Source: Escherichia coli
GTDB taxonomy: Bacteria; Pseudomonadota; Gammaproteobacteria; Enterobacterales; Enterobacteriaceae
Reading direction: 5' to 3' (one strand)
NCBI RefSeq assembly: GCF_003334335.1
Contig: NZ_QOWQ01000011.1
DNA: 64,000 bases
In this document: positions 1 to 64,000 of the stretch, piece after piece
How the letters are laid out: every line of letters starts with the position of its first letter
Position numbering within the stretch: the first letter of the stretch is position 1
Notes under the pieces: generated by a model
Seen by the model: only the letters and a program-made list of their open reading frames with translations
Databases searched by the model: none
Told to the model about the DNA's origin: nothing
Made by a program: the position numbers and the translations under genes

Positions 1-456
1 AGTACGGATTTGGGGACGAAAAACACATCGTCGTTTGATTACGGAACCAAATCCACGAATAACACCGGGGCGCATACCCATAGTATTAGCGGGACTGCAA
101 ATAGTGCCGGTGCGCACCAACACAAGAGTTCCGGTGCATTTGGTGGCACGAACACGAGCATTTTCCCTAATGGTTATACCGCGATTTCAAATCTAAGCGC
201 GGGGATTATGAGCACAACAAGCGGTAGTGGCCAGACTCGTAATGCAGGGAAGACATCATCAGATGGTGCTCATACCCACTCGCTGTCCGGCACTGCTGCA
301 AGCGCAGGCGCACATGCACATACTGTCGGTATTGGTGCTCATACGCACTCCGTTGCGATTGGCTCACACGGACACACCATCACCGTTAACGCTGCTGGTA
401 ACGCGGAAAACACCGTCAAAAACATCGCATTTAACTATATTGTGAGGCTTGCATAA
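1..456 (+). CDS. stf: Phage side tail fibre protein, C-terminal part (5' end outside window)
   Basis: Open frame from base 1 with no upstream stop. Gly/Ser/Thr-rich with repeated GAHTHS / GAHAH / GSHGH motifs, like the His-x-His motifs of T4 gp37 and lambda Stf distal fibres. Its stop overlaps the start of the next gene. Confidence 0.7.
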
Positions 457-1037
457 TGGCATTCAGAATGAGTGAACAACCACGGACCATAAAAATTTAT
501 AATCTGCTGGCCGGAACTAATGAATTTATTGGTGAAGGTGATGCATATATTCCGCCTCATACAGGTCTGCCAGCAAACAGTACCGATATTGCACCGCCAG
601 ATATTCCGGCTGGCTTCGTGGCTGTTTTCAACAGTGATGAGTCATCGTGGCATCTTGTTGAAGACCATCGGGGTAAAACAGTTTATGACGTGGCATCAGG
701 GGACGCGTTATTTATTTCTGAACTCGGCTCATTACCGGAAAATGTTACCTGGTTATCCCCGGAAGGGGAGTTTCAGAAGTGGAACGGCACAGCCTGGGTG
801 AAGGATACGGAAGCAGAAAAACTGTTCCGGATCCGGGAGGTGGAAGAAACAAAAAACAGCCTGATGCAGGTAGCCAGTGAGCATATAGCGCCGCTTCAGG
901 ATGCTGTGGATCTGGAAATCGCAACGGAGGAAGAAACCTTGTTGCTGGAAGCCTGGAAAAAGTATCGGGTATTGCTGAACCGTGTTGATACGTCAACTGC
1001 ACAGGATATTGAATGGCCAGTAGCACCTATAGGGTAA
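456..1037 (+). CDS. tfa: Phage tail fibre assembly protein
   Basis: 193 aa ORF starting at the ATG that overlaps the fibre gene stop (TAATG). The sequence resembles Tfa-family chaperones of lambdoid and P2-like phages. Confidence 0.75.
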
Positions 1038-1895
1038 ATTCGTAATGATTACCTAAATACGTTATTCTTTTGTTCAAAAAGTGATTTTGCTATAGATAGG
1101 GAGTATGTTCTTGGATTAAGAATAAAAATCGCCATGAAAGAGCTTCATGGCGAGTACATAAACGTACAAAATGTGATGAAAGTAGAGTGGCGTAAGCCAC
1201 TATATTAAGATGTGACAATAGCGAAGAAAAGTAAATAACATTTTATGGACGTTTAATTGTTAATTATAAAAACTAGAGTGCCCGATATTGTTTACCTTGC
1301 TTTAAAATAATGTACTCAAACCAAATTTTTGAGCTAAAAGCTCAAATAATATAAATGCAATAATAATGTTTAATAAGACAATTAGCTTGCTTTGTATTTT
1401 CATTTCGGAATACTGTTAAGTAACTTTGATGACCCTAACAATAGATCGGAATTTTCTTAGAGTCAATGGTCACTGTTTTTGCTTGCAAAGCAAATGTTTT
1501 GGTGGTTATAAGTTGTCTTAATATAGTCACGCATGCAACTTGTTCCATGCGGAGATTAAAGATTGGAATATAACGCTAAGATGGAATTAAATTACATTTG
1601 CAATAATCAATTTATTATTACTCAATAATTACCGATATTATTATTGTAAATTAATCATTAGAGTGCAAAAAGAAATGTAACGGCAAAATAAGAGGACGAT
1701 AGCTGAGAAAAAAGCGTGCTTTCCCAATCTGGGGCAAATCACGTCTGAATGACACCTGAAAACAGGTGGTAGCCTCAAGAAGGCTTGGAATATTCTTCTT
1801 TAATGTTATGTAATTCATTGATTTTTCGTGTACGATTTAAAGACATTTATTCCAAGAAAAATTTTTAACTCTTTGATTTTTCGACTCTGTATCAT

Positions 1896-1957
1896 CGGTC
1901 TCGAAAACCGGAGTAGGGGCAACTCTACCGGGGGTTCAAATCCCCCTCTCTCCGCCA
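1896..1957 (+). tRNA. 3' fragment (about 62 nt) of tRNA-Ser(CGA) (serU-like): anticodon stem, variable arm, T arm and acceptor 3' strand ending CCA. Not a complete tRNA.
   Basis: CGGTCTCGAAAACCGGAGTAGGGGCAACTCTACCGGGGGTTCAAATCCCCCTCTCTCCGCCA matches the 3' two-thirds of E. coli serU as I recall it. The 5' acceptor strand and D arm are missing; upstream sequence is unrelated AT-rich DNA. Confidence 0.7.
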
Positions 1958-2541
1958 CTTTATCAATGACTTATCTCCCGACTTCCCGCCTTGCTTTTCC
2001 TAAACAGAACAATCGTAGAATATTCTTGAAGGGTTAGATCGTCACTGTTTTCTGTTCGATACTGTGACATTCAGCACTTGATTCGCTATGGATCTGACAG
2101 GAAGGTTTTGAGCGAAAATTTGCAGTTATTCAGTCGTTTTCTTATCGGTCACCATTATTCTTTTAGACATTGATCCTACAAAGCTGCCGCAAAGTTGGTG
2201 GTGGGAACTGAAGTTGCGTAGAGAAGGGGTCAATACCCGGAGGCAAACATGGGCTGGCAAAAGTGTAGCGGTATTAGGCGCAGCTATTTAGCCTAGTTAT
2301 GTTTTATGAAAACTTGATATCATATAAGTGTCTTACTTATTGGCTGTAAATAAGTTTTTCCTAAGGAATTGTTTCTTGAGTATCATTTGTAACTGTAACG
2401 GAATTTATAATCCTTTGCTTTATTGTTACGGTATTTTTTATCACACCCTATTTTTTATGTGGTTTTTTATACTGAAGTTTGGCAAAGTGAACTTTATATG
2501 CATATACTTCATCCTGGTTTCAGTTAAGTTGGGTGGATGAT

Positions 2542-3285
2542 ATGGCAACTACATGTTCAGTTATATTGATTTTGGAGTCCTTTGATGTTTATTTCGGAAA
2601 AGAGAGTGTGTTTCTGGAGAGAGGTTCATCTGTACTTGTCGACTCTAGCTCTAGAGATTTTTTCCTGACATATCCTGAAAGAGTGATAGTGGCGGATTTT
2701 GGCGCTGAGTTTATTAGTCGCTATTTGAAAGCTAATAACTTAAGGGATATTTCTGATTGTAGGGAATATCCATCTTATTTAAAAATAAACTTTGCTGACT
2801 TCAGTTTAATTAAAGGATTAATTAGTTGGGCTAATCACTGTGCTGAATACATAGAAATTTTTGATGAGTCTATTGCTTTTACATGTCTCTCTGCATTTTC
2901 TTCTGAAAAACAATTTGGAGTATTTCTGTTTGAATGTTTGAAAAGCACAGGGGCTAAAGTTAAAACGATTATTCATACGGATTTATCTGCACCATGGCGT
3001 CTTAAGGATATATCATCAAGATTATATCTCAGCGAAAGTTTACTAAAGAGGAAATTGAAAGAAGAGGGGGTATCATTCAGTAAGATCATACTTGATGAGA
3101 GGATGCAAATGGCTGAATATTTACTCAGCACTCGTTGTTATCCTATTAGTAAAGTAGCTAAGGTCTGTGGTTATGCCAGTGTCTCATACTTTACTTATGT
3201 ATTTAGACGTTATTTTGGTGTTTCTCCAAGTCAATACTCTCAGAGCAGTTCAGAAAGTAAAATTCTTACTCACCAGGGAATCTGA
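2542..3285 (+). CDS. AraC/XylS-family transcriptional regulator, AppY/EnvY/Rns-like, low GC
   Basis: C-terminal helix-turn-helix region (ISKVAKVCGYASVSYFTYVFRRYFGVSPSQY) and overall similarity to prophage-borne AppY. ATG at 2542 preferred over the GTG at 2533 used by the ORF track. Confidence 0.75.
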   Translation: MATTCSVILILESFDVYFGKESVFLERGSSVLVDSSSRDFFLTYPERVIVADFGAEFISRYLKANNLRDISDCREYPSYLKINFADFSLIKGLISWANHCAEYIEIFDESIAFTCLSAFSSEKQFGVFLFECLKSTGAKVKTIIHTDLSAPWRLKDISSRLYLSESLLKRKLKEEGVSFSKIILDERMQMAEYLLSTRCYPISKVAKVCGYASVSYFTYVFRRYFGVSPSQYSQSSSESKILTHQGI

Positions 3286-3289
3286 TCAT

Positions 3290-3790
3290 TGTTCTTGCCC
3301 CCTTATTTCCAGACAGGGGGTGTATCTTAAGTTAACGTTACCCGCTGACGTCGATATTCTCGCGGAGAGCGATAACCCAACGCACTGTGCGGATGGTTTT
3401 CATTGTAATGTTCGATCGCCACTGCAAGATTATGCAATGCCGTTCTTACATTCGGTTTCGGCATGAACGCGATGTAGTCTTCCTTCATCGTTTTCACGAA
3501 CCTTTCTGCCATTCCATTACTCTGAGGACTGCTGATTGCCGTTGTGCAGGGCTCCAGATTCAACTCTCTGGCGAACTGCCATGTTTCATGCGCTCTATAC
3601 GCTGAACCGTTATCTGTCAGCCACTGGATGGACTGTTCCGGTACTTTATCGCCAAAGCGTTTTTCTATCGCTCCTAACATGACATCCTGCACTGTCGCTT
3701 TATCGTAACCTCCCGTGCTTGCGGCCCAGTCTATGGCTTCACGATCGCAACAGTCCAGGGCGAACGTAACACGCAGTTTTGAATCGCCAC
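3290..3790 (-). mobile_element. IS3-family (IS2-like) insertion sequence remnant: one terminal inverted repeat plus the 3' part of the transposase gene
   Basis: Terminus TTGCCCCCTTATTTCCAGACA at about 3291-3311 resembles the IS2 right inverted repeat. The adjacent minus-strand ORF encodes a DDE transposase C-terminus. The element is cut off near 3780-3790 by a second IS end. Confidence 0.55.
3327..3692 (-). pseudogene. Truncated IS3-family transposase OrfB (C-terminal about 120 aa only)
   Basis: Translation ends ...[20 protein letters not shown], the conserved C-terminal signature of IS3-family DDE transposases. The N-terminal catalytic region is absent. Confidence 0.6.
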
Positions 3791-4080
3791 GGGTTTAACA
3801 GACACCTCAGAGTCATTTAAGATGGCTTAAAGAGAGGTGCCCATGAGCGGTAAGCGTTATCCCGAAGAGTTTAAAACTGAAGCAGTCAAACAGGTTGTTG
3901 ATCGCGGTTATTCTGTTGCCAGCGTTGCAACACGTCTCGATATCACCACCCACAGCCTTTATGCCTGGATAAAGAAGTACGGTCCGGATTACTCCACTTT
4001 TTCATCAAGCCAATCCGCCCACCACTGCATCATTTCTCTGCGCTTATCGAGATACTGAGCGTGGTTGTAAATTCAGCTAA
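3781..4080 (+). mobile_element. Second IS3-family insertion sequence remnant: left end plus truncated orfA
   Basis: TGAATCGCCACGGGTTTAACAGACACC resembles IS3-family left ends (TGA...GTTTAAC.GACAC, as in IS600). It is followed by an OrfA-like helix-turn-helix ORF and ends abruptly before the tI/sib hairpin. Confidence 0.5.
3837..4058 (+). pseudogene. Truncated IS3-family transposase OrfA (helix-turn-helix domain intact, C-terminus degenerate)
   Basis: N-terminus MSGKRYPEEFKTEAVKQVVDRGYSVASVATRLDITTHSLYAWIKKYG is a typical OrfA helix-turn-helix. No leucine zipper, frameshift window or orfB follows. Confidence 0.6.
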
Positions 4081-4088
4081 CCCAGTGT

Positions 4089-4136
4089 GTTGACAAAAAA
4101 TTAGCGCAAGAAGACAAAAAAATCACCTTGCGCTAA
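4089..4136 (-). terminator. Lambda tI/sib-like hairpin adjacent to the att P arm
   Basis: 10-bp inverted repeat TTAGCGCAAG / CTTGCGCTAA with a 16-nt loop, followed on the minus strand by TTTTTTG. It is the reverse complement of the lambda sib/tI sequence as I recall it. Confidence 0.55.
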
Positions 4137-4138
4137 TG

Positions 4139-4300
4139 CTCTGTTACAGGTCACTAATACCATCTAAGTGGTTGATTCATAGTGACTGGATATGTTGTGT
4201 TTTGTAGCATTATGTAGTCTATTTTTTAGACTGAATAAATTATAAGTCGTTGATATTAATTGTTTTTACCGTTTCACATTCAACTTTTTTATACTAACTT
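4139..4300. other. attR: Prophage attR (lambda-type P arm, core CTTTTTTATACTAA at about 4284-4297, bacterial B' arm)
   Basis: TCTGTTACAGGTCACTAATACCATCTAAGT... closely matches the lambda P arm; it diverges toward the core. Core and downstream CTTGAGCGAAACGGGAAGG match the E. coli attB side. Confidence 0.75.
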
Positions 4301-4387
4301 GAGCGAAACGGGAAGGTAAAAAGACAAAAAGTTGTTTTTAATACCTTTAAGTGATACCAGATGGCATTGCGCCATCTGGCAGAGTGA

Positions 4388-4864
4388 TTAACTAAACATC
4401 GCAGTAATCGAGGCGCTTGCCAGAGAGTGGAAATGAACGTTAAACCCGACCATCGCGCCGCTGGCACCTTCATCGACATCAATACGTTCTATATCCAGCG
4501 CGTGAACGGTAAAAATGTAGCGATGAGTTTCGCCTTTCGGCGGTGCTGCGCCATCGTACCCGGTTTTACCAAAGTCGGTACGCGTCTGCAAAACGCCGTC
4601 TGGCATTGCTACCAGACCAGAGCCAAACCCTTGCGGTAATACGCGGGTATCAGCGGGTAAGTTAACAACTACCCAGTGCCACCAGCCGGAGCCGGTTGGC
4701 GCATCCGGGTCGTAGCAGGTGACAACAAAACTTTTCGTTCCCGCAGGAACATCATCCCACGCCAGATGCGGTGAAATATTATCGCCATCGTAACCCATGC
4801 CGTTAAAGACATGACGATGCGGCAATTTATCGCCATCGCGCAGATCGTTACTGATGAGTTTCAT
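4388..4864 (-). CDS. ybhB: PEBP-family protein YbhB
   Basis: 158 aa ORF recognised as K-12 YbhB; position next to bioA. Confidence 0.9.
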   Translation of the reverse strand: MKLISNDLRDGDKLPHRHVFNGMGYDGDNISPHLAWDDVPAGTKSFVVTCYDPDAPTGSGWWHWVVVNLPADTRVLPQGFGSGLVAMPDGVLQTRTDFGKTGYDGAAPPKGETHRYIFTVHALDIERIDVDEGASGAMVGFNVHFHSLASASITAMFS

Positions 4865-4922
4865 GAACCCTCCTTTCTTGTTTGCAGAAAGTGTAGCCAG
4901 AAACCCTCACGCGGACTTCTCG

Positions 4923-6212
4923 TTATTGGCAAAAAAATGTTTCATCCTGTACCGCGCGGTTAACCGCTGCGGTCAGACGCTGCAACTGTTGCGGGAGAAT
5001 AATATAGGGCGGCATCAGGTAAATCAGTTTGCCAAAAGGCCGGATCCAGACACCCTGTTCGACAAAGAATTTTTGCAGCGCCGCCATATTCACCGGATGA
5101 GTGGTTTCGACCACGCCAATGGCCCCCAGTACGCGCACATCGGCAACCATTTCGGCATCACGGGCGGGGGCAAGTTGCTCGCGCAGCTGTACTTCAATAT
5201 CCGCCACCTGTTGCTGCCAGTCGCCAGATTCGAGAATCGCCAGGCTGGCGTTTGCTGCCGCGCAGGCCAGCGGATTGCCCATAAAAGTTGGCCCATGCAT
5301 AAAGCAACCGGCTTCACCGTTACTGATGGTTTCTGCAACCTCGCGCGTGGTGAGTGTGGCGGAAAGGGTCATTGTGCCGCCGGTTAAGGCTTTACCGAGG
5401 CACAAAATGTCCGGCGCGATTTCTGCATGTTCACAGGCAAACAGTTTCCCGGTACGACCAAATCCAGTGGCGATCTCGTCGGCAATCAGCAAGATACCTT
5501 CGCGATCGCATATTTTGCGGATTCGTTTTAACCATTCCGGATGGTACATGCGCATCCCGCCTGCGCCCTGGACAATCGGCTCAATGATCACCGCCGCGAT
5601 TTCATGACGATGCGCCGCCATCAGGCGGGCAAAGCCCACCATATCGCGCTCATCCCATTCGCCATCCATGGGGCTTTGCGGGGCGGGAGCAAACAGGTTT
5701 TCTGGCAGGTAGCCTTTCCACAGACTGTGCATTGAGTTATCCGGATCGCACACCGACATCGCGCCAAAGGTATCGCCATGATAACCATTGCGGAAGGTCA
5801 GAAAACGCTGGCGCGCTTCGCCTTTGGCTTGCCAGTACTGCAACGCCATTTTCATCGCCACTTCCACCGCTACGGAACCGGAGTCCGCGAGAAAAACGCA
5901 CTCCAGCGGTTGCGGCGTCATCGCCACCAGTTTGCGGCACAGCTCAATGGCTGGCGCATGGGTGATACCGCCAAACATCACATGCGACATGGCATCAATT
6001 TGCGACTTCATCGCCGCATTAAGCTGCGGGTGATTGTAGCCGTGGATCGCCGCCCACCAGGACGACATACCGTCAACCAGGCGTCTGCCGTCAGACAAAA
6101 TCAGCTCGCAACCTTCGGCGCTCACCACCGGATAAACCGGCAGAGGGGAGGTCATGGATGTGTATGGGTGCCAGATATGGCGTTGGTCAAAGGCAAGATC
6201 GTCCGTTGTCAT
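4923..6212 (-). CDS. bioA: Adenosylmethionine-8-amino-7-oxononanoate aminotransferase
   Basis: Start set at [14 protein letters not shown] (429 aa); the ORF track extends 37 codons upstream into the bio operator. PLP aminotransferase class III. Confidence 0.93.
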
Positions 6213-6218
6213 AATCGA

Positions 6219-6258
6219 CTTGTAAACCAAATTGAAAAGATTTAGGTTTACAAGTCTA
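6219..6258. promoter_or_regulatory. bioO: bio operator (BirA binding site) in the divergent bioA / bioBFCD promoter region
   Basis: Imperfect palindrome TTGTAAACCAAATTGAAAAGATTTAGGTTTACAAG between the divergent bioA and bioB starts. Confidence 0.8.
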
Positions 6259-6298
6259 CACCGAATTAACAACAAAAAACACGTTTTGGAGAAGCCCC

Positions 6299-7339
6299 AT
6301 GGCTCACCGCCCACGCTGGACATTGTCGCAAGTCACAGAATTATTTGAAAAACCGTTGCTGGATCTGCTGTTTGAAGCGCAGCAGGTGCATCGCCAGCAT
6401 TTCGATCCTCGTCAGGTGCAGGTCAGCACGTTGCTGTCGATTAAGACCGGAGCTTGTCCGGAAGATTGCAAATACTGCCCGCAAAGCTCGCGCTACAAAA
6501 CCGGGCTGGAAGCCGAGCGGTTGATGGAAGTTGAACAGGTGCTGGAGTCGGCGCGCAAAGCGAAAGCGGCAGGATCGACGCGCTTCTGTATGGGCGCGGC
6601 GTGGAAGAATCCCCACGAACGCGATATGCCGTACCTGGAACAAATGGTGCAGGGGGTAAAAGCGATGGGGCTGGAGGCGTGTATGACGCTGGGCACGTTG
6701 AGTGAATCTCAGGCGCAGCGCCTCGCGAACGCCGGGCTGGATTACTACAACCACAACCTGGACACCTCGCCGGAGTTTTACGGCAATATCATCACCACAC
6801 GCACTTATCAGGAACGCCTCGATACGCTGGAAAAAGTGCGCGATGCCGGGATCAAAGTCTGTTCTGGCGGCATTGTGGGCTTAGGCGAAACGGTAAAAGA
6901 TCGCGCCGGATTATTGCTGCAACTGGCAAACCTGCCGACGCCGCCGGAAAGCGTGCCAATCAACATGCTGGTGAAGGTGAAAGGCACGCCGCTTGCCGAT
7001 AACGATGATGTCGATGCCTTTGATTTTATTCGCACCATTGCGGTCGCGCGGATCATGATGCCAACCTCTTACGTGCGCCTTTCTGCCGGACGCGAGCAGA
7101 TGAACGAACAGACTCAGGCGATGTGCTTTATGGCAGGCGCAAACTCGATTTTCTACGGTTGCAAACTGCTGACCACGCCGAATCCGGAAGAAGATAAAGA
7201 CCTGCAACTGTTCCGCAAACTGGGGCTAAATCCGCAGCAAACTGCCGTGCTGGCAGGGGATAACGAACAACAGCAACGTCTTGAACAGGCGCTGATGACC
7301 CCGGACACCGACGAATATTACAACGCGGCAGCATTATGA
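6299..7339 (+). CDS. bioB: Biotin synthase (radical SAM)
   Basis: 346 aa, CxxxCxxC motif ([10 protein letters not shown]), recognised sequence. Confidence 0.95.
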
Positions 7340-8490
7340 GCTGGCAGGAGAAAATCAACGCGGCGCTCGATGCGCGGCGTGCTGCCGATGCCCTGCGTCG
7401 CCGTTATCCGGTGGCGCAAGGAGCCGGACGCTGGCTGGTGGCGGATGATCGCCAGTATCTGAACTTTTCCAGTAACGATTATTTAGGTTTAAGCCATCAT
7501 CCGCAAATTATCCGTGCCTGGCAGCAGGGGGCGGAGCAATTTGGCATCGGTAGCGGCGGCTCCGGTCACGTCAGCGGTTATAGCGTGGTGCATCAGGCAC
7601 TGGAAGAAGAGCTGGCCGAGTGGCTTGGCTATTCGCGGGCACTGCTGTTTATCTCTGGTTTCGCCGCTAATCAGGCAGTTATTGCCGCGATGATGGCGAA
7701 AGAGGACCGTATTGCTGCCGACCGGCTTAGCCATGCCTCATTGCTGGAAGCTGCCAGTTTAAGCCCGTCGCAGCTTCGCCGTTTTGCTCATAACGATGTC
7801 ACTCATCTGGCGCGATTGCTTGCTTCCCCCTGTCCGGGGCAGCAAATGGTGGTGACAGAAGGCGTGTTCAGCATGGACGGCGATAGTGCGCCACTGGCGG
7901 AAATCCAGCAGGTAACGCAACAGCACAATGGCTGGTTGATGGTCGATGATGCCCACGGCACGGGCGTTATCGGGGAGCAGGGGCGCGGCAGCTGCTGGCT
8001 GCAAAAGGTAAAACCAGAATTGCTGGTAGTGACTTTTGGCAAAGGATTTGGCGTCAGCGGGGCAGCGGTGCTTTGCTCCAGTACGGTGGCGGATTATCTG
8101 CTGCAATTCGCCCGCCACCTTATCTACAGCACCAGTATGCCGCCCGCTCAGGCGCAGGCATTACGTGCGTCGCTGGCGGTCATTCGCAGTGATGAGGGTG
8201 ATGCACGGCGCGAAAAACTGGCGGCACTCATTACGCGTTTTCGTGCCGGAGTACAGGATTTGCCGTTTACGCTTGCTGATTCATGCAGCGCCATCCAGCC
8301 ATTGATTGTCGGTGATAACAGCCGTGCGTTACAACTGGCAGAAAAACTGCGCCAGCAAGGCTGCTGGGTCACGGCGATTCGCCCGCCAACCGTACCCGCT
8401 GGTACTGCGCGACTGCGCTTAACGCTAACCGCTGCGCATGAAATGCAGGATATCGACCGTCTGCTGGAGGTGCTGCATGGCAACGGTTAA
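7336..8490 (+). CDS. bioF: 8-amino-7-oxononanoate synthase
   Basis: 384 aa; start overlaps the bioB stop (ATGA). Confidence 0.95.
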
Positions 8491-9232
8491 TAAACAAGCC
8501 ATTGCAGCGGCATTTGGTCGGGCAGCCGCACACTATGAGCAACATGCAGATCTACAGCGCCAGAGTGCTGACGCCTTACTGGCAATGCTTCCACAGCGTA
8601 AATACACCCACGTACTGGACGCGGGTTGTGGACCTGGCTGGATGAGCCGCCACTGGCGGGAACGTCACGCGCAGGTGACGGCCTTAGATCTCTCGCCGCC
8701 AATGCTTGTTCAGGCACGCCAGAAGGATGCCGCAGACCATTATCTGGCGGGAGATATCGAATCCCTGCCGTTAGCGACTGCGACGTTCGATCTTGCATGG
8801 AGCAATCTCGCAGTGCAGTGGTGCGGTAATTTATCCACGGCACTCCGCGAGCTGTATCGGGTGGTGCGCCCCAAAGGCGTGGTCGCGTTTACCACGCTGG
8901 TGCAGGGATCGTTACCCGAACTGCATCAGGCGTGGCAGGCGGTGGACGAGCGTCCGCATGCTAATCGCTTTTTACCGCCAGATGAAATCGAACAGTCGCT
9001 GAACGGCGTGCATTATCAACATCATATTCAGCCCATCACGCTGTGGTTTGATGATGCGCTCAGTGCCATGCGTTCGCTGAAAGGCATCGGTGCCACGCAT
9101 CTTCATGAAGGGCGCGACCCGCGAATATTAACGCGTTCGCAGTTGCAGCGATTGCAACTGGCCTGGCCGCAACAGCAGGGGCGATATCCTCTGACGTATC
9201 ATCTTTTTTTGGGAGTGATTGCTCGTGAGTAA
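8477..9232 (+). CDS. bioC: Malonyl-ACP O-methyltransferase
   Basis: Start set at [17 protein letters not shown] (ATG 8477), overlapping the bioF 3' end. SAM methyltransferase motif DAGCGPG. Confidence 0.92.
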
Positions 9233-9902
9233 ACGTTATTTTGTCACCGGAACGGATACCGAAGTGGGGAAAACTGTCGCCAGTTGTGCACTTTTACAAG
9301 CCGCAAAGGCAGCAGGCTACCGGACGGCAGGTTATAAACCGGTCGCCTCTGGCAGCGAAAAGACCCCGGAAGGTTTACGCAATAGCGACGCGCTGGCGTT
9401 ACAGCGCAACAGCAGCCTGCAGCTGGATTACGCAACAGTAAATCCTTACACCTTCGCAGAACCCACTTCGCCGCACATCATCAGCGCGCAAGAGGGCAGA
9501 CCGATAGAATCATTGGTAATGAGCGCCGGATTACGCGCGCTTGAACAACAGGCTGACTGGGTGTTAGTGGAAGGTGCTGGCGGCTGGTTTACGCCGCTTT
9601 CTGACACTTTCACTTTTGCAGATTGGGTAACACAGGAACAACTGCCGGTGATACTGGTAGTTGGTGTGAAACTCGGCTGTATTAATCACGCGATGTTGAC
9701 TGCACAGGTAATACAACACGCCGGACTGACTCTGGCGGGTTGGGTGGCGAACGATGTTACGCCTCCGGGAAAACGTCACGCTGAATATATGACCACGCTC
9801 ACCCGCATGATTCCCGCGCCGCTGCTGGGAGAGATCCCCTGGCTTGCAGAAAATCCAGAAAATGCGGCAACCGGAAAGTACATAAACCTTGCCTTGTTGT
9901 AG
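9225..9902 (+). CDS. bioD: Dethiobiotin synthetase
   Basis: GTG start giving [17 protein letters not shown] (P-loop), overlapping the bioC 3' end. Confidence 0.9.
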
Positions 9903-9913
9903 CCATTCTGTAT

Positions 9914-9965
9914 TTGGTTAAATTGCGAGCGAGATCGCGTCTTCGATTGACTGCAATTTAACCAA
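9914..9965. terminator. Candidate bio operon terminator / long hairpin
   Basis: Perfect 13-bp inverted repeat TTGGTTAAATTGC ... GCAATTTAACCAA with a 26-nt spacer, starting 12 bp after the bioD stop. Confidence 0.35.
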
Positions 9966-10062
9966 TTAAATTCTAAAATAATCACGAAAAAAATTTTACT
10001 TCCGCCTCATGCGGCGAATGTGGGAATTGCCCAGGCGGCGGGGGATAGGGGCTGGAGACAGT

Positions 10063-10085
10063 TATCCACTATTCCTGTGGATAAC
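10063..10085. promoter_or_regulatory. Inverted pair of DnaA boxes upstream of uvrB
   Basis: TTATCCACT ... TGTGGATAA; the second is a perfect match to the DnaA box consensus TTATCCACA on the opposite strand. Confidence 0.55.
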
Positions 10086-10386
10086 CATGTGTATTAGAGT
10101 TAGAAAACACGAGGCAAGCGAGAGAATACGCGGCTTGCACGCGAATTGGCGTTAAAGACGGCTCAAAGAAATATCTTTTATTTTTTAACTGGTTAGATAA
10201 ATGCAATGGCAGTCACTGAACAGGCATCTCTTGCCATAAAACTGTCATCACTCATCTTGACAAATGTTAAAAAAGCCGTTGCTTTGGGGATAACCCGGTA
10301 AGGCCGGAGTTTTATCTCGCCACAGAGTAAATTTTGCTCATGATTGACAGCGGAGTTTACGCTGTATCAGAAATATTATGGTGATG

Positions 10387-10406
10387 AACTGTTTTTTTAT
10401 CCAGTA
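10387..10406 (+). promoter_or_regulatory. LexA (SOS) box of uvrB
   Basis: AACTGTTTTTTTATCCAGTA, of the form CTGT-N8-CCAG, about 75 bp upstream of the uvrB start. Confidence 0.8.
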
Positions 10407-10480
10407 TAATTTGTTGGCATAATTAAGTACGACGAGTAAAATTACATACCTGCCCGCCCAACTCCTTCAGGTAGCGACTC

Positions 10481-12502
<2,022 letters not shown>

Positions 12503-12540
12503 CAGGATAGCGAAGAAGACTGATGACAAACGGAAAACAG

Positions 12541-12637
12541 CCTGATGCGCTACGCTTATCAGGCCTACATTTTCTCCGCAATATATTGAATTTGCGCGGT
12601 TTGTAGGCCGGATAAGGCGTTCACGCCGCATCCGGCA
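12541..12637. repeat. Composite REP unit (two opposed REP palindromes around a shared spacer)
   Basis: CCTGATGCGCTACGCTTATCAGGCCTAC ... CAATATATTGAATTTGC ... GTAGGCCGGATAAGGCGTTCACGCCGCATCCGGCA. Confidence 0.85.
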
Positions 12638-12693
12638 TAAACAACGCGCACTTTGTCTTCAATAGGAAGCCGGAATTTTCCTTCGGATTTCCG

Positions 12694-13662
<969 letters not shown>

Positions 13663-13799
13663 TTAACCTGCCAATATTGAGGATACAAACTATTTTCTTC
13701 TACCTCTAAAGGACGATGCACGCTATGCCTCCCTGATGATGTATATCAAAGTAAAACCGCCATTTTCCCTTATTCTGTAGCGAAATAGCACGATCATGA

Positions 13800-13823
13800 C
13801 GCTATATACATGATTACATAGCG
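13800..13823. promoter_or_regulatory. Candidate ModE binding site in the moaA promoter
   Basis: CGCTATATACATGATTACATAGCG, of the form CGnTATATA-N-TAtAGCG. Confidence 0.45.
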
Positions 13824-13883
13824 AAAGTGTGGATGGTAAAAATCTCATTTACACGCTAGTATCGGCATAACCACTAAACACTC

Positions 13884-13998
13884 TAGCCTCTGCACCTGGG
13901 TCAACTGATACGGTGCTTTGGCCGTGACAATGCTCGTAAAGATTGCCACCAGGGCGAAGGAAGAAATGACTTCGCCTCCCGTATCTGGAAAGGTGTAC
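13884..13998 (+). ncRNA. Moco (molybdenum cofactor) riboswitch-like leader of moaA; boundaries approximate
   Basis: A conserved Moco RNA motif is known directly upstream of moaA in E. coli. Placed by position; I did not check the fold. Confidence 0.5.
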
Positions 13999-14988
13999 AT
14001 GGCTTCACAACTGACTGATGCATTTGCGCGTAAGTTTTACTACTTGCGCCTGTCGATTACCGATGTGTGTAACTTTCGTTGCACCTACTGCCTGCCGGAT
14101 GGCTACAAACCGAGCGGCGTCACCAATAAAGGCTTTCTTACCGTCGATGAAATTCGCCGGGTTACGCGCGCCTTCGCCAGTCTGGGCACCGAAAAAGTGC
14201 GCCTGACAGGAGGAGAGCCGTCTTTACGCCGCGACTTTACCGATATCATCGCCGCTGTGCGGGAAAACGACGCTATCCGCCAGATTGCGGTCACAACCAA
14301 TGGTTACCGTCTGGAACGCGATGTGGCGAGCTGGCGCGATGCGGGACTTACTGGCATTAACGTCAGTGTCGACAGTCTGGACGCCCGCCAGTTTCACGCT
14401 ATTACCGGGCAGGATAAATTCAACCAGGTCATGGCAGGGATTGATGCTGCATTTGAGGCCGGTTTTGAGAAGGTCAAAGTCAATACCGTGCTGATGCGTG
14501 ATGTTAATCATCACCAGCTCGACACCTTTCTGAACTGGATCCAGCATCGCCCTATCCAGCTGCGTTTCATCGAACTGATGGAAACGGGCGAGGGCAGCGA
14601 GCTCTTCCGTAAGCATCACATCTCTGGTCAGGTTCTGCGTGACGAGCTACTGCGTCGCGGCTGGATCCACCAATTACGTCAACGCAGCGACGGTCCCGCG
14701 CAAGTCTTTTGCCATCCAGATTACGCCGGAGAGATTGGCCTTATCATGCCGTATGAAAAAGACTTCTGCGCCACTTGCAACCGCCTGCGCGTTTCCTCCA
14801 TTGGTAAACTCCATCTCTGCCTGTTTGGTGAAGGCGGCGTTAACCTGCGCGATCTGCTGGAAGACGATACCCAGCAACAGGCGCTGGAAGCGCGTATTTC
14901 AGCGGCGCTGCGGGAGAAGAAACAGACCCATTTCCTGCATCAAAACAACACCGGTATTACGCAAAACTTATCGTACATTGGCGGCTAA
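13999..14988 (+). CDS. moaA: GTP 3',8-cyclase (radical SAM)
   Basis: Start set at [31 protein letters not shown] (329 aa). Confidence 0.95.
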
Positions 14989-15009
14989 AACGTCAAAAGG
15001 AGAGATCAG

Positions 15010-15522
15010 ATGAGTCAGGTAAGCACTGAATTTATCCCGACCCGTATTGCTATTCTTACGGTTTCTAATCGTCGCGGTGAAGAAGACGATACCTCCGGTC
15101 ACTATCTGCGCGATTCGGCGCAAGAAGCGGGCCATCACGTTGTCGATAAAGCCATTGTGAAAGAAAACCGCTACGCTATTCGCGCTCAGGTATCTGCGTG
15201 GATCGCCAGCGACGATGTACAAGTGGTATTGATTACGGGTGGTACTGGCCTGACGGAAGGTGATCAGGCTCCCGAAGCATTGCTGCCGTTGTTCGACCGT
15301 GAAGTTGAAGGTTTTGGTGAAGTGTTCCGGATGTTGTCGTTTGAAGAGATTGGCACTTCCACGTTGCAATCTCGTGCGGTAGCGGGCGTCGCCAACAAAA
15401 CGCTGATTTTCGCCATGCCGGGTTCGACCAAAGCGTGCCGTACCGCATGGGAAAATATCATCGCGCCGCAGCTGGATGCCCGTACGCGTCCGTGTAATTT
15501 CCATCCACATTTGAAGAAATAA
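15010..15522 (+). CDS. moaB: Molybdenum cofactor biosynthesis protein B
   Basis: 170 aa, recognised sequence. Confidence 0.93.
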
Positions 15523-15524
15523 GT

Positions 15525-16010
15525 ATGTCGCAACTGACCCATATCAACGCCGCTGGCGAAGCGCACATGGTGGATGTCTCCGCCAAAGCGGAAACCGTGC
15601 GTGAAGCGCGGGCGGAAGCCTTTGTCACCATGCGCAGCGAGACGCTGGCGATGATTATTGATGGTCGCCACCACAAAGGCGACGTATTTGCCACTGCGCG
15701 TATTGCCGGTATTCAGGCGGCAAAACGCACCTGGGATCTGATCCCGCTCTGTCATCCGCTGATGCTCAGCAAAGTTGAAGTCAATTTACAGGCCGAGCCG
15801 GAGCACAATCGGGTGCGTATAGAAACCTTATGCCGCCTGACCGGGAAAACCGGTGTCGAAATGGAAGCATTAACCGCGGCCTCCGTGGCGGCGCTGACCA
15901 TTTATGACATGTGCAAAGCGGTGCAAAAAGATATGGTGATTGGTCCGGTACGTTTGCTGGCGAAGAGCGGCGGCAAGTCGGGTGACTTTAAGGTGGAAGC
16001 GGATGATTAA
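15525..16010 (+). CDS. moaC: Cyclic pyranopterin monophosphate synthase
   Basis: 161 aa, recognised sequence. Confidence 0.95.
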
Positions 16011-16248
16011 AGTTCTTTTTTTCGCCCAGGTGCGCGAGTTGGTGGGAACAGATGCAACCGAAGTGGCTGCGGATTTCCCAACTGTTGAAGCGTTACGCCA
16101 GCACATGGCTGCGCAGAGCGATCGCTGGGCGCTGGCGCTGGAAGATGGCAAATTACTGGCTGCCGTCAACCAGACGCTGGTGAGTTTTGACCATCCGCTG
16201 ACTGACGGCGACGAAGTAGCTTTCTTCCCGCCGGTAACCGGAGGTTAA
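16003..16248 (+). CDS. moaD: Molybdopterin synthase sulfur carrier subunit
   Basis: 81 aa ending in GG; start MIKVLFFAQ at 16003 overlaps the moaC 3' end. Confidence 0.93.
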
Positions 16249-16249
16249 G

Positions 16250-16702
16250 ATGGCAGAAACCAAAATTGTTGTTGGTCCGCAGCCGTTCAGCGTAGGAGAA
16301 GAGTACCCGTGGCTGGCGGAGCGTGACGAAGACGGTGCGGTAGTCACCTTTACTGGTAAGGTGCGCAACCATAACCTGGGCGACAGCGTCAACGCATTAA
16401 CCCTCGAACACTATCCGGGGATGACTGAAAAAGCACTGGCAGAAATTGTTGATGAAGCGCGTAACCGCTGGCCGCTGGGGCGCGTCACTGTGATTCACCG
16501 CATCGGGGAATTATGGCCGGGCGATGAAATCGTTTTTGTCGGTGTCACCAGTGCGCATCGCAGCAGTGCGTTTGAAGCCGGGCAGTTTATTATGGATTAT
16601 CTCAAAACCCGCGCACCGTTCTGGAAGCGCGAAGCCACGCCGGAAGGCGACCGCTGGGTTGAAGCTCGGGAGAGCGATCAGCAGGCGGCAAAACGCTGGT
16701 AG
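16250..16702 (+). CDS. moaE: Molybdopterin synthase catalytic subunit
   Basis: 150 aa, recognised sequence. Confidence 0.95.
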   Translation: MAETKIVVGPQPFSVGEEYPWLAERDEDGAVVTFTGKVRNHNLGDSVNALTLEHYPGMTEKALAEIVDEARNRWPLGRVTVIHRIGELWPGDEIVFVGVTSAHRSSAFEAGQFIMDYLKTRAPFWKREATPEGDRWVEARESDQQAAKRW

Positions 16703-16712
16703 TTTTTTGTTA

Positions 16713-16740
16713 GCCGGATAAGGCACCGCTGCGTCCGGCA
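16713..16740. repeat. Single REP element after moaE
   Basis: GCCGGATAAGGCACCGCTGCGTCCGGCA. Confidence 0.7.
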
Positions 16741-16838
16741 ATTTCACCGCTCAGTACATACGTTTACGCTGCGTCGATGCACAGCCTCATCATTTTGCAG
16801 TATCCTTAAGATATTCCTTATATCTTCAGGAGATCGTC

Positions 16839-17543
16839 ATGGACAGATTCCCACGTTCTGATTCAATCGTACAACCCCGGGCTGGCTTGCAAACTTATAT
16901 GGCTCAAGTCTATGGCTGGATGACCGTTGGCTTGTTGCTGACCGCATTTGTTGCCTGGTATGCGGCTAATTCCGCGGCCGTGATGGAGCTGTTGTTCACT
17001 AACCGTGTCTTTTTAATCGGTCTGATCATCGCGCAATTAGCATTGGTTATTGTGTTATCAGCGATGATTCAAAAGCTGAGCGCAGGTGTAACGACGATGC
17101 TCTTTATGCTTTATTCGGCGCTGACGGGTCTTACGCTTTCCAGTATATTCATTGTCTATACCGCTGCTTCTATCGCCAGTACTTTCGTCGTTACTGCCGG
17201 GATGTTCGGCGCAATGAGCCTGTACGGTTACACCACGAAGCGCGATTTAAGTGGCTTTGGCAATATGCTGTTTATGGCGTTAATCGGCATTGTGCTGGCA
17301 TCGCTGGTCAACTTCTGGTTGAAAAGCGAAGCATTGATGTGGGCAGTTACCTACATCGGCGTGATTGTCTTTGTCGGATTGACGGCGTATGACACGCAGA
17401 AACTGAAAAATATGGGTGAGCAGATTGATACCCGCGACACGTCGAACCTGCGCAAATATTCCATTCTTGGCGCGTTAACCTTGTATCTGGACTTCATCAA
17501 CCTGTTCCTGATGTTGTTGCGGATCTTCGGCAACCGCCGTTAA
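16839..17543 (+). CDS. ybhL: BAX inhibitor-1 family inner membrane protein
   Basis: 234 aa, multi-pass hydrophobic, recognised. Confidence 0.9.
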   Translation: MDRFPRSDSIVQPRAGLQTYMAQVYGWMTVGLLLTAFVAWYAANSAAVMELLFTNRVFLIGLIIAQLALVIVLSAMIQKLSAGVTTMLFMLYSALTGLTLSSIFIVYTAASIASTFVVTAGMFGAMSLYGYTTKRDLSGFGNMLFMALIGIVLASLVNFWLKSEALMWAVTYIGVIVFVGLTAYDTQKLKNMGEQIDTRDTSNLRKYSILGALTLYLDFINLFLMLLRIFGNRR

Positions 17544-17747
17544 TTCTTTTTCACCATCACTATCCCGGCCATGTGTCGGGATTTTTTTCTTACTAAAAAC
17601 GACACTTAACAAGTACCAGGTATAAAATATGCCTTATGGACGAGCGGAAGCGTTTTCTGTATCCATAAATGCAAAAGTATTTTGTATGCGTGGTTTTAAA
17701 TTTATTGATGGTGAATATTAATATTTTTTCTAAGGATAACTAAAAGA

Positions 17748-18461
17748 ATGGAATCATACTCGCAAAACAGCAATAAATTAGATTTTCAGCACGAGGCCAG
17801 GATATTAAACGGTATATGGCTCATTACCGCTTTAGGTTTGGTGGCAACCGCAGGACTAGCCTGGGGAGCTAAGTATCTCGAAATTACGGCAACCAAATAT
17901 GATTCACCACCAATGTATGTCGCCATAGGGTTATTATTACTTTGTATGTATGGCTTAAGTAAGGATATCAACAAGATAAATGCCGCCATCGCGGGCGTAA
18001 TATATCTGTTTTTACTCTCTTTGGTGGCGATTGTCGTTGCAAGTTTAGTTCCTGTATATGCCATTATCATCGTGTTCAGCACTGCGGGCGCGATGTTTTT
18101 AATCAGTATGCTGGCCGGTTTATTATTTAATGTTGATCCTGGTTCTCACCGTTTTATCATTATGATGACGTTGACAGGGTTGGCCCTGGTAATCATCGTG
18201 AATGCGGCATTAATGAGTGAACGGCCCATTTGGGTAATAAGTTGCTTAATGATTGTGTTATGGCCAGGCATTATCTCGCATGGACGAAATAAGCTCCTTG
18301 AACTGGCAGGAAAATGCCATAGTGAAGAGTTGTGGAGTCCGGTTCGTTGCGCTTTTACAGGTGCATTAACACTCTATTACTATTTTATCGGCTTCTTTGG
18401 GATACTTGCCGCGATAGCTATAACGCTTGTCTGGCAAAGGCATACGCGTTTTTTTCATTAG
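17748..18461 (+). CDS. ybhM: BAX inhibitor-1-like inner membrane protein
   Basis: 237 aa, hydrophobic, lower GC than neighbours. Confidence 0.85.
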   Translation: MESYSQNSNKLDFQHEARILNGIWLITALGLVATAGLAWGAKYLEITATKYDSPPMYVAIGLLLLCMYGLSKDINKINAAIAGVIYLFLLSLVAIVVASLVPVYAIIIVFSTAGAMFLISMLAGLLFNVDPGSHRFIIMMTLTGLALVIIVNAALMSERPIWVISCLMIVLWPGIISHGRNKLLELAGKCHSEELWSPVRCAFTGALTLYYYFIGFFGILAAIAITLVWQRHTRFFH

Positions 18462-18496
18462 TCGTAAATGCAGATACTAAAGAACTTAACTGAACT

Positions 18497-19453
18497 TCAC
18501 ATCGCCGCTTCATTTTTCGCTCGTAGCTTTTTCGCCTGGCTTTCCAGCAACAGGTAACAGATCAGCGCCAGCAGCAGTGGGATAAAGTAATACAGCACAC
18601 GGTAAGCGAGCAGGGCGGCGATAATTGTGCCTTTGGTGATATGCTCCCCAGCCAGTAGCGCGATAAACACCGCTTCCAGCACACCAATTCCCGCCGGAAT
18701 ATGCACGATGACGCCTGCAATACTACTAACCAGCAACACGCCCAGTACAAAGAAATAGTTAACGCTTTGACCAAGTAACAGCCAGATAATCGCCCCCATT
18801 ACCATCCAGTTAACGCTGGAAATCAGCATCTGGGCGAGGGCGAATTTCCATGAAGGCAGTACCAGCTTTTGCCCTTTAATGGTCATATGGCGGTGCTTCG
18901 CGAAAGCGCAAAACCACAAATAAACCGCGATAATCATCAGTAAGCCAATGCCGAGAATACGCAGCGTAGTTTGATCGACATACCAGTGATCCGGCAACTC
19001 CACCACGCCTGCGGTAAAGATAATCCCCGCCAGTAAAATATAGCCCAGCCAGTTGGTGGTGATACTGAGCGAGAAAATCCGCGTAATAGTGCTACCGGGC
19101 AACCCCAGACGAGAGTACAAACGATAGCGCATACCAATGCCGCCGACCCAGGTACTGAGTGTCAGGTTGAAGGCGTAGCAGATAAACGACACCAGCATCA
19201 CCTGGCGCTTCGCCAGTTTGTGACCGCAGTAAAAGCGGGCGAGCAGGTCATAGCAGCCGTAAATCAGATAACTGACGACCACCAGCCCGACCGCACTGAG
19301 CAGCGCAACGCGATTGTAGTCACGGATGACCTTCCAGACCTCTTCCCAGTCCACCTTTTTGGCGTAGACCACCAGCAACACAATCACCGCGATAAAAAAC
19401 AGCCAGGTGAGGATCTTCTTTGCTAAGCGCCAGCGCGGGTGTGATTTACTCAT
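18497..19453 (-). CDS. ybhN: Inner membrane protein with lysylphosphatidylglycerol synthase-like transmembrane region
   Basis: 318 aa; its start overlaps the clsB stop. Confidence 0.88.
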   Translation of the reverse strand: MSKSHPRWRLAKKILTWLFFIAVIVLLVVYAKKVDWEEVWKVIRDYNRVALLSAVGLVVVSYLIYGCYDLLARFYCGHKLAKRQVMLVSFICYAFNLTLSTWVGGIGMRYRLYSRLGLPGSTITRIFSLSITTNWLGYILLAGIIFTAGVVELPDHWYVDQTTLRILGIGLLMIIAVYLWFCAFAKHRHMTIKGQKLVLPSWKFALAQMLISSVNWMVMGAIIWLLLGQSVNYFFVLGVLLVSSIAGVIVHIPAGIGVLEAVFIALLAGEHITKGTIIAALLAYRVLYYFIPLLLALICYLLLESQAKKLRAKNEAAM

Positions 19454-20694
19454 CAGGGTTTTACCCCCGTGTTTTCAGTTTCTACCCGATCCTGCGTTTC
19501 CATTGTCGGTTGTGCGGGGGGATCAACCTGCGTCAGACGTGGTGTGTGTGCCGGAAGCCAGCCAACCAGCGCCGGGAAGTGGCGTAAAAAGTGGAACGCC
19601 AGCACGCTTTTGGTCAGGTTCCACCAGGTGCGTTTCGGCAGCATGGTCTCATCGACCTGCTGACAATCTGCGGCAATAATGCCGTTCAGATTATCGCGCA
19701 GCGTCTGGTTAAAATGACGATCGTGGATGATGACATTTGCTTCGAGATTCAGTGACAAACTGAGCGGATCGAGATTACTGGACCCTACTGTCGCCCAGTG
19801 ATCGTCCATCAATGCCACTTTGCCGTGGAGCGGGCGGCGGCGGTACTCAAATACCTGAACGCCGCCTTTAACCAGATAGTTATACAGCAAGCGCGCACCG
19901 ACTCTGACAATCGGCATATCCGGTTCGCCCTGAATGATCAGTTTGATCCGCACCCCGCGCCGTGCCGCTTTACGCAAGGCGTGTAAAAATCGATAGCCGG
20001 GGAAGAAGTAGGCGTTGGCGATAATGACTTCTCGCTGCGCCTGAGTGAGCATTTTCAGATAGTGACGTTCAATATCATCGCGATGTTCTTCGTTATCGCG
20101 CCAGACCAGCAATACCTGCGCTTCTCCCGGCTGGCGGTTCTCTTCCGCTTTGTGATGACGTCGCCACCAGCGTCGTGCCGCGCTCTGTCCAGGCAGGTTT
20201 TCCAGCTCAAACTGGAGAATATCTTCGACAATCGGCCCTTCAAGGCGTACCGCGTAATCCTGTTTAGCCTCTGGACCGTAGCTGGACATATGCTCGGCGG
20301 AGTAATTCAGCCCGCCAATAAAGGCGATACGCGCGTCGATCACCACAATTTTGCGATGCATCCGGCGAAACACATTGGTGCGCATACCAAAAAGGCGAGG
20401 GCGGGGATCGTAGTAGCGAAATACCACGCCAGCTGCCGTCAGTTCATTGACAAACTCATCGCTGAGATCCGGCGAACCGTAGCCATCCAGCAAGACTTCC
20501 GCTTTAACCCCGCGTTGCGCTGCTGCCAGTAGTGCCGCATGCAGCTGTTTGCCGACGTCATCCTCAAACCAGATAAACGTTTCAAGAATGATGCGTTCTT
20601 GTGCCTCGCCAATCGCCTTAAACACCGCGGGATAATATTGCTCGCCGTTTTCCAGCAACTCGATCTTATTGCCTTCACGCCAGCTACATTTCAT
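19453..20694 (-). CDS. clsB: Cardiolipin synthase B (phospholipase D family)
   Basis: 413 aa with two HKD-type motifs (HRKIVVID..., HGKVALMDD...). Confidence 0.93.
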
Positions 20695-21452
20695 AAATGA
20701 ATCTCCGCACTTAAAGGGGCATGATCAGAAAGGTGTCGCCATGTCTGCAGCGGCAACGCGGTTGGCGCGCTGGCGCTGGCATTTTTGACGTAGATCCTGT
20801 CCAGACGTAGTAGAGGAAATTGCACCGGAAACGTGCGCGCCGGGCGTCCGTGGGCGCGGGTAAATATCTCATCCAGCCCGGCCTGCACTTTTAACGGATG
20901 ATTAGCTTTTTGCCGCCAGTCGTTGAAATCACCCGCCACCAATACTGGTTCGCCGTCCGGCAGCTCATTGACCCATTCGGCGAGCATCGCAAGCTGCGCC
21001 TGACGGTGCGCCTCACGCAGGCCCAGATGTACGCACATCACATGAATCGCTTTTCCGGTCATCGGCGGCACAATGCGGCAGTAGAGCACGCCGCGCTTTT
21101 CCGCACCATCGACCGAAACATCGCGATTCTCATAATGTTCAATGGGATAACGCGACAGTACGGCGTTGCCGTGATGCCCTTCCGGGTATACGGCATTGCG
21201 ACCGTAGGCAAAATCGCTCCACATAGTGTCGGCGAGAAACTCGTAGTGCGAGGTATCGGGCCAGTTTTCCACATGCAGCGGATGAACTTCGTGCGCGCCC
21301 ATCACTTCCTGCAGGCAAACAATATCGGCGCTGACGGTACGCACGGCATCGCGAAGTTCCGGCAAAATGAAGCGTCGGTTAAACGCGGTAAAGCCTTTGT
21401 GAATATTGATGGTGAGCACCTTGAACGAAAATTGTTGTGTTTGATCGGGCAT
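20691..21452 (-). CDS. ybhP: Endonuclease/exonuclease/phosphatase family protein
   Basis: 253 aa; 4-bp overlap with clsB. Confidence 0.9.
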
Positions 21453-21584
21453 AATTTTCCTGTCTTTGCCTCTTATCTCATTGAAATAGTGTAGTCGGCG
21501 TCACAAAAAGGTGCGGTCTTACGGAATTTTCCGTAAAGTTCGGTACTCTGAGTAAGTAGAGATAAATTCTTCAGGAGAGAAGCC

Positions 21585-21995
21585 ATGAAGTGGCAACAAC
21601 GTGTTCGTGTCGCAACGGGTCTAAGTTGCTGGCAGATTATGTTGCATTTACTGGTAGTGGCGCTGCTGGTGGTGGGCTGGATGAGTAAGACTCTGGTTCA
21701 CGTCGGCGTGGGATTATGCGCACTGTATTGTGTCACGGTAGTGATGATGCTGGTGTTTCAGCGCCACCCCGAGCAACGCTGGCGTGAGGTGGCAGACGTG
21801 CTGGAAGAGCTGACCACGACCTGGTATTTTGGCGCAGCGCTGATTGTGCTGTGGCTGTTGTCCCGCGTACTGGAAAACAACTTTTTGCTGGCAATTGCAG
21901 GGCTGGCGATCCTTGCTGGCCCGGCGGTAGTGTCTTTGCTGGCGAAAGATAAGAAGTTACATCACCTTACGTCTAAACATCGCGTACGCCGCTGA
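21585..21995 (+). CDS. ybhQ: Inner membrane protein YbhQ
   Basis: 136 aa hydrophobic protein; its 3' end overlaps the ybhR 3' end on the other strand. Confidence 0.8.
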
Positions 21996-23063
21996 CCCTG
22001 TCGTGGCCGTTATCACCAGTAGCGGCCACAAACTATTCCACACAATATCCAGACTCGCATCCTTCAAATAAATCTGCTTGGTAATGTCCGTAAAGTGGCG
22101 AATAGGGTTAATCCACGTCAGGTTTTGCAGCCATACTGGCATGTTTTCCACCGGAGAAACGTAACCGGAAAGGAGAATGGCGGGCATCATAAAAACAAAC
22201 ACGCCGATAAACGCCTGCTGTTGTGTCGAGCAGAGTGATGAAATCAACAGACCGAATCCCACCAGCGATAAACCGTAAATCACCATCGTAAAGTAGAACA
22301 GCGCCAGCGATCCGGCGAAGGGGATTTGATACGCCCAGATACCAATCGCCAGCACAATGGTGGCCTGGAAGGTGGCGACAATTAACGCCGGTACGGCTTT
22401 GCCGATGAAGATCTGCCAGGTGGTGAGCGGCGAAACCAGTAGCTGATCGAGCGTACCTTGTTCACGTTCGCGGGCGACGGAAAGTGAAGTGACGATCATT
22501 ACGCCGATAGTGGTGATCATGGCGATCAGCGACGGCACCACAAACCATTTGTAGTCAAGATTCGGGTTATACCAGTTGCGTACCACCAGCTCGCTGTTGT
22601 TAGGTTTCGGTTTTCCTTCCAGCAGCTCCTGCTGATAATTTTTGACGATCTGTTGCAGGTAGTTGGCGGCAATTTGCGCACTGTTGGAGTTACGCCCGTC
22701 GAGGATCAACTGCAACGGCGCGGTCTGGAAGGTATCCAGTTTGCGCGAGAAGTCAGCCGGGAAACGCACCAGTAGTAACGCCTTTTGTGTGTCGATGGTT
22801 GGGCGGATCTCCTGTGGGCTTTTCAGCAGCAGCACATGGGTAAAGGCGCTGGCGCGGGCAAAACGTTGGGTCAGCTCCACCGAATGCTCGCCGTTATCTT
22901 CATCGTAGATGGCGATGGTGGCGTTAGTCACTTCCAGCGTGGCGGCGAACGGGAACAGGATCACCTGAATAAGCACAGGTAAAATCAGAATCGCGCGGGT
23001 TTGTGGTTCGCGCAGCAACGACTGCAACTCTTTGCGGATTAACGTCCATAAGCGATGAAACAT
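21957..23063 (-). CDS. ybhR: ABC-2 type exporter permease
   Basis: 368 aa, recognised. Confidence 0.92.
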
Positions 23064-23073
23064 GCTCTTCTCC

Positions 23074-24199
23074 CTAATCCAGCCGACGTTTGGTTTTCAG
23101 CCACGTCAGGCCGATAAACATCACCGCCGAAGCGATCAAAAACAGCACGTTTACCACCAGCACCACTGGAATATTCCCGGCGAGGAACAGGCTTTGCAGG
23201 GTGCTGACGAAATAACGAGCGGGAATAATGTACGTCACCGCGCGGATCACCGCGGGCATACTGTCGATCTGAAAAATAAAGCCGGAAAGCATAATCGACG
23301 GCAGGAACGCGGCGTTCAGGGCGACCTGAGCGGCATTGAACTGGTTGCGGGTAATCGTGGAAATCAGCAGCCCCATCCCCAGGGTACTGAGTAAAAACAG
23401 GCTGGAGATAAAAAACAGAATAAGCAGCGAACCGCGATACGGCACGCCGAGAATAAACACTGACACCAGCATACACAGCAGCATCGCCAGCATCCCGAGA
23501 AAGTAATAAGGGATCAGCTTACACAGCAGCAGTTCCGTGCGGGTAATCTCCGTAGAGAGCAGAGCCTCCATGGTGCCGCGTTCCCATTCTCGCGCCACCA
23601 CCAGCGAGGTGAGAATCGCGCCGATGACCGTCATGATAATGGTCACCGCACCCGGGATAATAAAGTGCTGGCTTATCGCCGCCGGGTTAAACCAGTAGCG
23701 GGTTTGTACATCAATAAGCGGTTCAAAAGTCTGCCCGTTGTCCTCCGCTCGCTGCATTTGCCAGATCTGCCAGATCCCTTCGACATACCCCTGTACAAAG
23801 TTAGCGGTATTCGGCTCACTGCCGTCGGTGATCACCTGAATCGGTGCGGTGGCGTTGGCGCGCTCCATCTGTTCCGCAAAATCCACCGGAATAACCACCA
23901 GACCGCGAATTTTCCCCGCCTGCATTTTGGCGATCAGTTCCTGACGGTTATCGCTGATGGTGGCGTCGATGTAGGGTGAACCGGTCATGGTGTGGGTGAA
24001 ATCCAGCGCCGCTTCGCTACGCTGTTCCAGTAAAATCCCGACCCGCAGCTTGCTGGAGTCGAGGTTAATGCCGTAACCAAAAATAAACAGCAGTAGCAGC
24101 GGGATCACTACCGCAATCAGCCAGCTACTCGGATCGCGAACGATCTGCCGCGTCTCTTTAACGCACAGCGCCCGTACGCGACGCCAGGACAGGATCGGG

Positions 24200-24207
<8 letters not shown>
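23074..24207 (-). CDS. ybhS: ABC-2 type exporter permease
   Basis: 377 aa, paralogous to ybhR. Confidence 0.92.
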
Positions 24208-27598
<3,391 letters not shown>

Positions 27599-27826
27599 CG
27601 CACAGTCCATTCTTAATCAAATGATTGATTAAGATTATGACTCCATAGGGGAGTTGTCCAGTATGGCTAAGAATTTTAGCAACGCCAGTCACAGGGATAA
27701 TTTATGCGCTGCGTCACAAAAACTGCTACACTCCGCTCCCTCATGACATTGTGGTTTTTGTCATTTTCCTTTTCAGTATCTCCCTGAAAACTACACCGGT
27801 AACGGTCGGGGCGGTTCGGAGTAGTT

Positions 27827-29191
27827 ATGTCTTTCGATTCTTTGGGTTTAAGCCCTGATATCCTGCGCGCCGTTGCCGAGCAGGGTTACCGTGAACCCAC
27901 CCCTATTCAGCAGCAGGCGATCCCTGCGGTGCTGGAAGGCCGCGACCTGATGGCTAGCGCCCAGACCGGCACCGGCAAAACAGCGGGCTTTACGCTGCCG
28001 CTGTTGCAACACCTGATCACTCGCCAGCCGCACGCCAAAGGGCGTCGTCCGGTACGTGCGCTCATTCTTACCCCGACCCGTGAACTGGCGGCGCAGATTG
28101 GCGAAAACGTCCGTGATTACAGCAAATACCTGAACATTCGTTCGCTGGTGGTGTTTGGTGGTGTGAGTATTAACCCGCAGATGATGAAACTGCGTGGCGG
28201 CGTTGATGTGCTGGTGGCAACCCCGGGACGTTTGCTGGACCTGGAACATCAGAATGCAGTGAAGCTGGATCAGGTTGAAATCCTCGTCCTCGATGAAGCT
28301 GACCGCATGCTCGACATGGGCTTTATCCACGATATCCGTCGCGTGTTAACAAAACTACCTGCGAAGCGCCAGAACCTGTTATTCTCCGCGACCTTCTCTG
28401 ACGATATTAAAGCCCTGGCGGAAAAACTGTTGCACAACCCGCTGGAAATCGAAGTGGCACGCCGCAATACCGCGTCTGATCAGGTGACCCAGCACGTTCA
28501 CTTTGTCGATAAGAAACGCAAACGCGAATTGCTGTCGCACATGATTGGGAAAGGGAACTGGCAGCAGGTGCTGGTGTTTACCCGTACCAAACACGGCGCT
28601 AACCATCTGGCTGAACAGCTCAATAAAGATGGCATCCGTAGTGCGGCGATCCACGGCAATAAATCGCAAGGTGCGCGTACTCGTGCGCTGGCTGATTTTA
28701 AATCGGGCGATATTCGTGTACTGGTGGCAACTGACATCGCTGCGCGCGGCCTGGATATTGAAGAGCTGCCGCACGTCGTCAACTATGAACTGCCAAACGT
28801 ACCTGAAGATTATGTCCACCGTATCGGGCGTACCGGTCGTGCGGCTGCTACCGGTGAAGCGTTGTCGCTGGTGTGTGTTGATGAACACAAACTGCTGCGT
28901 GATATCGAAAAACTGCTGAAAAAAGAGATCCCGCGCATTGCGATTCCGGGCTATGAGCCGGACCCGTCAATCAAAGCCGAACCGATCCAGAACGGTCGCC
29001 AGCAACGTGGCGGCGGCGGTCGTGGGCAAGGTGGTGGTCGCGGTCAACAGCAACCACGCCGTGGGGAAGGTGGCGCAAAATCTGCAAGCGCGAAACCTGC
29101 AGAAAAACCGTCTCGCCGCCTCGGCGATGCCAAACCGGCAGGCGAACAACAACGTCGCCGCCGTCCGCGTAAACCTGCCGCTGCGCAGTAA
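27827..29191 (+). CDS. rhlE: ATP-dependent DEAD-box RNA helicase
   Basis: 454 aa with DEAD, SAT and GKT motifs and an RGG-rich basic tail. Confidence 0.95.
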
Positions 29192-29244
29192 TCTTTTATG
29201 CCGGGCTATGCCCGGCATCAGGCTGATGAACAAACGCAAAACTG

Positions 29245-29341
<97 letters not shown>

Positions 29342-29422
29342 ATTTCACAACAAGCACTTGTCAGCAATTTGAGAACACGGGAAAAAATTTATCTGTTTTA
29401 CCGCCCATAAGCCACCGAGACG

Positions 29423-29905
29423 TTACTTCTCTATAGCCAATTGTTCGCGCAACTCCATTAAAAGGTAGCCCAGTCGATTCTTGCCCTTACCATGACCACC
29501 GTCTCCCCAGTAAGCATCGTTTTCCGTATGCTCAACCAGTTTTGCGGGCGCGGTTGCCAGCAAGAGCGCACGCAGTTCTGCATGCTGTTCGAATTTAGCG
29601 CGAAGTGCTTTTCGCATCACCTGTTCTTTGACCGACTCCCAGTTTTTACGCAGAGGCTTAGAACGATCGCGCCCCATGCGTGCGGCGACCATAGGGGAAG
29701 AAACCCGACGGATCTCTTCGCGGTATTTTTCATCAAGGAATTTTTGTGCCTGAAAATAGTGTTCTGAGGTGGGCCAGGTTTTCCCGTCAACCTTGATGGG
29801 CCAGGCGGCAAAGTTAGAAAAATCACCGTAGTCATCGCTGGTGCTGTAGAAATTTATGATGGTGTCTTGCATGACGTGTTGGATCCTTTGTGCTCGAACG
29901 GGCAT
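29423..29905 (-). CDS. ybiA: N-glycosidase YbiA (DUF1768)
   Basis: 160 aa, recognised. Confidence 0.9.
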   Translation of the reverse strand: MPVRAQRIQHVMQDTIINFYSTSDDYGDFSNFAAWPIKVDGKTWPTSEHYFQAQKFLDEKYREEIRRVSSPMVAARMGRDRSKPLRKNWESVKEQVMRKALRAKFEQHAELRALLLATAPAKLVEHTENDAYWGDGGHGKGKNRLGYLLMELREQLAIEK

Positions 29906-29990
29906 TAAACCGCATTATGTTGGTGGTTATTGCGAGCCGCTTTCCAGAAACAGAAAAACCATTACCCCTGAAAACCGAAAAATGCCACAA

Positions 29991-30010
29991 TATTGGCTGT
30001 TTATACAGTA
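29991..30010 (+). promoter_or_regulatory. LexA box of dinG (non-canonical left half-site)
   Basis: TATTGGCTGTTTATACAGTA, 15 bp upstream of the dinG ATG; the right half CAGTA is canonical. Confidence 0.65.
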
Positions 30011-30024
30011 TTTCAGGTTTTCTC

Positions 30025-32175
30025 ATGGCATTAACCGCCGCGCTTAAAGCGCAAATTGCCGCCTGGTATAAGGCGCTTCAGGAACAGATCCCCGACTTTA
30101 TTCCCCGTGCGCCGCAGCGGCAGATGATTGCGGATGTCGCCAAAACGCTGGCCGGAGAAGAAGGGCGACATCTGGCGATTGAAGCCCCCACCGGCGTTGG
30201 GAAAACGCTCTCTTATTTGATTCCCGGCATCGCCATTGCCCGCGAAGAGCAAAAAACGCTGGTGGTGAGTACCGCCAACGTGGCATTGCAGGATCAGATT
30301 TACAGCAAAGATTTACCGCTGCTGAAAAAGATCATTCCCGATCTTAAATTCACTGCCGCTTTTGGGCGTGGGCGCTACGTTTGTCCGCGTAATCTGACGG
30401 CGCTCGCCAGTACTGTACCCACGCAACAGGATCTGCTGGCGTTTCTTGACGACGAACTGACGCCGAACAATCAGGAAGAGCAAAAACGTTGTGCGAAGCT
30501 GAAGGGCGATCTCGATACTTATAAATGGGATGGTCTGCGCGATCATACTGATATCGCTATAGATGACGATCTCTGGCGTCGTTTAAGTACCGACAAAGCC
30601 AGCTGCCTCAACCGCAATTGTTACTACTATCGTGAATGCCCGTTTTTTGTCGCTCGTCGGGAGATTCAGGAAGCGGAAGTGGTGGTGGCAAACCATGCGC
30701 TGGTGATGGCGGCGATGGAAAGCGAAGCGGTATTGCCTGACCCGAAAAATTTACTGCTGGTGCTGGACGAAGGCCATCACCTGCCGGATGTGGCGCGGGA
30801 TGCGCTTGAGATGAGCGCCGAAATCACCGCGCCGTGGTATCGGCTACAGCTGGACTTGTTCACGAAACTGGTCGCTACCTGCATGGAGCAGTTTCGCCCG
30901 AAGACCATCCCACCGCTGGCGATCCCTGAACGTTTGAATGCGCATTGTGAAGAGTTGTATGAGCTTATCGCCTCGTTAAACAACATTCTCAATCTCTACA
31001 TGCCTGCCGGGCAGGAGGCAGAGCACCGTTTTGCGATGGGCGAACTGCCAGATGAAGTGCTGGAGATCTGCCAGCGGCTGGCAAAACTCACCGAGATGCT
31101 GCGTGGCCTGGCGGAGTTATTTCTTAACGATTTAAGTGAGAAAACCGGCAGCCATGACATTGTACGTCTGCATCGGTTGATTTTGCAGATGAACCGCGCG
31201 TTGGGGATGTTCGAGGCGCAAAGCAAACTCTGGCGGCTGGCTTCGCTGGCGCAATCTTCCGGTGCACCGGTGACCAAATGGGCGACGCGGGAAGAGCGCG
31301 AAGGGCAGCTACACCTCTGGTTTCACTGCGTGGGAATACGTGTCAGCGATCAGCTGGAAAGGCTGCTGTGGCGCAGTATTCCGCACATTATTGTCACCTC
31401 CGCAACCTTGCGTTCGCTGAACAGTTTTTCGCGTTTGCAGGAGATGAGTGGTCTGAAAGAGAAAGCGGGCGACCGTTTTGTGGCGCTGGATTCCCCCTTT
31501 AACCACTGCGAACAGGGCAAAATTGTTATTCCCCGGATGCGCGTTGAGCCTTCCATCGACAACGAAGAGCAGCATATTGCCGAAATGGCGGCCTTTTTCC
31601 GTAAGCAGGTGGAGAGCAAAAAACATCTCGGTATGTTGGTACTGTTTGCCAGCGGACGGGCGATGCAGCGCTTTCTCGACTATGTGACGGATTTACGTCT
31701 GATGTTGCTGGTTCAGGGCGATCAGCCGCGTTACCGTTTAGTTGAACTGCACCGCAAACGCGTCGCCAACGGTGAGCGCAGCGTGCTGGTGGGCTTACAG
31801 TCATTTGCCGAAGGGCTTGATTTGAAAGGTGATCTGCTCAGCCAGGTGCATATCCACAAAATCGCTTTTCCGCCCATCGACAGCCCGGTGGTGATCACCG
31901 AAGGGGAATGGCTGAAAAGCCTCAACCGCTATCCGTTTGAGGTGCAAAGCCTGCCGAGCGCCTCGTTTAACCTGATTCAGCAGGTTGGGCGACTGATTCG
32001 AAGCCACGGTTGCTGGGGCGAAGTGGTTATCTACGACAAACGCTTGCTGACCAAAAATTATGGCAAGCGACTACTGGATGCATTACCGGTATTTCCGATA
32101 GAGCAACCGGAAGTCCCTGAAGGTATAGTTAAAAAGAAAGAAAAAACGAAATCCCCACGCCGTCGGCGGCGTTAA
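30025..32175 (+). CDS. dinG: ATP-dependent DNA helicase DinG
   Basis: Start set at MALTAALKAQIAAWYKALQ (716 aa) rather than the ORF-track start 45 codons upstream. Confidence 0.94.
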   Translation: MALTAALKAQIAAWYKALQEQIPDFIPRAPQRQMIADVAKTLAGEEGRHLAIEAPTGVGKTLSYLIPGIAIAREEQKTLVVSTANVALQDQIYSKDLPLLKKIIPDLKFTAAFGRGRYVCPRNLTALASTVPTQQDLLAFLDDELTPNNQEEQKRCAKLKGDLDTYKWDGLRDHTDIAIDDDLWRRLSTDKASCLNRNCYYYRECPFFVARREIQEAEVVVANHALVMAAMESEAVLPDPKNLLLVLDEGHHLPDVARDALEMSAEITAPWYRLQLDLFTKLVATCMEQFRPKTIPPLAIPERLNAHCEELYELIASLNNILNLYMPAGQEAEHRFAMGELPDEVLEICQRLAKLTEMLRGLAELFLNDLSEKTGSHDIVRLHRLILQMNRALGMFEAQSKLWRLASLAQSSGAPVTKWATREEREGQLHLWFHCVGIRVSDQLERLLWRSIPHIIVTSATLRSLNSFSRLQEMSGLKEKAGDRFVALDSPFNHCEQGKIVIPRMRVEPSIDNEEQHIAEMAAFFRKQVESKKHLGMLVLFASGRAMQRFLDYVTDLRLMLLVQGDQPRYRLVELHRKRVANGERSVLVGLQSFAEGLDLKGDLLSQVHIHKIAFPPIDSPVVITEGEWLKSLNRYPFEVQSLPSASFNLIQQVGRLIRSHGCWGEVVIYDKRLLTKNYGKRLLDALPVFPIEQPEVPEGIVKKKEKTKSPRRRRR

Positions 32176-32202
32176 TGATGTGAGTCAGGTAAGGAGTCGT
32201 AA

Positions 32203-33165
<963 letters not shown>

Positions 33166-33171
33166 TTCTTT

Positions 33172-33248
<77 letters not shown>

Positions 33249-33293
33249 ACGCCCGGCGTGCAGCATAAAAATACAACAAACACATAACATAAA

Positions 33294-34391
<1,098 letters not shown>

Positions 34392-34494
34392 AAAAAAGCC
34401 CGTCCAGTGGCGGACGGGCAAACAAGGGTAACATAGGATCAATGAGGGTTAGAGCATATGCGTCTGTCGGCAAACAGACAGGGAAATACTTGTG

Positions 34495-34617
34495 CTGGAC
34501 GTAGCGTAAACGCCTGATCCGTCCAACGGTTCGGATTTTGTAGGCCTGATAAGACGCGGTAGCGTCGCATCAGGCATCTGTTGCCGGATGCGGCGTAAAC
34601 GCCTTATCCGTCCTACG
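34495..34617. repeat. REP cluster between ybiC and ybiJ
   Basis: Several REP palindromes (GTAGGCCTGATAAGACGCGGTAGCGTCGCATCAGGC, CCGGATGCGGCGTAAACGCCTTATCCG). Confidence 0.8.
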
Positions 34618-34619
34618 AA

Positions 34620-34880
34620 TTACTTATAAATTACCGCAGTACCGCTTAATTTATTGTTGTTGGTGGCGGAAGTGATGCTGTATCCACTGGCACCGGCTGC
34701 CGCGGCTTTCTCAGCCAGTTTCGCTTCCAGGGCATCGAGGGTGGATGCGCCATCGGCAGAAACCACGCCGATTTTATTCATGTTCTGTGCCTGGGATGCC
34801 GTTACCGGTTCCGCCGCGAACACGCCAAATGACAGAGTTGAAAGAGCCATAGCAGCAACAACAGTATTGATAGTTTTCAT
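34620..34880 (-). CDS. ybiJ: DUF1471 (YhcN-family) small periplasmic protein
   Basis: 86 aa, signal peptide, C-terminal ...TAVIYK. Confidence 0.9.
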   Translation of the reverse strand: MKTINTVVAAMALSTLSFGVFAAEPVTASQAQNMNKIGVVSADGASTLDALEAKLAEKAAAAGASGYSITSATNNNKLSGTAVIYK

Positions 34881-35144
34881 AATTAATCTCTCGCAGGTGA
34901 TTTTTGTATAAGTGACGTTGTTTCGTCGATGTGATGAGTATCACGTTTTTTTACGAGAGATAAAATCGAAGAGAATTGACCGCCTTGTTCAAATAAATTG
35001 ATTGATATCTAACCTACTGATAAACCATTTATTTGTTGTACTTATGAACTTGTTTTATACCGCGTGGCAGTCACAGCAGCGTTAAAGGCACGGAATGACA
35101 CGCAAAATACAAATTATACTCGCTATGCATCTCGCCAGTTGTAG

Positions 35145-35411
35145 TTAACGTAACTGGCTGTCTTTCGAACCTCTGCGATTATATCCTGTATAAGCTGGTT
35201 TTTGTAAATCTTTCTCCTGCTGACAATGAATACATAAGCGCACGCCAGGAATGGCTTCCCGACGGGCCTGCGGGATGGGGGCACCGCACTCTTCACATTC
35301 ATCCAGGCTTTCGCCGCGCGGAATTTCACCCCGAGCGCGGGCAATCGCATCTTCAATTGTACTGTTGATCTGTTCGTTGACGGCGTCATCGTTAGCCCAA
35401 CCGGATGCCAT
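35145..35411 (-). CDS. ybiI: DksA/TraR-type C4 zinc-finger protein
   Basis: 88 aa with CxxC...CxxC. Confidence 0.85.
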   Translation of the reverse strand: MASGWANDDAVNEQINSTIEDAIARARGEIPRGESLDECEECGAPIPQARREAIPGVRLCIHCQQEKDLQKPAYTGYNRRGSKDSQLR

Positions 35412-35484
35412 ATCGACCTCCCCATATCAATACTTGTACAGTTAAGTGTAGCTAATCCAGGGACGAACTCGGGCAGTTCAAGCA

Positions 35485-36162
35485 TCAGATCTCCGACCAT
35501 TCCCGCAGCAGATTATGATAAAGATTAAGCAGCGACAGGATCTCTTCACTTTCGCCGTAGCGGCTTTTCAGCGACTGAATATTGTTGTCCAGTTCAAACA
35601 GCATGGCGCGCTTTTTATCATCGCGGATCATCGACTGGATCCACATAAATGATGCCACTCGTACGCCGCGGGTTACGGGTGTCACGCAATGCAGGCTGCT
35701 GGAGGGATACAACACGAGATCGCCTGCCGGGAGTTTTACCCGATGTTGTCCGAAGGTGTCATTAACGACCAGTTCGCCGCCGTCGTAGCTTTGTGGATCG
35801 CTTAAAAACAGCGTGGCAGAAAGGTCAGTACGCATCCAGCCGTTTTGTGGATGGCTGCGTACTGCGCCATCCACATGGAAACCATAGGTTTCATTGTTCT
35901 GATAGCGATTAAACAGCGGCGTGGAAAGGGTACGCGGCAAGGCCGCGGCAAAGAATAAAGCATGTTGGTTAACCGCGTTCAGCACCTCATTTTGCAGGGC
36001 GGCGTATAACGTGCTGCGGGTGTCGACCTGTTGATTGTTCTTAACTTGCGCACCTTGTGCGCCGGTGGTGACGCGTCCATCCACCCATTCGGCTTGTTCC
36101 AGTTGTTCGCGAAAACGAGCGACGTCCTGTGGCGATAACACGCCGGGAATGTGGTACATCAT
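35485..36162 (-). CDS. ybiX: PKHD-type Fe(II)/2-oxoglutarate-dependent hydroxylase
   Basis: Start set at [11 protein letters not shown]; lies directly downstream of fiu on the same strand. Confidence 0.88.
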
Positions 36163-36203
36163 ACAATTTCTCCAAAAAGTGGGGCCTGCGCCCCACATCT
36201 GAA

Positions 36204-38486
36204 TCAGAAATGCATATTGGCTGTGAGCAAGAAGGTTCTTGGCTCGCCCGGGTGATAACGGTAGCCGCTCTTGTTGATTGAGGCGACGTAATCGGTATCA
36301 AACAGGTTGTAAACGTTTAGCTGGAAGTCGAGATTGCGATTAACTCGATACCCCAGTTTGGCATCGGCGACCCAGTAACCTTCGGTAAACGCTGGCGTTC
36401 CCACCGCGCCGTCTGAACCTTTATGCATACTGCCGATATAGCGTGCGCCCGCGCCAACAGAGATATCGTCGGTTGCCTGATATTGGCTCCATAAGGTGAA
36501 GGCGTGCTCCGGGGTATACGGCAGCGATGAGGAACCATCCTGGGCAACATCTTTGCCGTTTTTGATGGTTGCTTTTTGCTGGGTATAGCCGCCAATCACC
36601 TGCCACGCGGGAGTGATATTCCCGGCCACGGATATCTCATAGCCTTCGACGCGTTTCTTACCGTATTGCGAGTAAGTTCCGTCATCATTTTGCTCAACTT
36701 CATTTTCGATATCAGTGCGGAACAGCGCGGCGGTGAGCAACAGACGTTTATCCAGAACCTGCCATTTGGTGCCAATCTCGCTGGTGTTGGCTTTTTGCGG
36801 TTTAAAATCGGTGCGGTTGGCACTGTTACCGCTGCCAGACTGCGCAAGGGCGAAGTTGTTGCCGCCCGGAGGCTGCTGGGAAACGGCATAGTTAATATAG
36901 ACATTGCCGTTTTCCGTCAGGTGATACAGCGCCCCGGCTTTCCAGTTCATCAGATTGCCCGACTTGGCGGTGTCGACGGTGGTGACCGGAGAACCTTTTG
37001 CCACACCAGTTGGGCAGGTGATGGCACCGCGTCCGCTGCCGCCGCAGGCGGTGGCACTGTCATATTCAGTATGATAATTATCCAGACGGATCCCGCCGTT
37101 CAGCTCAAAATCACGGGTGATTTGCAGCGTATCAAAGGCGTAAATTGCGAAGGTATCCGTCTGACCATTGGCGTTTGCGCCGTTGCGCGTCAGGCCGCCG
37201 GGATGAATGCTGCTGTCAGGATGATAAATATTTACCGCGGGTAACGTCACCGGATTAACGCCGTAGTTAGTCTGCGTTTCACGGGTAAATTCCACGCCGG
37301 TACTGACATCATGACCGATAGAACCGGTATAGAACGTCGAGGTCAGGTTGGTCTGGTTGGTGAGAATTTTATTACTCACATCTTTGGTATTCGCCGTGCG
37401 TGACCAGGTCCAGCTATTCACATCGCTGGTGGGCTGAGTAATATTCGACGCCCCGCCCATAATCGCCGTCATCAGGTAATCCTGCTTTACGCGCGACCAA
37501 CGGGTAGTATTGCGAATGGTGGTGTTATCGTTGATGTCGTGCTCAAAACGCATGGTGGCGGTGTCGGTGGTCGAATCGTCGTAATCGGAATCCGTGCCGT
37601 AAAAGTTATGAGTATCAACTTTTCCGGAATGATTCAGGGCCGCCGTTCCCGCAGATGGGGCAGAATAGCCCGGCAAACCGATGGTCGGAATGCCGCCGTC
37701 TGGCGTGTTGTGCTGGGTGACATGCAGATAATTAAGATACAAACGATTCGCTGTACCAAGGCCAAAAGCGACAGAAGGGGCGACGCCGTAACGCTCATTT
37801 TTGACTTTGTCGCGTCCGGCATCGTGCGTTTTTTCGCCCATTACATTCAGGCGCACCGCGGTGGTATCACCAATGACCTGATTGACGTCCAGCGTGCCGC
37901 GGCGGAACCAGGCGCTGCCAATACTGGCGGAGGCGTCAATGCCGGAATCATTGCGCGGCTGCTTGCTGATCATATTGATCGAGCCTGTCGGTGCGCTGCG
38001 CCCGTAGTCGGTGCCGGACGGCCCTTTAATCACTTCGACCTGCTCGGTATTGAAGGTGTCGCGCGAGACGCTGCCGATATCGCGAATGCCATCAATATAA
38101 ATACTGTTAGAGGTATCGGCACCACGCATATAAATGGCGTCGCCAGTGGTGGAGTTACCGTTCTCACCCGCAAAAAACGCACCCACGCCGGGGACGTTTT
38201 TGAGCGCGTCGGTAAGGTTGGTTGCGCCCTGATCTTTAATCACTTGTTCAGAAATTACCGTCATCGTGCGGGTAGTATCCGCTACCGGACGCGAGAATTT
38301 CGGATCGGCAGATTGTTGTGGCGCATAAAGCGAAGGCGTTGATGCTTCGACAACCAGCGTGTCATCCGCGTTAGTTTGCCCTTCGGCGGCGAGTGCCTGA
38401 GCCACAGGCGTGATGCCAATACAAAGACCGGCAAAGAACGTGAGCGAATGAAATTGTCTGGCAGGGAAATTGCGATTGTTTTCCAT
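36204..38486 (-). CDS. fiu: TonB-dependent catecholate siderophore receptor
   Basis: 760 aa, signal peptide, C-terminal beta-barrel ending in F. Confidence 0.94.
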
Positions 38487-38590
38487 TTTGCAGGTGACTT
38501 TTTCTTATATGTTGAAATTTTCACTGCCACGAGAAAGCCTCTCTGCGGATGCGATGCCACTGTTAATCCCGTGATAGTGCTCGTGAAAGT

Positions 38591-38617
38591 GATAATAATT
38601 TTGATAAGCATTATCAC
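38591..38617. promoter_or_regulatory. Fur box in the fiu promoter
   Basis: GATAATAATTTTGATAAGCATTATCAC resembles the Fur consensus GATAATGATAATCATTATC. Confidence 0.7.
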
Positions 38618-38750
38618 TTGGAGCGATTTTCTATCACCCATTGCGCGAAAAAGAAATACATTTATTTACATTGAGTTCATATTTGATGTTTTTTGATTAC
38701 AAAACAGACGAAAACTGCATCCAGAGGCGAATGCAGTTACGTTGGTGGGG

Positions 38751-39011
38751 TTATTTGTAGATGGTTGCAGTACCGAACATCTGGTCATTTCCGCCTGCGG
38801 AATTAATGACATAACCTTTCGCGCCTTGTTCGCGCGCTTTTTCTGCCAGTTTATCCTCCAGATCGCTTAGGTTTGATGCGCCAGTTGCCGAAACGGTACC
38901 GGCGGGCCGTAGCTGACCGCTGTCCAGGTTACTCATCGGTTGCGCGGCATAAGCCGTGAGAGAGATTCCGCTCAGGACGGTGGCAATCAGTAGTGTGAGG
39001 CACTTTTTCAT
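38751..39011 (-). CDS. mcbA: DUF1471 (YhcN-family) periplasmic protein McbA
   Basis: Start set at MKKCLTLLIATVLSGISLTAYA (86 aa); C-terminal ...TATIYK. Confidence 0.88.
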   Translation of the reverse strand: MKKCLTLLIATVLSGISLTAYAAQPMSNLDSGQLRPAGTVSATGASNLSDLEDKLAEKAREQGAKGYVINSAGGNDQMFGTATIYK

Positions 39012-39283
39012 AATGACATCCTCATAAATACAACGGGTAGTGCCTGATAAGTGTAGGTCGCCTGCGCGATGCAAATGACGCAAAAAATTGACAGAGATGT
39101 GCTTATTTTTTGAACGATATATTTTTACAAAATAAGACAAATCAATGACATGCATAATGCTGATTTTTATGATGAATTGCCATAAACCATAGCCATGTTA
39201 AGGTTTTGGGGAATGATAAACGCAGCCAGATATTTACCCTGTCGCGTTATGCGGGTATCTTACGCCGCTGCTTAAAGGAGAAT

Positions 39284-40213
39284 GCTATGTCCGCCCAGAA
39301 ACCGGGGTTGCATCCGCGCAACCGTCATCACAGCCGCTACGATCTCGCCACGCTTTGTCAGGTCAATCCTGAACTCAGGCAATTCCTCACGCTTACACCC
39401 GCCGGGGAGCAAAGCGTAGACTTTGCCAATCCGCTGGCGGTGAAGGCGCTCAATAAGGCGTTGCTGGCCCATTTTTACGCCGTAGCGAACTGGGATATCC
39501 CCGACGGTTTTCTCTGCCCACCAGTACCGGGCCGGGCGGATTATATTCATCACCTTGCCGATTTACTGGCAGAAGCAAGCGGAACAATTCCAGCGAATGC
39601 CAGCATTCTGGATATCGGCGTTGGTGCGAACTGTATTTATCCGCTGATTGGCGTACATGAATATGGCTGGCGTTTTACCGGTAGTGAAACCAGCAGCCAG
39701 GCGTTAAGCAGTGCGCAGGCGATTATCAGTTCTAATCCGGGGCTTAACCGCGCCATTCGTCTGCGTCGGCAAAAAGAGAGTGGGGCGATTTTTAACGGCA
39801 TCATCCATAAAAACGAGCAATACGACGCGACCTTGTGTAACCCGCCATTCCACGATTCCGCCGCTGCGGCACGGGCAGGTAGTGAGCGTAAACGCCGTAA
39901 CCTGGGGCTGAACAAAGACGATGCACTGAACTTTGGCGGCCAGCAACAGGAGTTGTGGTGTGAAGGCGGTGAAGTCACCTTTATCAAAAAGATGATTGAA
40001 GAGAGCAAAGGCTTCGCGAAGCAGGTGATGTGGTTTACATCACTGGTATCTCGTGGTGAAAACTTACCGCCGTTGTATCGTGCCCTGACGGACGTGGGCG
40101 CGGTGAAGGTGGTTAAAAAAGAGATGGCCCAGGGGCAAAAGCAGAGTCGCTTTATTGCCTGGACCTTTATGAACGACGAGCAGCGCCGCCGTTTTGTCAA
40201 TCGCCAGCGTTAA
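39284..40213 (+). CDS. rlmF: 23S rRNA m6A1618 methyltransferase
   Basis: Start set at [15 protein letters not shown]; contains the NPPF methyltransferase motif. Confidence 0.9.
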
Positions 40214-42435
40214 AGCGTTGGTTCCCCCGGCGGTAACGGTTCAGCCGGGGTCGCGCCCGGAGCAGGCAGCACCTGATAAGTCTGCACTGGCGCGCGAACG
40301 CCCGCCAGGTCGAAATGTTTTTTCACCTGGCTGTCGAGGGCAAAGCGTACCGTCCACTGTTTGAGTGGCAGCGTGGTGAACGAAACACGCAGTGTAAACG
40401 CGGTATTGCTTAAGCCGACAATCCCGGCAAAATTCGGTTCACCAATAATCAGCCCGCGAATTTCTTCGTTTTCCATTAATTCCGCTACCGCATCTTTCAG
40501 TGCCTGATTGGCTTTATCAGCATCTTCATGGCGATCAACATCATAATTTGCCACCACCGAACCAATGCCGCGGACAAAGTTAGCAAAGGTGGTTATCGAA
40601 GACCACGGAATGATGTGATACGCCCCGGTATCCTGTCGTACGCCCACGGAGCGAATCGACATCCGTTCCACTGTGCCGGTCAACGGCCCGATAGTCACCA
40701 AATCTCCAGTGTTCATGCCGTTTTCAAACTGAATAAATACCCCGGTGATAATATCTTTCACCAGCGTTTGCGAACCAAACGAGATAGCCAGACCTAATGC
40801 CCCGGCACCTGCCAGCAATGGCGCGATATTGACGCCGATTTCCGACAACACAATCATGATGGTGATGGTACTGATAATCACCGCCAGCGCGTTACGAAAC
40901 AGCGTAAGCAGGGTACGCGTGCGGGCGCTGGGTAGCGGGCGGCCATGAATATCCGAAGCCAGCCGGTTTTCGATCAAACTGGCGAGCACCGTCCAGCCAA
41001 CCGCCGAGAAGAAAAGAATGAGTGCGATACGGATCAGGATATCTACGGTTTTCTGCCCCGCGCCGTTTTGCAGCCAGTTCCAGAAATCGAACAATCCCCA
41101 TGCGCTCAACAGCAACATTACCGCCACGCAGACTGTCAGAATACGCGCCGTTTTCAGCGCCGCCGACAGCCAGCCATTCAACCGTTTTTGCAGCTCCGGA
41201 TAGTTACGCTGAGTATGTGGCGAGAGAGTGATGGTTTTCGCCAGCCAGCGGGAAAACATACCGGAAACAAACGCTGCGATACCAATAATCGCCAGGCTGC
41301 GCACCGTTGCACCCATCATAAATTTCAGGCTGTTGCCCGGATCGAACAACGAAAAGAAAAACAGCACGATAAAATAGGCGCTTGCCAGCCAGTGCCACAC
41401 CAGCGCAAAGGCGCGGATAAACAGGCTGAAAAAGGCCAGCGAATGCTCCGCGAAGTTGAGCAAATGCTGGGTAATCTCTTTTTTATTACGAAAGATCAGG
41501 TACAACGCCCAGACGGTCATGCACAGCATAATGATGACGTTCGCCAGCGCACCTATCTGTACATTCACCTGATTAGAGATAATCGGCACGGCCACAATCA
41601 GGCCATAACCTATCAAACTGCTTAACCAGCTCAGGCGACGACTCCAGTAACGGGCGCTCTCGTCCTGAATCGTGAACGGGCGCAGCTCCGCCACGTTTGG
41701 GCAAAAAATCAGGCGTAGTACGGCTTTGAAAAATTCAATGAGGGCAAAGGCGTTGAGAAACAAACTTTGTTGGAAAGCGATGGTGCGACTGCCTGCATTC
41801 AGGTTGTCGCTTAATACCTGGCCGACAAATAATGTCAGGGCCAGTAACAGCAGGTCGATAATAAACGCCCCGATAATCATCGCCGGAAGCTGCAACCAGT
41901 TGCTGCGCTCACGATTTTTTTGCCGCGCCCACTGACCCATTTTGCGATACAGCGGCAGTGCGCACAGGCGAATCAGCCAGTAAAAACCAAACACTAATAC
42001 CGCTAACATTGAAAAATGGGTCAGCGCATTGCTGAAGGTTTGTGGATTAAACGGCTTATGCGGGGAGCCGGTGATATTGCGATAAAGTTGCCCGAAGCGG
42101 GCGGAAAGGGCTTCACCATAATGGCGGCTGACTTCGGTGACCTTTTGCAGCACGGTTTGCTCTTCGACCAGCGTCGGCGGCACTATTTTTGGTACCGGTT
42201 CAGCAGGGGGCGTAGCGGCAACGGTGCGCAACTGGTCGATCAACTCTTTACGCGAGGTGTCATTATCCAGCACATCCGCCAGTGCGCCATAGGCCGCTTT
42301 TTTTTGTTCGATATCCGGTTCCGGGGCCGGTTCAGTCGTTGAGTCCGTTGTCGTTGTGGTTGTAACGCCGGGTATGGATACCGCGTGGGCAGGTGCGCCC
42401 AGCAGGCAGAAGAGGATGAACAGGATCCACCGCAT
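40210..42435 (-). CDS. ybiO: Mechanosensitive channel, MscS family
   Basis: Start set at [18 protein letters not shown] (741 aa), with signal peptide. Confidence 0.9.
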
Positions 42436-42586
42436 GACTCCTCCAGTGAGAAAATAGAGCAAAAAGATAAGTATAGATGCTGGAGGAGGGGCGATTTTAA
42501 ATGAGAGGAATCTGGTGTGCCTCCCTTTCGGGTGAAAGGGAGGAAGGGATATTAAGCAGGTTGCTGACAACGTGCGGGCTTTTTTG

Positions 42587-42688
42587 CCGGATGCGGCGTG
42601 AACGCCTTATCCGTCCTACAAGTTCATGCAATTTTAATAAGTTGCCAGATATCCTGTAGGCCTGATAAGCGTAGCGCATCAGGCAATG
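42587..42688. repeat. Composite REP unit, opposite orientation to 12541-12637
   Basis: CCGGATGCGGCGTGAACGCCTTATCCGTCCTAC ... GTAGGCCTGATAAGCGTAGCGCATCAGGC. Confidence 0.8.
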
Positions 42689-42695
42689 TGTCTTA

Positions 42696-43418
42696 TTAAG
42701 AGACGTGCTGCAAAAATTCCTGCAAGCGCTGGCTCGGCGGGTTCTTGATCAACACCTGCGGATTGCCATCTTCCGCAATCCGGCCTTTGTCGATAAAGAT
42801 CAGCCGCGAAGCTACTTTCTCGGCAAAACCGATTTCGTGGGTCACGATCACCATCGTCATCCCTTCTTCAGCCAGATCCTGCATAACCTTCAGCACTTCA
42901 TGGCGCAGTTCCGGGTCAAGAGCGGAAGTCGGTTCATCAAACAGCATCATTTTCGGCTTCACCGCCAGCGCGCGGGCAATCGCCACACGCTGCTGTTGAC
43001 CACCAGAAAGTTCGGAAGGGTAGTGATGTGCACGTTCTGCCAGACCGACTTTCGCCAGCAGCTCACGTGCCAGTTTTTCCGCCTCTTCTTTGTTCGCGCC
43101 ACGCACGCGTAGCGGGCCAAACATGACGTTTTCCAGCGCTGTCAGATGCGGGAAGAGGTAAAACTGCTGGAACACCATACCTGCTTCCTGGCGAATCAGG
43201 CGCTCGTCAACTTTCGGATCGTTAACCTTCAGGCCATCGACAATCAGATCGCCGGAGGTGATTTCTTCCAGTTTGTTGATGCAGCGCAGCAGGGTCGATT
43301 TACCGGAACCGGACGGCCCGATAATCACCACGACTTCGCCCTGGGCAATGTTCAAATCGATATTGTGCAGCACCTGGGTTGGGCCAAAGTGCTTGGAGAC
43401 GTTTTTAAATTCAATCAC
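42696..43418 (-). CDS. glnQ: Glutamine ABC transporter ATP-binding protein
   Basis: 240 aa, Walker [10 protein letters not shown]. Confidence 0.95.
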
Positions 43419-44074
43419 AGGATTTTCATCCTTCTTTCCAGACGACGCAGAATAAAGCTCAGCACCAGGGTAATAATCAGATAGAACACCGCCACGGCGC
43501 TCCAGATCTCAAGGGCGCGGAAGTTACCGGCAATAATTTCTTGCCCCTGACGGGTCAGTTCCGCCACGCCGATCACAATAAACAGCGAGGTGTCTTTAAT
43601 GCTGATGATCCACTGGTTACCCAGCGGCGGCAGCATACGACGCAGTGCCAGCGGTAAAATGACGTAGCGAATGGTTTCCCAACGTGAAAGACCGAGCGCC
43701 AGTCCTGCTTCACGAAAACCTTTGTGGATAGACAGCACCGCACCACGCGTGATTTCCGCAATATACGCGCCGGAGTTGATCATGATGGTGACCACCGCCG
43801 CAGTAAATGGGTCGATGCGTAAGTCGTTAAACGCCATCGGCAGGGCGAAATAAATAAACATCACCTGGACGACGATAGGTGTGCCGCGGATCACTTCAAT
43901 AAAGACCAGCGCGACGTGGTTGGCTATCCAACCTCCGAAGGTGCGTGCAAAACCTGCCAGCAATCCGATTACCAGACCGCCTGCCAGACCGAGGACCGAA
44001 ATCCACAGGGTCATTTTGGCACCTTCAATCAGAAGCGGAATGGCAGGCCAGATGGCACTCCAGTCAAACTGCAT
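43415..44074 (-). CDS. glnP: Glutamine ABC transporter permease
   Basis: 219 aa; overlaps the glnQ start. Confidence 0.95.
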
Positions 44075-44122
44075 ATGTTGTTCCTGTTACCGTGGTGTAA
44101 ATAATCAAATTCAGGGTAATTA

Positions 44123-44190
44123 ATGGCCCCGGAGCGGGTTTGCGCCCCTCACCCTAATCCTCTCCCCATAGGGGAGAGGGAACTGCCAGT
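44123..44190. repeat. GC-rich palindromic intergenic element between glnH and glnP
   Basis: GGCCCCGGAGCGGGTTTGCGCCCCTCACCCTAATCCTCTCCCCATAGGGGAGAGGG, with inverted repeat CCTCTCCCC/GGGGAGAGG. Confidence 0.5.
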
Positions 44191-44212
44191 GCGTTTTACA
44201 GGTGTAGCGTTA

Positions 44213-44974
<762 letters not shown>

Positions 44975-45011
44975 CTATCCACGGGACGATCCCCTGCGTG
45001 ACATTCACATA

Positions 45012-45029
45012 TATGAAAAAATCGTGCCA
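45012..45029 (-). promoter_or_regulatory. Sigma54-type promoter (glnHp2-like)
   Basis: The minus strand reads TGGCACGATTTTTTCAT (-24 GG / -12 region) about 60 bp upstream of the glnH start. Confidence 0.55.
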
Positions 45030-45362
45030 GTTTTGCAACTCCTTGATTTTTCGAGATGCGGCAAAAACGTGATGCACGATTTATAGGGCAATACCCTGAA
45101 GATGCACCATTCTGGGGCACCAATCTGGTGCGCTAAAATTGTGCACTCAACACAGTGATTATTTAGCGTAAAACCTGATGAAAAAACAATCTTTATGTAA
45201 CGATTGTGTGATGATGTGGATACAAAAAATTTACTTAATCAGCTGGAGATAGCAGATGGATGCACTAAATAAGTGCGTTGAGGTGGGCTGCAAAACAAAA
45301 CGGCCTCCTGTCAGGAAGCCGCTTTTATCGGGTACTAAAGTTCTGCACCATCAGCGATGGAT

Positions 45363-46010
<648 letters not shown>

Positions 46011-46126
46011 TTAGATATATTGATAAGAACAATTCTTATTTATCTGCTCGCCAGGAATTTTCGGAATAAATATGCTTTTGCATAATTCGATATATAAAGA
46101 CGGTGTAGAGGAAAAGTAGCGAGAAA

Positions 46127-46156
46127 TTCTGCATGGTTATGCATAACCATGCAGAA
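46127..46156. terminator. Perfect 30-bp palindrome directly downstream of rhtA (candidate terminator or binding site)
   Basis: TTCTGCATGGTTATGCATAACCATGCAGAA is its own reverse complement. Confidence 0.4.
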
Positions 46157-46164
46157 ATGTAAAT

Positions 46165-47052
46165 TTAATTAATGTCTAATTCTTTTATTTTGCTCTCTTT
46201 GCGTACTGTCAGCGTAGACCCCATTGAAGCGGCGATGATAGCGCCGAGCGCCAGTAGCTGTATGGGTGTCAGTGTTTCTCCGAGGAAAATCATCCCGGAA
46301 ACGGCAGCCAGCGCCGGTTCCATGCTCATCAGCGTACCAAATGTCCGTGTTGGCAAACGGGTGAGGGCAATCATTTCCAGCGAATAAGGCAGAGCGGTCG
46401 AGAGAATAGCGACAGCCAGACCCAATGGAATAACCGACCAGTGCCAGAGTGCTTCACCAGCCTGAAGCGCTCCAATTGGCACGAAAATTAACGCTGCAAT
46501 CAACGAACCAATTGCCACCGTCGCAGGGCCATGTTCCGCTCCTGCGCGTTGCCCACTTAAAATGTAAATAGCCCAACAAGCCCCGGCCCCCAGTGCCAGC
46601 GCACAGCCGGTTAAATCGACATGGGAAACGTCTTGCCCCAGCGGTAGCAGGAACCACAGACCAAGAACCGCCAGCACAACCCAGACGAAATCTACCGGGC
46701 GACGAGAAGAGAACAGCGCCACCGCCAGTGGTCCGGTGAACTCCAGCGCCACCGCAATACCCAGCGGTACTGTCTGAATAGAAAGATAAAAAAGATAATT
46801 CATCCCACCCAGCGAAACGCCGTAAAACAACAGCGGTAACCGTTGCTCTTTGGCAAAGCGCAGTCGCCATGGCTTAAAGAACGCGATGAGGATCAGCGTT
46901 CCTAATGCCAGACGCAGCGCAGTGACACCCGGTGCGCCCACCAGAGGAAAAAGTGACTTAGCTAACGAGGCTCCACCCTGAATAGACGCCATGGCAACGA
47001 GCAATATGACTATTGGTAACCAGACCGGCATTTTACGTAATGAACCAGGCAT
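46165..47052 (-). CDS. rhtA: Threonine/homoserine exporter (DMT superfamily)
   Basis: Start set at MPGSLRKMPVWLPIVILL (295 aa). Confidence 0.92.
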   Translation of the reverse strand: MPGSLRKMPVWLPIVILLVAMASIQGGASLAKSLFPLVGAPGVTALRLALGTLILIAFFKPWRLRFAKEQRLPLLFYGVSLGGMNYLFYLSIQTVPLGIAVALEFTGPLAVALFSSRRPVDFVWVVLAVLGLWFLLPLGQDVSHVDLTGCALALGAGACWAIYILSGQRAGAEHGPATVAIGSLIAALIFVPIGALQAGEALWHWSVIPLGLAVAILSTALPYSLEMIALTRLPTRTFGTLMSMEPALAAVSGMIFLGETLTPIQLLALGAIIAASMGSTLTVRKESKIKELDIN

Positions 47053-47404
47053 CCTTTCTCCCACAAATATCTAGACTTAAGTAAAGCGTGGAGTGTACTG
47101 GATATACCCAATGCTGGTTGAGCATTTGTTGAAAAAATTTTCCCCCGTTTTGACTAAAATGCGCCAGGATTGATGGAATCATTAGTCTGGTGATTAGGAA
47201 TAATCTGGATGAATGACAGGGAAAACATGCGTAATACTTACGCAGTTCTCTGAAAAAGTGATTTAAATTTAGATGGATAGCGGTGTATGGAAACGTTCTG
47301 TTACATGAAATGGCCCGTTAGACATCACAAATCGCGAAGAGTTTCCCATTAATTTTTGATATATTTAAAACTTAGGACTTATTTGAATCACATTTGAGGT
47401 GGTT

Positions 47405-47920
47405 ATGAAAAAAATTGCATGTCTTTCAGCACTGGCCGCAGTTCTGGCTTTCACCGCAGGTACTTCCGTAGCTGCGACTTCTACTGTAACTGGCGGTTAC
47501 GCACAGAGCGACGCTCAGGGCCAAATGAACAAAATGGGCGGTTTCAACCTGAAATACCGCTATGAAGAAGACAACAGCCCGCTGGGTGTGATCGGTTCTT
47601 TCACTTACACCGAGAAAAGCCGTACTGCAAGCTCTGGTGACTACAACAAAAACCAGTACTACGGCATCACTGCTGGTCCGGCTTACCGCATTAACGACTG
47701 GGCAAGCATCTACGGTGTAGTGGGTGTGGGTTATGGTAAATTCCAGACCACTGAATACCCGACCTACAAACACGACACCAGCGACTACGGTTTCTCCTAC
47801 GGTGCGGGTCTGCAGTTCAACCCGATGGAAAACGTTGCTCTGGACTTCTCTTACGAGCAGAGCCGTATTCGTAGCGTTGACGTAGGCACCTGGATTGCCG
47901 GTGTTGGTTACCGCTTCTAA
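47405..47920 (+). CDS. ompX: Outer membrane protein X
   Basis: Start set at MKKIACLSALAAVLAFTAGTSVA (171 aa); ends ...GYRF. Confidence 0.95.
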   Translation: MKKIACLSALAAVLAFTAGTSVAATSTVTGGYAQSDAQGQMNKMGGFNLKYRYEEDNSPLGVIGSFTYTEKSRTASSGDYNKNQYYGITAGPAYRINDWASIYGVVGVGYGKFQTTEYPTYKHDTSDYGFSYGAGLQFNPMENVALDFSYEQSRIRSVDVGTWIAGVGYRF

Positions 47921-47935
47921 TCACTTTGGTGATAT

Positions 47936-47970
47936 AAAAAATCCGCCTCTCGGGGCGGATTTTTGTTTTT
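47936..47970. terminator. Rho-independent terminator after ompX (bidirectional, shared with the opgE 3' end)
   Basis: AAAAATCCGCCTCTCGGGGCGGATTTTTGTTTTT: GC-rich hairpin flanked by an A-run and a T-run. Confidence 0.85.
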
Positions 47971-49552
47971 AAGGTTTCGGGTCGAAAATATCGGTTCCGA
48001 GATGGTTGTAATCCACCTTCTGTAACTGGAAGTTGGTGATGTATATCGGCCCGGCTTTCTTCTCAGATATAAACGGGTATTTGATGTTAATTTCCTTCGC
48101 TTTAATCCCCGTCCACTGGGAGAAAAAGCCTAAGAAGTCATTGGCTGAGCGGCGGGCTTTAATCACACGATGCGCTTTATCGTCGCTGGAAATGACCATA
48201 AAAGGCACCTGGAAATTTTGCTGATATTTATCATCATGGGCAAGGTATTGCACGTCTTTACCGCGCTCTTTAAAGGCCAGACCGTGGTCAGAAAAGTAAA
48301 CCAGCGAGAAGCTGCTGCCGCTGTTGCGTAACTGATCGTACAGCTTGCGCAGTAAATCGTCCGTTTGCGTCATGGTATAGAGATAGCACGACGTTTCTTT
48401 CGATTGCACAAAGGTTTCGTATTTTCCTTGTGTCCTGTCGCAGGCCTGCGGATGTGAGCCCATCAGATGTAGAACAATCAGCTGCGGTTGCGAGTGCTCT
48501 TGCGCCAGCACTTGAGCGGTCATATCCAGTAACGCTTCGTCTTTGGTGTTTTTATCTGCTTCAAAATTACCTTCTTTCAGGAAGTACACTTCATCTGCTC
48601 GTTTGGCGATGCTGGCGATAGCGGTATCGTATTCGCCGATTTGACCCTGGTTGGAAAACCACCAGGTCTGGAAGCCCGCGCGATTTGCCAGGGTGACAAA
48701 GTTATCCTGAAACTGTGGTTTGCCATCGACAACGCGATTGAGCGTTAAGCCAAGCGATTTCTGCGTGGAGCCACTGGCGGCAATGTAGTCAGCAAATATC
48801 AAACCGTTAACGCTGCTGGCAAACGGGGTATTGTCCCAGTGACCGCCAAAGGCACCGAGGGCATCGCGACGCGCGCTTTCACCGATCACCACCACATAGG
48901 TCTGATACTTCGGCTTAACGGCAGTGACCGTCCAGGTATCTTTCATTCCGGAAAGTTTTGCCATCCGTTCTTGCTCTTCAATCACCTCGTTATTATTGAC
49001 GATGACATCCTTAGCAAAACGAAATACCGGATAGCCAGTATCTTTCAGTTTAAATACGCCACCCCAGGCCAGGTTTTGCACGGGAGCAACAAAAAATGTC
49101 GCCACACTGAATACCAGACACAGGCTGTCGAAGGTATTCCAGCGCGCTTTTTCATTCTCTTTTTTTCGCCTGATTGCTATTACGCCGAGCGCAAAAATAA
49201 ATAAGCCGACCAGGTAGCTGTACCACGGAAAAATCGTCAGGATTTCGGTCGACTCTTCCATATTGGTGGAGTGCAATGCCAGCAATGTATTGAAATTAGG
49301 CGCGCCGTAGGCCTGAGCAAAAGGGAAATAACAAGCCGCCACCAGCGAACTGACACCGACCAGAACTTTTTGTACGCGAGGCAATGTTCGCCATAGCAAA
49401 AGCAAAATAGCCGTAAACGCAGCGGTGTAGAGCAAACTGAAGGGGTAACCTAAGCCGAGGTTAATTAATAGCGACTGTAAAAAGTAGAACGCAGTCCACG
49501 GGCTAAATACCCGGCTACGGGTAACAAGCGATTCTTTGAGGGTTAAATTCAT
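47969..49552 (-). CDS. opgE: Phosphoethanolamine transferase
   Basis: 527 aa (formerly ybiP); N-terminal transmembrane region plus sulfatase-like domain. Confidence 0.9.
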   Translation of the reverse strand: MNLTLKESLVTRSRVFSPWTAFYFLQSLLINLGLGYPFSLLYTAAFTAILLLLWRTLPRVQKVLVGVSSLVAACYFPFAQAYGAPNFNTLLALHSTNMEESTEILTIFPWYSYLVGLFIFALGVIAIRRKKENEKARWNTFDSLCLVFSVATFFVAPVQNLAWGGVFKLKDTGYPVFRFAKDVIVNNNEVIEEQERMAKLSGMKDTWTVTAVKPKYQTYVVVIGESARRDALGAFGGHWDNTPFASSVNGLIFADYIAASGSTQKSLGLTLNRVVDGKPQFQDNFVTLANRAGFQTWWFSNQGQIGEYDTAIASIAKRADEVYFLKEGNFEADKNTKDEALLDMTAQVLAQEHSQPQLIVLHLMGSHPQACDRTQGKYETFVQSKETSCYLYTMTQTDDLLRKLYDQLRNSGSSFSLVYFSDHGLAFKERGKDVQYLAHDDKYQQNFQVPFMVISSDDKAHRVIKARRSANDFLGFFSQWTGIKAKEINIKYPFISEKKAGPIYITNFQLQKVDYNHLGTDIFDPKP

Positions 49553-49823
49553 ATGCCACTATCGTAACAAACGCCATGTGCTTACCCTGGCGTCAAGGGT
49601 CAATACCTGCAAGAGTGCGTGAAGAGTGGAAAGGGGTCCGCATCCGCGAGCCGCAATATACGCAGGGCTGCAAGAAGATAGAGCGAGCCGCCGTTCAGGT
49701 CAACTACTGACGAACAAATCTTTTGCGAAGGGGATTGCAAATCCGACAAAAAGTGGGGTTTTTCAGACCAAAACGCGTTATGCCTGCATGAAAGCAGGAG
49801 TGAAGCGGCGTACCGCGACGCCG

Positions 49824-49952
49824 CTATTTATCGGAAGGTTTATCTTGCTGCGGTTTGTTGTTGACCATATCGCACAACATAGAGAGCAGCATTAACCGTA
49901 CTTTAAAGGGAGAATGACTAAACACGCGCATACACCTCTTGAACTCATTCAT
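49824..49952 (-). CDS. mntS: Small protein MntS (42 aa)
   Basis: Manual translation of the minus strand gives MNEFKRCMRVFSHSPFKVRLMLLSMLCDMVNNKPQQDKPSDK followed by a stop. Below the ORF-track size cut-off. Confidence 0.85.
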   Translation of the reverse strand: MNEFKRCMRVFSHSPFKVRLMLLSMLCDMVNNKPQQDKPSDK

Positions 49953-50014
49953 AAGACCTCCTGACTTGCTAATCCCGTCGATCCTTGAGGGATGATTGCA
50001 TTACATACAGATAT

Positions 50015-50035
50015 AGCACAGGCTATATTATATAG
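50015..50035. promoter_or_regulatory. Candidate MntR operator in the mntS / mntR intergenic region
   Basis: Perfect palindrome GCTATATTATATAGC upstream of mntS. Confidence 0.4.
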
Positions 50036-50137
50036 CTATTGCTAAAACGTTAATTTTTTGTACCTTCGCAACTCTGGTTTACAATGTGCGCACGAAATGA
50101 GAACGCTATGTATGCGTCACCATAATGAGGAAGCACA

Positions 50138-50605
50138 ATGAGTCGTCGCGCAGGTACGCCAACAGCAAAAAAAGTGACGCAGTTAGTGAACGTGGAAGAG
50201 CACGTTGAAGGGTTCCGCCAGGTCAGAGAGGCGCATCGGCGCGAGCTTATTGATGATTACGTTGAGCTGATTTCTGACTTGATCAGGGAAGTGGGGGAAG
50301 CTCGTCAGGTGGACATGGCTGCTCGTCTGGGAGTTTCGCAACCGACGGTGGCTAAAATGCTTAAGCGGCTGGCAACCATGGGGCTGATTGAAATGATCCC
50401 CTGGCGTGGCGTGTTTTTAACGGCAGAAGGAGAGAAGCTGGCGCAGGAAAGCCGCGAGCGACATCAGATAGTCGAAAATTTCTTGTTGGTGTTGGGCGTC
50501 AGTCCGGAAATCGCCCGTCGCGACGCGGAAGGCATGGAGCACCATGTTAGTGAAGAGACGCTCGACGCTTTTCGTTTGTTTACCCAGAAACACGGTGCCA
50601 AATGA
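50138..50605 (+). CDS. mntR: Manganese-responsive transcriptional regulator (DtxR family)
   Basis: 155 aa, recognised. Confidence 0.93.
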
Positions 50606-51720
50606 GCCTGCCTTTTTTACGCACGCTGCAAGGCGATCGTTTTTTTCAGTTATTAATTCTTGTTGGTATCGGATTAAGCTTTTTCGTGCCCTTTGCACCG
50701 AAATCCTGGCCTGCTGCTATCGACTGGCACACCATCATCACCTTAAGCGGCCTGATGCTGCTGACCAAAGGTGTGGAGTTAAGCGGTTATTTTGATGTGC
50801 TGGGGCGCAAAATGGTGCGCCGCTTTGCTACGGAGCGTCGGCTGGCGATGTTTATGGTGCTGGCGGCGGCGCTGCTTTCTACCTTTCTGACCAACGATGT
50901 CGCGCTGTTTATTGTTGTTCCGCTGACTATCACGCTAAAAAGACTGTGTGAGATCCCGGTTAATCGGCTGATTATTTTTGAGGCGCTGGCAGTCAACGCT
51001 GGTTCGCTACTGACGCCAATTGGCAACCCGCAAAATATTCTTATCTGGGGACGTTCTGGTCTTTCGTTTGCCGGATTTATTGCCCAAATGGCACCGCTGG
51101 CTGGCGCAATGATGCTGACGCTCCTGCTCCTGTGCTGGTGTTGTTTCCCTGGAAAGGCGATGCAATACCATACGGGGGTGCAAACACCGGAGTGGAAACC
51201 GCGGCTGGTGTGGAGTTGTCTGGGGCTGTATATCGTCTTTCTGACGGCGCTGGAGTTCAAACAAGAGCTGTGGGGACTGGTGATTGTGGCGGCAGGCTTT
51301 GCGCTGCTGGCACGTCGCGTGGTGCTCAGTGTGGACTGGACGCTGCTGCTGGTGTTTATGGCGATGTTTATCGACGTCCATTTACTGACCCAGCTTCCAG
51401 CGTTGCAAGGCGTGTTGGGTAACGTGAGTCATCTATCTGAACCCGGGTTATGGTTAACGGCAATCGGTTTATCGCAGGTGATCAGTAACGTGCCGAGTAC
51501 CATATTGTTGCTGAACTATGTGCCGCCGTCTTTATTACTGGTATGGGCGGTAAACGTAGGTGGCTTTGGGTTATTACCCGGATCGCTGGCAAATTTGATT
51601 GCGCTACGTATGGCGAACGATCGCCGCATCTGGTGGCGTTTCCATCTCTATTCAATACCGATGCTGTTGTGGGCGGCGTTGGTGGGATATGTTTTGTTAG
51701 TTATACTCCCGGCCAACTAG
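50602..51720 (+). CDS. ybiR: ArsB/NhaD-superfamily transporter
   Basis: 372 aa polytopic membrane protein; start overlaps the mntR stop. Confidence 0.9.
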
Positions 51721-51732
51721 GGTCTGGCAAAT

Positions 51733-51766
51733 AAAAAAGGCGGATTATGAGTCCGCCTTTTGCTTT
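51733..51766. terminator. Bidirectional rho-independent terminator between ybiR and ldtB
   Basis: AAAAAAGGCGGATTATGAGTCCGCCTTTTGCTTT. Confidence 0.85.
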
Positions 51767-51778
51767 AAGTTTTGAAGA

Positions 51779-52699
51779 TTAATTCAGACGAACCGGCATC
51801 CCGGAGCGGTTTTTAATCGCTTCATCAAGAACAACCTGGTCAACATCTGGCTGACCGGTCACTGTCTGCACGCTCTTCGTCAGGGTAATTGGCACAATTT
51901 CCTGACCTTCAAACTGGGCTTCGGTGGTAGACAGCGGGTTATGGACTTCAATATAACGGCTGCCGTCTGGCTCGGTGGTCGCTTTTACCGGCTCATCAAT
52001 AAACTGTACGCGGGTACCGACCGGTACTTTCTCGAACAGGAATTTGATGTCTTCGTTACGCAGACGCACACAACCATGACTTACACGCAGGCCGATACCG
52101 AAGTTGGCGTTGGTGCCATGGATAGCATACAGGCGACCGATATAGAGTGCATACAGCCCCATCGGGTTATCCGGACCTGCCGGAACGACAGCCGGAAGCG
52201 GTTCGCCCGCAGCGCGGTACTCTGCGTGCATTTTGGCGGTCGGCGTCCAGGTCGGGCCTGCTTTTTTACGCTCAACTTTGGTGGTCCAGTTGATAGGCGT
52301 ATCTTTGCCTAACTGACCAATGCCGATCGGCAGCACGATAACGGTGTTGGTCCCTTTCGGATAGTAATAAAGACGCATCTCAGCACTGTTAATGACGATG
52401 CCTTCATGAACGGTATCCGGCAGGATCAGCTGCTGCGGAATGTTCAGTACAGTACCGCCTTTCGGCAGGAAGGTATCCACACCCGGGTTCGCTTCCATCA
52501 TATTGGAAAGCCCCATCTGGTACTCGGCGGCAAAATACTCCAGCGGCTGAGTGTTACCTTCAGGAATGGTGATCACCTGATTCTGACCAACCAGGCGACT
52601 CCCGTCGGTTGGCAGAGGATAAGTTACCGCAGAGGCGGTACTGCAAAAGCCGACAACAGCGAAGGCCGCTGCGAATAATGTTTTCAATTTCATATTCAT
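51779..52699 (-). CDS. ldtB: L,D-transpeptidase
   Basis: 306 aa (formerly ybiS), signal peptide, catalytic SHGC motif. Confidence 0.93.
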
Positions 52700-52917
52700 G
52701 TTAAGCGAGATTTTGTGCCTGGCAGGCCATTGGGTTGAGAATATTAGAGTATTGGAAGCGCATTATAAGTTCATTCCAGCTCACAGTGAAATCAGATGTG
52801 TACGAAATCACATTTTTTGCCTTTGGCTTGAGTGTAGACCTTAAGCGAGGAGCAGGATCTTCTTTCAGACTTATGGCATAATGCGCGGTTTGTCATATCT
52901 CTTTTCAGGATACGCCT

Positions 52918-54510
52918 GTGTTAGTTTCCAGTAACGTCACCATGCAGTTCGGCAGTAAGCCGTTGTTTGAAAACATTTCCGTCAAATTTGGCGGCGGCAA
53001 CCGTTACGGCCTGATTGGCGCGAACGGTAGTGGTAAATCCACCTTTATGAAGATCCTCGGCGGCGACCTTGAGCCGACGCTGGGTAACGTTTCCCTCGAT
53101 CCCAACGAGCGCATTGGTAAACTGCGTCAGGATCAGTTTGCCTTTGAAGAGTTCACTGTGCTGGATACGGTGATCATGGGGCATAAAGAGTTGTGGGAAG
53201 TGAAGCAGGAGCGCGACCGCATCTATGCTTTGCCGGAAATGAGTGAAGAAGACGGCTATAAAGTGGCCGATCTGGAAGTTAAATACGGCGAAATGGACGG
53301 TTACTCTGCGGAAGCTCGCGCCGGTGAACTGTTGCTTGGCGTGGGAATTCCAGTGGAACAGCACTACGGCCCGATGAGTGAAGTTGCTCCTGGCTGGAAG
53401 CTGCGTGTGCTTCTGGCGCAGGCGCTGTTTGCTGATCCGGATATTCTCCTGCTCGACGAACCGACCAACAACCTCGACATCGACACCATTCGCTGGCTGG
53501 AACAGGTGCTGAACGAGCGTGACAGCACCATGATCATCATCTCGCACGACCGTCACTTCCTTAACATGGTCTGTACCCACATGGCGGATCTGGATTACGG
53601 CGAGCTGCGCGTTTATCCGGGTAACTACGATGAGTACATGACGGCGGCGACCCAGGCGCGTGAACGTCTGCTGGCCGATAACGCCAAGAAGAAAGCGCAG
53701 ATTGCTGAGTTGCAATCTTTCGTTAGCCGCTTTAGCGCCAACGCCTCGAAATCTCGCCAGGCAACTTCGCGCGCGCGCCAGATTGATAAAATCAAACTGG
53801 AAGAGGTGAAAGCCTCCAGCCGTCAGAACCCGTTCATCCGTTTTGAACAGGATAAGAAACTGTTCCGTAACGCGCTGGAAGTGGAAGGTCTGACCAAAGG
53901 GTTTGATAACGGTCCGCTGTTTAAAAATCTCAACCTGCTGCTGGAAGTGGGTGAAAAACTGGCGGTACTGGGTACCAACGGCGTCGGTAAATCAACGCTG
54001 CTGAAAACGCTGGTGGGCGATCTGCAACCGGACAGCGGCACCGTAAAATGGTCTGAGAACGCGCGCATTGGTTACTATGCTCAGGACCACGAATATGAGT
54101 TTGAAAATGATCTGACCGTGTTCGAATGGATGAGCCAGTGGAAGCAGGAAGGCGATGACGAGCAGGCGGTACGCAGTATTCTCGGTCGTTTGCTGTTCAG
54201 CCAGGACGACATCAAAAAGCCAGCTAAAGTGCTTTCCGGTGGGGAAAAAGGGCGGATGCTGTTTGGTAAGTTAATGATGCAGAAGCCGAACATTCTGATC
54301 ATGGACGAACCGACCAACCACCTGGATATGGAATCCATTGAGTCGCTGAACATGGCACTGGAACTGTATCAGGGCACGCTGATCTTTGTTTCACACGACC
54401 GTGAGTTCGTAAGCTCCCTGGCGACCCGCATTCTGGAAATCACCCCGGAACGCGTGATCGACTTTAGCGGTAATTACGAAGATTACCTGCGTAGTAAAGG
54501 GATCGAGTAA
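52918..54510 (+). CDS. ybiT: ABC-F family ATPase
   Basis: 530 aa, GTG start, two ABC domains and no transmembrane domain. Confidence 0.92.
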
Positions 54511-54571
54511 GTGATTATCCGTCACCCCGATACTGTCGGGGTGACGGCGGCTGATGACAAATGCAAAATAG

Positions 54572-54670
54572 CCTGATGCGCTACGCTTATCAGGCCTACG
54601 CAGTACCTGCAATATATTGAATCTGCAGGACTTTGTAGGCCGGATAAGGCGTTAACGCCGCATCAGGCAT
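54572..54670. repeat. Composite REP unit, third copy in the same orientation as 12541-12637
   Basis: Same architecture and spacer (CAATATATTGAATCTGC). Confidence 0.85.
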
Positions 54671-54750
54671 TAACAAAGCGCATTTGTCAGCAATCTGAGT
54701 AACGTCGAATCGATTTTCTTAATCCCACATCAATTCACTTCCATTAATTC

Positions 54751-56016
54751 TCAAACATCCATGCCCAACGCTCGCTTACCGTGAATGTTGAGGTCGGCAA
54801 GCGTAAAGCGTCCTTCCCAGTTTGTTTCATAGTCCTCGCGCGGGAAGTCGCCCGGTGATGCGCCTTTTTCCAGTGCGGCCTTCACCTTGTGCGCGTAGGC
54901 AAGATTTTTCTCGCACATCGGTGCCGCAGGAATGTACATCACGTTGCCCCAACCTTGTTGATTTTCAACGGGGGCAACGGAATGGATGACGTCGCAGTGC
55001 CACCAGACGGAGTCTCCGGCTTCGAGTTTTGGAATGCTGGTTAACGCCTCAATCAACAGTGGATGCCATTGCTCTGATACCGGCAATACTCTTCCGGGCG
55101 CTACGCCGCACAGTTCATCCTCCGGCACATCATCAAGCAGCGGACGTAACAGTACGTACGCCATAGCTTCAGGAATGGGCACGACGTGCAGCAGCCCCTG
55201 ACCAGGCAGCATATCAGAGAGCGCTGTCCAGCCCTGGAATGTCCGAAACACGGAACATTTGGTGGTGTTGTCCACCGTGTACTCTTCAACTTCCGTACGA
55301 TGTGCCGCATGCCAGGGATCATATTGCGCCAGATTGCCATTAAAGACGTTGGCGAAAACGCGCTGATACGCTGGAAGCAGCCAGCGTTCCAGTGCCCCGG
55401 AGTCGGTATGCGCTCCAAGACCTTTGGAGGTCGTTCCGGGCGGACGGCGGCGGATACGGTCAGGGTAGATGACGCTCACATCCGGGTTAAACCATTGCTT
55501 TCCATCACTTTCAAATGTCCACAGACGATTGAGAAACGACTGCGCATTCGCCATTTCTTCACTCTGGCGGGCCTGCATTTGCGCCTGCGACCAGTAGATG
55601 GGGTAAATCTCGGGACGTGAAGCGCTGAGCGTCCCGAAGAAATTATCGCCGGGGCCTTTGTAGACCTCGTCAAAGCGGTTGCGGTCCAGATAGTCCAGCA
55701 TCGACTGATCCCAGCCTAGCGCTTGTTCGCGGGGGAAATGGCCTTTTATCACCGCACAACCGCGACGTTTAATCTGTTCGCGCTGCTCTGCAGTAACATG
55801 ACCTGCTTTGATATCGGCATAAGACAGCACCGGCCAGACGGTATCGCCCTGTGCTTTGAGTGCGTTGATTTCAGCCACTCGCGTGGCAATGTCATCGCTT
55901 AGCTGATTAAAGATCTGCTGGACGTCGCCAAGCTGCGCCCGCAGCGCGTGCTTCATCTGACGGATAGCTGCTTTGTGATCGGCAGGCAATGTGTCGCTGG
56001 TAAAAGTAGAAGCCAT
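54751..56016 (-). CDS. ybiU: DUF1479-family protein
   Basis: Start set at MASTFTSDTLPADHK (421 aa). Confidence 0.88.
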   Translation of the reverse strand: MASTFTSDTLPADHKAAIRQMKHALRAQLGDVQQIFNQLSDDIATRVAEINALKAQGDTVWPVLSYADIKAGHVTAEQREQIKRRGCAVIKGHFPREQALGWDQSMLDYLDRNRFDEVYKGPGDNFFGTLSASRPEIYPIYWSQAQMQARQSEEMANAQSFLNRLWTFESDGKQWFNPDVSVIYPDRIRRRPPGTTSKGLGAHTDSGALERWLLPAYQRVFANVFNGNLAQYDPWHAAHRTEVEEYTVDNTTKCSVFRTFQGWTALSDMLPGQGLLHVVPIPEAMAYVLLRPLLDDVPEDELCGVAPGRVLPVSEQWHPLLIEALTSIPKLEAGDSVWWHCDVIHSVAPVENQQGWGNVMYIPAAPMCEKNLAYAHKVKAALEKGASPGDFPREDYETNWEGRFTLADLNIHGKRALGMDV

Positions 56017-56167
56017 AACCACCTCTCATTAACTTTCATTCGAAACCATTCTGATTTGCATGTGACAATATAAGTTATAAATAAGTTAATGCAAGTTTAA
56101 TGATTTGATGTGATGTACAGGATGTAAAAAGAAGGGAAAACCGGAGCGCACGGCTCCGGTAGAGAGG

Positions 56168-56983
56168 TCAGCTGTTAAAAGGGGATGTGTTATCCAGCAC
56201 CGCCTGAATCACATTCAGCGCGCCTTCATGATTATTATCATCGGTAGCGTAACGGGCGATTTGTTTAATGTTTTCCGCAGCATTGCCCATCGCAAAGGAA
56301 TAACGCGCCATTTTCAGCATCTCCGCATCGTTACCGCTGTCGCCAATCGCTACCACATTTTGCGGTGACAGATCCCAGCGTTTCAGTAACCGCGAAATAC
56401 CGTTTGCTTTATGTAGACCGGGAATAATCAGGTCGATAAAGCCAAAACCACTGGTAACGGGTTTCATAATGCCATCGAGCGCTACGTGCAGTTTGTCGAT
56501 CACTAACGGGATTTGTTCATCCGGCAGGTTGAGCGAAAACTTGAACAGTACGTCGTCAATCTCCTGATAATCTTTTACAGGTTTCAGGCGATGGTAGTGT
56601 TTTGCCATCAGTGCGACAAATGCTTCGGGGGCATTTTCGCTGACATATGCACTTTGCAGACCGCAGGCGACAAAATTGAGTTGCTTATCTTTTAGCAACT
56701 CGCCAATAACAATCCGCGATTCATGTCGGGTCAGTTCGCCGTGGAACAACTGCTTGCCATGTTCGTAAACCAGTGCGCCGTTTTCCGCGACAAAAGAGAT
56801 CTCATCCTTTAGCTCAGGAAAGAATGAAATAAGCTGGTAATACTGATTACCGCTGGCAACAACGAACTTAATGCCGCGCTTTTTCAGTTCCTGATATTGC
56901 GCCATAAAACGTGGTTGGTTGTACGTTTTGGCGTCGTTAAGAAAAGTACCGTCCATGTCTGTGACGATAACTTTTACGCTCAT
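56168..56983 (-). CDS. ybiV: HAD-superfamily (Cof-type) sugar phosphatase
   Basis: 271 aa, N-terminal DMDGT motif. Confidence 0.92.
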
Positions 56984-57128
56984 AGGTGTGCTCCTGGCTC
57001 GAAAATGAAACCGTAACAGTGTAATAACAATGTGACGCAGAGCACAAATTATATTTCGAATGAAAGTAAGGATGAAATTGATGATGTGAATGATTTAGCC
57101 CGGCGACGACGCCGCCGGGCCGAGGAGA

Positions 57129-59561
57129 TTACAGCATATGTTCAGTACGGGCGATGATATCGTCCTGAGCGTCTGGAGAGAGCGCGGTGAAGAACGCGGA
57201 ATAGCCCGCGACACGCACTACCAGATCGCGATACTGATCGGGATGTTTTTTCGCATCCAGCAGCGTTTCGCGGGAAACGATGTTGTACTGAATATGCCAG
57301 CCTTTATGCACTTCAAAGAAGGTACGCAGCAGGATCATCAGTTTCTGCTTGTCAGATTCGTTCTCCAGCGTTGCCGGATTCAGTTTCTGGTTGAGCAACA
57401 CGCCGCCGAGAATCGCTGCCGTAGGCAGTTTACCCACTGAGCCAATGACCGCAGTAGGGCCAAGATGGTCAGTACCGGAGGCCGGGCTTGCGCCTTCTGC
57501 CAGCGGGGTGTGGGCTTTACGCCCGTCCGGTGTTGCCATAGTCTGCGCGCCAAACGGTACGTTAGCGGAGATTGATGACGTACCCGCGTAATAGTTGCCG
57601 CCAACCGGACCACGACCGTAGCGCGGATTATGGTACTGTTTCAGTTCGTCGATATAGGTCTGATAAGCGCGAGCCAGCAGCGTATCGACAGTATCATCGT
57701 CGTTGCCGTACTTCGGCGCACCGTTAATCAGCCGCTGACGCAGCTGCTCGTGAGTCAGGCCGTCGAAGTCATCTGCCAGTGCGGCAGCAAGCTGTTGCTG
57801 ACCAATCGCACCTTGTTCAAACACCAGTTTCTTCACTGCCGCCAGGCTGTTGCCGAGGTTGGCAATGCCGACCTGCAGGCCAGAAACCCAGTCATATTTC
57901 GCGCCGCCTTGCTTGATACTTTTCGCTCGCTCAATACAGTCATCCACCAGCGCCGAGCAGAGAATATCGTGCACGTTCTCTTCCAGCATGGTGTCGACGA
58001 CATATTCGATTTCGATTGATTTGCGGGTGTAGTAACGGATTTGCGTATCCCACGCGTCCATCACTTCATCGAAGTTGTTGAAGTTACCTGCCGACAACGC
58101 TTTTTCTTGTGGCAGGAACACTTTGCCGCTGGTGGCATCATGCCCGCCTTCCAGCGCCGCCAGCATCACGCGGGCGAAGTTGATAAAGCTCATGCCGGTA
58201 CAGCGATAGCCCCATTTGCCACCGACGGCGGTTTCTATACAACCAATCGCTGCGTAGTCATAAGCGTCCTGCGGTTCAATACCGAGTTTAATAAATTCCG
58301 GGATCACGATTTCGTCGTTGTTGAACGCCGGCATCCCGAAGCCGCAACGGATCACCTGTACGCAGGCGTCGAGGAAATCGTTGCTCATTCCTGCATGGTA
58401 ACGCACGCTGAGGTTAGGCTGAGTGGAACGCAGGCGACCGCAGGATTCGAGGATCGCGTAAGAGAGTGGATTCACCGCGTCCATTGGTTGACCATCAACC
58501 AGATTTTGCCCGCCAATAGTGACGTTCTGATACAGCGGACTTCCCGCAGAGGCTTTTGAGTGTGAGCCGGAGCGGATCTTGTTCACTTCCAGCAGTTTCA
58601 GCCAGCAGCTATGCAGCATCTCGATGGCGTGTTCGCGATCCAGCGTCTGGTTGAGTTCAACGTCGCGGCGATAGTACGGGTAGAGATACTGGTCCATACG
58701 ACCAAACGATACTGAGTGACCGTTAGATTCGATCTGCAAAATCAACTGGATGAAGTAACACAGTTGCAGCGCCTGCCAGAAAGTCTGCGGCGGCTGGTGG
58801 GCGATAAGATCGCAGTTTTCTGCCATCGCCAGCAGTTCATCGCGACGGCTTTCGCGGGTTTCGGTCGCGGCCATTTCACGCGCCAGGGCAGCGAAACGTT
58901 CAATGTGTTCACTGACTGCCACCAGCACGATATCAATCGCTTTCAGGAATTGCTCACCGTGTAAATCTTCCAGCACCGTCAGGTTGATGCGCGAGCGACG
59001 TTCCGCTACTTTCTCGCGCAGACCATCAAGCCCTTTTTCCAGCAGCAGCGGGAAATTCACCGCCAGGTGCGCATCGCCGGAGGTCATATTGCCTTCCGCT
59101 TTAATGATTCCGGTCGCCAGCAGACCTTTTTGCTCATCGGTAAACATGCCGTAGCAGCGATCCTGTACGGTCTGACCGCGCCACCACGGGCACACTTCAT
59201 GCAGAACGCGTTTGTTCTCTTCGCTCACCGCAAAGCCAGCACCGGGACGATCTGCCAGATCATCAATCTCTTTTTCGATCCACGAGACAGTATATTCCGG
59301 GAAGATCGGCGCGGCGCGAACTTCGCTTGCCTGGTTGCCAATGATCAACTCATCGTGTTTGATCCAGATGGTGCGATTCGCCAGGTGATGCGCCAGTGCC
59401 AGCGCGCGACGTACCGGGATCGGCTTATCGAGATGTTGTTGATACATCTCGGTATAGTGCTGCGCGCGCTCGGTACAGACTGGCGGTTTCACAATATGCA
59501 CCAGCGCATTTTTGTGCGCTTTAATGCGGTCGCTGAGCGTGTCCAGTTTCAGTGTGGTCAT
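57129..59561 (-). CDS. ybiW: Pyruvate formate-lyase-like glycyl radical enzyme
   Basis: 810 aa; C-terminal glycine-radical region (...RVAGYSAFF...). Confidence 0.93.
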   Translation of the reverse strand: MTTLKLDTLSDRIKAHKNALVHIVKPPVCTERAQHYTEMYQQHLDKPIPVRRALALAHHLANRTIWIKHDELIIGNQASEVRAAPIFPEYTVSWIEKEIDDLADRPGAGFAVSEENKRVLHEVCPWWRGQTVQDRCYGMFTDEQKGLLATGIIKAEGNMTSGDAHLAVNFPLLLEKGLDGLREKVAERRSRINLTVLEDLHGEQFLKAIDIVLVAVSEHIERFAALAREMAATETRESRRDELLAMAENCDLIAHQPPQTFWQALQLCYFIQLILQIESNGHSVSFGRMDQYLYPYYRRDVELNQTLDREHAIEMLHSCWLKLLEVNKIRSGSHSKASAGSPLYQNVTIGGQNLVDGQPMDAVNPLSYAILESCGRLRSTQPNLSVRYHAGMSNDFLDACVQVIRCGFGMPAFNNDEIVIPEFIKLGIEPQDAYDYAAIGCIETAVGGKWGYRCTGMSFINFARVMLAALEGGHDATSGKVFLPQEKALSAGNFNNFDEVMDAWDTQIRYYTRKSIEIEYVVDTMLEENVHDILCSALVDDCIERAKSIKQGGAKYDWVSGLQVGIANLGNSLAAVKKLVFEQGAIGQQQLAAALADDFDGLTHEQLRQRLINGAPKYGNDDDTVDTLLARAYQTYIDELKQYHNPRYGRGPVGGNYYAGTSSISANVPFGAQTMATPDGRKAHTPLAEGASPASGTDHLGPTAVIGSVGKLPTAAILGGVLLNQKLNPATLENESDKQKLMILLRTFFEVHKGWHIQYNIVSRETLLDAKKHPDQYRDLVVRVAGYSAFFTALSPDAQDDIIARTEHML

Positions 59562-59566
59562 GGTTG

Positions 59567-60466
59567 TTATCCTCGTAAGGTCGCGGTTAACCCTTTCTGG
59601 CAGGCATACTGCTGGGCAAAGTCGAGCAGTTCTGGCGCATCAAGCGGTTTTTCCGGGGCGTCATAGGGCAGATTAAGTAAGTGATATTTGTTGATGCCCA
59701 GCGTGTGGTAGGGCAGAAAATGAATTTCGCCAACGTGCAGCTCGTCGGCGGCAAAATCGGTAATGGCTTTTACAGAGGTTTCGTCGGCATTAAAGCCCTG
59801 AATCAGCGGCACGCGGATAATGATTTTTTTGCCCGCTGCGGCGAGTTTTTTCAGGTTATCCAGCACTCTGGCGGCGTTACCGTCGGTCCACTGTTTAAAC
59901 GGCGCGTCGGCAACGTGTTTTAAATCGGCAAGAAACAGATCGATATAGGGCAGAGAAGGGGCGATATATTTCCACGGCACATGCAGACAGGTTTCTACCG
60001 CAGTATGAATGCCTGCCTCGTGGCTGGCTTGCAGTAGCGCCATCGCCATTTCCGGCTGCATAAAGGGCTCACCACCCGAAAGCGTTAAACCGCCGCCGCT
60101 GCGATCGTAAAACGGTTTATCGCGCAGAACGGTCGTCATGATCTCCTCAACGCTTTTCACTTCACCACACACGGTTAATGCCTGTGTCGGACAGCAGTCG
60201 GTTAACGCCGTCAGATGCTCCGGGGTTAACTTTTCCCGATGAATAAGCAAACCATTCAGCGCGCGCTCAATCACTTCCGGCGCGGCCTTAGCGCACAGCT
60301 CGCAGCCTTCCAGACACAGTCGTGCGTCATACAGCAGATCCTGCGTGCGGGCGCGGCTTTCCGGGTTCTGACACCAGCGGCAGCCCAGCGAACAGCCTTT
60401 AAGAAATACGACCGTGCGGATACCGGGGCCATCATGGGTCGAGTAGCGCTGAATATTGAAAATCAT
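59567..60466 (-). CDS. ybiY: Glycyl-radical enzyme activating protein (radical SAM with extra ferredoxin-like cysteine clusters)
   Basis: Start set at [36 protein letters not shown]. Confidence 0.9.
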
Positions 60467-60596
60467 AGTTGCCTCTCTATTTCGTTCAAGCATTAAAATA
60501 CTTTCGAATGAAAGTTAGATTGATGTGCGTCAACTGTTCAGAGAGTTTTCCCGTGATAGTCTACATTCAGACAAAAAGTACATTTTGAGGATGGTT

Positions 60597-61259
60597 ATGG
60601 AACTGTATCTGGATACTTCAGACGTTGTTGCGGTGAAGGCGCTGTCACGTATTTTTCCGCTGGCGGGTGTGACCACTAACCCAAGCATTATCGCCGCGGG
60701 TAAAAAACCGCTGGATGTTGTGCTTCCGCAACTTCATGAAGCGATGGGCGGTCAGGGGCGTCTGTTTGCCCAGGTAATGGCTACCACTGCCGAAGGGATG
60801 GTTAATGACGCGCTTAAGCTGCGTTCTATTATTGCGGATATCGTGGTGAAAGTTCCGGTGACCGCCGAGGGGCTGGCAGCTATTAAGATGTTAAAAGCGG
60901 AAGGGATTCCGACGCTGGGAACCGCGGTATATGGCGCAGCACAAGGGCTGCTGTCGGCGCTGGCAGGTGCGGAATATGTTGCGCCTTACGTTAATCGTAT
61001 TGATGCTCAGGGCGGTAGCGGCATTCAGACTGTGACCGACTTACACCAGTTATTGAAAATGCATGCGCCGCAGGCGAAAGTGCTGGCAGCGAGTTTCAAA
61101 ACCCCGCGTCAGGCGCTGGACTGCTTACTGGCAGGATGTGAATCAATTACTCTGCCACTGGATGTGGCACAACAGATGATTAGCTATCCGGCGGTTGATG
61201 CCGCTGTGGCGAAGTTTGAGCAGGACTGGCAGGGAGCGTTTGGCAGAACGTCGATTTAA
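60597..61259 (+). CDS. fsaA: Fructose-6-phosphate aldolase 1
   Basis: Start set at [30 protein letters not shown] (220 aa). Confidence 0.93.
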
Positions 61260-61334
61260 CCGGACGTTCTGCATCCTCATAAATTGCTGATGACGTGGCG
61301 GAGTGCCGCGTCTTATCAGGCCTGGAGGTGGCAA

Positions 61335-62084
61335 TTACTGCCCACACACCTCACACCCCGGATTACGCATCAGTTTCATTTCGCGAAACTGACAGGTCAT
61401 CGCATCGTACATGACGATTTTCCCGCTGGCCGGTTTGCCATAACCTGCCAGCATTTTGATCGCTTCCATTGCCTGCAACGAACCAATTACGCCGATCAAC
61501 GGTGCCATTACGCCTGCTTCCACGCAGGTTAATGCATTTTCACCAAACAAACGGCTAAGGCAGCGATAGCACGGTTCACCGTCCTGATAAGTAAAGACGG
61601 TGATTTGACCTTCCATACGAATTGCCGCGCCGGAAACCAGCGGTACCTTCGCGGCAAAACAGCCTGCGTTCAGTTGATTACGTACCGCAACGTTATCCGT
61701 ACAGTCGAGCACCAGATCGTGTTCAGCAATCAATGCTGCAAGTTCTGCGTCATCCAGCAGTGCATTGACTGGCGTAATCGCGATATGTGGGTTGATCCGC
61801 GTCAGGGCGTCACGGGCGGATTCCACCTTCGGTTGCCCGACCGTGGCATCACTGTGCAGTGTCTGGCGTTGCAGATTCGAGAGCGAAACCGTGTCGAAGT
61901 CGAGCAGCGTCAGGTTACCGACACCGGCGCTTGCCAGATACTGCGAGGCTGCACAGCCGAGGCCGCCCAGGCCCACTATCAGCACGCGAGAATCTTTCAG
62001 CGCCTCCTGGCCGTCAAAATCAAAGCCGCGCAGAATGATTTGCCGGTTGTAGCGCAGCATCTCCTGATCGCTGAGTTCCGCCAT
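61335..62084 (-). CDS. moeB: Molybdopterin-synthase adenylyltransferase
   Basis: 249 aa, ThiF/MoeB fold, C-terminal CxxC pairs. Confidence 0.95.
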   Translation of the reverse strand: MAELSDQEMLRYNRQIILRGFDFDGQEALKDSRVLIVGLGGLGCAASQYLASAGVGNLTLLDFDTVSLSNLQRQTLHSDATVGQPKVESARDALTRINPHIAITPVNALLDDAELAALIAEHDLVLDCTDNVAVRNQLNAGCFAAKVPLVSGAAIRMEGQITVFTYQDGEPCYRCLSRLFGENALTCVEAGVMAPLIGVIGSLQAMEAIKMLAGYGKPASGKIVMYDAMTCQFREMKLMRNPGCEVCGQ

Positions 62085-63319
62085 TACAGGCCTCCGAACA
62101 ACGCGTTAAACGGTTCTACTTCCACCCATTCGCCCACTTCCACATTGCCGCGATCGCGTTCCAGCACGATAAAGCAGTTGCCGAGGCTAAAGGAGCTAAA
62201 TATATGTGAACCCTGATGTCCGGTGGTCGTCACTTCCAGTTCGCCATCGGCGTTGCGTTGCAGCACGCCGCGCTGGAAATCAAGACGTCCTGGCGTTTTT
62301 TTCAGGCGGGACGCTGTGCGTACGCGCTGGCGCGCGGGCAGGCCGCTGGCGGTGTTACCGCTTAGTTTTGCCAGCAAAGGCTGTACCAGTTGATAGAAGG
62401 TCAGCGTCGCTGAAACCGGGTTGCCCGGCAGGCCGCAGAACCAGCTATTGCTGAGTTTACCGAACGCGAACGGTTTACCTGGTTTAATCGCCAGCTTCCA
62501 GAAGGCGATCTCCCCCAGCTCTTCAAGAATCGTTTTGGTGTAATCCGCCTCACCCACTGAAACACCGCCGGAACTGATCACCACATCCGCCTGGCTGTCG
62601 GCTTCAATAAATGCGGCGCGCAGGGCATGGGGATCGTCGCGGATAATCCCTAAGTTAATTACCTCGCATCCCAACTGTTCTAACATCAGGTGTACGGCGA
62701 GACGGTTGGTATCGTAGATTTGGCCGTCGCCCAGCGGCTGACCGGGCAACTGGAGTTCATCACCGGTAGAAAAAAGCGCTACACGCACTTTACGAATCAC
62801 CGGAACTTCGGCAATCCCCAGTGAAGCAATTACTGGCAGCTCTGCGGTAGTCAGGCGAGTTCCCGCCGGGAAAACAACCGCACCTGCAGAGATATCTTCA
62901 CCGCGACGGCGAATATTTTGCCCGCTACGCACTTCAGCAGTAAAACGCACGCCATTGTCCATTTGTTCAGTCTGCTCCTGCATCACCACCGCTTCGCAGC
63001 CTTCCGGCACCGGCGCACCGGTCATAATACGAATGCAGGTACCCGCAGGCCATTCACCATGGTATGGCTGACCGGCAAAGGATTTACCGGCAACGGGCAG
63101 CGGTTGCCCGGAGGCAATATCGGCTAAACGCACCGCGTAGCCGTCCATTGCGGAGTTATCAAACCCCGGAACATCAAGCGGCGAAACGACATCGCTCGCC
63201 AGAATACGACCAAAACACTGTACCAGTGGCAGCGTTTCCTGGGCGGTCAGTGGGGTGACGCGAGAAAGCATCTCATTAAGCGCGGTGTCGAGCGACATCA
63301 ATCCGGTGGTAAATTCCAT
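62084..63319 (-). CDS. moeA: Molybdopterin molybdenumtransferase
   Basis: 411 aa; its stop overlaps the moeB start. Confidence 0.95.
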
Positions 63320-63522
63320 GAAAACACTCCTGCGGAGGCAAAATCGAATTTGCCTATTATGTCAGAAAAACGCCACAGACTGTATGCCACCTCGGGCGTA
63401 GCGCTGGGTCCTGCCTTTACATGCCATATCCATCTTTCTATATTCAAAAATTGAATGAGTAATTCATAAAAATTCTGATATTTATAGCAAAAGTGGCGAA
63501 CCACCCTTAATGGACGAATACT

Positions 63523-64000
63523 ATGGGCAAAGCAGTCATTGCAATTCATGGTGGCGCAGGTGCAATTAGCCGCGCGCAGATGAGTCTGCAACAGGAATTA
63601 CGCTACATCGAGGCGTTGTCTGCCATTGTTGAAACCGGGCAGAAAATGCTGGAAGCGGGCGAAAGTGCGCTGGATGTGGTGACGGAAGCGGTGCGTCTGC
63701 TGGAAGAGTGTCCACTGTTTAACGCCGGAATTGGCGCTGTCTTTACGCGTGATGAAACCCATGAACTGGACGCCTGTGTGATGGATGGTAACACCCTGAA
63801 AGCCGGTGCGGTGGCGGGCGTTAGTCATCTGCGTAATCCGGTTCTTGCCGCCCGGCTGGTGATGGAGCAAAGCCCGCATGTGATGATGATTGGCGAAGGG
63901 GCAGAAAATTTTGCGTTTGCTCGTGGCATGGAGCGCGTCTCGCCGGAGATTTTCTCCACGCCTTTGCGTTATGAACAACTACTGGCAGCGCGCAAGGAAG
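63523..64000 (+). CDS. iaaA: Isoaspartyl dipeptidase / L-asparaginase family protein, 5' part (3' end outside window)
   Basis: Manual translation from the ATG at 63523 gives MGKAVIAIHGGAGAISRAQMS..., open to the window end. Not in the ORF track because no stop is reached. Confidence 0.85.
   Translation, partial: MGKAVIAIHGGAGAISRAQMSLQQELRYIEALSAIVETGQKMLEAGESALDVVTEAVRLLEECPLFNAGIGAVFTRDETHELDACVMDGNTLKAGAVAGVSHLRNPVLAARLVMEQSPHVMMIGEGAENFAFARGMERVSPEIFSTPLRYEQLLAARKE

What the first reader, a model, noticed from the sequence alone, without database searches (positions are those of the whole stretch)
1..456. Histidine-rich repeat motifs in the tail fibre tip
The visible C-terminal 150 residues contain at least six His-x-His motifs (GAHTHS x3, GAHQH, GAHAH, GSHGH) in a Gly/Ser/Thr-rich context. 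Comparable motifs coordinate metal ions in the T4 long tail fibre tip. The tip usually determines receptor specificity, so this is the likely host-range determinant of the prophage.
Basis: partly seen in the sequence, partly recalled or inferred. Interest (0 to 1): 0.3.

Follow-up and report, generated by a model that had tools for sequence, protein, structure and literature searches.

The report
Known iron-binding needle of lambda-type side fibre
The His-x-His motifs are real and match the well-known iron-binding histidines in the needle-shaped tip of the phage T4/lambda tail-fibre family, but this exact tip is already known (E. coli K-12 Qin remnant, phage mEp332) and here probably sits in a dead prophage, so the finding is ordinary.

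Summary
Window 1-456 encodes the last 151 residues of a lambdoid side tail fibre (Stf). It has six His-x-His motifs, and all 12 histidines lie in them (1 of 100,000 shuffles reaches six).

The only solved structure it matches is the T4 gp37 tip, 2XGF (E 3.7e-33, end to end). Motif spacing is identical to T4 (32, 14, [loop], 14, 9, 9). A seventh motif lies 9 residues before the window starts, matching T4's seven iron sites. Across 29 distinct tips the histidines are 90-100% conserved. The 47 residues between motifs 2 and 3 of the window are only 24% conserved and vary in length; they correspond to T4's receptor-binding tip subdomain.

So the motifs are the conserved metal-clamped scaffold, and the loop between them is the likely specificity determinant. 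The chaperone gene tfa follows directly (93% identical to lambda Tfa).

The tip is 99% identical to the E. coli K-12 Qin stfQ remnant and to phage mEp332. In the three close relatives whose prophage I read in full, the att-lambda prophage lacks all head and tail genes. Junction searches place most other close relatives in the same classes. "Host-range determinant of the prophage" is therefore only partly right.

Verdict: already known, low interest.

The parts
1..456 (+). 3' end of the side tail fibre gene stf: last 151 codons plus TAA stop. The gene start lies outside the window (987 aa in the closest genome, PEC1009).
   Evidence: Only PDB hit is 2XGF (T4 gp37 tip), E 3.7e-33, query 1-151 aligned to gp37 891-1026. 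phrog_295 tail fibre protein, E 1.9e-60.
1..123 (+). Outward (descending) strand of the needle stem, residues 1-41, equivalent to T4 gp37 891-931. Carries HxH at nt 73-81 (H25/H27 = T4 H915/H917) and nt 115-123 (H39/H41 = T4 H929/H931).
   Evidence: Mean identity to the window residue is 84% across 29 tips.
124..264 (+). Variable loop between the second and third visible HxH motifs (residues 42-88). Residues 42-84 (nt 124-252) correspond to the T4 tip subdomain 932-959 and are the inferred receptor-binding head. The segment is 15 residues longer than in T4 and has no His.
   Evidence: Only 24% mean identity across 29 tips. Motif-to-motif spacing across this loop ranges 35-53 residues. The DNA is unrelated to lambda here, although the flanks are near-identical.
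265..453 (+). Returning (ascending) strand of the needle stem and the C-terminal end (residues 89-151, equivalent to T4 964-1026). Carries HxH at nt 271-279, 313-321, 340-348 and 367-375 (= T4 H966/968, H980/982, H989/991, H998/1000), then the family-wide ending ...[15 protein letters not shown].
   Evidence: Mean identity 92%. The last two HxH motifs are invariant.
456..1037 (+). tfa, the tail fibre assembly chaperone (193 aa). Its ATG overlaps the stf stop by one base (TAATG).
   Evidence: 93% identical to lambda Tfa; 30% identical to T4 gp38 (E 9e-21); phrog_105, the PHROG recorded for gp38 in the T4 record. The C-terminal part matches the Mu Tfa structure 5YVQ (E 1e-8).
4283..4297 (+). attR core (ACTTTTTTATACTAA, 1 mismatch to the lambda att core). 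Marks the right end of the prophage next to ybhB. Context only, not part of the fibre.
   Evidence: 0 matches expected by chance. Searches show the prophage lying between ybhC and ybhB.

Best explanation
Window 1-456 is the distal end of a lambda-type side tail fibre (Stf). It belongs to the same fibre-tip family as the T4 long tail fibre protein gp37.

Inferred from the T4 structure: three chains run out along a thin six-stranded needle, form a small head at the far pole, and run back. Each His-x-His motif from each of the three chains gives two imidazoles to one metal ion (Fe2+ in T4). Seven octahedral metal sites are thus stacked along the needle axis and hold the trimer together. Six of these sites are encoded inside the window and the seventh just upstream.

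The histidines are therefore structural. Receptor specificity lies in the hypervariable 43-47-residue head between the second and third visible motifs. The downstream Tfa protein is the chaperone that folds and trimerises this tip.

Shown here: homology, motif register, the conservation pattern, the chaperone pairing and the genomic context. Inferred: the trimeric state, the metal and its identity, and the receptor. OmpC and/or LPS is plausible by family, but the T4 contact residues are not conserved.

In the closest genomes the gene lies in a decayed lambdoid prophage at att-lambda. That prophage has lost its immunity, replication, head and tail genes. The fibre there is most likely an unused relic, at most a recombination donor for incoming lambdoid phages.
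For: Homology and register:
- the only PDB match is 2XGF (T4 gp37 785-1026), E 3.7e-33, aligned end to end.
- HxH start positions give spacings 32, 14, [52], 14, 9, 9 in this fibre against 32, 14, [37], 14, 9, 9 in T4. Both have seven motifs; lambda has eight.
- (PMC6957217): there are seven coordinated iron atoms along the T4 needle. H929/H931 are iron ligands and alanine substitution is lethal. The stem is 882-931 plus 960-1009, and the tip subdomain 932-959 carries the LPS/OmpC binding patches.

Conservation:
- in 29 distinct tips the His columns are 90-100% conserved and the arms 84% and 92%, but the inter-motif head only 24%, with variable length.
- H84, H86, H205, H207, H214 and H216 are invariant in 27 sequences.
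- four weak matches to the Pfam PF03335 Phage_fiber repeat. PF03335 and PF07484 are precomputed on homologues.

Chaperone:
- Tfa is 93% identical to lambda Tfa, 30% to gp38, and in the same PHROG (105).

Family background:
- (PMC12617516): lambda Stf shares sequence and structure with the gp37 tip and binds OmpC.

Where else this tip occurs:
- phage mEp332, whose record gives K-12 MG1655 as host, carries a 99.3% identical tip with the same tfa, AraC regulator and IS-remnant module.
- 99% identical to the K-12 Qin stfQ remnant.

Prophage context:
- cryptic prophage in RM10410, 1332KP and PEC1009.
- junction searches recover the truncating junctions in further close relatives.
- these are the closest genomes (99.5-99.9% over 25 kb).
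Against: - No direct evidence here for trimerisation or metal binding. The only structure prediction available (monomer AF2) failed, with pLDDT 49.5.
- The T4 receptor-contact residues (I933, N937, G938, G940, G942, G943, S947, Y949) are not recognisably conserved in the longer head, so the receptor is unknown.
- The window does not show the upstream part of the gene or the prophage, and no complete genome is 100% identical over 25 kb.
- More distant genomes (OkiPb01701, 99.1%) carry a nearly complete prophage of the same family at the same site. A functional context for the window's own copy is therefore not strictly excluded.
- Only 31 of the 128 genomes that hold this module share the two junctions I counted.
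Confidence: 0.9

Rival explanations
1. One reading: the fibre tip is the working host-range determinant of an inducible prophage in this genome.
For: In PEC1009, 1332KP and EC416 the stf ORF is intact (987 aa) and tfa is intact. OkiPb01701 has an almost complete prophage of the same family at att-lambda. Phage mEp332 carries the same tip.
Against: All three close genomes read in full lack portal, capsid, tail tube, tape measure and J, and also repressor and replication genes. The closest-genome list overlaps the genomes recovered by the junction searches: 12 genomes have stf truncated against a terminase remnant and 19 share the recT::ren deletion. In lambda the side fibre does not change plating on ompC+ versus ompC mutant hosts; it speeds adsorption 10-30 fold, and the central fibre J binds LamB.
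Confidence: 0.08
2. The His-x-His motifs are themselves the receptor-recognition element, for example displayed iron mimicking a siderophore complex so that the fibre docks on an iron-uptake receptor (the 'Trojan horse' idea).
For: The hypothesis exists in the literature for HxH-bearing fibres (abstract of PMC11705849, listed). The motifs are numerous and conserved.
Against: [quoted passage not shown] That the irons are buried on the trimer axis is my recollection of the 2XGF paper, which I could not open. The motifs are near-invariant across fibres whose variable part is the head, which is the opposite of what a specificity element should show. The known receptors of the family are OmpC and LPS.
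Confidence: 0.02
3. The motifs are a chance or low-complexity feature of a Gly/Ser/Thr/Ala-rich sequence with no specific role.
For: The composition is strongly biased: 57% G+S+T+A. Individual Pfam repeat matches are weak, with i-E 0.006-0.22.
Against: Only 1 of 100,000 shuffles reaches six motifs. The register is identical to T4. E is 3.7e-33 to a solved structure. The histidines are near-invariant in 29 tips.
Confidence: 0.01

Closest known systems
Phage T4 long tail fibre distal subunit gp37, receptor-binding tip (PDB 2XGF, residues 785-1026), with chaperone gp38
   Same: End-to-end alignment of window residues 1-151 with gp37 891-1026 (E 3.7e-33). Seven HxH motifs with identical spacing on both arms. 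The last 30 residues are nearly identical. A chaperone gene lies immediately downstream, in the same PHROG 105.
   Different: The head between the arms is 15 residues longer and essentially unrelated in sequence. The rest of the protein is a lambdoid Stf (Ala/Ser-rich shaft with a prophage tail fibre N-terminal domain), not a T4 gp37 shaft. It belongs to a siphovirus-type prophage, where the fibre is accessory. Tfa is only 30% identical to gp38.
Phage lambda (Ur-lambda) side tail fibre Stf (orf-401/orf-314 in lambda PaPa) with Tfa
   Same: Same gene order (lom, stf, tfa) and the same att site. Tfa is 93% identical. The DNA from the fourth visible HxH to the end of tfa is nearly identical. The C-terminal sequence is the same.
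   Different: Lambda has eight HxH motifs (one extra 9-residue unit) and an extra FDYGTK repeat. Its head sequence is unrelated at the DNA level. The lambda head binds OmpC; the receptor of this head is unknown.
E. coli K-12 cryptic prophage Qin: stfQ remnant plus tfaQ
   Same: 149 of 151 residues identical. The head-coding DNA is 100% identical. It is likewise a fibre remnant in a defective lambdoid prophage next to nohA.
   Different: Different chromosomal site. Qin keeps only 233 codons and has the pinQ invertase after tfaQ. Here an AT-rich gap and an AraC-family regulator follow tfa.
Escherichia phage mEp332 (PV340541) side tail fibre
   Same: 99.3% identical tip, with the same downstream module of tfa, a 1.5 kb gap, an AraC-type regulator and a transposase remnant. 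This is the complete-phage counterpart of the window's prophage arm.
   Different: The mEp332 fibre is 678 aa against 987 aa in PEC1009 (a shorter shaft). mEp332 is a complete phage genome with J and the other tail genes.

Membership tests
T4 gp37 / lambda Stf fibre-tip family (needle domain D11 of 2XGF) | Significant sequence similarity over the whole needle, not just the motifs | tested here: met
   E 3.7e-33, query 1-151 aligned to chain 107-242; 447 phage records cover at least 80% of the query, including T4 and its relatives.
T4 gp37 / lambda Stf fibre-tip family (needle domain D11 of 2XGF) | His-x-His motifs in the register of the seven iron sites (three on the outward arm, four on the return arm) | tested here: met
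   spacings 32, 14, [52], 14, 9, 9 against T4 32, 14, [37], 14, 9, 9. Six motifs lie in the window and the seventh is upstream in identical genomes. H39/H41 align with T4 H929/H931.
T4 gp37 / lambda Stf fibre-tip family (needle domain D11 of 2XGF) | Variable tip subdomain inserted between the two stem arms | tested here: met
   residues 42-88 are 24% conserved against 84-92% for the arms. Loop spacing ranges 35-53. One search gives the T4 subdomain limits.
T4 gp37 / lambda Stf fibre-tip family (needle domain D11 of 2XGF) | Cognate gp38/Tfa-type chaperone gene directly downstream | tested here: met
   tfa at 456-1037, 93% identical to lambda Tfa, 30% to gp38, phrog_105.
T4 gp37 / lambda Stf fibre-tip family (needle domain D11 of 2XGF) | Homotrimer with metal ions (Fe2+) octahedrally bound by six histidines per site | not testable with these tools
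   Only monomer prediction is offered. It gave pLDDT 49.5 and pTM 0.18 and says nothing either way.
T4 gp37 / lambda Stf fibre-tip family (needle domain D11 of 2XGF) | Binds OmpC and/or LPS through the head | not testable with these tools
   T4 contact residues are not conserved in the alignment. No experimental data were found for mEp332; the one paper that names it is a qPCR method paper, judged from its title and abstract, and I did not open it.
Pfam PF03335 Phage_fiber (phage tail fibre repeat) | Matches to the 14-residue repeat model | tested here: inconclusive
   four matches covering four of the six motifs, with i-E 0.0062, 0.019, 0.17 and 0.22, none at or below 0.001. PF03335 is precomputed on most homologues.
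Working host-range determinant of a viable prophage | Same prophage encodes a complete virion (terminase, portal, capsid, tail tube, tape measure, J) | tested here: not met
   these genes are absent in RM10410, 1332KP and PEC1009 (the closest, 99.9%). Searches count 12 and 19 genomes with the respective deletion junctions. This was tested in relatives only, because the window itself does not reach upstream.

The most novel reading that the evidence does not exclude
The intact 987-codon stf plus tfa cassette has survived in a prophage that independently lost its morphogenesis genes by at least three different deletions. It might be kept by selection rather than by chance. One possibility is a ready-made tip-swap donor for superinfecting lambdoid phages, through the near-identical flanks on either side of the variable head. 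Another is a host-expressed protein that occupies a surface receptor. The evidence does not exclude this. The recombination route has already been shown in the laboratory for Rac and Qin fibre genes (PMC3945230), and 12 genomes have already truncated the gene, which argues against strong selection.
Probability: 0.07. Interest if true: 0.3.

Novelty: already known. Interest (0 to 1): 0.08.

Why it matters
It matters little beyond correct annotation. The iron-clamped needle of the gp37/Stf family was solved in 2010. The T4-lambda fibre homology and the interchangeability of Tfa and gp38 date from the late 1980s. This exact tip is in the E. coli K-12 reference genome (Qin) and in 994 of 5,426 complete E. 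coli genomes.

The useful correction is conceptual. In this family, HxH motifs mark the conserved scaffold, and the specificity element is the loop between them. Near-identical flanks make that loop an exchangeable cassette. A fibre gene at the edge of a prophage also does not show that the prophage is alive.

Tried and rejected
- AlphaFold2 monomer prediction of the last 242 residues, with a 27-sequence alignment, gave pLDDT 49.5 and pTM 0.18. That is unusable, as expected for an intertwined metal-bound trimer, so I ran no fold search.
- Tandem Repeats Finder found no DNA repeat in 1-1100, so the motifs are not a recent DNA duplication.
- NCBIfam has no model for either the fibre end or Tfa.
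- ARAGORN found no tRNA in 1-6000. I had suspected one because of a GGFEPP-type translation in an ORF at 1815-1958.
- The primary structure paper for 2XGF could not be opened under the PMC id I recalled. Iron-site facts are therefore cited from PMC6957217.
- I tried to pin down the source genome with a 25 kb query. The best match was 99.9% (PEC1009, EC416) and none was identical, so the state of the gene upstream of position 1 stays inferred.
- The junction counts (12 + 19 genomes) explain only part of the 128 genomes that hold the module. At least one more distant genome has a near-complete prophage.
- Chance or low-complexity origin of the motifs is rejected.

Full report
**1. What is in the sequence**

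Window 1-456, frame 1, is open for 151 codons and ends in TAA. The other five frames are broken by 3-11 stops. The window begins inside the gene.

They start at residues 25, 39, 91, 105, 114 and 123 (nt 73-81, 115-123, 271-279, 313-321, 340-348, 367-375). They contain every one of the 12 histidines of the segment. Shuffling the 151 residues 100,000 times gave a mean of 0.87 motifs, and only one shuffle reached six. Gly, Ser, Thr and Ala make up 57% of the residues. No DNA tandem repeat underlies the pattern.

**2. What it is**

A phmmer search of all PDB chains returns a single hit: 2XGF, the receptor-binding tip of phage T4 long tail fibre protein gp37. E is 3.7e-33, and window residues 1-151 align end to end with gp37 residues 891-1026.

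I recovered the rest of the gene from genomes identical to the window over window 1-2500. A seventh motif (KSHTHS) lies nine residues before the window starts.
- Motif start positions in the full 987-residue protein are 829, 861, 875, 927, 941, 950 and 959.
- In T4 gp37 they are 883, 915, 929, 966, 980, 989 and 998.
- The spacings are therefore 32, 14, [52], 14, 9, 9 against 32, 14, [37], 14, 9, 9. They are identical except across one loop.
- Lambda Stf has the same plan with one extra 9-residue unit.

PMC6957217 states that seven iron atoms are coordinated along the T4 needle. H929 and H931 are iron ligands whose replacement by alanine abolishes plaque formation. Domain D11 consists of a stem (882-931 and 960-1009) with a tip subdomain (932-959) inserted into it, and the tip carries the LPS and OmpC binding patches. 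In the alignment, window H39/H41 are T4 H929/H931.

The mapping onto the window is:
- residues 1-41: the outward stem arm;
- residues 42-84: the tip subdomain (43 residues against 28 in T4);
- residue 85 onwards: the return arm.

**3. Conservation pattern**

I aligned 29 distinct tips: the window, T4, lambda and 26 database homologues that span the whole segment.
- The 12 His columns are 90-100% conserved.
- The outward arm is 84% and the return arm 92% identical to the window residue.
- Residues 42-88 are only 24% identical.
- The motif-to-motif distance across that loop ranges from 35 to 53 residues.

A second alignment of 27 sequences gives invariant histidines at six positions and an invariant C-terminal ...ENTVKNxAFNYIVR. 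At the DNA level the window, K-12 Qin, lambda and mEp332 are nearly identical from the fourth visible motif through tfa. Lambda is unrelated across the head. This is the classic mosaic that lets homologous recombination swap heads.

The histidines are therefore the conserved scaffold, and the loop between them is the variable, presumably receptor-binding, part. Pfam's Phage_fiber repeat (PF03335) matches four of the motifs weakly. PHROG 295 (tail fibre protein) matches at 1.9e-60.

**4. The partner gene**

The ORF at 456-1037 overlaps the stf stop by one base. It is 93% identical to lambda Tfa and 30% identical to T4 gp38 (E 9e-21). It falls in phrog_105, the PHROG recorded for gp38 in the T4 record. 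Its C-terminal part matches the solved Mu tail fibre assembly protein 5YVQ. The fibre-tip plus chaperone module is thus complete in the window.

**5. How it most likely works**

By homology with 2XGF, three chains form a six-stranded needle. Each HxH motif of each chain gives two imidazoles to one axial metal ion, making seven sites in the full protein. The head at the distal pole contacts the receptor, and Tfa folds and trimerises the tip.

The fold family, the motif register and the chaperone pairing are shown here. The trimer, the metal (iron in T4) and the receptor are inferred. The T4 residues that contact LPS and OmpC are not recognisably conserved in this longer head. OmpC or LPS is a family-based guess only. 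For lambda Stf, OmpC binding and homology to gp37 are stated in PMC12617516.

**6. Context: where this tip occurs**

The prophage arm in the window runs from position 1 to an attR core at 4283-4297, next to ybhB and bioA. This is the classical lambda attachment site.

Phage mEp332 is deposited as a complete genome with K-12 MG1655 as host. It carries a 99.3% identical tip and the same downstream module of tfa, a 1.5 kb gap, an AraC-type regulator and a transposase remnant.

The tip is also 149/151 identical to the stfQ remnant of the K-12 cryptic prophage Qin. The head-coding DNA occurs at 95% identity or better in 994 of 5,426 complete E. coli genomes. So the tip is neither new nor rare.

**7. 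Context: the state of the prophage**

The closest complete genomes over 25 kb are PEC1009 and EC416 (99.9%), followed by about twenty at 99.5-99.6%. I read three of them in full, and in each the att-lambda prophage is a roughly 20 kb remnant.
- PEC1009: the terminase-to-J region is deleted between nohD and a lom remnant. The region between a recT remnant and a ren remnant, where immunity and replication genes would lie, is missing, and no repressor or replication gene is annotated. stf is intact at 987 codons.
- 1332KP: ylcI is followed directly by stf.
- RM10410: a truncated terminase gene abuts a 400-codon stf remnant.

The terminase-stf junction is in 12 genomes and the recT::ren junction in 19. 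A more distant genome (OkiPb01701, 99.1%) has a near-complete prophage of the same family at the same site, with only the tape measure gene interrupted by an IS. This shows what the ancestor looked like.

The window does not reach upstream, and no genome is identical to it. Its own state is therefore inferred: probably cryptic.

Even in a live lambda, the side fibres speed adsorption 10-30 fold but do not change plating on ompC+ versus ompC mutant hosts, and infection proceeds through the central fibre J binding LamB.

**8.

The step from 'motifs' to 'host-range determinant of the prophage' needs three corrections.
- The determinant is the loop between the motifs, not the motifs.
- Stf is an accessory fibre.
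- The prophage is most likely dead.

**9. Novelty and what did not work**

Everything here is already known: the 2XGF structure, the gp37/Stf/Tfa/gp38 relationship (discussed in PMC9659904), the Qin remnant, and recombination between lambda and fibre genes of defective prophages (PMC3945230).

The monomer AF2 model was unusable (pLDDT 49.5). NCBIfam has no model for these two proteins. The primary 2XGF paper could not be opened under the id I recalled.

The least ordinary reading that remains open is that the intact stf-tfa cassette is retained by selection in a decaying prophage. I give this about 7%.

Noticed in passing
window 799-997 (+): The Rfam family IS009 (annotated as an sRNA gene) matches at 218 bits (gathering score 117), entirely inside the tfa coding sequence. 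The family may model a tfa gene fragment from cryptic prophages rather than an independent RNA.
   Followed up: no
window 1038-2532: A 1.5 kb AT-rich gap (29-39% GC) with no ORF of 60 aa or more lies between tfa and the AraC-family gene. Phage mEp332 has a gap of the same length. A strong terminator-like hairpin lies on the minus strand at 1153-1129 (11-pair stem plus T run). Its function is unknown.
   Followed up: partly
window 2533-3285 (+): A 250-aa AraC-family regulator sits inside the prophage arm. Its best NCBIfam match is YdeO at 148.7 bits, far below the 348-bit cut-off. It matches phrog_1450 (unknown function) at 1.4e-94. Phage mEp332 also carries it, so it is phage cargo. It recalls AppY in the K-12 prophage DLP12 (from memory, not tested).
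   Followed up: partly
window 3327-4058 and 4283-4297: Remnants of an IS3-family element (integrase-core fragment on the minus strand, transposase N-terminal fragment on the plus strand) lie just inside the prophage end. The attR core ACTTTTTTATACTAA is at 4283-4297, next to ybhB.
   Followed up: partly
L004 12117-13199 (PEC1009; outside the window, same prophage): The cryptic prophage carries a porin gene annotated OmpC between quuD and the lysis genes. The prophage's own side fibre belongs to the OmpC-binding fibre family. A prophage-encoded porin could alter the surface receptor display of the lysogen. This was not examined.
   Followed up: no
L001 19254-19258; L002 16984-17493; L004 7086-8093: There are three different deletion end points of the morphogenesis region in otherwise near-identical prophages: terminase::stf, ylcI-stf and nohD::lom. 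All spare the stf 3' end and tfa. The homologue list also contains many chimeric ORFs in which a fibre C-terminus is fused to unrelated prophage genes such as terminase, ParB, Lom and tail tube.
   Followed up: partly
window 12561-12602, 29265-29307, 54592-54634 (-) and 34543-34613 (-): Rfam hits to ES036 (CssrF) and naRNA4 (CssrE) fall in the chromosomal part of the window. They may be repeated intergenic elements, but I did not look at them. The Moco riboswitch at 13867-14011 lies upstream of moaA, as expected.
   Followed up: no

Follow-up and report, generated by a model that had tools for sequence, protein, structure and literature searches.

The morons of lambdoid phages, such as bor and lom of lambda and those of HK97 and HK022, are extra genes with their own promoter and terminator that lie between phage operons. 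Lambda-bio transducing phages are products of imprecise excision and carry flanking host DNA with them. In E. coli O157:H7, PatE is a regulator of acid resistance and of the LEE genes. The small stress-induced protein YncL of E. coli K-12 (b4598) has 31 amino acids, and its properties are taken here from three reports (PMC12542507; PMC10470546; PMC5437024). When K-12 YncL is overproduced, the membrane is depolarized, the cells shift to a low-activity state and viability falls (PMC12542507). The Salmonella yncL orthologue was first catalogued as an sRNA, STnc1110 (PMC5437024).

The window, i.e., the whole stretch of 64,000 nucleotides that was analyzed, contains an AT-rich segment of 1.5 kb in which elements resembling all of these systems lie side by side. 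The window is 100% identical to E. coli RM10410. According to the RefSeq annotation of this source genome, the gene order is tail fiber, tfa, the region at 1038-2541, an AraC-family gene, IS remnants, ybhB and bioA. The b region begins after the stop codon of tfa. At its other end, positions 4095-4297 match the attP regions of lambda, 434 and other lambdoid phages, and the alignment with phage ev099 diverges immediately past the att core. This lambda-type attR lies next to ybhB, and the 1.5-kb stretch is therefore within the b region; it makes up the left half of that region, a non-essential interval between tfa and att, in a lambda-family prophage at att-lambda near ybhB/bioA. The full 1,495 bp are 98.9-99.3% identical within the phage records PhiR70_1, mEp332 and ev099, and in ev099 the block sits between tfa and attP-int-xis. 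As a whole, the 1.5 kb is likely best explained as a patchwork of two working parts and two scars (Table 1). The anatomy of this patchwork and its distribution are established by the comparisons given below.

The GC content of positions 1038-2532 is 34.6%, compared with 47.6% for tfa, 50.8% for the tail-fiber part and 51.6% for the whole window, and apart from the gene that follows, no other part of the window falls below 40% GC. A preliminary description of the region had called it far more AT-rich than the flanking genes; this contrast is limited to the upstream side, because the downstream AraC-family gene has 35.2% GC. The same description had seen no open reading frame over 60 codons apart from the tRNA fragment, which is mostly correct, but it missed a second frame of 70 codons (Table 1). 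When only ATG starts are allowed, the longest frame in 1038-2532 has 55 codons. Shuffles of the region gave a longest frame of 66 +/- 17 codons against 69 codons in the real sequence, so the open reading frame content is at the chance level for non-coding DNA of such composition. The tRNA fragment itself proved real. The host chromosomal origin of this fragment and of the next 278 bp, the end of an IS630-family element and the carriage by phages had all gone unseen, and the statement that nothing could be assigned with confidence from sequence alone fails once comparison sequences are used, as every piece was then assigned.

Table 1. Features of the 1.5-kb stretch and its surroundings, with positions in the window.
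Feature	Coordinates	Strand	Basis or remark
Tail fiber assembly gene tfa	456-1037	+	ORF list and RefSeq annotation of RM10410; last late-operon gene
tfa-downstream module (moron-like) with leftward small-gene unit	1038-1614	-	Conserved core about 1120-1585
Putative 3' element of the small-gene transcript	1119-1213	-	Terminator scan and RNA fold
33-codon ORF MKIQSKLIVLLNIIIAFILFELLAQKFGLSTLF, YncL-like single-helix small membrane protein (predicted)	1302-1403	-	HMM, BLASTP, coding-type conservation
Promoter-like site TTGACT-17-TATTGT, predicted start near 1431	1438-1466	-	Consensus scan, 9/12 matches
P arm, on the phage side of a former attR of lambdoid phages that integrate in serU	1615-1895		Same arm in prophages at native serU
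ORF of 69 codons, GTG start, over the tRNA fragment	1828-2037	+	Mechanical ORF list (at least 60 codons)
3' part of serU, tRNA-Ser(CGA), nucleotides 29-90, from the anticodon stem; fossil attR core	1896-1957	+	Alignment to K-12 serU
Displaced serU-yodB intergenic chromosomal DNA, 278 bp	1958-2235	+	Native-locus match
End of an IS630-family element (right inverted repeat and final transposase codons), 55 bp, truncated internally	2236-2290	+	Match on plasmid pJNE23-001_1
Upstream (regulatory) region of the PatE-like AraC-family gene	2291-2541	+	Promoter scan; PGAP start at 2542
ORF of 70 codons, GTG start	2328-2540	+	Mechanical ORF list (at least 60 codons)
AraC-family regulator	2542-3285	+	245/247 identical to O157 Sakai ECs0287 (prophage Sp1)
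Lambda-type sib/tI region, P arm and att core CTTTTTTATACTAA (core 4284-4297)	4095-4297	+	attR of the resident prophage; adjoins ybhB

The module downstream of tfa is present in 829 of the 5,426 complete E. coli genomes, 820 of which cover at least 80% of the query, and wherever its context was inspected (serU, ydfJ, sit, att-lambda and phage records), it sits behind a tfa of the lambdoid type. Most copies are 95-100% identical to each other, and the data hold three sequence lineages only. The core of the module is 90-95% identical where the 3' end of tfa reaches 62-65%. No homologue outside E. coli phages and prophages was found by pattern scans of viral contigs or by a hairpin scan of 100,044 species representatives; the latter used an exact-match pattern, which is blunt for diverged copies, and returned three chance matches and a single contig of an E. 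coli phage that had been mis-binned into a 'Collinsella' MAG. Scans of viral contigs with the peptide pattern and the exact hairpin recovered just the three known lineages and none further.

Judged by comparison of these copies, the 33-codon frame in the module is a conserved small-protein gene of the YncL-like kind. Every full-length copy, that of the 80%-identical lineage included, has a frame of exactly 33 codons, and indels occur just outside it in the neighboring spacer. Of the 16 codons that vary, ten do so synonymously, and stops interrupt each of the other five frames. The dN/dS values are 0.11 (17 differences) and 0.04, and are based on 6-21 substitutions, since the data hold only three module lineages. 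In the 80%-identical lineage, dS is 0.85 versus a dN of 0.09. The coding-type conservation is thus observed, and a conservation check on small frames across related prophages, as proposed in the preliminary description, did yield a conserved one, but on the minus strand at 1403-1302 (dN/dS 0.04-0.11).

The homology to YncL is established by two comparisons. The NCBIfam model NF000537 (YncL) matches the peptide with an E value of 1.3e-5 and 25.0 bits, and a divergent allele with 23.5 bits; the curated NCBI cutoff is 35 bits, and the peptide is therefore filed as YncL-like (homologue or paralogue) and not as YncL. In BLASTP, 11 of 28 positions are identical to K-12 YncL (39%, E value 2e-7), and ten columns are invariant (M1, S5, L10, N12, A16, L19, F20, L22, F27 and G28). 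The traits of the family are present, i.e., a length of about 30 amino acids, one transmembrane helix and conserved N-terminal and [KR]FG motifs. Short hydrophobic peptides can, as a general matter, look alike by composition. The gene is not annotated in any record inspected (RM10410, phage and genome records), PHROGs contains no family for the peptide, and a literal literature search for it found no paper; the exact peptide has already been predicted, without a name, in ENA and JGI data. Two other small frames had been annotated in phage records. The frame at 1436-1549 (minus strand) in PhiR70_1 was set aside as its ATG is not kept and, in the ydfJ-type copy, neither is its frame, and the one at 1652-1819 (minus strand) in ev099 as it lies outside the conserved core. 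By analogy with YncL, the peptide would insert in the inner membrane and modulate the membrane potential or the stress tolerance of the lysogen.

The first working part would be a leftward unit at 1119-1466 (minus strand) comprising a promoter, the 33-codon gene and, at the 3' end, a folded element that includes a strong terminator. Among six aligned copies the -35 box (AGTCAA on the plus strand) is invariant and the -10 box is kept as TATTGT or TATCGT. The promoter, the transcript ends and the translation of the gene are predictions, and neither promoter-like nor terminator-like sites in the region outnumber those of shuffled sequences. No Shine-Dalgarno-like motif was found upstream of the start in CAGTATTCCGAA-ATG; that of K-12 yncL is AAGGTGG. 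In the 3' element, an unpaired AU-rich stretch separates a stem-loop (1186-1201) from an intrinsic terminator (1129-1153) with a T-run after it; the scan gave an 11-bp stem and then TTTTTATT. Its predicted fold has a free energy of -27.1 kcal/mol (z = -6.9). The prophage most likely expresses the unit separately from the late operon, which the unit faces, and the terminator would also keep leftward transcription from entering the tail-fiber genes antisense. A search of 1038-2532 against Rfam 15 with permissive thresholds gave no real family match; sub-threshold matches were confined to the T-arm region of the tRNA (Plastid-psbl-rps4, tmRNA and sX4). An Rfam match to IS009 was seen outside this interval, at 800-997. 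The prophage sRNA svsR (PMC12803456) is located at the 3' end of cI and is unrelated.

The 3' element might itself be the main functional product, making the unit a dual-function RNA. No other piece of the module is as well conserved; against the divergent lineage, identity is 0.90 for the 3' element compared with 0.62 for both of its neighbors, the tfa end and the spacer at 1214-1301, and is 0.83 for the 33-codon gene. Its layout, with a stem-loop on the 5' side, then an unpaired AU-rich part and a U-tailed terminator, would suit such a role together with the stable fold, and the yncL orthologue of Salmonella was itself first listed as an sRNA, as mentioned above. Against this, the element is without a match in Rfam, and the divergent copies are too few for covariation. 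Moreover, the divergent copies from viral contigs were retrieved by the exact hairpin pattern, which biases them toward hairpin conservation (L015 came from a whole-module BLAST search), and short patches of high identity can also arise by recombination. Overall, we consider this reading unlikely, although not implausible. In a bolder version, about 15% of E. coli genomes would carry the unit as a dual-function lysogenic-conversion RNA that the annotations inspected have overlooked; its YncL paralogue would tune the membrane potential, and its unusually conserved 3' end would be set free to act in trans as an sRNA. This version is distinctly doubtful. If it were true, a phage-borne YncL paralogue might block superinfection or push the lysogen into a tolerant state of low activity.

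A conserved small-protein gene is also preferred over the reading that everything at 1038-2290 is functionless filler, with the conservation of the frame reflecting the recent spread of one phage module. The near identity of most copies, the narrow host range, the missing Shine-Dalgarno motif and the fact that no annotation pipeline calls the frame would all fit filler. However, the spacer in the 80%-identical lineage has decayed to 62% with indels while the frame stayed intact with the dS excess given above, and the peptide resembles a known protein family. Filler is therefore quite improbable. A third reading is a type I toxin-antitoxin system that stabilizes the prophage, with the 33-codon gene as its toxin and an antisense RNA from the plus strand. 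The peptide is small and hydrophobic, overproduced YncL has the depolarizing and viability-lowering effect described above, and the leader has a weak or no Shine-Dalgarno motif, as do many translationally repressed toxin mRNAs. A weak promoter-like site is also present on the plus strand at 1212-1241. Nevertheless, this match is weak (9/12) and such matches occur at chance frequency, neither an antisense RNA nor its terminator was identified in the region, and YncL is not known as a toxin of a toxin-antitoxin system, which together make the toxin reading highly unlikely.

The preliminary description had suggested that the region, like many of its kind in prophages, might hold H-NS-silenced promoters, sRNAs or tiny proteins, and had named a 24-codon frame at 1134-1208 (plus strand, beginning MKELHGEY) as an example. 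In kind this guess came close, as the region is AT-rich, a conserved small-protein gene with a promoter-like site and a terminator lies nearby, and the rightmost 250 bp are the upstream region of the AraC-family regulator gene. The 24-codon frame exists as described and is open in six of six aligned copies, but it was a poor example; it lies within the 3' element on the opposite strand and covers the two hairpins of this element and its terminator, and its substitutions are 5 non-synonymous to 1 synonymous, a ratio that fits conservation at the RNA or DNA level and not coding. About 40% of the stretch (1615-2290) is, moreover, a recombination scar of identifiable origin. As an account of the region, a reservoir of this sort has only a very slim chance of being right.

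Within the patchwork, the first scar (1615-2235) would be a fossil attR composed of a P arm, the displaced last 62 nt of serU and, from the host chromosome next to it, a further 278 bp. ARAGORN calls no tRNA at the serU fragment because this is limited to the 3' 62 nt, the 5' part being missing. At 1896-2235 the sequence matches serU at its native locus, which in K-12 has the context mtfA-serU-yodB, in 5,423 of the 5,426 genomes with 93-99% identity, and this homology ends sharply at 2235/2236. In Jnd12, APEC E12049 and 2020S05-013-9, positions 1038-1895 join tfa to the serU core of prophages residing at native serU, with yodB/zinT next to them, and 1038-2235 are there the true right end of the prophage. 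Shorter parts of the arm are shared more widely; 1701-1895 also occurs in further serU prophages, among them the O111 nleC prophage, and 1780-1895 in phage SerU-LTIIb. The serU segment plus about 15-20 nt represents the attP homology in ST64B and in phages of Klebsiella and Citrobacter. Two direct repeats of the form TAAyTCwTTGATTTTTCG (1811-1828 and 1866-1883) may be arm-type integrase sites.

The site thus has the parts of an attR, namely the partial 3' end of a tRNA gene, the phage arm of native-serU prophages and the native chromosomal flank. It is nevertheless a fossil and not a working site, because it lies near ybhB/bioA and the resident prophage ends at the lambda-type attR at 4284-4297. 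We considered whether the arm to the left of the tRNA fragment might be arbitrary and rejected this. Two unrelated phage arms, the one in the window and the one of the Sp1 type, abut the fragment at the identical base, and both are also found at the attR of elements in native serU. It is very remote that the fragment has been kept as a working secondary attachment site at which serU-specific integrases swap arms or stack elements; the shared boundary of the two arms would fit this, but homologous recombination in the shared 340 bp yields the same boundary without an integrase, a serU-type integrase gene is absent nearby in the window, and the fragment is without the 5' half of the tRNA and without a bacterial left arm. 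A fossil attR is the better description, and the serU fragment here is not a prophage boundary, which calls for caution in scans that place the boundaries of prophages and islands by tRNA fragments.

The second scar (2236-2290) would be a stub of an IS630-family element that marks the joint to the next cargo. It matches the 3' end of the transposase gene and the terminal repeat on pJNE23-001_1, its final codons read PGGKHGLAKV*, and the identical 55 bp are also found in PPompW prophages. As only the last 55 bp are present, it is a remnant and not a full element.

Because the block is 99% identical in ev099, mEp332 and PhiR70_1, it can be read as a relic of an imprecise, lambda-bio-type excision from serU. 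An ancestor residing at serU would have excised imprecisely and taken the flank along, and later recombination would have supplied the lineage with a lambda-type sib-attP-int module. In Sp1-type elements, the unit of serU fragment, flank, IS stub and patE is joined to a second, different arm of serU phages. Recombination in the shared 340 bp may therefore also account for the block, as may its capture from a chromosome outside the sample that carried patE downstream of serU. A native position of patE downstream of intact serU was rejected for the sampled genomes, as a chimeric query of intact serU followed by the patE unit matched 0 of 5,426. The joint at 2235/2236 falls within the IS630-family element, and an excision joint or a later deletion both fit. 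The comparisons do not give the historical events a unique order.

The second working part (2291-2541) would be the control region of a patE-like gene for a regulator of acid resistance and virulence. A consensus scan found a promoter-like sequence TTGGCA-18-TATACT at 2479-2508 (10/12 matches), which may function as a promoter, and a GGTGGA Shine-Dalgarno-like motif precedes the ATG at 2542. The joint at 2235/2236 and the region at 2291-2541 are found in 543 of the 5,426 genomes. The best NCBIfam match of the AraC-family gene is YdeO (2e-43, below the cutoff), and in PHROGs the gene matches phrog_1450. The gene probably corresponds to PatE (z0321, OI-8); ECs0287 was equated with z0321 from its position in Sp1/OI-8, with the placement of the PatE locus taken from PMC10877973. 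The upstream region of patE begins with the serU scar, which is relevant to the mapping of its promoter.

These results place an unannotated YncL-type gene of 33 codons in about one of every seven complete E. coli genomes, and likewise in complete genomes deposited for lambdoid phages. Peptides of this type are only now being tied to membrane depolarization and metabolic silencing, and the phage copy offers a natural handle on their purpose. The serU block is a clean and datable record of cargo pickup by a temperate phage, next to the patE regulator, and supports imprecise excision plus module exchange as a route to the capture of morons and regulators.

The pieces of the 1.5 kb belong to known kinds, and the small gene is a YncL-like addition, modest overall. 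Compared with K-12 YncL, the peptide is of similar size (33 versus 31 amino acids), each has a single hydrophobic helix, and they share the pattern M-x-x-x-S-[KR]...L-x-N...A...LF-x-L...[KR]-F-G. Both genes are stand-alone units with a structured 3' end behind them. They differ in location, as the small gene is prophage-borne after tfa whereas K-12 yncL is chromosomal in patD-yncL-ortT. The phage copy also differs in having no Shine-Dalgarno motif, a score of 25 against the 35-bit cutoff and a C-terminus longer by two residues, and its expression and membrane effect are predicted only.

The module resembles the lambdoid morons in that it lies in the non-essential region between the tail-fiber genes and att, has a composition unlike its neighbors, moves among phages as a cassette, and has its own predicted promoter and terminator, pointing against the late operon. 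Position and composition fit a moron; the promoter and terminator are consensus predictions, with site counts not above those of shuffles. In contrast to described morons, its product has only 33 amino acids, is unannotated among the records inspected and is known here from its sequence. Like lambda-bio-type transducing phages (e.g., DN1, MF374379.1, whose record lists a transduced bio locus and an attR), the phage genome holds the right arm, the attR and host DNA contiguously, and the original integration module on the far side has been lost. However, the captured host DNA is just 278 bp and non-coding, and the event is an old one whose outcome is fixed across a widespread lineage (joint in 543 genomes). 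Furthermore, the phage now uses att-lambda, and the far joint lies in an IS630-family element instead of phage DNA.

Finally, positions 1896-2541 together with the gene equal the unit upstream of Sakai ECs0287 in the patE locus of CP-933H/Sp1 (OI-8) of E. coli O157:H7. The two differ in their setting, the unit here being on a lambda-type tfa arm at att-lambda and that of Sp1 on a pinE/GIY-YIG arm at thrW. The arrangement also resembles AppY of DLP12 in K-12, another AT-rich gene for an AraC-family regulator at the tail-fiber end of a defective lambdoid prophage.

The AT-rich stretch at 1038-2532 is the left half of a prophage 'b region', the non-essential part between the tail-fibre genes and att. 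RefSeq annotation of the source genome, RM10410, whose chromosome is 100% identical to the window, gives the order tail-fibre gene, tfa, the stretch, an AraC-family gene, IS3-family remnants, ybhB and bioA. The deposited phage genome ev099 is collinear with the window as far as the att core; just past it, ev099 continues into a P' arm and int while the window enters ybhB, which places the prophage at att-lambda. The resident prophage is defective, with a terminase pseudogene adjoining a tail-protein pseudogene. In RM10410, upstream of the window, the truncated terminase large-subunit pseudogene lies directly against the truncated tail-protein pseudogene (locus L001, 3172-5419), a junction implying that most morphogenesis genes have been deleted. 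The DLP12-type genes rzpD, bor, ybcV, ybcW, ylcI and nohD lie upstream of this pair. The IS3-family remnants (3327-4058), between the patE-like AraC-family gene and the lambda sib region, are also carried by phage genomes; the Sakai annotation labels them partial ISEc48, and the phage records have IS2 InsD or 'mobile element protein'. A strong Rfam match to IS009 (RF02111; 800-997, plus strand; 208.8 bits, gathering score 117) falls wholly inside the 3' half of the tfa coding sequence, and what the family models appears to be a conserved stretch of tfa.

Features of the AT-rich stretch and its surroundings (window positions)
Feature	Position	Strand	Remark
tfa, tail fibre assembly gene	456-1037		preceded by tail-fibre gene
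11-bp GC-rich hairpin, then TTTTTATT	1153-1129	-	150 nt past the 33-codon ORF
33-codon ORF	1403-1302	-	
Promoter-like site TTGACT-17-TATTGT	1466-1438	-	predicted
serU tRNA-Ser(CGA), nucleotides 29-90	1896-1957		from the anticodon stem
serU-yodB intergenic region	directly after 1957		278 bp
Last 55 bp of IS630-family element	2236-2290		final transposase codons and right terminal repeat
Upstream region of AraC-family gene	2291-2541		
AraC-family regulator gene	2542-3285		
Lambda-type sib/tI region, P arm and att core CTTTTTTATACTAA	4095-4297		

The preliminary description of an AT-rich, ORF-poor stretch holds up, but goes too far on one side. GC content is 34.6%, against 47.6-50.8% in the genes to the left and 51.6% in the whole window, while the AraC-family gene to the right is equally AT-rich (35.2%) and does not fit the claimed contrast with both flanks. 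Together with this gene, the stretch forms the sole region below 40% GC across the 64 kb. The tRNA fragment and a 24-codon ORF at 1134-1208 are present as described. The claim that no ORF exceeds 60 codons except over the tRNA fragment holds for the GTG-start ORF found there, but overlooked a second at 2328-2540; the two span 69 and 70 codons and both start with GTG. The longest ATG-start ORF has 55 codons, and shuffles of the same composition gave a longest ORF of 66 +/- 17, in keeping with the longest ORF of the stretch when GTG starts are counted. The 70-codon ORF at 2328-2540 (plus strand, MSYLLAVNKFFLRNCF...) ends just within the start region of the patE-like gene and is annotated in none of the records inspected.

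The centre of the stretch (1615-2235) is a fossil serU attachment site. Of 5426 complete E. coli genomes, 5423 have a native serU locus that matches positions 1896-2235, and homology to K-12 ends sharply at 2235. Strains Jnd12, APEC E12049 and 2020S05-013-9 carry a lambdoid prophage in true serU, and its right end reads tfa, 858 bp equal to window 1038-1895, serU core, flank and yodB/zinT. Because the layout is the same in these three strains, 1038-2235 represents the right end of a serU prophage with its attR and some host DNA, relocated. Other serU prophages also carry the 195 bp to the left of the core (1701-1895), and phage SerU-LTIIb carries 1780-1895. This segment contains a pair of 18-nt direct repeats 55 nt apart and resembles a P arm with putative arm-type integrase sites. 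Downstream of the serU flank, yodB is absent in Jnd12 (locus L003, 6199-6591), where zinT follows after about 390 bp, and in APEC E12049 (locus L055). It is present in K-12, O111:H8 strain 1074-2 and 2020S05-013-9, which looks like a deletion polymorphism beside the prophage attR.

The whole 1495 bp recur at 98.9-99.3% identity in the phage records ev099, mEp332 (PV340541.1) and PhiR70_1 (PV340577.1), and ev099 has the order tfa, block, AraC-family gene, IS remnants, attP, int, xis. A phage arm, an attR and host flank within one phage genome point to imprecise excision of the lambda-bio type. A serU-resident ancestor would have excised imprecisely, taking attR and host flank, and the present lambda-type sib-attP-int module would have been gained later through recombination. 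At 2235/2236 the serU flank joins the interior of an IS630-family element, so this joint arose either by illegitimate excision or through a subsequent deletion, with no preference between them. Phage DN1 (MF374379.1), which matches window 4085-4390, is a present-day example of a specialised transducing phage and derives from the same att-lambda/bio junction; its annotation lists a transduced bio locus, an attR site and a ybhB-like gene. The 'complete genome' records of PhiR70_1, in which tfa is unannotated, and mEp332 end at or just short of the att core, and were thus linearised prophage-style and not at cos.

To the right, the AraC-family protein is identical to Sakai ECs0287 at 245 of 247 positions, and ECs0287 is the sole annotated AraC-family gene in the Sp1 interval retrieved. 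We infer that the gene encodes PatE. PatE (z0321) lies in OI-8, activates gad/hdeAB acid resistance and represses LEE genes (review, PMC10877973). The best promoter-like match of the stretch (TTGGCA-18-TATACT, 2479-2508, predicted) lies upstream of it, and a GGTGGA motif precedes its ATG at 2542. The unit of serU fragment, flank, IS stub and patE occurs in 543 of 5426 genomes. A different left arm, from the pinE/GIY-YIG side, meets the unit at exactly the same base in Sp1-type and e14-like elements, and this arm is also found at the attR of elements in native serU in 13 genomes. The common boundary is most simply explained by homologous recombination inside the shared 340 bp. Integrase-mediated exchange is an alternative, as are two captures out of an unsampled chromosome; intact serU followed by patE occurs in none of the 5426 genomes. 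In O157:H7 (Sakai, locus L054 from 17629 onward; locus L013), the P4-like prophage Sp2, with intS, an ABC-three-component-system gene set, psu and ogr/delta, directly follows the patE unit and IS remnant, so that two elements are stacked at thrW.

The left part of the stretch (1038-1614) is a tfa-downstream cassette found in 829 of 5426 genomes. A lambdoid tfa precedes it in all contexts inspected: prophages at serU, ydfJ (Qin site) and att-lambda, a prophage site beside sit, and the genomes of three deposited phages. Its core (about 1120-1585) is still 90-95% identical in copies whose tfa 3' end has fallen to 62-65%, and the cassette is therefore a separate unit. A MAG labelled 'Collinsella sp.' includes a contig of 1552 bp (JAIJJM010000739.1) that is 100% identical to window 1038-1700; this contig almost certainly comes from an E. 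coli phage and was mis-binned in an Actinobacteria MAG.

The minus-strand 33-codon ORF of the cassette is probably a gene. The coding-conservation tests rest on three sequence lineages. In the most divergent, represented by strain 21F61 and a single viral contig with overall identity of about 80%, the ORF keeps exactly 33 codons, while the spacer past its stop has a 5-nt deletion, a 4-nt insertion and identity down to 62%. Of 16 variable codons, 10 change only synonymously and the remainder mostly conservatively (V/I, I/F, F/L); dN/dS (Nei-Gojobori) is 0.11 between the window and 21F61 (17 differences) and 0.04 between the window and MP1. Each of the other five frames is interrupted by stops. 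The absence of a Shine-Dalgarno motif upstream counts against a gene, as does the small number of lineages. The sole NCBIfam match of the peptide (MKIQSKLIVLLNIIIAFILFELLAQKFGLSTLF) is YncL (E 1.3e-5), and the peptide gives a gap-free alignment with K-12 YncL (MNVSSRTVVLINFFAAVGLFTLISMRFGWFI; 11/28 identical, E 2e-7). The HMM score of 25 bits is under the curated 35-bit cutoff, and we therefore call it YncL-like and not YncL. The ORF is annotated in none of about 20 RefSeq/GenBank records inspected, and gene calls from ENA and JGI include the identical peptide without a name. YncL is a 31-aa membrane protein induced by stress and stationary phase; when it is produced, cells undergo sublethal membrane depolarisation, nucleoid condensation and a phage-shock response (PMC12542507). 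YncL is an in vivo substrate of the intramembrane protease RseP (PMC10470546), and its Salmonella orthologue is located within the sigma-S-dependent 'sRNA' STnc1110 (PMC5437024). By analogy with YncL alone, the prophage copy might act as a membrane-active lysogenic-conversion peptide, a tentative proposal.

The 24-codon ORF, given as an example of a small protein, overlies the 3' element of this minus-strand unit (1119-1213). Conservation within the cassette is highest in this element (identity 0.90, against 0.62 on either side), and its predicted fold (-27.1 kcal/mol, z = -6.9) has a stem-loop at the 5' end (1186-1201), then an AU-rich single strand, then the terminator. The 24-codon frame remains open, but its overlap with the hairpins and terminator and its five non-synonymous changes to one synonymous speak against a coding sequence. 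From the alignment, the conservation is read as RNA or terminator constraint, and the element might also be a stable sRNA. The suggestion of small proteins or promoters thus stands in spirit, through the YncL-like ORF and the regulator upstream region, and fails for its example.

Two points are new here: an unannotated YncL-like gene is recognised in phages and prophages, and the DNA upstream of patE is explicitly interpreted as a fossil serU attR; no account of either was found in the literature searched, with incomplete coverage. We hold the anatomy of the stretch to be secure. The parts are all of familiar types: a moron-like cassette, a small membrane protein of the YncL family, an attR relic of the transducing-phage type, an IS remnant and the patE locus.

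Follow-up and report, generated by a model that had tools for sequence, protein, structure and literature searches.

Why does the 3′ part of a chromosomal serine tRNA gene lie among the cargo genes of a prophage that occupies a different attachment site? The question arises near one end of a 64,000-nt stretch of Escherichia coli DNA (the window), where a sequence-only reading had described a 62-nt 3′ copy of a serU-like tRNA gene ending in CCA. That reading took the copy for the fossil attachment site of a second, unrelated integrative element inside a prophage at the lambda site, and proposed that it could seed recombination with the real serU locus. Our analysis indicates that the fragment is very probably the core of an attR captured from the serU locus, which is now phage cargo and was inherited here from a phage that integrates at the lambda site.

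The serU fragment and its two flanks

The gene order of the window follows that of K-12 (ybhB, bioA, bioBFCD, uvrB, and a Moco riboswitch with moaA), and over its first 5 kb it matches strain RM10410 at 100%. There, a DLP12-like defective lambdoid prophage of about 19 kb lies between ybhC and ybhB. It is bounded by attL (B-O-P′) and attR (P-O-B′) with lambda-type core and arms, which bears out its earlier assignment to the lambda site. Just upstream of the window (16810-19057 of the retrieved locus), the RM10410 prophage has a truncated large-terminase gene fused to a truncated tail-fibre gene, showing that the whole head and tail region was deleted. Its cargo includes an ompC/nmpC-like porin gene and bor. 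Among RNA family matches, the Rfam sRNA candidate IS009 was found at full length within tfa (799-997, plus strand, 218 bits). The Moco riboswitch (13867-14011, upstream of moaA) is ordinary for this chromosomal region, as are four matches to REP-associated sRNA families (ES036/CssrF and naRNA4/CssrE; 12561-12602, 29265-29307, 34543-34613, and 54592-54634). Features of the prophage end and its chromosomal border are collected in Table 1.

Table 1. Features from the left end of the window to the first chromosomal gene beyond the prophage
Feature	Position	Strand	Basis
Tail-fibre gene, 3′ part (start lies before the window)	1-456	+	"phage tail protein, partial" in RM10410
tfa, tail fibre assembly gene	456-1037	+	annotation
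P arm, "P1" type, non-coding, AT-rich, of serU-integrating lambdoid phages	1038-1895	+	likeness to serU prophage attR arms
serU′ core (O) of fossil attR, chromosomal version	1896-1957	+	62/62 identity to K-12 serU
B′, native chromosome downstream of serU toward yodB, 278 bp	1958-2235	+	contiguous with complete serU in K-12
IS630-family (ISEc33-like) remnant, last 56 bp	2236-2291	+	98% to 3′ end of IS630-family copies
AraC-family regulator gene, PatE-like	2542-3285	+	annotation, translation
IS3-family (ISEc48-like) transposase remnant	3327-3779	-	"integrase core domain, partial"; matches IS3-family copies
IS3-family orfA N-terminal remnant	3843-3989	+	annotated partial transposase
intS stub, last 27 codons, 84 nt	3989-4072	-	translation IYNHAQYLDKRREMMQWWADWLDEKVE followed by stop
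Active lambda-type attR	4130-4297	+	P arm from about 4130, core ACTTTTTTATACTAA at 4283-4297, then attB right arm
ybhB	4388-4864	-	beyond attB right arm

The 62-mer (CGGTCTCGAAAACCGG...CTCTCTCCGCCA) occurs once in the 64-kb window, without mismatch, against a chance expectation of 0 matches over 100 shuffles. It is identical to nucleotides 29-90 of K-12 serU, the gene for tRNA-Ser(CGA), and runs from the second base of the anticodon stem to the CCA end. Upstream of the fragment, only 1 of 28 positions matches the 5′ part of serU. ARAGORN called no tRNA gene across the 64 kb, and an Rfam scan of the window gave no tRNA at the gathering or E ≤ 10 thresholds, with only spurious sub-threshold tRNA-like hits at the site itself. 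The fold of the 90 nt ending at CCA lacked an acceptor stem. The fragment thus falls short of a complete cloverleaf with 5′ acceptor strand and D arm. Both the identification as a unique 3′ copy of serU and the expectation that no complete tRNA would be found here were confirmed, and the match to tRNA-Ser holds up when aligned with the K-12 gene. For annotation, this accounts for an orphan pseudo-tRNA that one might otherwise take as marking the edge of an island.

The fragment had been said to sit alone in AT-rich DNA. Its left flank is indeed AT-rich (28-34% GC over 1051-1800), but it is not alone, as identity to the serU locus extends 278 bp past the CCA. Alignment with K-12 defines a shared segment of 340 bp (1896-2235, 97.4% identity) that comprises the serU 3′ part and the first 278 bp of the serU-yodB spacer. 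Homology to the serU flanks of K-12, APEC, and ST131 stops at position 2235 in every case. Of 5,426 complete E. coli genomes, 3,855 have an empty site in which a complete serU is followed directly by this flank, and the best of these match the window allele at 99.4% over a 518-nt test query.

The other side of the fragment comes from a phage. The right end of a serU-resident prophage in APEC E12049 matches positions 251-2235 without interruption, at 97%. The core-proximal 195 bp (1701-1895) adjoin serU′ in many genomes and are common to many serU prophages, including that of ST131. Over its final 110 bp, the arm shows no difference from the attR arm of APEC E12049 and two from that of ST131. 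The segment at 1040-1614 is also found behind tfa in ydfJ prophages.

Prophages at serU itself provided the reference for this arrangement, serU being a well-known prophage site (e.g. in STEC; PMC7067040, PMC8767318). The occupied site of APEC E12049 reads mtfA, complete serU, int, xis ... J, stf, tfa, P arm, 62-nt serU′, flank, and zinT. Its int lies 28 bp downstream of serU in convergent orientation, while its right end consists of J, lom, stf, tfa, and an 858-bp spacer. As in the window, tfa precedes the P arm at genuine serU attR sites, and the boundary of the window fragment coincides with the core boundary at these sites. In GenBank KU052038 ("phage SerU-LTIIb"), the identical 62 nt are annotated as a pseudo tRNA-Ser at the attR of a serU prophage, beside yodB.

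Three side observations concern these occupied sites. The serU gene rebuilt at attL of APEC E12049 (9020-9109 of the retrieved locus) carries an A:U to G:C change in its long variable arm relative to K-12. As the change is supplied by the prophage, the tRNA-Ser(CGA) gene of such lysogens differs slightly from that of non-lysogens. In a second class of occupied serU sites, the attR repeat begins only about 14 nt from the tRNA 3′ end, indicating that a different element family, with a crossover at the 3′ end, also uses serU. Finally, the serU-type integrase genes of APEC E12049 and strain 2013C-3264 are both 1,051 bp and both annotated as frameshifted, which may reflect either a real defect common to both or an artefact in the way this integrase family is annotated.

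The variable arm allowed the two versions of the core to be told apart. The 3′ part at attL of APEC E12049, which the phage supplies, bears compensatory A>G and T>C changes that are absent from both its attR and the window. The window fragment has the A..T pair of the chromosome, as opposed to the G..C pair of the phage-supplied copy. We also considered whether the 278-bp flank could be the P′ arm of a serU phage, and rejected this as the two share no similarity. With native serU flank on its 3′ side and the chromosomal base pair in its variable arm, the unit is the displaced host copy and not an attP. This revises the earlier view of the fragment as an element's own copy of its attachment site.

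In summary of its anatomy, the core is the 3′ part of the tRNA gene, its 3′ side is native flank, and its 5′ side is a phage P arm. The unit is a complete attR junction of the serU system (P-O-B′), in which the core is the host's displaced tRNA end. No serU-type integrase gene, P′ arm, or complete serU gene was found in the window, and the prophage is bounded by lambda-type attL and attR with a lambda-type int. Lacking a paired attL or cognate serU integrase within a prophage whose ends are lambda-type, the fragment is an orphan attR.

Could it instead be an attP, belonging to a second integrative element that lies inside the prophage? The attP of elements targeting tRNA genes does include such a tRNA part, and the left arm is a genuine P arm. 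However, the right side is host chromosome rather than a P′ arm, no integrase gene lies next to it, and the variable-arm pair is the chromosomal rather than the element-derived version. True P-core-P′ junctions look different, and the attλ layout of the window is absent from P-core-P′ places among the matches listed. We regard an attP as highly unlikely. The fossil-site part of the sequence-only reading is therefore supported, as the relic of a second, serU-specific integration system within a lambda-site prophage. Its description of that second element as unrelated or nested is not. The DNA to the left (251-1895) is the tail-fibre and tfa end plus P arm of serU lambdoid phages, contiguous with the prophage's own late genes, and is accompanied by neither a serU-type integrase nor a P′ arm.

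Distribution and probable origin of the block

Beyond the host flank, an illegitimate junction at 2235/2236 joins B′ to an IS630 remnant. This junction is the same in every module copy examined, and the join was therefore a single event. Over the 340-bp unit, module copies share 98.8-100% identity with one another, compared to 97.0-97.6% with four genuine flanks.

The AraC-family gene that follows shares >99% DNA identity with a gene in the thrW prophage of O157:H7, where PatE (z0321, OI-8) is encoded. PatE of O157:H7 is an activator of acid-resistance genes, described as an acid-resistance and LEE regulator. K-12 AppY occupies the same position in DLP12, and its protein is 29% identical. DLP12 and appY were rejected as a source, given this low identity and the lack of DNA homology beyond tfa.

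At the far end of the block, the translation of the intS stub is identical to the C-terminus of the intact, argW-adjacent IntS of 2013C-3264, and homology to that locus ends at 4072. The stub reads as the relic of a third integration module, abutting the lambda-type P arm. The proposal of a mosaic region is thus upheld and extended by one more relic. As judged from this stub, the lambda-att phages would have received the block from an argW-type phage, a direction of transfer that the sequence suggests.

We then asked where else the structure occurs. The wastewater phage ev099 matches positions 1-4301 of the window collinearly at 98.3%, a stretch that begins in the tail-fibre genes and ends at the attP core; beyond the core, ev099 continues into int and xis. 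Three phages, ev099, mEp332, and PhiR70_1, carry positions 1040-3290 at ≥99.1% identity. Each contains the P arm, the core, and the 278-bp host flank, as expected of specialised transduction, and each has the fragment beside an AraC-family gene, the very combination that the sequence-only reading had suggested searching for. In the 5,426 complete genomes, the segment 1400-2600 was contiguous in 97, from varied hosts, while the AraC part (2236-3700) was present in 643. The exact AraC protein was found at ybhB-bioA in 10 of 10 contexts, at equal spacing from tfa and with differing upstream tail-fibre genes. The structure thus did not arise in this chromosome, and was inherited from lambda-att phages such as ev099.

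This distribution bears on whether the junction is instead a strain-specific scar, left where the attλ prophage recombined, or underwent inversion, with a serU prophage resident in the same chromosome. Recombination between prophages, including inversion, is well documented in E. coli (PMC8112680), and the fragment is inverted relative to the real serU (plus strand in the window, in K-12 gene order; minus strand in K-12). However, the same block is present in three sequenced phage genomes and the 97 complete genomes above. Moreover, the host flank ends after 278 bp with ybhB-bioA following normally, and the identical strain RM10410 has no second P1 arm. A local scar is accordingly very improbable.

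Beyond the lambda site, the block was found in two other integration contexts. In O157:H7, a thrW prophage matches positions 1896-3763 at 99.3%; the block lies at its right end, bordered on the outside by a 45-nt thrW′ fragment. The left neighbour differs there, being an arm with a GIY-YIG gene and 180 bp. This arm is the genuine serU P arm of a P27/e14-like myovirus prophage, which forms a true serU attR in seven genomes (e.g. MB15). The sequence upstream of patE in O157:H7 is thereby accounted for, and patE can be seen to move as one block among lambda-att, thrW, and argW phages. In O157:H7 strain TB21-1, the 45-nt thrW′ (8805-8848 of the retrieved locus; anticodon loop to CCA) separates the PatE prophage from a P4-like satellite. 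The satellite encodes an ABC-three-component system, and the two form a tandem array at thrW.

At argW, the P1 arm, block, and intS occur together in NCTC9064 (99.7%) and in five genomes with an internal deletion. With the GIY-YIG arm, the block lies inside a complete KplE1-like prophage (C7 and C3). The intS genes at these argW copies are intact or frameshifted, and the argW/IntS prophages that carry the module belong to two morphotypes. Overall, three P arms are joined to one module. P1 and P2 are found at genuine serU attR sites, while P3 was seen only in 2013C-3264. A related boundary was observed in an ssrA prophage of strain E18 (5966-5985 of the retrieved locus), where the GIY-YIG arm continues for 19 nt into the serU anticodon stem-loop (GGACCGGTCTCGAAAACCG). 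The sequence then diverges into Dcm-type methyltransferase and restriction endonuclease cargo, with the breakpoint exactly at the expected crossover.

We propose that a lambdoid phage would have integrated into serU of some E. coli to form the attR. Crossover by a tyrosine recombinase in the anticodon loop would have moved the 3′ part of the host tRNA gene, together with the DNA downstream, to the opposite prophage end. There, 278 bp past serU, one illegitimate join would then have connected it to an IS630 remnant upstream of the PatE-like AraC gene. The block so formed (tfa, P arm, serU′, 278 bp, IS630′, AraC, IS3′, IS′, and intS stub) has moved as cargo next to the att site of temperate phages whose integration modules are of other types. 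From one of these, a lambda-att phage of the ev099/mEp332 type, the defective prophage of the window inherited it. Carrier phages have changed integration module more than once since the capture, and the intS stub and lambda att adjoin the junction.

None of the 5,426 complete genomes had an intermediate in which the AraC module sits at the true serU locus (chimeric query, ≥80% coverage). In view of this, the route of capture, either aberrant excision or recombination between prophages, is one that we infer. The same count bears on the suggestion that the fragment could seed recombination with the real serU. The expected product occurred in none of the 5,426 genomes, which argues against ongoing exchange.

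A further alternative is that the fragment has been kept for a role as RNA, whether as a tRNA-like element, a tRNA-derived small RNA, or a sequence that leads or insulates the AraC gene. The 62 nt are perfectly conserved across most copies of the window type. The anticodon, variable, and T hairpins can still fold, and the 90 nt leading to the CCA gave a z-score of -2.7. However, the entire module, non-coding flanks included, is ≥98.8% identical across copies. The conservation of the fragment therefore reflects recency.

The fragment has also changed in three lineages, by a point change in mEp332, a TT>GG double substitution in the T-loop in O157 TB21-1, and a 1-nt deletion in the T-stem in strain E8. 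In two attλ variants, IS1 deletions (window 1786-2335 and 1786-2528) removed the fragment while the AraC gene was kept. These prophages, of strains MLI023K2 and Res13-Lact-PER02-33, carry IS1A at the equivalent of window position 1785, with adjacent deletions to 2335 and 2528. AraC-gene variants with other left boundaries were considered as ancestral forms and rejected, since they derive from IS1 deletions starting at 1785.

The best promoter-like site for the AraC gene (2479-2508) lies downstream of both the fragment and the IS630 remnant, and the promoter scan gave no such site closely upstream of the fragment. Maintenance for an RNA function is thus hardly credible. By these sequence comparisons, the fragment appears to make no tRNA and to be dispensable. 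Descent from a decayed phage-encoded tRNA gene can be dismissed almost entirely: lambdoid prophages often carry tRNA genes (e.g. the clusters in APEC E12049 and 2013C-3264), but these sit downstream of Q and not beyond tfa, whereas this sequence is identical to host serU, continues into host flank, and is truncated at the att core boundary of genuine serU attR sites.

Possible re-use of the fossil site by serU phages

A captured attR is a chromosome-derived attachment sequence within a prophage or phage genome, and could in principle serve as a target for integration. The one in the window is still complete in structure as a recombination site for serU-type integrases. In the window itself, the site is not occupied by another phage. 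A test query composed of P arm, core, and P′ reached ≥80% coverage in only one genome, that of strain 2013C-3264, with about seven more at the 80% borderline. Phage vB_EcoS-689R5 is one example in which core, P′, and int occur together.

The locus in 2013C-3264 lies between torI-dsdC and intS-argW. From the left, prophage X runs to stf, tfa, and P1. Next come the phage version of the core, P′, a serU-type int, and xis, then prophage Y (with espJ and tccP) and P3. The chromosomal version of the core, the 278 bp, IS630′, AraC, IS remnants, intS, and argW follow. These junctions are the reciprocal products expected from integration of Y into the fossil site of X, and the SNP pair in the core segregates accordingly. 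Un-nested relatives with P1, module, and intS were found in at least six genomes, compared to none with P3 and module. Both insertion flanks were closest to the un-nested relative, at 98.9% and 99.6%. Based on this map, a serU-type phage probably used an equivalent fossil site as a landing pad at least once, in one other strain (n = 1). Strain C7 was considered as a second nested case and rejected, as only one prophage is present there, complete and KplE1-like, and the module is an integral part of it.

Homologous recombination offers two other routes to these arrangements. A P1-type serU phage that entered a resident prophage by Campbell-type homologous recombination could have produced the map of 2013C-3264. 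The distance from the left core edge to the first SNP is 19 nt, which is very short for a homologous crossover. Likewise, P arms could have been exchanged at the core by recombination within the 340 bp common to genuine attR sites, rather than by an integrase. The frameshift flags on the serU-type integrases of APEC E12049 and 2013C-3264 also count against use as a landing pad.

Taking this together, the probability that the fossil site is or was integrase-competent seems to be about one half. A broader proposal is that the phage-borne serU attR acts as a working, portable secondary att site for serU-type integrases, and that it also shuffles the PatE block between unrelated phages. We put this forward tentatively, rating it a shade lower than competence itself. 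If true, integrase-mediated exchange at the core would explain how three P arms and three or four integration modules came to surround one monophyletic junction. serU phages would also be able to lysogenise by way of other prophages, stacking effector phages like the espJ/tccP phage of 2013C-3264. An active site would add a tRNA-derived member to the known attB-in-prophage sites, and would suggest that such sites originate by capture of an attR.

Comparison with known systems

Transducing phages of the lambda bio type carry a P-O-B′ hybrid att site together with adjacent host DNA. The block in the window resembles them in that a phage genome includes the right prophage junction with neighbouring host DNA. 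In contrast to these phages, it keeps only 278 bp of host DNA, joined to an IS remnant, and is a passenger beside another, active integration module. Moreover, aberrant excision is in this case a putative route.

The closest relatives of the junction itself are the attR sites of serU prophages (KU052038; PMC7067040, PMC8767318), which share the identical 62-nt pseudo tRNA-Ser, a related P arm, and the flank toward yodB. Those sites are at the serU locus, paired with an attL and a serU-type integrase, while that of the window is orphaned at the lambda site with its flank cut at 278 bp.

As for the cargo, the PatE locus of O157:H7 in CP-933H (OI-8) and appY in DLP12 likewise place an AraC-family gene beyond the tail-fibre genes, beside the att end of a defective prophage. 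In O157, the leader of serU′, 278 bp, and IS630′ is present as well. This copy differs in its GIY-YIG-type serU P arm, its active site at thrW, and its mutated fragment. K-12 DLP12 is more distant, with AppY at only 29% identity and no homology to the fragment region.

Finally, prophages of STEC are known to integrate into other prophages by means of chromosome-derived attB-in-PP sequences (Nakamura et al. 2021, PLoS Pathog, PMC8112680), and the phenomenon of a prophage within a prophage is also cited in a study of O121:H19. The published attB-in-prophage sites trace back to yecE, ykgJ/ecpE, and ompW; their identity to the chromosome is 81-87%, and they show linkage to T3SS effector loci (PMC8112680). 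That paper makes no mention of serU, tRNA, AraC, or argW. Common to those sites and ours are a chromosome-derived att sequence near the cargo end of a prophage, spread by recombination, and occupancy by another phage (here probable, in the one case of 2013C-3264). Unlike them, the window site is derived from a tRNA gene and is 97-99% identical to the chromosome. It also keeps its P arm, and with it a whole attR (P-O-B′), is linked to a PatE-like gene, and is found in sequenced phage genomes.

Because the attR is preserved in full, P arm included, and has diverged little from the chromosome, it directly reveals its mode of origin. With a right prophage junction and 278 bp of chromosome preserved at 97-99%, the site is an unusually legible record of how temperate phages acquire host DNA and cargo. 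The window element fits best among the attB-in-prophage sites, as one more of their kind, and is also a natural analogue of the P-O-B′ sites of transducing phages.

Follow-up and report, generated by a model that had tools for sequence, protein, structure and literature searches.

A lambdoid prophage beside ybhB in Escherichia coli carries a probable allele of patE, a regulator gene first described in O157:H7

What does an AT-rich regulator gene at the right end of a lambdoid prophage control when no target lies beside it, and how did it reach that position? The question arises from a stretch of 64,000 nucleotides of Escherichia coli DNA (hereafter the window), in which a first-pass annotation had pointed to an AraC-family regulator, called it AppY/Rns-like prophage cargo and left its regulon unknown. 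We conclude with high confidence that the gene, at positions 2542–3285, is an allele of patE, which encodes a prophage-borne activator first described in O157:H7 and acting on the GAD circuit of the host. The feature is genuine but not new: PatE has been characterized and is annotated in hundreds of genomes. Our own analysis covers sequence identity, domains, prophage position and distribution, while for the targets and the acid-resistance phenotype we draw on the literature on the 99% identical PatE.

The boundaries of the gene had to be redrawn. In the list of open reading frames (ORFs), the regulator falls within a 250-aa ORF on the plus strand, which opens with a GTG at 2533 and ends with the stop codon at 3285. 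We place the start at the ATG at 2542, giving a plus-strand gene of 2542–3285, stop codon included, and a protein of 247 aa. Its N-terminus, MATTCSVI, aligns with MSLVCSVI in YdeO, MTHVCSVI in GadW and MDYVCSVV in AppY, and in our alignment this MxxxCSVI motif is conserved in these three proteins and in all close homologues, which supports the choice of ATG. A candidate ribosome-binding site, GGGTGGA, lies 5' of it at 2531–2537. In strain RM10410, the DNA of which is 100% identical to positions 1–4500 of the window, RefSeq annotates the equivalent of 2542–3285 as an AraC family transcriptional regulator (WP_000246057.1). The earlier span of 2328–3285 is untenable: its 958 nt cannot be divided into whole codons, and it begins 214 nt too far to the left, at a position in frame 0, whereas patE is read in frame 1 and has an in-frame stop at 2488. 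What begins at 2328 is a 70-aa ORF (2328–2540, frame 0) that is separate from the patE frame and has no match to any PHROG phage protein family. This out-of-frame ORF, the candidate ribosome-binding site and a candidate promoter lie together in the patE 5' region (2236–2541, plus strand, 34% GC), which is 99.3% identical to Sakai Sp1 as part of a larger cassette described below. The candidate promoter at 2479–2508 (TTGGCA-18-TATACT) matches 10 of the 12 consensus positions, but sites of this kind are no commoner here than in shuffled sequence.

Within these boundaries, the ORF is intact and shows none of the frameshifting that the first-pass annotation had considered. Its assignment to the AraC/XylS family of transcriptional regulators holds: two helix-turn-helix (HTH) motifs occupy a C-terminal DNA-binding domain of some 100 aa, in which Pfam detects HTH_18 (E 2.3e-15, residues 161–237) and HTH_AraC twice (E 1.2e-9, residues 204–235; E 5e-4, residues 147–186), and the protein matches phrog_1450 with E 3.6e-94. 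The marked AT-richness relative to the flanks is also real, as the coding sequence has 35.1% GC compared with 49% in stf/tfa, 55.6% in ybhB–bioD and 51.6% in the whole window.

Identification as PatE comes from O157:H7. The window protein is identical at 245 of 247 positions to ECs_0287 of strain Sakai (247 aa), which lies in prophage Sp1 at thrW; the one gene of Sp1 annotated as a transcription regulator is ECs_0287, and a partial IS3 (ISEc48) follows it. The thrW prophage of EDL933, CP-933H, has WP_000246059.1 as its sole AraC gene, with the same length and coordinates as ECs_0287, and relative to this EDL933 PatE the window protein carries the substitutions G131E and R235S. We take OI-8 to be CP-933H/Sp1, in line with the genome papers and with the abstract of Bender 2012, which reportedly places patE in CP-933H. 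A 2024 review places PatE (z0321) on OI-8 of EDL933 (PMC10877973). Equating z0321 with ECs_0287 and WP_000246059.1 rests on position, that is, on there being only one AraC gene in the thrW prophage. With 245 of 247 residues identical to this CP-933H/Sp1 regulator, the window gene is therefore to be regarded as the G131E, R235S allele of patE. Near-identity, a common cassette and a corresponding prophage location all point to orthology.

A homology search had been proposed to place the gene within the AraC family, and beyond PatE it leads to YdeO and GadW, the closest characterized chromosomal relatives, with AppY and Rns more distant. Identity to the window protein over the full length is 34.7% for YdeO, 33.5% for GadW and 28.8% for AppY (b0564; 233 aa); over C-terminal segments, it is 34.8% for GadX (161 aa) and 38.6% for EnvY (127 aa). 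Since YdeO and GadW are the nearest relatives, the label AppY/Rns-like is a loose one, serviceable as a rough family name and inaccurate as a placement, Rns being about 20% identical and related at the level of the fold. The best NCBIfam match is YdeO (NF007407; residues 1–234 aligned to 1–232 of 253), but its 148.8 bits fall below the equivalog cut-off of 348, and with 34.7% identity we regard YdeO as a paralogue and reject identity with it; GadX is the second match (109 bits, cut-off 500). Orthology with AppY is rejected at 28.8% identity, even though subfamily and prophage slot are shared.

An AlphaFold model of the regulator (pLDDT 81.7) comprises an N-terminal β-sandwich, a helical linker and a double HTH, with helices in H154–H244. 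Among solved structures, the best sequence matches are the GadX DNA-binding domain, CsvR, Rns and ToxT. The DNA-binding domain of the model superimposes on GadX (3mkl) with a TM score of 0.90, an rmsd of 1.2 Å and 42% identity. Foldseek returns Rns, CsvR and ToxT as full-length matches of the model (E 3e-11 to 6e-8, 18–22% identity), with an overall TM score of just 0.42 because the domains are oriented differently in the model; in phmmer, the Rns/CfaD/ToxT group is matched over residues 105–232 only (E 1e-15).

These resemblances might be taken to mean that the protein belongs with AppY or Rns and controls other genes, such as the hya and app operons or fimbrial and virulence genes, instead of the GAD and hde genes. 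The two-domain fold is indeed predicted to be most similar to those of Rns, CsvR and ToxT, appY occupies the same prophage slot in DLP12 and encodes a protein that is recognizably similar along its whole length, and the AT-rich sites bound by AraC regulators of this clade overlap. Nevertheless, identity to Rns and ToxT is only about 20%, neither fimbrial genes nor other candidate targets are found close by, and the protein shares 99% of its residues with PatE, whose targets, as indicated by microarray and EMSA data, are gad and hde genes (PMC10877973). Moreover, AppY works largely through gadE and AR2 (PMC10057817), and an AppY-type regulator would therefore converge on the same circuit. We consider a separate regulon of this kind very improbable. 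With targets for PatE published (PMC10877973), the earlier statement that the regulon is unknown no longer stands. The accompanying remark that no linked target is visible is borne out: neither gad/hde DNA nor a second AraC paralogue was found in the 64,000-nt window. The predicted targets form the host's conserved acid fitness island, at another chromosomal site, and hence none would be expected beside patE.

The gene is cargo (a moron) in the b-region of a lambdoid prophage. At the left, the window begins within stf, the side tail fibre gene, which starts outside it and the 3' end of which occupies 1–456 (plus strand; GAHTH repeats, a RefSeq "phage tail protein" in RM10410, collinear with ev099 gp26). 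It is followed by the last structural prophage gene, tfa, for tail fibre assembly (456–1037, plus strand; a 193-aa ORF, WP_000885613.1), inside which Rfam reports an IS009 match at 799–997 (218 bits). To the right of patE lie a partial IS3-family element (3290–3779, minus strand), corresponding to the 3' part of an ISEc48/IS2-like orfB (annotated in Sakai as ISEc48, IS3 family, partial, and by RefSeq as a pseudogene with an integrase core domain), and further transposase fragments (3843–4072, no strand assigned), which RefSeq lists in RM10410 as the pseudogenes "transposase" and "hypothetical protein" and which also occur in ev099 and PhiR70_1. The prophage ends in a lambda-type attR (4085–4297, plus strand) composed of the P arm of attP (about 4085–4283) and a 14-bp core match, CTTTTTTATACTAA (4284–4297). 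Positions 4085–4301 are 85.8% identical to lambda (J02459, 27528–27742, with Int sites and a misc_recomb feature) and 88–90% identical to the attP regions of 434 and HK97. Phage ev099 matches positions 1–4301 at 98.3%, and homology to ev099 and PhiR70_1 ends at 4301; in ev099, int and xis come next. The first chromosomal gene beyond attR is ybhB (4388–4864, minus strand; RefSeq), on the bio side of attB-lambda, followed by bioA, bioB, bioF, bioC and bioD and then by core chromosome up to ybiW. Because patE lies between tfa and an attR next to ybhB–bioA, its description as prophage cargo between the tail fibre module and attR is correct. The slot is equivalent to that of appY downstream of tfaD/tfaX in DLP12 of K-12.

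This position bears on whether patE mainly serves the phage by controlling lysogeny, lysis timing or superinfection. Such a role is suggested by relatives in another slot: closer but uncharacterized homologues, 47–84% identical, lie in other lambdoid prophages between the gene for the Q antiterminator, which they follow directly, and the holin gene, and the same Q-to-holin slot holds a 237-aa AraC gene, 37% identical to PatE, of which O157 genomes have two copies and which adjoins stx2k in one phage. For these Q-to-holin copies, a phage function is conceivable. The gene studied here, however, is not part of the late operon: about 1.5 kb separates it from tfa, a hairpin and a fossil att site intervene, and attR is next to it; the published targets of PatE are host genes (PMC10877973); and patE persists in heavily deleted remnants such as Sp1 and the prophage of RM10410, in which no phage functions are left to regulate. 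We therefore regard control of phage functions as an extremely remote prospect. The 237-aa O157 gene is taken to be PsrA/PsrB. The 47–55% identical homologues P0013, P0015 and P0021 were also considered as the O157 PsrA/PsrB and rejected, as a DNA search with P0013 and P0021 listed no O157 genome. In the EDL933 assembly CP008957, no AraC gene that could be psrA (z1789) was found in the potC prophage (nleL/espN/espK), which we take to be CP-933N/OI-50.

How patE came to this position may be read in part from the DNA around it. A 1.87-kb cassette at 1895–3763 is common to the window and Sakai Sp1, with 99.3% DNA identity and with the 5' region and the IS3 remnant included; the right edge of the homology, at 3763, falls inside that remnant. 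Between tfa and the cassette, positions 1040–1895 (no strand assigned) are the non-coding right arm of a serU-integrating lambdoid phage, with 31% GC and a terminator-like hairpin at 1129–1153. In strain HN68, this segment forms the right end of a prophage at the serU/zinT locus, its last part, 1780–1895, matches the phage side of attR in the prophage SerU-LTIIb, and no annotated feature underlies it in any of 1429 genomes. Positions 1896–1957 (plus strand) are the 3' 62 nt of the serU gene for tRNA-Ser(CGA), ending in CCA, which form the att core of serU-integrating phages; this is a fragment and not a gene, and it is annotated as a pseudo tRNA-Ser in KU052038. A complete tRNA at about 1900 was rejected, as ARAGORN found none, and the tRNA fragment accounts for weak Rfam matches nearby (to tmRNA, sX4 and a plastid element). 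The following 278 bp, 1958–2235 (plus strand), are E. coli chromosomal DNA from the serU–yodB intergenic region carried inside the phage: 1896–2235 is 97.4% identical to K-12 2,043,529–2,043,190, and 1780–2235 matches the attR of SerU-LTIIb, beyond which lies yodB.

Inside a phage with lambda attachment specificity there is thus a fossil attR of a serU phage, accompanied by host DNA and directly followed by patE and IS3 debris. This arrangement looks like a scar left when excision went wrong or an IS mediated capture, after which integration modules were exchanged. We put forward tentatively, at somewhat short of even odds, that aberrant excision of or recombination by a serU phage took along its own attR, 278 bp of chromosome and an IS-flanked patE, and that the unit later moved to phages integrating at the lambda att site and thrW. 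Among 5426 complete E. coli genomes, none has patE adjoining a full-length native serU–mtfA; therefore, the donor arrangement was not found in this set.

The patE region is widespread. It is present in 658 of the 5426 complete genomes (about 12%), nearly always in a single copy, and 156 genomes share the wider arrangement of 3.4 kb found in the window. The gene is carried by at least two prophage backbones, one being the lambda-att lambdoid prophage of this window and of strain CS18F and the other a thrW Sp1/e14-like element, in which pinE and a GIY-YIG gene precede patE (Sakai, EDL933 and ECE228); in MS 69-1, a 64-kb circular element of the thrW Sp1/e14-like type carries patE. In addition, the sequenced phages ev099, mEp332 and PhiR70_1 (four database records) carry the cassette and encode PatE with 98–99% protein identity.

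This distribution also informs the question of whether patE might be a silent or impaired passenger that hitch-hikes with the prophage, either because G131E and R235S inactivate the protein or because H-NS keeps the gene off. Residue 131, glutamate in the window allele, is an invariant glycine among the 10 PatE-clade homologues aligned; frameshifted variants of 306–308 aa in other genomes demonstrate that the gene can decay; IS debris flanks the cassette, and the surrounding prophage in RM10410 is a deleted remnant. A GC content of 35% is, we infer, typical of H-NS-bound DNA, and from its composition the AT-rich patE may be subject to H-NS silencing. Against this, position 131 varies in YdeO, GadW and AppY; the ORF has remained intact as a single copy in very different strains and on two backbones, with at least 99% identity to the patE region in 584 of the 660 matching records; and at least 20 genomes, from birds, humans and farms, carry an allele 100% identical to that of the window. 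We consider it unlikely that patE is such a passenger. For an active PatE, the effect of the E131/S235 allele on gad and hde genes is predicted from that of the O157:H7 protein.

What PatE does has been reported elsewhere. According to the review, PatE is expressed in stationary phase, activates gadB, gadC, gadE and hdeAB, works in the hdeA promoter through a cis-element located between –132 and –45, and lowers expression of six LEE genes (PMC10877973). YdeO, GadW and AppY are activators of the same AR2 circuit (PMC10057817). In the non-pathogenic E. coli Nissle, overexpression of CIW80_12240, a PatE homologue according to its authors, raised expression of AR2–5 genes and led to higher survival at pH 2.5 (bioRxiv 10.1101/2025.08.01.668021). 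By extension to this locus, we suggest that a lysogen would make PatE from its own promoter, mainly in stationary phase as the O157:H7 work implies. The C-terminal double HTH would bind AT-rich sites upstream of hdeA, and PatE would raise gadE expression; GadE would in turn switch on glutamate-dependent acid resistance (gadA/BC and hdeAB) and, in LEE-positive strains, repress type III secretion. In this mechanism, patE would be a moron, a gene of lysogenic conversion, through which a phage regulator is wired into a conserved host circuit.

PatE-type regulators suggest that a phage may aid passage of its host through the stomach by rewiring the conserved GAD circuit, without bringing acid-resistance enzymes of its own. 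The locus adds no new biology but shows that patE is not confined to O157:H7; its spread matters when acid tolerance and infectious dose are to be predicted for non-O157 strains. If anything here is new, it is the capture scar and the occurrence of patE in sequenced genomes of lambdoid phages. The embedded serU attR with host DNA offers a checkable example of cargo-gene capture, and if the capture reading is true, lysogenic conversion by ev099, mEp332 and PhiR70_1 could disseminate an activator of acid resistance among E. coli strains, both commensal and pathogenic.

Among known systems, the nearest is PatE of O157:H7 itself (z0321/ECs0287), which has the same length and sits in the same cassette at the right end of its element; the difference lies in the backbone, which in O157:H7 is a thrW e14/Sp1-type element with patE after pinE and the GIY-YIG gene and here is a lambda-att (gal/bio) prophage with patE after stf/tfa. 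YdeO and GadW share full-length homology and the N-terminal motif with the window protein, and the PatE literature assigns YdeO, GadW and GadX the same output, gadE and hdeA. These three regulators are chromosomal, whereas patE is mobile on phages, lies outside the acid fitness island and is not under EvgAS control. AppY of DLP12 is likewise prophage-encoded, downstream of tail-fibre-assembly remnants near a prophage end, and induces gadE and AR2 genes; at 28.8% identity, however, it is a paralogue and therefore not an orthologue of the window protein, and its regulon adds hya, app and motility and biofilm effects that are not reported for PatE. PsrA and PsrB of O157:H7 are also AraC-like regulators found only on prophages and acting on gadE and hdeA, and PsrB and PatE share their binding region in the hdeA promoter (PMC10877973). 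The presumed psrA/B genes occupy the Q-to-holin slot, where Stx phages carry stx, whereas patE lies at the tail-fibre/att end. Finally, the fatty-acid-binding virulence regulators Rns/CfaD, CsvR and ToxT have the same predicted two-domain architecture of β-sandwich and double HTH but are about 20% identical and control pili and toxin.

Inside the b-region of the lambda-att prophage lies a fossil attR (window 1780-2235) from a serU-integrating lambdoid phage, in which a phage arm is joined to the last 62 nt (3' end) of the tRNA-Ser gene serU and to 278 bp of the E. coli intergenic region between serU and yodB. The serU fragment, at 1895, is the exact start of the cassette that carries the AraC/XylS-family regulator gene patE and is shared with prophage Sp1 of O157:H7 Sakai. 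At the other end, patE is separated from the lambda P arm of attR by two or three IS3-family transposase fragments (3290-4072). Because the homology to Sp1 stops at 3763, within the first of these fragments, we suggest that the right border of the cassette was set by IS-mediated recombination.

Other genomes encode patE variants of 306-308 aa (proteins P0001, P0002, P0004 and P0006), in which a frameshift near codon 230 joins patE to an overlapping frame at its 3' end (3167-3466 in the window, plus strand) that extends into the IS remnant. In the window, patE is intact and lacks this frameshift.

Other lambdoid prophages likewise carry PatE-family genes, 37-84% identical, which lie between their Q antiterminator and holin genes (comparison loci L002, 8001-8732; L021 and L022, both 7001-7735; L025 and L026, both 4001-4714), and in phage phiSTEC1575-Stx2k the family member is located directly upstream of tRNAs and stx2k. 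By tblastn, no AraC-family gene was detected in the potC-adjacent EDL933 prophage (L018; NZ_CP008957.1 1625001-1675000), which carries nleL, espN and espK and which we take to be CP-933N/OI-50. Reviews place psrA (z1789), encoding an AraC-like secretion regulator of O157:H7, on OI-50, and its absence from L018 may reflect re-assembly of the EDL933 prophages.

Upstream of the cassette, a full-length match to Rfam IS009 lies within the tail fibre assembly gene tfa, in its 3' half (799-997; 218 bits, gathering score 117). A hairpin with an 11-bp stem and a T-tail on the minus strand follows just 3' of tfa (1129-1153), and downstream of it are ~750 bp of DNA with a GC content of 28-31%, in which no genes are annotated across 1429 genomes.

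In the core chromosome, a 100-158-nt repeat is present in four intergenic copies that are 81-86% alike and in both orientations (12517-12657, 29220-29376, 42557-42687 and 54549-54703), and these are probably REP/BIME-type elements. E. coli RM10410 and the window are collinear at 99.5-100% identity, except that RM10410 has an IS421 element inserted between ybiX and fiu, which is absent from the window (about 36182-36193); the window strain is therefore related to, but distinct from, RM10410.

Follow-up and report, generated by a model that had tools for sequence, protein, structure and literature searches.

Two truncated IS3-family elements and an integrase stub form a probable recombination scar beside attR in an Escherichia coli prophage carrying a PatE-like regulator gene

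Truncated IS copies are commonplace in the accessory (b) region of lambdoid prophages. In E. coli O157:H7, a patE locus (z0321, in OI-8) has been described, and PatE activates acid-resistance genes there (PMC10877973). Phage mEp332, which enters the comparisons below, serves as a lambdoid phage that propagates on K-12 (PMC3442831). Two IS3-family elements are also relevant to the locus described here. One is a complete 1337-bp element of E. coli UMNK88 (locus L012, nt 701-2037), which PGAP labels ‘IS3-like element ISEc48 family transposase’. The other is a 1229-bp element, here called IS-B, of which insX of K-12 (next to yagB, in CP4-6) is a fragment. The b region of phage 434 provides the closest phage counterpart: as in our locus, debris lies between the tail-fibre genes and sib-attP, and the same intS stub and the same junction to sib are found. 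The contents of the two regions differ, since phage 434 carries NleC/NleH-like genes and an IS1414 fragment, whereas our locus has a PatE-like regulator and two IS3-family stubs.

The locus was analysed within a stretch of 64,000 nucleotides (the window), which belongs to the E. coli chromosome around the lambda attachment site. The presumed scar sits between the PatE-like regulator gene and attR, and its parts and neighbours are the following:

2542-3285, plus strand: PatE/YdeO-like AraC-family regulator gene, the left neighbour of the scar (PGAP CDS WP_000246057.1 in an identical locus)
3290-3779, minus strand: ISEc48-like remnant (IS3 family, IS2 group), with the IRR and the last 150 codons of orfB (3327-3779)
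3780-3990, plus strand: left ~210 bp of IS-B (1229-bp IS3-family element), with the IRL TGAATCGCCACGG from 3780, a ribosome-binding site and an ATG at 3843
3985-3990, no strand: junction microhomology CGGATT, common to IS-B orfA (GGTCCGGATTCTTCCACT) and the natural intS 3' flank (AAGGCGGATTACTCCACT)
3989-4072, minus strand: stub from the 3' end of an intS-type tyrosine integrase gene, with 27 codons (IYNHAQYLDKRREMMQWWADWLDEKVE) and the stop
4092-4138, minus strand: lambda-type sib/tI hairpin, in which the stem 4100-4110 pairs with 4128-4138 and is followed by a T-run on the minus strand
4139-4297, plus strand: attR, consisting of the P arm and the 15-bp core (4283-4297, ACTTTTTTATACTAA), followed by bacterial B' DNA with ybhB next

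The window begins within a tail-fibre gene, and its left part (1-1037) is occupied by tail-fibre and tail-fibre-assembly genes. Rightward of attR, ybhB (4388-4864, minus strand), bioA, bioB and bioF follow. The closest NCBIfam models to the regulator are YdeO (E 2.1e-43) and GadX (E 2e-31); its stop codon is at 3283-3285, and the ISEc48 terminal repeat begins 4 bp downstream. Window positions 1895-3763 are 99.3% identical to a locus at ~0.31 Mb of O157:H7, which we infer to be OI-8/z0321 (patE) from its position, its family and the published description (PMC10877973). The O157:H7 patE locus (z0321, OI-8/CP-933H) shares with the window a tRNA-Ser-like fragment, the regulator and the first 474 bp of the ISEc48 remnant. 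It differs in that ISEc48 is cut 16 bp earlier and is followed by other DNA and another tyrosine recombinase, with neither IS-B nor the intS stub.

On the right-hand side, phage 434 is matched over window positions 3986-4297, from the end of its b region through the terminator and P arm to the 15-bp core, and the sib and att sites annotated in HK97 are matched as well. Homologues of the sib/tI hairpin are annotated as a terminator in phage 434 and as a ‘sib retroregulation site’ in HK97. The P arm and core are 88-99% identical to those of 434, HK97, ev099 and PhiR70_1, and the match stops at 4297. Because the match to the ‘O core of attP’ of phage 434 ends at 4297, exactly where B' DNA starts, the label attR is right: a P arm and core are joined to gal-bio B' DNA, as in a lambda-type attR. 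The neighbours named in a preliminary description of this DNA, a regulator on one side and attR on the other, were thereby confirmed.

We found that the left-hand fragment, 3290-3779, aligns without gaps to nt 701-1190 of the UMNK88 locus, with 15 mismatches in 490 positions (96.9% identity). The terminal repeat TGTTCTTGCCCCCTTATTTCCAGACAG begins exactly at 3290, in the same register as in the UMNK88 copy. The orfB part (3327-3779, minus strand) is open over 150 codons, with zero frameshifts or stops. Its translation matches positions 143-289 of 301 of the NCBIfam model ‘IS2 transposase TnpB’ (E 3.8e-70), a match made by the C-terminal 147 residues of a partial protein and scoring under the whole-protein cut-off, and positions 232-369 of 369 of the model ‘IS3 family transposase’ (E 1.5e-32). 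A DDE (rve) transposase OrfB is thus represented by these C-terminal 147 residues of a partial protein. Only one of the two TG-starting inverted repeats is present, the IRR (TGTTCTTGCCCCC...) at 3290. The homology ends at 3779, 490 bp into the 1337-bp element, and the IRL, orfA with the programmed -1 frameshift, and the 5' part of orfB are absent. Judged by its sequence, this fragment represents 490 bp (37%) of an ISEc48-like element from its IRR end, and apart from the truncation it is not degraded. It shares with ISEc48 of UMNK88 the terminal repeat and an intact stretch of the C-terminal 150 codons of orfB, but, lacking the IRL, orfA and the N-terminal half of OrfB, it cannot transpose. The fragment had previously been described as a minus-strand transposase C-terminus with an IS2-like terminal repeat. 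The assignment to the IS2 group holds, but the element is ISEc48-like; since its DNA is only ~70% identical to that of IS2 itself, ‘IS2-like’ is correct for the group and wrong for the element.

In UMNK88, a 16-bp direct repeat, AACTCCAGTTACTCCA, borders the complete ISEc48 copy on both sides (L012 685-700 and 2038-2053). Elements of the IS2 group are expected to generate a target duplication of ~5 bp, far shorter than this repeat.

The right-hand fragment, 3780-3990, was compared with a complete IS-B copy from the K. pneumoniae plasmid pNDM-185 (NZ_MH011352.1:178947-180175, reverse strand; L015), which is 1229 bp long and has a 3-bp duplication (CTA) on its flanks. Another candidate for the complete reference, L005, was rejected because it contains a ~150-bp IS30 piece, and pNDM-185 was taken instead. 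Identity to nt 1-211 of the pNDM-185 element (L015 584-794) was observed at 208 of 211 positions. The repeat TGAATCGCCACGG at 3780 is the IRL of complete copies, in which it recurs in inverted orientation at the far end as the IRR; in the window, the IRR is absent, together with orfB and the part of orfA beyond codon 49. The orfA frame starting at 3843 encodes 49 native residues (MSGKRYPEEFK...KKYGPD), of which 46 match pNDM-185 OrfA. It stays open into foreign sequence as far as 4058, so that the 71 encoded residues consist of 49 native and 22 foreign ones. The N-terminal HTH of OrfA is recognizable (residues 9-54 correspond to positions 1-47 of an NCBIfam IS3 transposase model, E 3.8e-8). 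The DDE transposase is missing with orfB, which in a fuller IS-B copy (L004) matches an NCBIfam IS3 transposase model with E 9e-107. In comparison with the insX-type element, the window is 98.6% identical over the first 211 bp, a part that takes in the IRL and orfA codons 1-49, but keeps 17% of the element and is ended by a microhomology junction to intS, whereas in K-12, E. coli B and many plasmids the element is interrupted by IS30 instead. The earlier account of this fragment, a plus-strand OrfA-like piece with its own IS-like end near 3781-3790, was right about the end, which is an intact IRL, but the fragment starts at 3780.

No specific name for IS-B was found: PGAP annotation of E. coli genomes and PLSDB plasmids gives ‘IS3 family transposase’, and a full-text literature search with the terminal repeat returned no match. 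In E. coli, copies of IS-B usually have IS30 within them. Either IS30 or an IS30 piece interrupts the element at nt ~315-320 in K-12 insX, E. coli B and several plasmids (L004, L008, L009, L005); uninterrupted copies come mainly from Klebsiella and Citrobacter plasmids. The shared position of the interruption suggests that a single old insertion has spread, or that the site is an IS30 hot spot. An internal deletion of ~87 bp in L004 begins just after TTCCACT, the same point where the window's copy of IS-B ends.

The presence of two IS3-family fragments that abut each other in opposite orientation was therefore borne out, far beyond chance. Neither element is complete, as had been stated, and each retains one terminal repeat. 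IS sequence had been proposed to fill the whole interval 3290-4080. This is true up to ~3990, but IS homology stops there, and the right-hand quarter (3989-4072) is the intS stub.

At the DNA level, the stub is 92-96% identical to annotated intS genes. The complete integrase frame and its catalytic domain are absent; only the last 27 codons and the stop remain. The join between IS-B and intS was placed by comparing three sequences: the window, IS-B (L015) and an IS-free intS locus (L016). The motif CGGATT lies inside a longer imperfect match between GGTCCGGATTCTTCCACT and AAGGCGGATTACTCCACT, and this alignment identifies the join as a microhomology junction, not an IS end. Full-length intS sits at the same junction in strains C7 and 2024CK-00188, both of which diverge from the window at 4072/4073. 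Phage 434 (L010 ~2975-3090) has an intS stub with the same right junction, GTAAAT/TCAGC, into sib; no IS is present there, and part of the natural downstream flank of intS is retained. Since phage 434 has the stub without any IS, the stub is an older relic, left by an exchange of IntS-type with lambda-type integration modules. We found no evidence for the suggestion that part of the phage b region was lost together with the IS sequences; what lies to the right of IS-B is the integrase stub that phage 434 also has.

Comparison with related prophages had been recommended as a check, and it showed that phage 434 has no IS at the corresponding place, and that argW prophages and the phages ev099, mEp332 and PhiR70_1 share the arrangement. 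The argW-integrated prophage of strain C7 contains window positions 1895-4072 at 99.36% identity with identical junctions. The IS stub there ends at the intS stop, and full-length intS, tRNA-Arg and yfdC follow beyond the junction. Strain 2024CK-00188 has a C7-like layout with an extra deletion of window positions 3352-3779. Among phage genomes, the whole stretch from tfa to attP is present in ev099 (47.2 kb) and mEp332 (46.2 kb), and PhiR70_1 (48.8 kb) has the part from window position 895 to attP; identity over these stretches is 98-99%, and 98-100% for the block itself. The block 1895-4072 is 99.5-100% identical between ev099 and the window, while identity over sib-attP (4073-4297) is only 90.7%; this drop makes 4072/4073 a recombination boundary. 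The block has thus been moving between phages with different att alleles, and distinct att-arm alleles circulate among phages that share the cargo. Identical junctions in argW prophages and conservation of the stretch in phage genomes indicate that the block is an inherited cassette.

The 428-bp deletion in 2024CK-00188 (L014 4996-5004, joining window positions 3351/3780) reaches precisely to the terminal TG of the IS-B IRL. It looks like an IS-end-anchored adjacent deletion, and IS-B is a transposase-less stub in that strain too.

About 176 complete E. coli genomes hold window positions 3200-4400 at the ybhB site, and ~184-191 genomes carry the IS/IS/stub junctions in any context. When a chimeric query was used to look for a longer IS-B joined to the ISEc48 stub, none was found, and all 184 of 184 genomes stopped at the same point. 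The junction between the AraC gene and the IRR is constant in five genomic contexts. The other end of the ISEc48 remnant varies, lying at 3779 in lambda-att and argW prophages, at 3763 in O157, at 3540 in H187-189 and at 3351 in 2024CK-00188. A chimeric query of genomes for the AraC gene followed by a longer ISEc48 found none. From the constant AraC-IRR junction, the varied endpoints and the lack of any genome with a longer ISEc48, it follows that the ISEc48 insertion is the oldest event.

Position 1895 is the exact left edge of the block common to the O157 OI-8 locus and the C7 argW prophage. A tRNA-like 3' fragment (...GGTCTCGAAAACCGGAGTAGGGGCAACTCTACCGGGGGTTCAAATCCCCCTCTCTCCGCCA) is found at 1895-1954, and we take it to resemble the 3' two-thirds of tRNA-Ser(CGA). 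ARAGORN detected no tRNA or tmRNA in window positions 1-5000, and with a permissive E-value cut-off the Rfam search yielded only two hits, at 1903-1954; both were below threshold and came from this fragment. The fragment looks like an att-site relic of an earlier integrative element that carried patE. Since lambda-att phages propagating on K-12 and E. coli C carry the PatE/YdeO-like regulator, its gene counts as a transmissible moron and not as part of an island peculiar to O157. In E. coli RM10410, upstream of a stretch identical to window positions 1-4400, partial genes for a terminase large subunit and a tail protein are fused directly to each other (L001 1-1257), and because of this fusion the lambda-att prophage of RM10410 is considered a heavily deleted remnant.

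The stretch between the regulator and sib is, very probably, an inert three-part recombination scar within a mobile ‘patE moron’ block, and not the result of decay in place in this prophage. In the sequence of events that we propose, an ISEc48-like element would have transposed to a point 4 bp past the stop of the PatE-like AraC gene, with its IRR toward the gene; the insertion point can be read directly. The left end of IS-B would then have been placed inside ISEc48 orfB, 490 bp from the IRR, and its intact IRL at 3780 directly abuts the ISEc48 interior. Illegitimate recombination at CGGATT would next have joined codon 49 of IS-B orfA to DNA just past the intS stop, removing the rest of IS-B and the intervening DNA; the junction is visible in the window, and probably arose in a single step. 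This event most probably took place in an argW-integrating (IntS-type) lambdoid phage, where intS is intact up to the junction; it is placed there because in such a phage the integrase had to stay intact. The sharp identity breaks at 4072/4073 suggest that the block subsequently entered lambda-att phages, for which an exchange within the 84-bp intS stub would be the simplest route, and phages such as 434 already have an intS stub left of sib-attP. Integration of such a phage at attB-lambda would finally have put the scar beside attR. Transfer from argW-type to lambda-att phages is the assumed rather than the proven direction; the reverse is possible, since recombination within these 84 bp could work in both directions.

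The preliminary description had instead proposed that one IS inserted into the other in this lambda-att prophage, and that later deletions removed most of both and part of the b region. The anatomy of the junctions does fit insertion followed by deletion, and lambdoid b regions gather IS debris, as the IS1414 fragment in 434 illustrates. Yet the identical junctions adjoin full-length intS in argW prophages, and complete phage genomes contain this block too. Moreover, the right endpoint falls exactly at the end of the integrase frame, which is sensible only with an intact gene, and identity between block-sharing phages drops sharply at 4072/4073. The argW junctions and the identity drop in ev099 already largely refute decay in place, which we regard as improbable. 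Most of both elements is indeed gone (847 of 1337 bp and ~1019 of 1229 bp, respectively), but the identity of the junctions in argW prophages means that the decay did not occur in this prophage. As for the nesting of the two elements, an intact IRL that meets an ISEc48 cut in the middle of orfB fits an insertion of IS-B into ISEc48, or an IS-end-anchored rearrangement. The nested intermediate is absent, however: a chimeric query for the reciprocal junction (IS-B IRR joined to the rest of ISEc48; ...CCGTGGCGATTCA + TTTTTCGCCATCATC) found none in 5,426 complete E. coli genomes, and the claim that one IS inserted into the other therefore rests on a single junction.

Whether the end of IS-B was brought to its place by a simple nested insertion or by an IS-end-anchored adjacent deletion we can only infer. 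In the latter case, IS-B would first have inserted to the right of a complete ISEc48, after which its left end would have attacked ISEc48 orfB intramolecularly, with loss of the left part of ISEc48 and of the DNA between. The 428-bp deletion in 2024CK-00188, which ends exactly at the terminus of the IS-B IRL and so bears the signature of an event of this kind at this same end, speaks for such a course, as does the failure to find the reciprocal junction of a simple insertion in any of the 5,426 genomes. The latter observation is, however, expected under both models if the deletion was fixed before the block spread. In addition, the postulated earlier insertion site has left no direct trace, and a simple insertion with one microhomology deletion requires fewer events. 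An adjacent deletion is thus possible but rather unlikely.

Since each element has one end only and no complete transposase is encoded, both are immobile. The scars are best read as inert debris carried along with a useful regulator gene, and their persistence needs no function. Retention for a function appears very unlikely. It could take the form of the 71-residue OrfA stub, with its HTH domain, serving as a small regulator, of antisense transcription from the IS-B end into intS or sib modulating integrase expression, or of the ISEc48 end supplying the 3' end of the patE transcript. The orfA stub does keep a ribosome-binding site, an ATG and a promoter-like site (3795-3823), but the coiled-coil part of OrfA is missing, and 4 promoter-like sites were found where 5.6 are expected in shuffled sequence. 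Behind patE, no variant retains less than the first 62 bp of the ISEc48 IRR, but variants with very different ISEc48 lengths all persist. A terminator scan between patE and the IS end revealed no convincing terminator. No Rfam family was matched at threshold, and nothing was found in 3290-4080. The block is widespread, but the near-identity of its copies is explained by recent spread; because the block is young and at least 99.4% identical everywhere, conservation is uninformative on selection. We see even less chance that the IS-B stub has been domesticated as a small DNA-binding protein, or that its transcript, by an antisense or interfering action, tunes the expression of integrase in phages with the patE block. 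Its promoter-like site, ribosome-binding site and 71-codon frame all point toward the integrase 3' end and sib. Nothing points to a role of the 71-codon orfA stub or of its transcript, whose putative expression is nevertheless conceivable. We therefore retain the reading of the scars as inert debris.

The scar itself is ordinary and already known in its parts: RefSeq has partial transposase genes and pseudogenes at this locus, and phage records likewise. As exact markers, however, the scars show that one cassette with patE, an acid-resistance regulator gene, has moved very recently, and that it is found in argW-type prophages, in lambda-att phages still forming virions and in the OI-8 element of O157:H7. 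The 84-bp intS stub, which records that integration modules were exchanged long ago, is a plausible homologous handle by which b-region cargo in general, and the patE cassette in particular, could move between IntS/argW and lambda-type phages. The junctions could serve as lineage markers for the spread of patE-like regulators.

Follow-up and report, generated by a model that had tools for sequence, protein, structure and literature searches.

In phage lambda, the arm-type and core-type binding sites of integrase (Int) and the binding sites of IHF follow consensuses that are well established in the study of site-specific recombination, the Xis site X2 overlaps a Fis site, and the sib/tI element is both the terminator of int and the site of RNase III retroregulation. 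Among natural relatives of lambda, mEp332 is a lambdoid phage that forms plaques, has lambda immunity and is maintained as a prophage of MG1655 (PMC3442831). According to the genome paper of E. coli W, the interval between ybhC and ybhB houses the lambda-type prophage elements lambda*B (E. coli B) and lambda*Cr (Crooks) (PMC3032704). On the side of phage cargo, the prophage-encoded AraC-like regulators PatE, PsrA/B and AppY control acid resistance (PMC10877973).

Here we analyse a stretch of 64,000 nucleotides of Escherichia coli DNA (called the window below, with positions counted from its first letter), which carries such a prophage end next to ybhB. We are nearly certain (probability about 0.95) that window 4095-4301 is the attR junction, in the order sib/tI, P arm, core and B', of a lambdoid prophage lying between ybhC and ybhB, that it was set there by an integrase of lambda specificity, and that the phage is related to PhiR70_1 and mEp332. 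This attR is an ordinary and already known type of feature, textbook biology at a textbook locus, and it has no mechanistic novelty.

The attR junction and its protein-binding sites

A preliminary description of this DNA had placed a lambda-type attR directly upstream of ybhB and had suggested an alignment with lambda attP and with the K-12 ybhC-ybhB intergenic region. The alignment gives E = 1e-62 against lambda (window 4085-4301 with J02459 27528-27742; BLAST, phage collection) and identity with K-12 from 4284 on, and the same kind of search gives E = 5e-118 for PhiR70_1. For the protein-binding sites, the region was scanned with the arm-type consensus C/AAGTCACTAT, the core-type consensus CAACTTNNT and the IHF consensus WATCAANNNNTTR, as well as with a Xis search pattern derived from lambda X1 and X2; the invariant columns below refer to six aligned lambda-type att regions, namely those of the window, PhiR70_1, ev099, 434, HK97 and lambda. 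All elements of the claimed attR are found, as follows.

4095..4137, minus strand: sib/tI hairpin, with arms at 4100-4110 and 4127-4137, then U6 on the minus (int-sense) strand
4148..4157, plus strand: arm-type Int site P1 (AGGTCACTAA), identical to lambda and within the J02459 feature 'int 1'; 10 of 10 columns invariant
4165..4177, minus strand: IHF site H1 (AATCAACCACTTA), fitting WATCAANNNNTTR and homologous to lambda H1, with one change
4179..4188, minus strand: arm-type Int site P2 (CAGTCACTAT), exact to the consensus and homologous to lambda 'int 2'; 10 of 10 columns invariant
4191..4203, plus strand: Xis site X1 (TATGTTGTGTTTT), identical to lambda; 13 of 13 columns invariant
4211..4225, plus strand: Xis site X2 (TATGTAGTCTATTTT), one change from lambda, G to A
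4243..4255, minus strand: IHF site H2 (TATCAACGACTTA), fitting WATCAANNNNTTR, in the diverged part of the P arm; lambda H2 is TATCAATATATTA
4281..4289, plus strand: core-type Int site C (CAACTTTTT; lambda CAGCTTTTT), an exact fit to CAACTTNNT, with the same variant in PhiR70_1
4283..4297, plus strand: 15-bp common core, 14 of 15 identical in the alignment to lambda misc_recomb 27724-27738 and K-12 attB
4293..4301, minus strand: core-type Int site B' (CAAGTTAGT), identical to K-12 attB
4298..4387, no strand: bacterial B' arm and intergenic region downstream of ybhB, 100% identical to MG1655
4388..4864, minus strand: ybhB, the host gene flanking attR (from the list of open reading frames; WP_000767389.1, kinase inhibitor)

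On the whole, the elements follow one another (sib/tI, P arm, core, B', ybhB, bioA) as in a lambda-type attR (POB'), and everything testable by which such a junction is defined (the sites, the core, the flank and, in relatives, the partner attL) was found. P1 and P2 are oppositely oriented, and X1 and X2 are direct repeats between P2 and H2. In the annotation of J02459, 'int 1' and 'int 2' fall on P1 and P2, 'int 3' on the core sites and misc_recomb on the core. Over the full 64 kb of the window the IHF consensus has just 10 matches, H1 and H2 among them. Compared with the lambda attP/attR region (J02459 27480-27760), the order and the spacing of the elements are the same and the sib/tI stem, P1, P2, X1 and the TTTATAC overlap are identical; the differences lie in the sib loop (two extra A), in the X1-X2 spacer, in single changes of H1 and X2, in the 52 bp around H2 (66.7% identity), and in the C site, which has CAAC where lambda has CAGC.

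The core at 4283-4297 reads ACTTTTTTATACTAA, where lambda and attB both have GCTTTTTTATACTAA (over 4281-4297, CAACTTTTTTATACTAA in the window and CAGCTTTTTTATACTAA in lambda). Thus the 15-bp core of the preliminary description is present, but its match is 14 of 15 and not 15 of 15. The mismatch, where the window has A and lambda and attB have G, is at the first base of the core, on the side derived from the phage; the overlap TTTATAC begins five bases further right and lies at 4288-4294 between the core-type sites C and B'. Because the C site has CAAC and not CAGC, the core common to the window and attB is 14 bp; the C site of the window is closer to the consensus than that of lambda. We also considered the G-to-A difference at the first core base as a post-integration mutation, and rejected this since PhiR70_1 has the same base. 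From 4284 on, the window is base for base identical to K-12 MG1655 through attB and the intergenic region into ybhB, over the stretch compared, and the bacterial B' arm is thus just as it had been read.

The P arm, at 4138-4282, is of the lambda type, and had been described as close to lambda distally and diverging toward the core. This is correct, because in the alignment 129 of 138 positions (93.5%) are identical to lambda over 4092-4228, while the proximal part, 4229-4280, has 36 of 54 (66.7%). The H2 site within this proximal part has four changes with respect to lambda, three at N positions of the consensus and one at the first base of TTR, and retains the ATCAA block. Across the six aligned att regions, 77 of 86 columns inside sites are invariant, versus 40 of 68 outside (Fisher p = 1.8e-5). 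Since site columns are more often invariant, the coreward divergence is a divergence of spacers around a retained H2, and not decay. At several positions of the P arm it is lambda that stands apart from the other lambda-type att regions of this comparison.

The sib region begins at 4092 (TGACAAAAAATTAGCGCAAGAAGAC…), and the hairpin expected before the P arm folds with a GC-rich stem of about 12 bp at -25.4 kcal/mol (z = -4.4; none of 200 shuffles folds as well), is lambda sib/tI but for the two extra loop bases mentioned above, and has 36 of 38 invariant columns among the six att regions. The homologous stretch is annotated as sib and terminator in HK97 and 434. A scan of 3300-4900 for consensus terminators missed tI, because the apical loop is longer than the 8-base limit of the scan; this is a limitation of the tool, and the fold is clear. 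None of the six hits of an Rfam scan of the whole window falls within the att region. Given the identity with lambda, we infer that RNase III would cleave the extended stem of read-through transcripts and that pI transcripts would terminate at this sib/tI. As in lambda, the element would act on int transcripts in the attP configuration only, and would be uncoupled from int in the prophage.

Beyond ybhB follow bioA and bioBFCD, and everything further right in the window (bio-uvrB-moa-ybh…moeAB) belongs to the ordinary core chromosome. Rfam further reports here a Moco riboswitch upstream of moaA at 13867-14011 on the plus strand, three matches to ES036/CssrF at 12561-12602, 29265-29307 and 54592-54634 on the minus strand, and one to naRNA4 at 34543-34613 on the minus strand; all of these are ordinary RNA features of the chromosome, and the ES036/CssrF and naRNA4 matches are presumably REP-type repeats.

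Phage genes and cargo left of attR

The window was said to start inside a lambda-like prophage, and indeed window 1-4283 is phage DNA with the end of stf, tfa, the gene of an AraC-family regulator and IS debris. The genes for a tail-fibre C-terminus and a tail fibre assembly protein are located upstream of attR. The features are as follows.

1..456, plus strand: 3' end of stf, side tail fibre, the window starting inside the gene; PHROG 295 at the C-terminal end of the profile, E 2.5e-57
456..1037, plus strand: tfa, tail fibre assembly; PHROG 105, E 9.9e-99; WP_000885613.1
2542..3285, plus strand: AraC-family regulator, a b-region cargo gene; WP_000246057.1; GC 33-36%
3327..3779, minus strand: truncated IS2 transposase (orfB) fragment; NCBIfam IS2 TnpB, E 3.8e-70, profile positions 143-289 of 301; annotated as a pseudogene
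3843..3989, plus strand: truncated IS3-family orfA fragment, with NCBIfam and PHROG transposase matches; annotated as a pseudogene
3989-4072, minus strand: short fragment of 27 codons, weakly similar (E 6e-6) to the C-terminus of an integrase

In the genomes RM10410 and PEC1009, stf is annotated as phage tail protein. Within the tfa coding sequence, Rfam reports a full-length match to IS009 (RF02111) at 799-997 on the plus strand with 218 bits; this 'RNA family' is apparently a segment of prophage tfa. Between tfa and the AraC-family gene there is an AT-rich stretch of about 1.5 kb (1038-2541, 28-43% GC), whose small open reading frames at 1651-1818, 1828-2037 and 2328-2540 have no PHROG match. 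The reference genomes have no gene annotated in the corresponding stretch, and the record of PhiR70_1 annotates in its counterpart one hypothetical protein of 37 codons. We treat this stretch as non-coding or decayed; it could represent the remains of cargo or serve in regulation.

The best NCBIfam matches of the AraC-family regulator are YdeO (2e-43) and GadX (1.9e-31), both under the curated cut-offs, and it is assigned to PHROG 1450, 'unknown function'. The gene is also present in phages PhiR70_1 and ev099. As a prophage-borne AraC-like protein it recalls PatE, PsrA/B and AppY, a likeness of family and of location. To its right, directly upstream of sib, the IS2 orfB, IS3-family orfA and integrase-like fragments form nested mobile-element debris, and this IS debris is found in PhiR70_1 and ev099 too. 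In addition, lambda*B of REL606 has a pseudogene of equal length annotated at the matching place beside sib, the two being likened by length and position.

Related phages and cryptic remnants

The two phages nearest to the window element are PhiR70_1 (PV340577), 99.2% identical over window 4060-4301 and sharing the CAAC core variant, and mEp332 (PV340541), 98.2% identical over window 4060-4285. Their right ends are practically that of the window, with the AraC regulator, IS2 debris, sib and P arm. Because mEp332 shares the P arm at this level, the P-arm variant of the window works in a live phage. The attP regions of 434, HK97 and ev099 have lambda core specificity and share with the window the non-lambda bases of the distal arm (GGATATG, GTAGCATT; 94.8-97.0% identity), but over the proximal 55 bp they are 74.5-76.4% identical to the window, and their core has CAGC.

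Among 5426 complete E. coli genomes, 117 cover at least 80% of window 1-4400, many of them with 100% identity. The closest over 25 kb are PEC1009 and EC416 (99.9%), and window 1-4400 is 100% identical in RM10410 and PEC1009, the two genomes sharing this right end whose prophage content was inspected. In both, an attL (B-O-P') adjoins ybhC, 18,910 bp (RM10410) or 22,745 bp (PEC1009) left of attR, and in its P' arm 120 of 120 positions agree with lambda. The Int of these relatives is identical to lambda Int at 351 of 356 residues (99%) and Xis at 71 of 72; Arg212, Lys235, His308, Arg311, His333 and Tyr342, which we take to be the catalytic residues of lambda Int, are all unchanged. This is in accordance with the view that an integrase of lambda specificity placed the phage at the gal-bio site.

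The prophage in RM10410 and PEC1009 is a defective remnant of 18.9-22.7 kb. Its left part has int, xis and the early-left genes up to exo or bet', from where a deletion of the early region joins straight to ren', so that cIII-N-cI-cro-cII-O-P is missing. To the right of ren' the annotation gives a DLP12-like nin region, followed by Q, a porin gene, lysis genes, bor and nohD; a second deletion removes the heads and tails, and after it come stf, tfa and the same right end as in the window. The genes for immunity (cI/cro), replication (O/P), head and tail shaft are therefore absent from both prophages. The preliminary description had pointed upstream to capsid, lysis and immunity genes and to attL with int: in these two genomes attL, int and xis are there, as are the lysis genes, but capsid and immunity genes are not, nor are they to be expected upstream, because the prophage of the relatives is a defective remnant. 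That the phage is lambda-like and not lambda itself is borne out by the different cargo, the overall P-arm identity of about 86% and a DLP12-like annotation of the late region.

The deletion junctions differ between the two genomes. In the early region the junction is exo|ren' in RM10410 versus bet'|ren' in PEC1009, and for the heads and tails it is terminase'/'stf in RM10410 and nohD/lom' in PEC1009; the junctions are at 8704-8713 and 19254-19258 of the RM10410 locus (L001) and at 8078-8088 and 17569 of the PEC1009 locus (L009). The RM10410 terminase'/'stf junction is found in 12 genomes only. One and the same resident prophage is being worn down independently in separate lineages. PhiR70_1 and mEp332 match the remnant in gene order (int-xis, the DLP12-like nin/Q/porin/lysis block, stf), but they are full-length phages of 46-49 kb with the cI, cro, O, P, head and tail genes that are deleted in the closest relatives of the window. 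The record of PhiR70_1, 48.8 kb in prophage order, ends …CAACTTTTTTATACTAACTTG. Judged from the two relatives with identical right ends, the prophage of the source genome would be defective as well, and its attL, int and xis are predicted from genomes with identical right ends.

Cryptic remnants at the same insertion site include lambda*B, lambda*Cr and the O157:H7 prophage beside ybhB, all having, as the window element would, lambda-type int/xis on the ybhC side and a lambda-type attR on the ybhB side. The O157:H7 attR is 93.4% identical to that of the window, and the element is one that we take to be CP-933K. We also asked if the window element is lambda*B of E. coli B, and rejected it. The REL606 remnant, of about 12 kb, has the same site and int/xis, but its cargo differs (acyltransferases), its proximal P arm is lambda-identical and its core has CAGC; because of these differences in cargo, proximal P arm and core, it is a separate remnant of the same type. 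The B' core-type site of the REL606 attR has a C-to-T change, ACTAATTTGAG instead of ACTAACTTGAG (locus L008, about 29960-29990), and an exact-pattern search for this attR failed because its B' side reads ACTAATTTGAG.

Alternative explanations

The att region is AT-rich, with 33% GC, and in intergenic DNA of such composition a resemblance to lambda att may be thought to come from chance or low complexity. However, the E values of 1e-62 to lambda and 5e-118 to PhiR70_1, the correct spacing of every protein-binding site and the exact continuation into K-12 attB make the probability of this practically negligible. Another reading is that the attR is genuine but a decayed, recombination-dead fossil, inactivated after integration by the divergence of the proximal P arm and by the G-to-A change in the C site. 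It would fit with the identity of only 66.7% to lambda over the proximal 52 bp, with the core match of 14 of 15, and with a prophage evidently resident for long enough to undergo several deletions. But the same proximal sequence, CAAC included, is found in PhiR70_1 and a nearly identical one in mEp332, a plaque-forming and lysogenising phage, so that the proximal differences are variation among phage lineages and not post-integration decay; moreover, the IHF core of H2 is kept, the C-site variant is exact to CAACTTNNT, and 434, HK97 and ev099 also depart from lambda in the proximal region. We therefore hold such a loss of function to be very improbable.

A third reading concerns not the attR, which would be the same, but the biological state of the prophage, which could be a full-length and inducible lambdoid phage like PhiR70_1. 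The window starts within stf and shows nothing further upstream; PhiR70_1, a relative of 48.8 kb, has the same right end; the upstream content was seen in only two of the 117 genomes sharing this right end; and the deletion junction of RM10410 is common to only 12 genomes. All this leaves some room for a complete phage, but PEC1009, among the closest genomes with 99.9% identity over 25 kb, and RM10410 both carry remnants without the cI, cro, O, P, head and tail genes, and an intact prophage is accordingly unlikely. Nothing observed speaks against a lambda-type attR at the end of a lambdoid prophage, which remains the reading we prefer for the junction.

Occurrence at attλ in E. coli genomes

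A lambda-type P arm adjoining ybhB is detected in 1941 of the 5426 complete E. coli genomes, when at least 80% of a 316-bp query (window 4085-4400) is required to be covered; the proportion of 36% is inflated, as the collection is biased towards sequenced pathogens. The remaining genomes match the bacterial part 4284-4400 only. Genomes with an occupied attλ include strains of O157:H7 and O103:H2, with 93-94% identity.

Implications for excision and for the lambda family

By analogy with lambda, this attR would be one of two substrates of excision, with attL as its partner. Xis would occupy X1 and X2, IHF would occupy H2, and Int would bridge P2 to the core sites C and B'; the bending of the P arm would then pair attR with attL, and strand exchange would take place within the TTTATAC overlap. 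The source phage would have had a P' arm, int and xis almost identical to lambda and a naturally variant P arm, which resembles lambda between sib and X2 and has diverged around H2. After integration, as the closest sequenced genomes suggest, immunity, replication, head and tail-shaft genes would have been lost, giving a cryptic remnant of 19-23 kb. The attR is predicted to be able to recombine with attL once Int, Xis and IHF are available, as nearly the same P arm serves the lysogenising mEp332. In a remnant without cI, N, cII and presumably pL, int and xis are probably poorly expressed and spontaneous excision is probably rare; therefore, excision would need Int and Xis in trans, for example from a superinfecting phage of the lambda type. 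One may further speculate that the remnant is kept since its YdeO/GadX-like AraC-family cargo rewires the acid-resistance or stress regulons of the host, as is reported for PatE, PsrA/B and AppY, and that the hypervariable flank of H2 and the CAAC C site, with its perfect fit to the consensus, tune the efficiency of integration and excision, but this we consider a tentative idea and rather doubtful.

As for what the junction means, the right boundary of the prophage is fixed at window 4283-4297, which is of value chiefly for annotation, and it accounts for the foreign, lower-GC character of the first 4.3 kb of the window. The comparison of natural att sites of lambda specificity shows that they vary mostly between the protein-binding sites, and the element itself is recognised as one of the common cryptic remnants of the lambda family at attλ.

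Follow-up and report, generated by a model that had tools for sequence, protein, structure and literature searches.

The window analysed here is a stretch of 64,000 nucleotides of Escherichia coli DNA, of which positions 9882-10490 are the exact MG1655 sequence, and window positions are converted to NC_000913.3 coordinates by adding 803045. The biotin operon bioBFCD ends with bioD, whose stop codon TAG occupies 9900-9902, and the bioD-uvrB intergenic region is 578 bp long in E. coli. A perfect 13-bp inverted repeat begins 12 nt past this stop (812959-813010 in K-12 MG1655), its arms TTGGTTAAATTGC (9914-9926) and GCAATTTAACCAA (9953-9965) being separated by a spacer of 26 nt. The earlier note had placed the repeat at exactly these positions and had described it as AT-rich; both statements hold, as only 3 of the 13 stem pairs are G-C. 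Pairing can be extended to 16 bp with one T.T mismatch (9911-9926 / 9953-9968). The first DnaA box of DARS1 is located 96 bp downstream of the repeat end. On the uvrB side, a LexA box at ~10389-10404 is followed by the P1/P2 promoters and by the uvrB ATG at 10481 (PMC6015884, PMC11317965). The features of the locus are listed below in window coordinates.

9225..9902, + strand: bioD, last gene of the bioBFCD operon (RefSeq annotation of MG1655, 812270-812947, identical sequence)
9911..9968, + strand: predicted RNA stem-loop in the bioBFCD 3′ UTR, with a 13-bp stem extendable to 16 bp (from folding)
9914..9926, + strand: left arm TTGGTTAAATTGC (from the repeat search; largely ancestral by homology)
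9924..9939, no strand assigned: decayed palindrome copy TGCGAGCGAGATCGCG (TGCGA-N6-TCGCG), from comparison with the GATC-containing TGTGA-N6-TC(N)CA of other genera
9927..9952, + strand: 26-nt spacer, the apical loop; 5′ half conserved within Escherichia, 3′ half variable
9953..9965, + strand: right arm GCAATTTAACCAA, Escherichia-specific by our own reading of the alignments
9966..10000, + strand: AT-rich tail TTAAATTCTAAAATAATCACGAAAAAAATTTT with no canonical U tract (from the sequence and cross-genus alignment)
10061..10098, no strand assigned: DARS1 core DnaA boxes GTTATCCAC...GTGGATAAC...TGTGTATTA, overlapping the uvrBp3 promoter (from the sequence; PMC6015884, PMC11317965)

The tail at 9966-10000 has its homologue in an A/T-rich block that many genera share. 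A minus-strand open reading frame at 9776-9985 (69 aa) was rejected, as it has no support and overlaps the hypervariable flank.

Chance occurrence was estimated from 100 first-order Markov simulations of the 64-kb window, with spacers of 3-60 nt allowed. Perfect 13-bp inverted repeats appear in the simulated windows at a mean of 0.09 per 64 kb, at least one being present in 7% of them, and the real window contains two, including the one at bioD. Because a few such repeats are expected genome-wide by chance, the count alone is not decisive. The other repeat of the window (46127-46156, TTCTGCATGGTTA) has a loop of 4 nt.

The bioD repeat was found in 5425 of 5426 complete E. coli genomes, as a single copy in each, and a 63-nt segment is the same as in K-12 in at least 3925 E. 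coli genomes. When the bioD-uvrB segment was searched, 5428 matches were obtained, two of them on plasmid-typed records, with one of the 5426 genomes giving no match. Paralogues were not found in the 5426 genomes by BLAST with 11-base words at E ≤ 1, and a search inside the window returned only chance-level matches with 2 mismatches. A REP, ERIC or MITE family is thereby ruled out, the repeat occupying one place per genome in 5425 genomes and having no paralogues. For comparison, 80 BioD loci were sampled with one genome per species. All six other Escherichia-lineage loci (L007-L012, including E. albertii and E. whittamii) carry the repeat, and it is absent from every non-Escherichia genus among the fetched BioD loci. 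The inverted repeat is real: it exceeds what chance would give in the window, occurs once per genome and is confined to the genus Escherichia.

RNA folding, which the earlier note had proposed as a check, predicts a stable stem-loop on the + strand. The 58-nt RNA has a folding energy of -20.8 kcal/mol (z = -5.06), equalled by none of 200 shuffles, and the hairpin is also kept when folded in a 131-nt context. Predicted stabilities elsewhere are -20.6 kcal/mol in E. albertii, -23.7 kcal/mol in strain E69 and -18.3 kcal/mol in E. whittamii, while the apical structure is poorly conserved among Escherichia sequences. An Rfam search of 9500-10600 at E ≤ 10 returned chance matches only, such as a microRNA family scoring 19.8 bits against a threshold of 76.

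That the repeat is not a typical intrinsic terminator, as had been suggested from its composition, is borne out by several features. The stem length of 13 bp fits the range of a G+C-rich terminator stem (~5-14 bp), but the 3 G-C pairs do not make it G+C-rich. The 26-nt spacer takes the place of a short loop of 3-8 nt, and the tail UUAAAUUC, with 4 U in 8 positions, that of a U tract. A consensus promoter and terminator scan returned nothing at the repeat. In strain E69 the tail is CCAAAUGC and is not conserved. On the other hand, a stable sense-strand stem-loop placed 12 nt after the stop, just past the last ORF, is what is looked for in a protective hairpin.

Published maps of transcript ends were consulted at the locus. 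The curated Term-seq table of Adams et al. 2021, which includes minimal medium, has no 3′ end at 807397-817046. Because uvrB's own 3′ end is missing from the table too, the sensitivity of this data set at the bioD-uvrB locus is low. The Adams supplementary tables hold no coordinate beginning with 8129, 8130 or 8131, and hence no Rho-termination region at the repeat, and the TRS tables list no 3′ end at the repeat either. A search for a rut-like stretch downstream revealed no clear C-rich, G-poor run, the largest C-minus-G excess per 78-nt window being 10. In SMRT-Cappable-seq tables, which give starts only, the bioBFCD unit (start 809301) excludes uvrB (start 813495) (PMC6131387 supplement). 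With bioBFCD called without uvrB, most full-length transcripts would end within the bioD-uvrB intergenic region. Some read-through is suggested by a preprint that assigns bioBFCD and uvrB to a single transcription-unit cluster. No relevant paper came up in full-text searches for a bioBFCD terminator or for either arm sequence.

Two other terminator-like hairpins are present on the + strand of the intergenic region. One, at 10061-10085, is made by the inverted DnaA boxes of DARS1 and has a 9-bp stem with the tail CATGTGTATT; the other, at 10295-10307, consists of CCGGTAAGGCCGG and then AGTTTTATCT. Transcripts from bio or uvrBp3 could end at either of them.

Unrelated stem-loops, mostly without U tracts, were also seen soon after the bioD stop in Salmonella, Serratia, Buttiauxella, Intestinirhabdus and Pantoea, which are lineages without a gene overlapping the bioD end. 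Their occurrence is consistent with a 3′ hairpin being in general use at the end of the bio operon across lineages. In Pantoea-type loci (L072 3170-3245, L078 and L077), the stem-loop is a REP-like palindrome directly after the bioD stop, and that of L072 has arms of ~29 bp and -60 kcal/mol.

Since the repeat starts only 12 nt past the bioD stop, it would be transcribed with the operon, and its transcript is expected to fold into an AU-rich stem of 13-16 bp. With no proper U tract, such a hairpin would be a weak stop for RNA polymerase. Its main effect would be to block 3′-to-5′ exonucleases, giving a stable 3′ end to transcripts that terminate downstream, before uvrB. It could also help to shield DARS1/uvrBp3, 96 bp downstream, from bio read-through. 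We tentatively favor this reading, in which the repeat is a bioBFCD 3′-UTR hairpin acting as a weak terminator, an exonuclease block or both, and possibly insulating DARS1/uvrBp3 from the bio operon.

A quite possible alternative is that the hairpin is a neutral by-product, namely a quasi-palindrome in leftover regulatory DNA that was perfected by a template-switch-like mutation and has not yet decayed in a young genus. How the locus evolved bears on this directly. A bioD-uvrB spacer of ~1400 bp is seen in Enterobacter, Klebsiella, Kosakonia, the Citrobacter freundii group and most others, where it holds a convergent orphan gene for an ABC-transporter ATPase. It is UrtE/LivF-like, scoring below the NCBIfam family cut-off, and its 3′ end overlaps a longer, C-terminally extended bioD.

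3165-3887 in L075 and 3165-3887 in L027 (examples among L013-L086), - strand: ABC-ATPase gene, between bioD and uvrB

Escherichia, the C. koseri/amalonaticus/sedlakii group, Intestinirhabdus and Salmonella have no such gene, and in Citrobacter sp. R56 (L020) it is partly deleted. Apparently several independent losses have occurred. A search for a coding remnant of the lost gene in the E. coli intergenic region gave no significant tblastn or local-alignment signal. Confinement of the repeat to a single genus, in which the ABC-ATPase gene is missing, favors a neutral by-product.

Homology of E. coli to other genera starts at ~10021-10049 and continues via DARS1 to uvrB. By more sensitive alignment, 9915-9942 (TGGTTAAATTGCGAGCGAGATCGCGTCT), which takes in the greater part of the left arm together with the 5′ spacer, is also ancestral, its counterpart being TGGTGAAAATGCGAGCAAGATCTCGTCT. 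In C. koseri and C. amalonaticus this counterpart directly follows bioD; in C. portucalensis and Citrobacter sp. R56 it lies between the ABC gene and uvrB. From these placements around bioD and the ABC gene, it follows that the repeat sits at a gene-loss junction.

Counterparts of the left arm are TGGTGAAAATGC in Citrobacter and TTGGTTAAAATGT in Leclercia. The Citrobacter sequence aligned to the right arm, GCTGTTAGCTGAT, is complementary to the Citrobacter left arm at 6 of 13 positions, by our own reading of the alignment. By the same reading, E. coli and Citrobacter differ at 9 of the 15 positions aligned over the right arm, against 2-4 in the adjoining 23-28 nt of left arm and 5′ spacer. In the Escherichia ancestor, we infer, the bases of the right arm were replaced at constant length so as to complement the older left arm at the site of the lost convergent gene. 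The simplest mechanism is probably one multi-base event such as a template switch. The concentration of differences in the right arm, suggesting a single event, is again in line with the neutral alternative. Whatever its use, the repeat makes a clear case of a perfect hairpin arising where a gene was lost.

Selection on the hairpin was assessed from variation among 11 Escherichia sequences. The arms vary at 7 of 26 columns (27%), the 5′ flank (9903-9913) at all 11 columns, and the spacer at 5 of 13 columns in its 5′ half and 10 of 13 in its 3′ half, compared with 33% of columns in the whole intergenic region and 11% in the DARS1 core. The arms are locally conserved, yet not beyond the intergenic average. 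That they vary at about the average intergenic rate suits neutrality, but they stand as conserved islands between highly variable neighbours, which does not.

Pairing on the + strand is kept in 97.9% of cells. Ten cells show something other than the most frequent pair: 7 hold G.U or U.G wobbles, equivalent to C.A or A.C mismatches if read on the minus strand, and one is a compensated pair. Pair-breaking changes occur in one sequence each, as G.A in E. whittamii, U.U in SCPM-O-B-8794 and A.C in MOD1-EC7003. Covariation is not significant, the observed values being reached by 220 of 500 shuffles. A rough count of first-step changes, 3-5 pair-preserving versus 3 disruptive where about one-third would be expected to preserve pairing, is not significant either. 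The pattern of substitutions is thus compatible with what a + strand RNA stem would produce, without being statistically significant. The lack of significant covariation and the mismatches in three lineages are points for the neutral explanation, although the pair-breaking changes are all confined to single sequences.

In 10 E. coli sequences, arm polymorphism is restricted to the two partners of the innermost pair. K-12-type sequences have C-G here; U.G is found in at least 375 genomes, Nissle 1917 and ATCC 11775 among them, and U-A in 4 genomes. The stem-adjoining positions 9911-9913 are hypervariable, and the ST131-type allele, with A at 9913, has a 16-bp stem without interruption. That polymorphism in the arms amounts only to wobble followed by compensation at one pair, right beside hypervariable positions, is difficult for a neutral account. 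So is the retention of predicted stability across the Escherichia-lineage loci despite intergenic regions only ~84-86% identical to K-12 (94% in MOD1-EC7003). Moreover, whether selected or not, a 3′-UTR stem of -21 kcal/mol would have some physical effect once transcribed. For the neutral side, the Adams and TRS tables contain no 3′ end here, and literature on the sequence was not found.

The earlier note had offered a protein-binding site as another possibility, and this did not find support. Here the repeat, by its inverted half-sites or by the central TGCGA-N6-TCGCG, would be bound by a regulator or nucleoid protein, which would tune DARS1/uvrBp3 or act on the bio operon from the 3′ side. 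We consider such a site unlikely. The arms are AT-rich and conserved in Escherichia, as a binding site might be, but their centers are 39 bp apart, which is no geometry for a dimer operator. None of 12 consensus motifs for E. coli regulators matches the arms; IHF, Fis, ArcA, FNR, DnaA, LexA, Lrp, NagC, Nac and the BirA half-site all gave no match. The only two matches at 9895-9985 fall outside the arms: a CRP-like one in the spacer, with 3 mismatches, and a loose T-N11-A at 9948-9960. Both occur at or below the rate expected from the whole window. A DnaA box with one mismatch or fewer was not found at 9895-9985. Nor are the arms conserved as an operator would be in related genera: the arm pair is absent outside Escherichia, unlike DARS1 and the uvrB promoters, which align.

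The repeat was also tried as a second BirA operator and rejected, as the half-site of bioO (6217-6256) differs and is in opposite orientation, and no half-site match was obtained at 2 mismatches or fewer. It was likewise rejected as a part of DARS1, whose boxes are at 10061-10098; the repeat lies inside only a broadly defined 'DARS1 region'. DARS1 requires DnaA boxes I-III and a 42-bp flank after the last box, on the side away from the repeat (PMC4585315). A protein site is further disfavored by the reports that DARS1 works without a protein factor and that its required flank lies beyond the DnaA boxes (PMC4585315).

Other genera have the spacer palindrome in a less degraded form, TGTGA-N6-TC(N)CA, which appears to resemble the CRP consensus. 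This form precedes DARS1 box I (GTTATCCAC), always by 138-139 nt and over divergent intervening sequence, in Enterobacter, Kosakonia, Phytobacter, Leclercia, Salmonella, Citrobacter and Buttiauxella (e.g. L023, L027, L032, L036, L041 and L058). The degraded Escherichia copy is at the same distance, 138 bp upstream of DARS1. Such fixed spacing of a CRP-like palindrome across genera speaks for a protein site. So does the retention of DNA from the palindrome onward in every lineage without a full gene between bioD and uvrB, namely Escherichia, the C. koseri group, Intestinirhabdus, Salmonella and Citrobacter sp. R56. In Escherichia, however, the CRP-like core is degraded, with 3 mismatches, compared with 2 or fewer in 31 of 58 loci where DARS1 is far from bioD, nearly all of them carriers of the ABC gene. 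Further blocks shared across genera are seen upstream of the DARS1 core at 9966-10045 and in the aligned parts of L013-L086, outside the minimal DARS1 of the literature: CAAAAA-N-AGCGATAA-A/T-tract-TTTTTT, GGGAATTTGCC(A/G)GGCGGC and ATACGGGCTGGAGGCA.

A role on the minus strand, for instance as a terminator for antisense transcripts running into bioD from the old promoter region of the ABC gene, is very improbable: the minus-strand RNA folds well (-21.0 kcal/mol, z = -3.5) and in other genera the region is upstream of a minus-strand gene, but there is neither a nearby promoter-like site nor a U tract after the stem on that strand, and the 7 wobble cells turn into C.A or A.C mismatches.

Because the substitutions are compatible with a + strand stem and a protein site is unsupported, a non-canonical RNA 3′-end hairpin is the better, if unproven, reading of the repeat. 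Most likely the element is not a protein site but an ordinary hairpin of this kind, located at the biotin operon's 3′ end, and current understanding is little changed by it. If the reading is true, the hairpin would be a so far unmapped 3′ boundary of the bioBFCD operon and would mark the separation of bio transcription from DARS1 and the uvrB promoters. A bolder version, which we find improbable, is that a single step at the deletion scar gave rise to the hairpin, which has been kept for separating two systems that the deletion made neighbours, bio transcription and DARS1/uvrBp3. Bio transcripts would then be stopped or trimmed before reaching DARS1 and uvrBp3, so that transcription through DARS1, and with it DnaA reactivation, would be insulated from biotin status. 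In a reading related to this bolder one, the loop palindrome, with its fixed distance of 138-139 nt from DARS1 in many genera, may be an unrecognised upstream control element of DARS1/uvrBp3.

The homology arms of published DARS1::cat deletion primers end at window positions 9913 and ~10358 (9879-9913 and ~10358-10396; PMC4585315). As the left one ends at 9913, the allele removes the hairpin and the upstream conserved region along with the DARS1 core. The DARS1::cat allele thus also alters the 3′ end of the bio operon.

Among known systems, the repeat is like an intrinsic terminator in being a sense stem-loop that directly follows an operon's last gene and has some U residues past its stem, and unlike one in its AU-rich stem, its 26-nt loop instead of 3-8 nt and its tail UUAAAUUC in place of a U tract. 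The REP/BIME, ERIC and MITE families resemble it as intergenic palindromes after a convergently or terminally placed gene, and a REP-like one occupies the same position in Pantoea, but the bioD repeat occurs once per E. coli genome, without paralogues.

Hairpins are reportedly generated by template-switch or quasi-palindrome mutation, as in the model of Ripley and the genome-wide surveys of Loytynoja and Goldman. The bioD repeat is similar in that one arm was seemingly overwritten in one burst with the length unchanged, the 138-nt spacing to DARS1 being kept; it differs in that the event at bioD would be read from outgroup comparison only.

Dar and Sorek 2018 reportedly described stem-loops that protect the 3′ ends of Rho-dependent or processed mRNAs. 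Like such stem-loops, the repeat forms a predicted stable hairpin without a U tract near the last stop, which could halt 3′-to-5′ exonucleases once transcription has terminated farther on. Unlike them, it is followed by RNA that is not clearly C-rich and G-poor, and its AU-rich stem would be a weaker exonuclease barrier than the typical examples.
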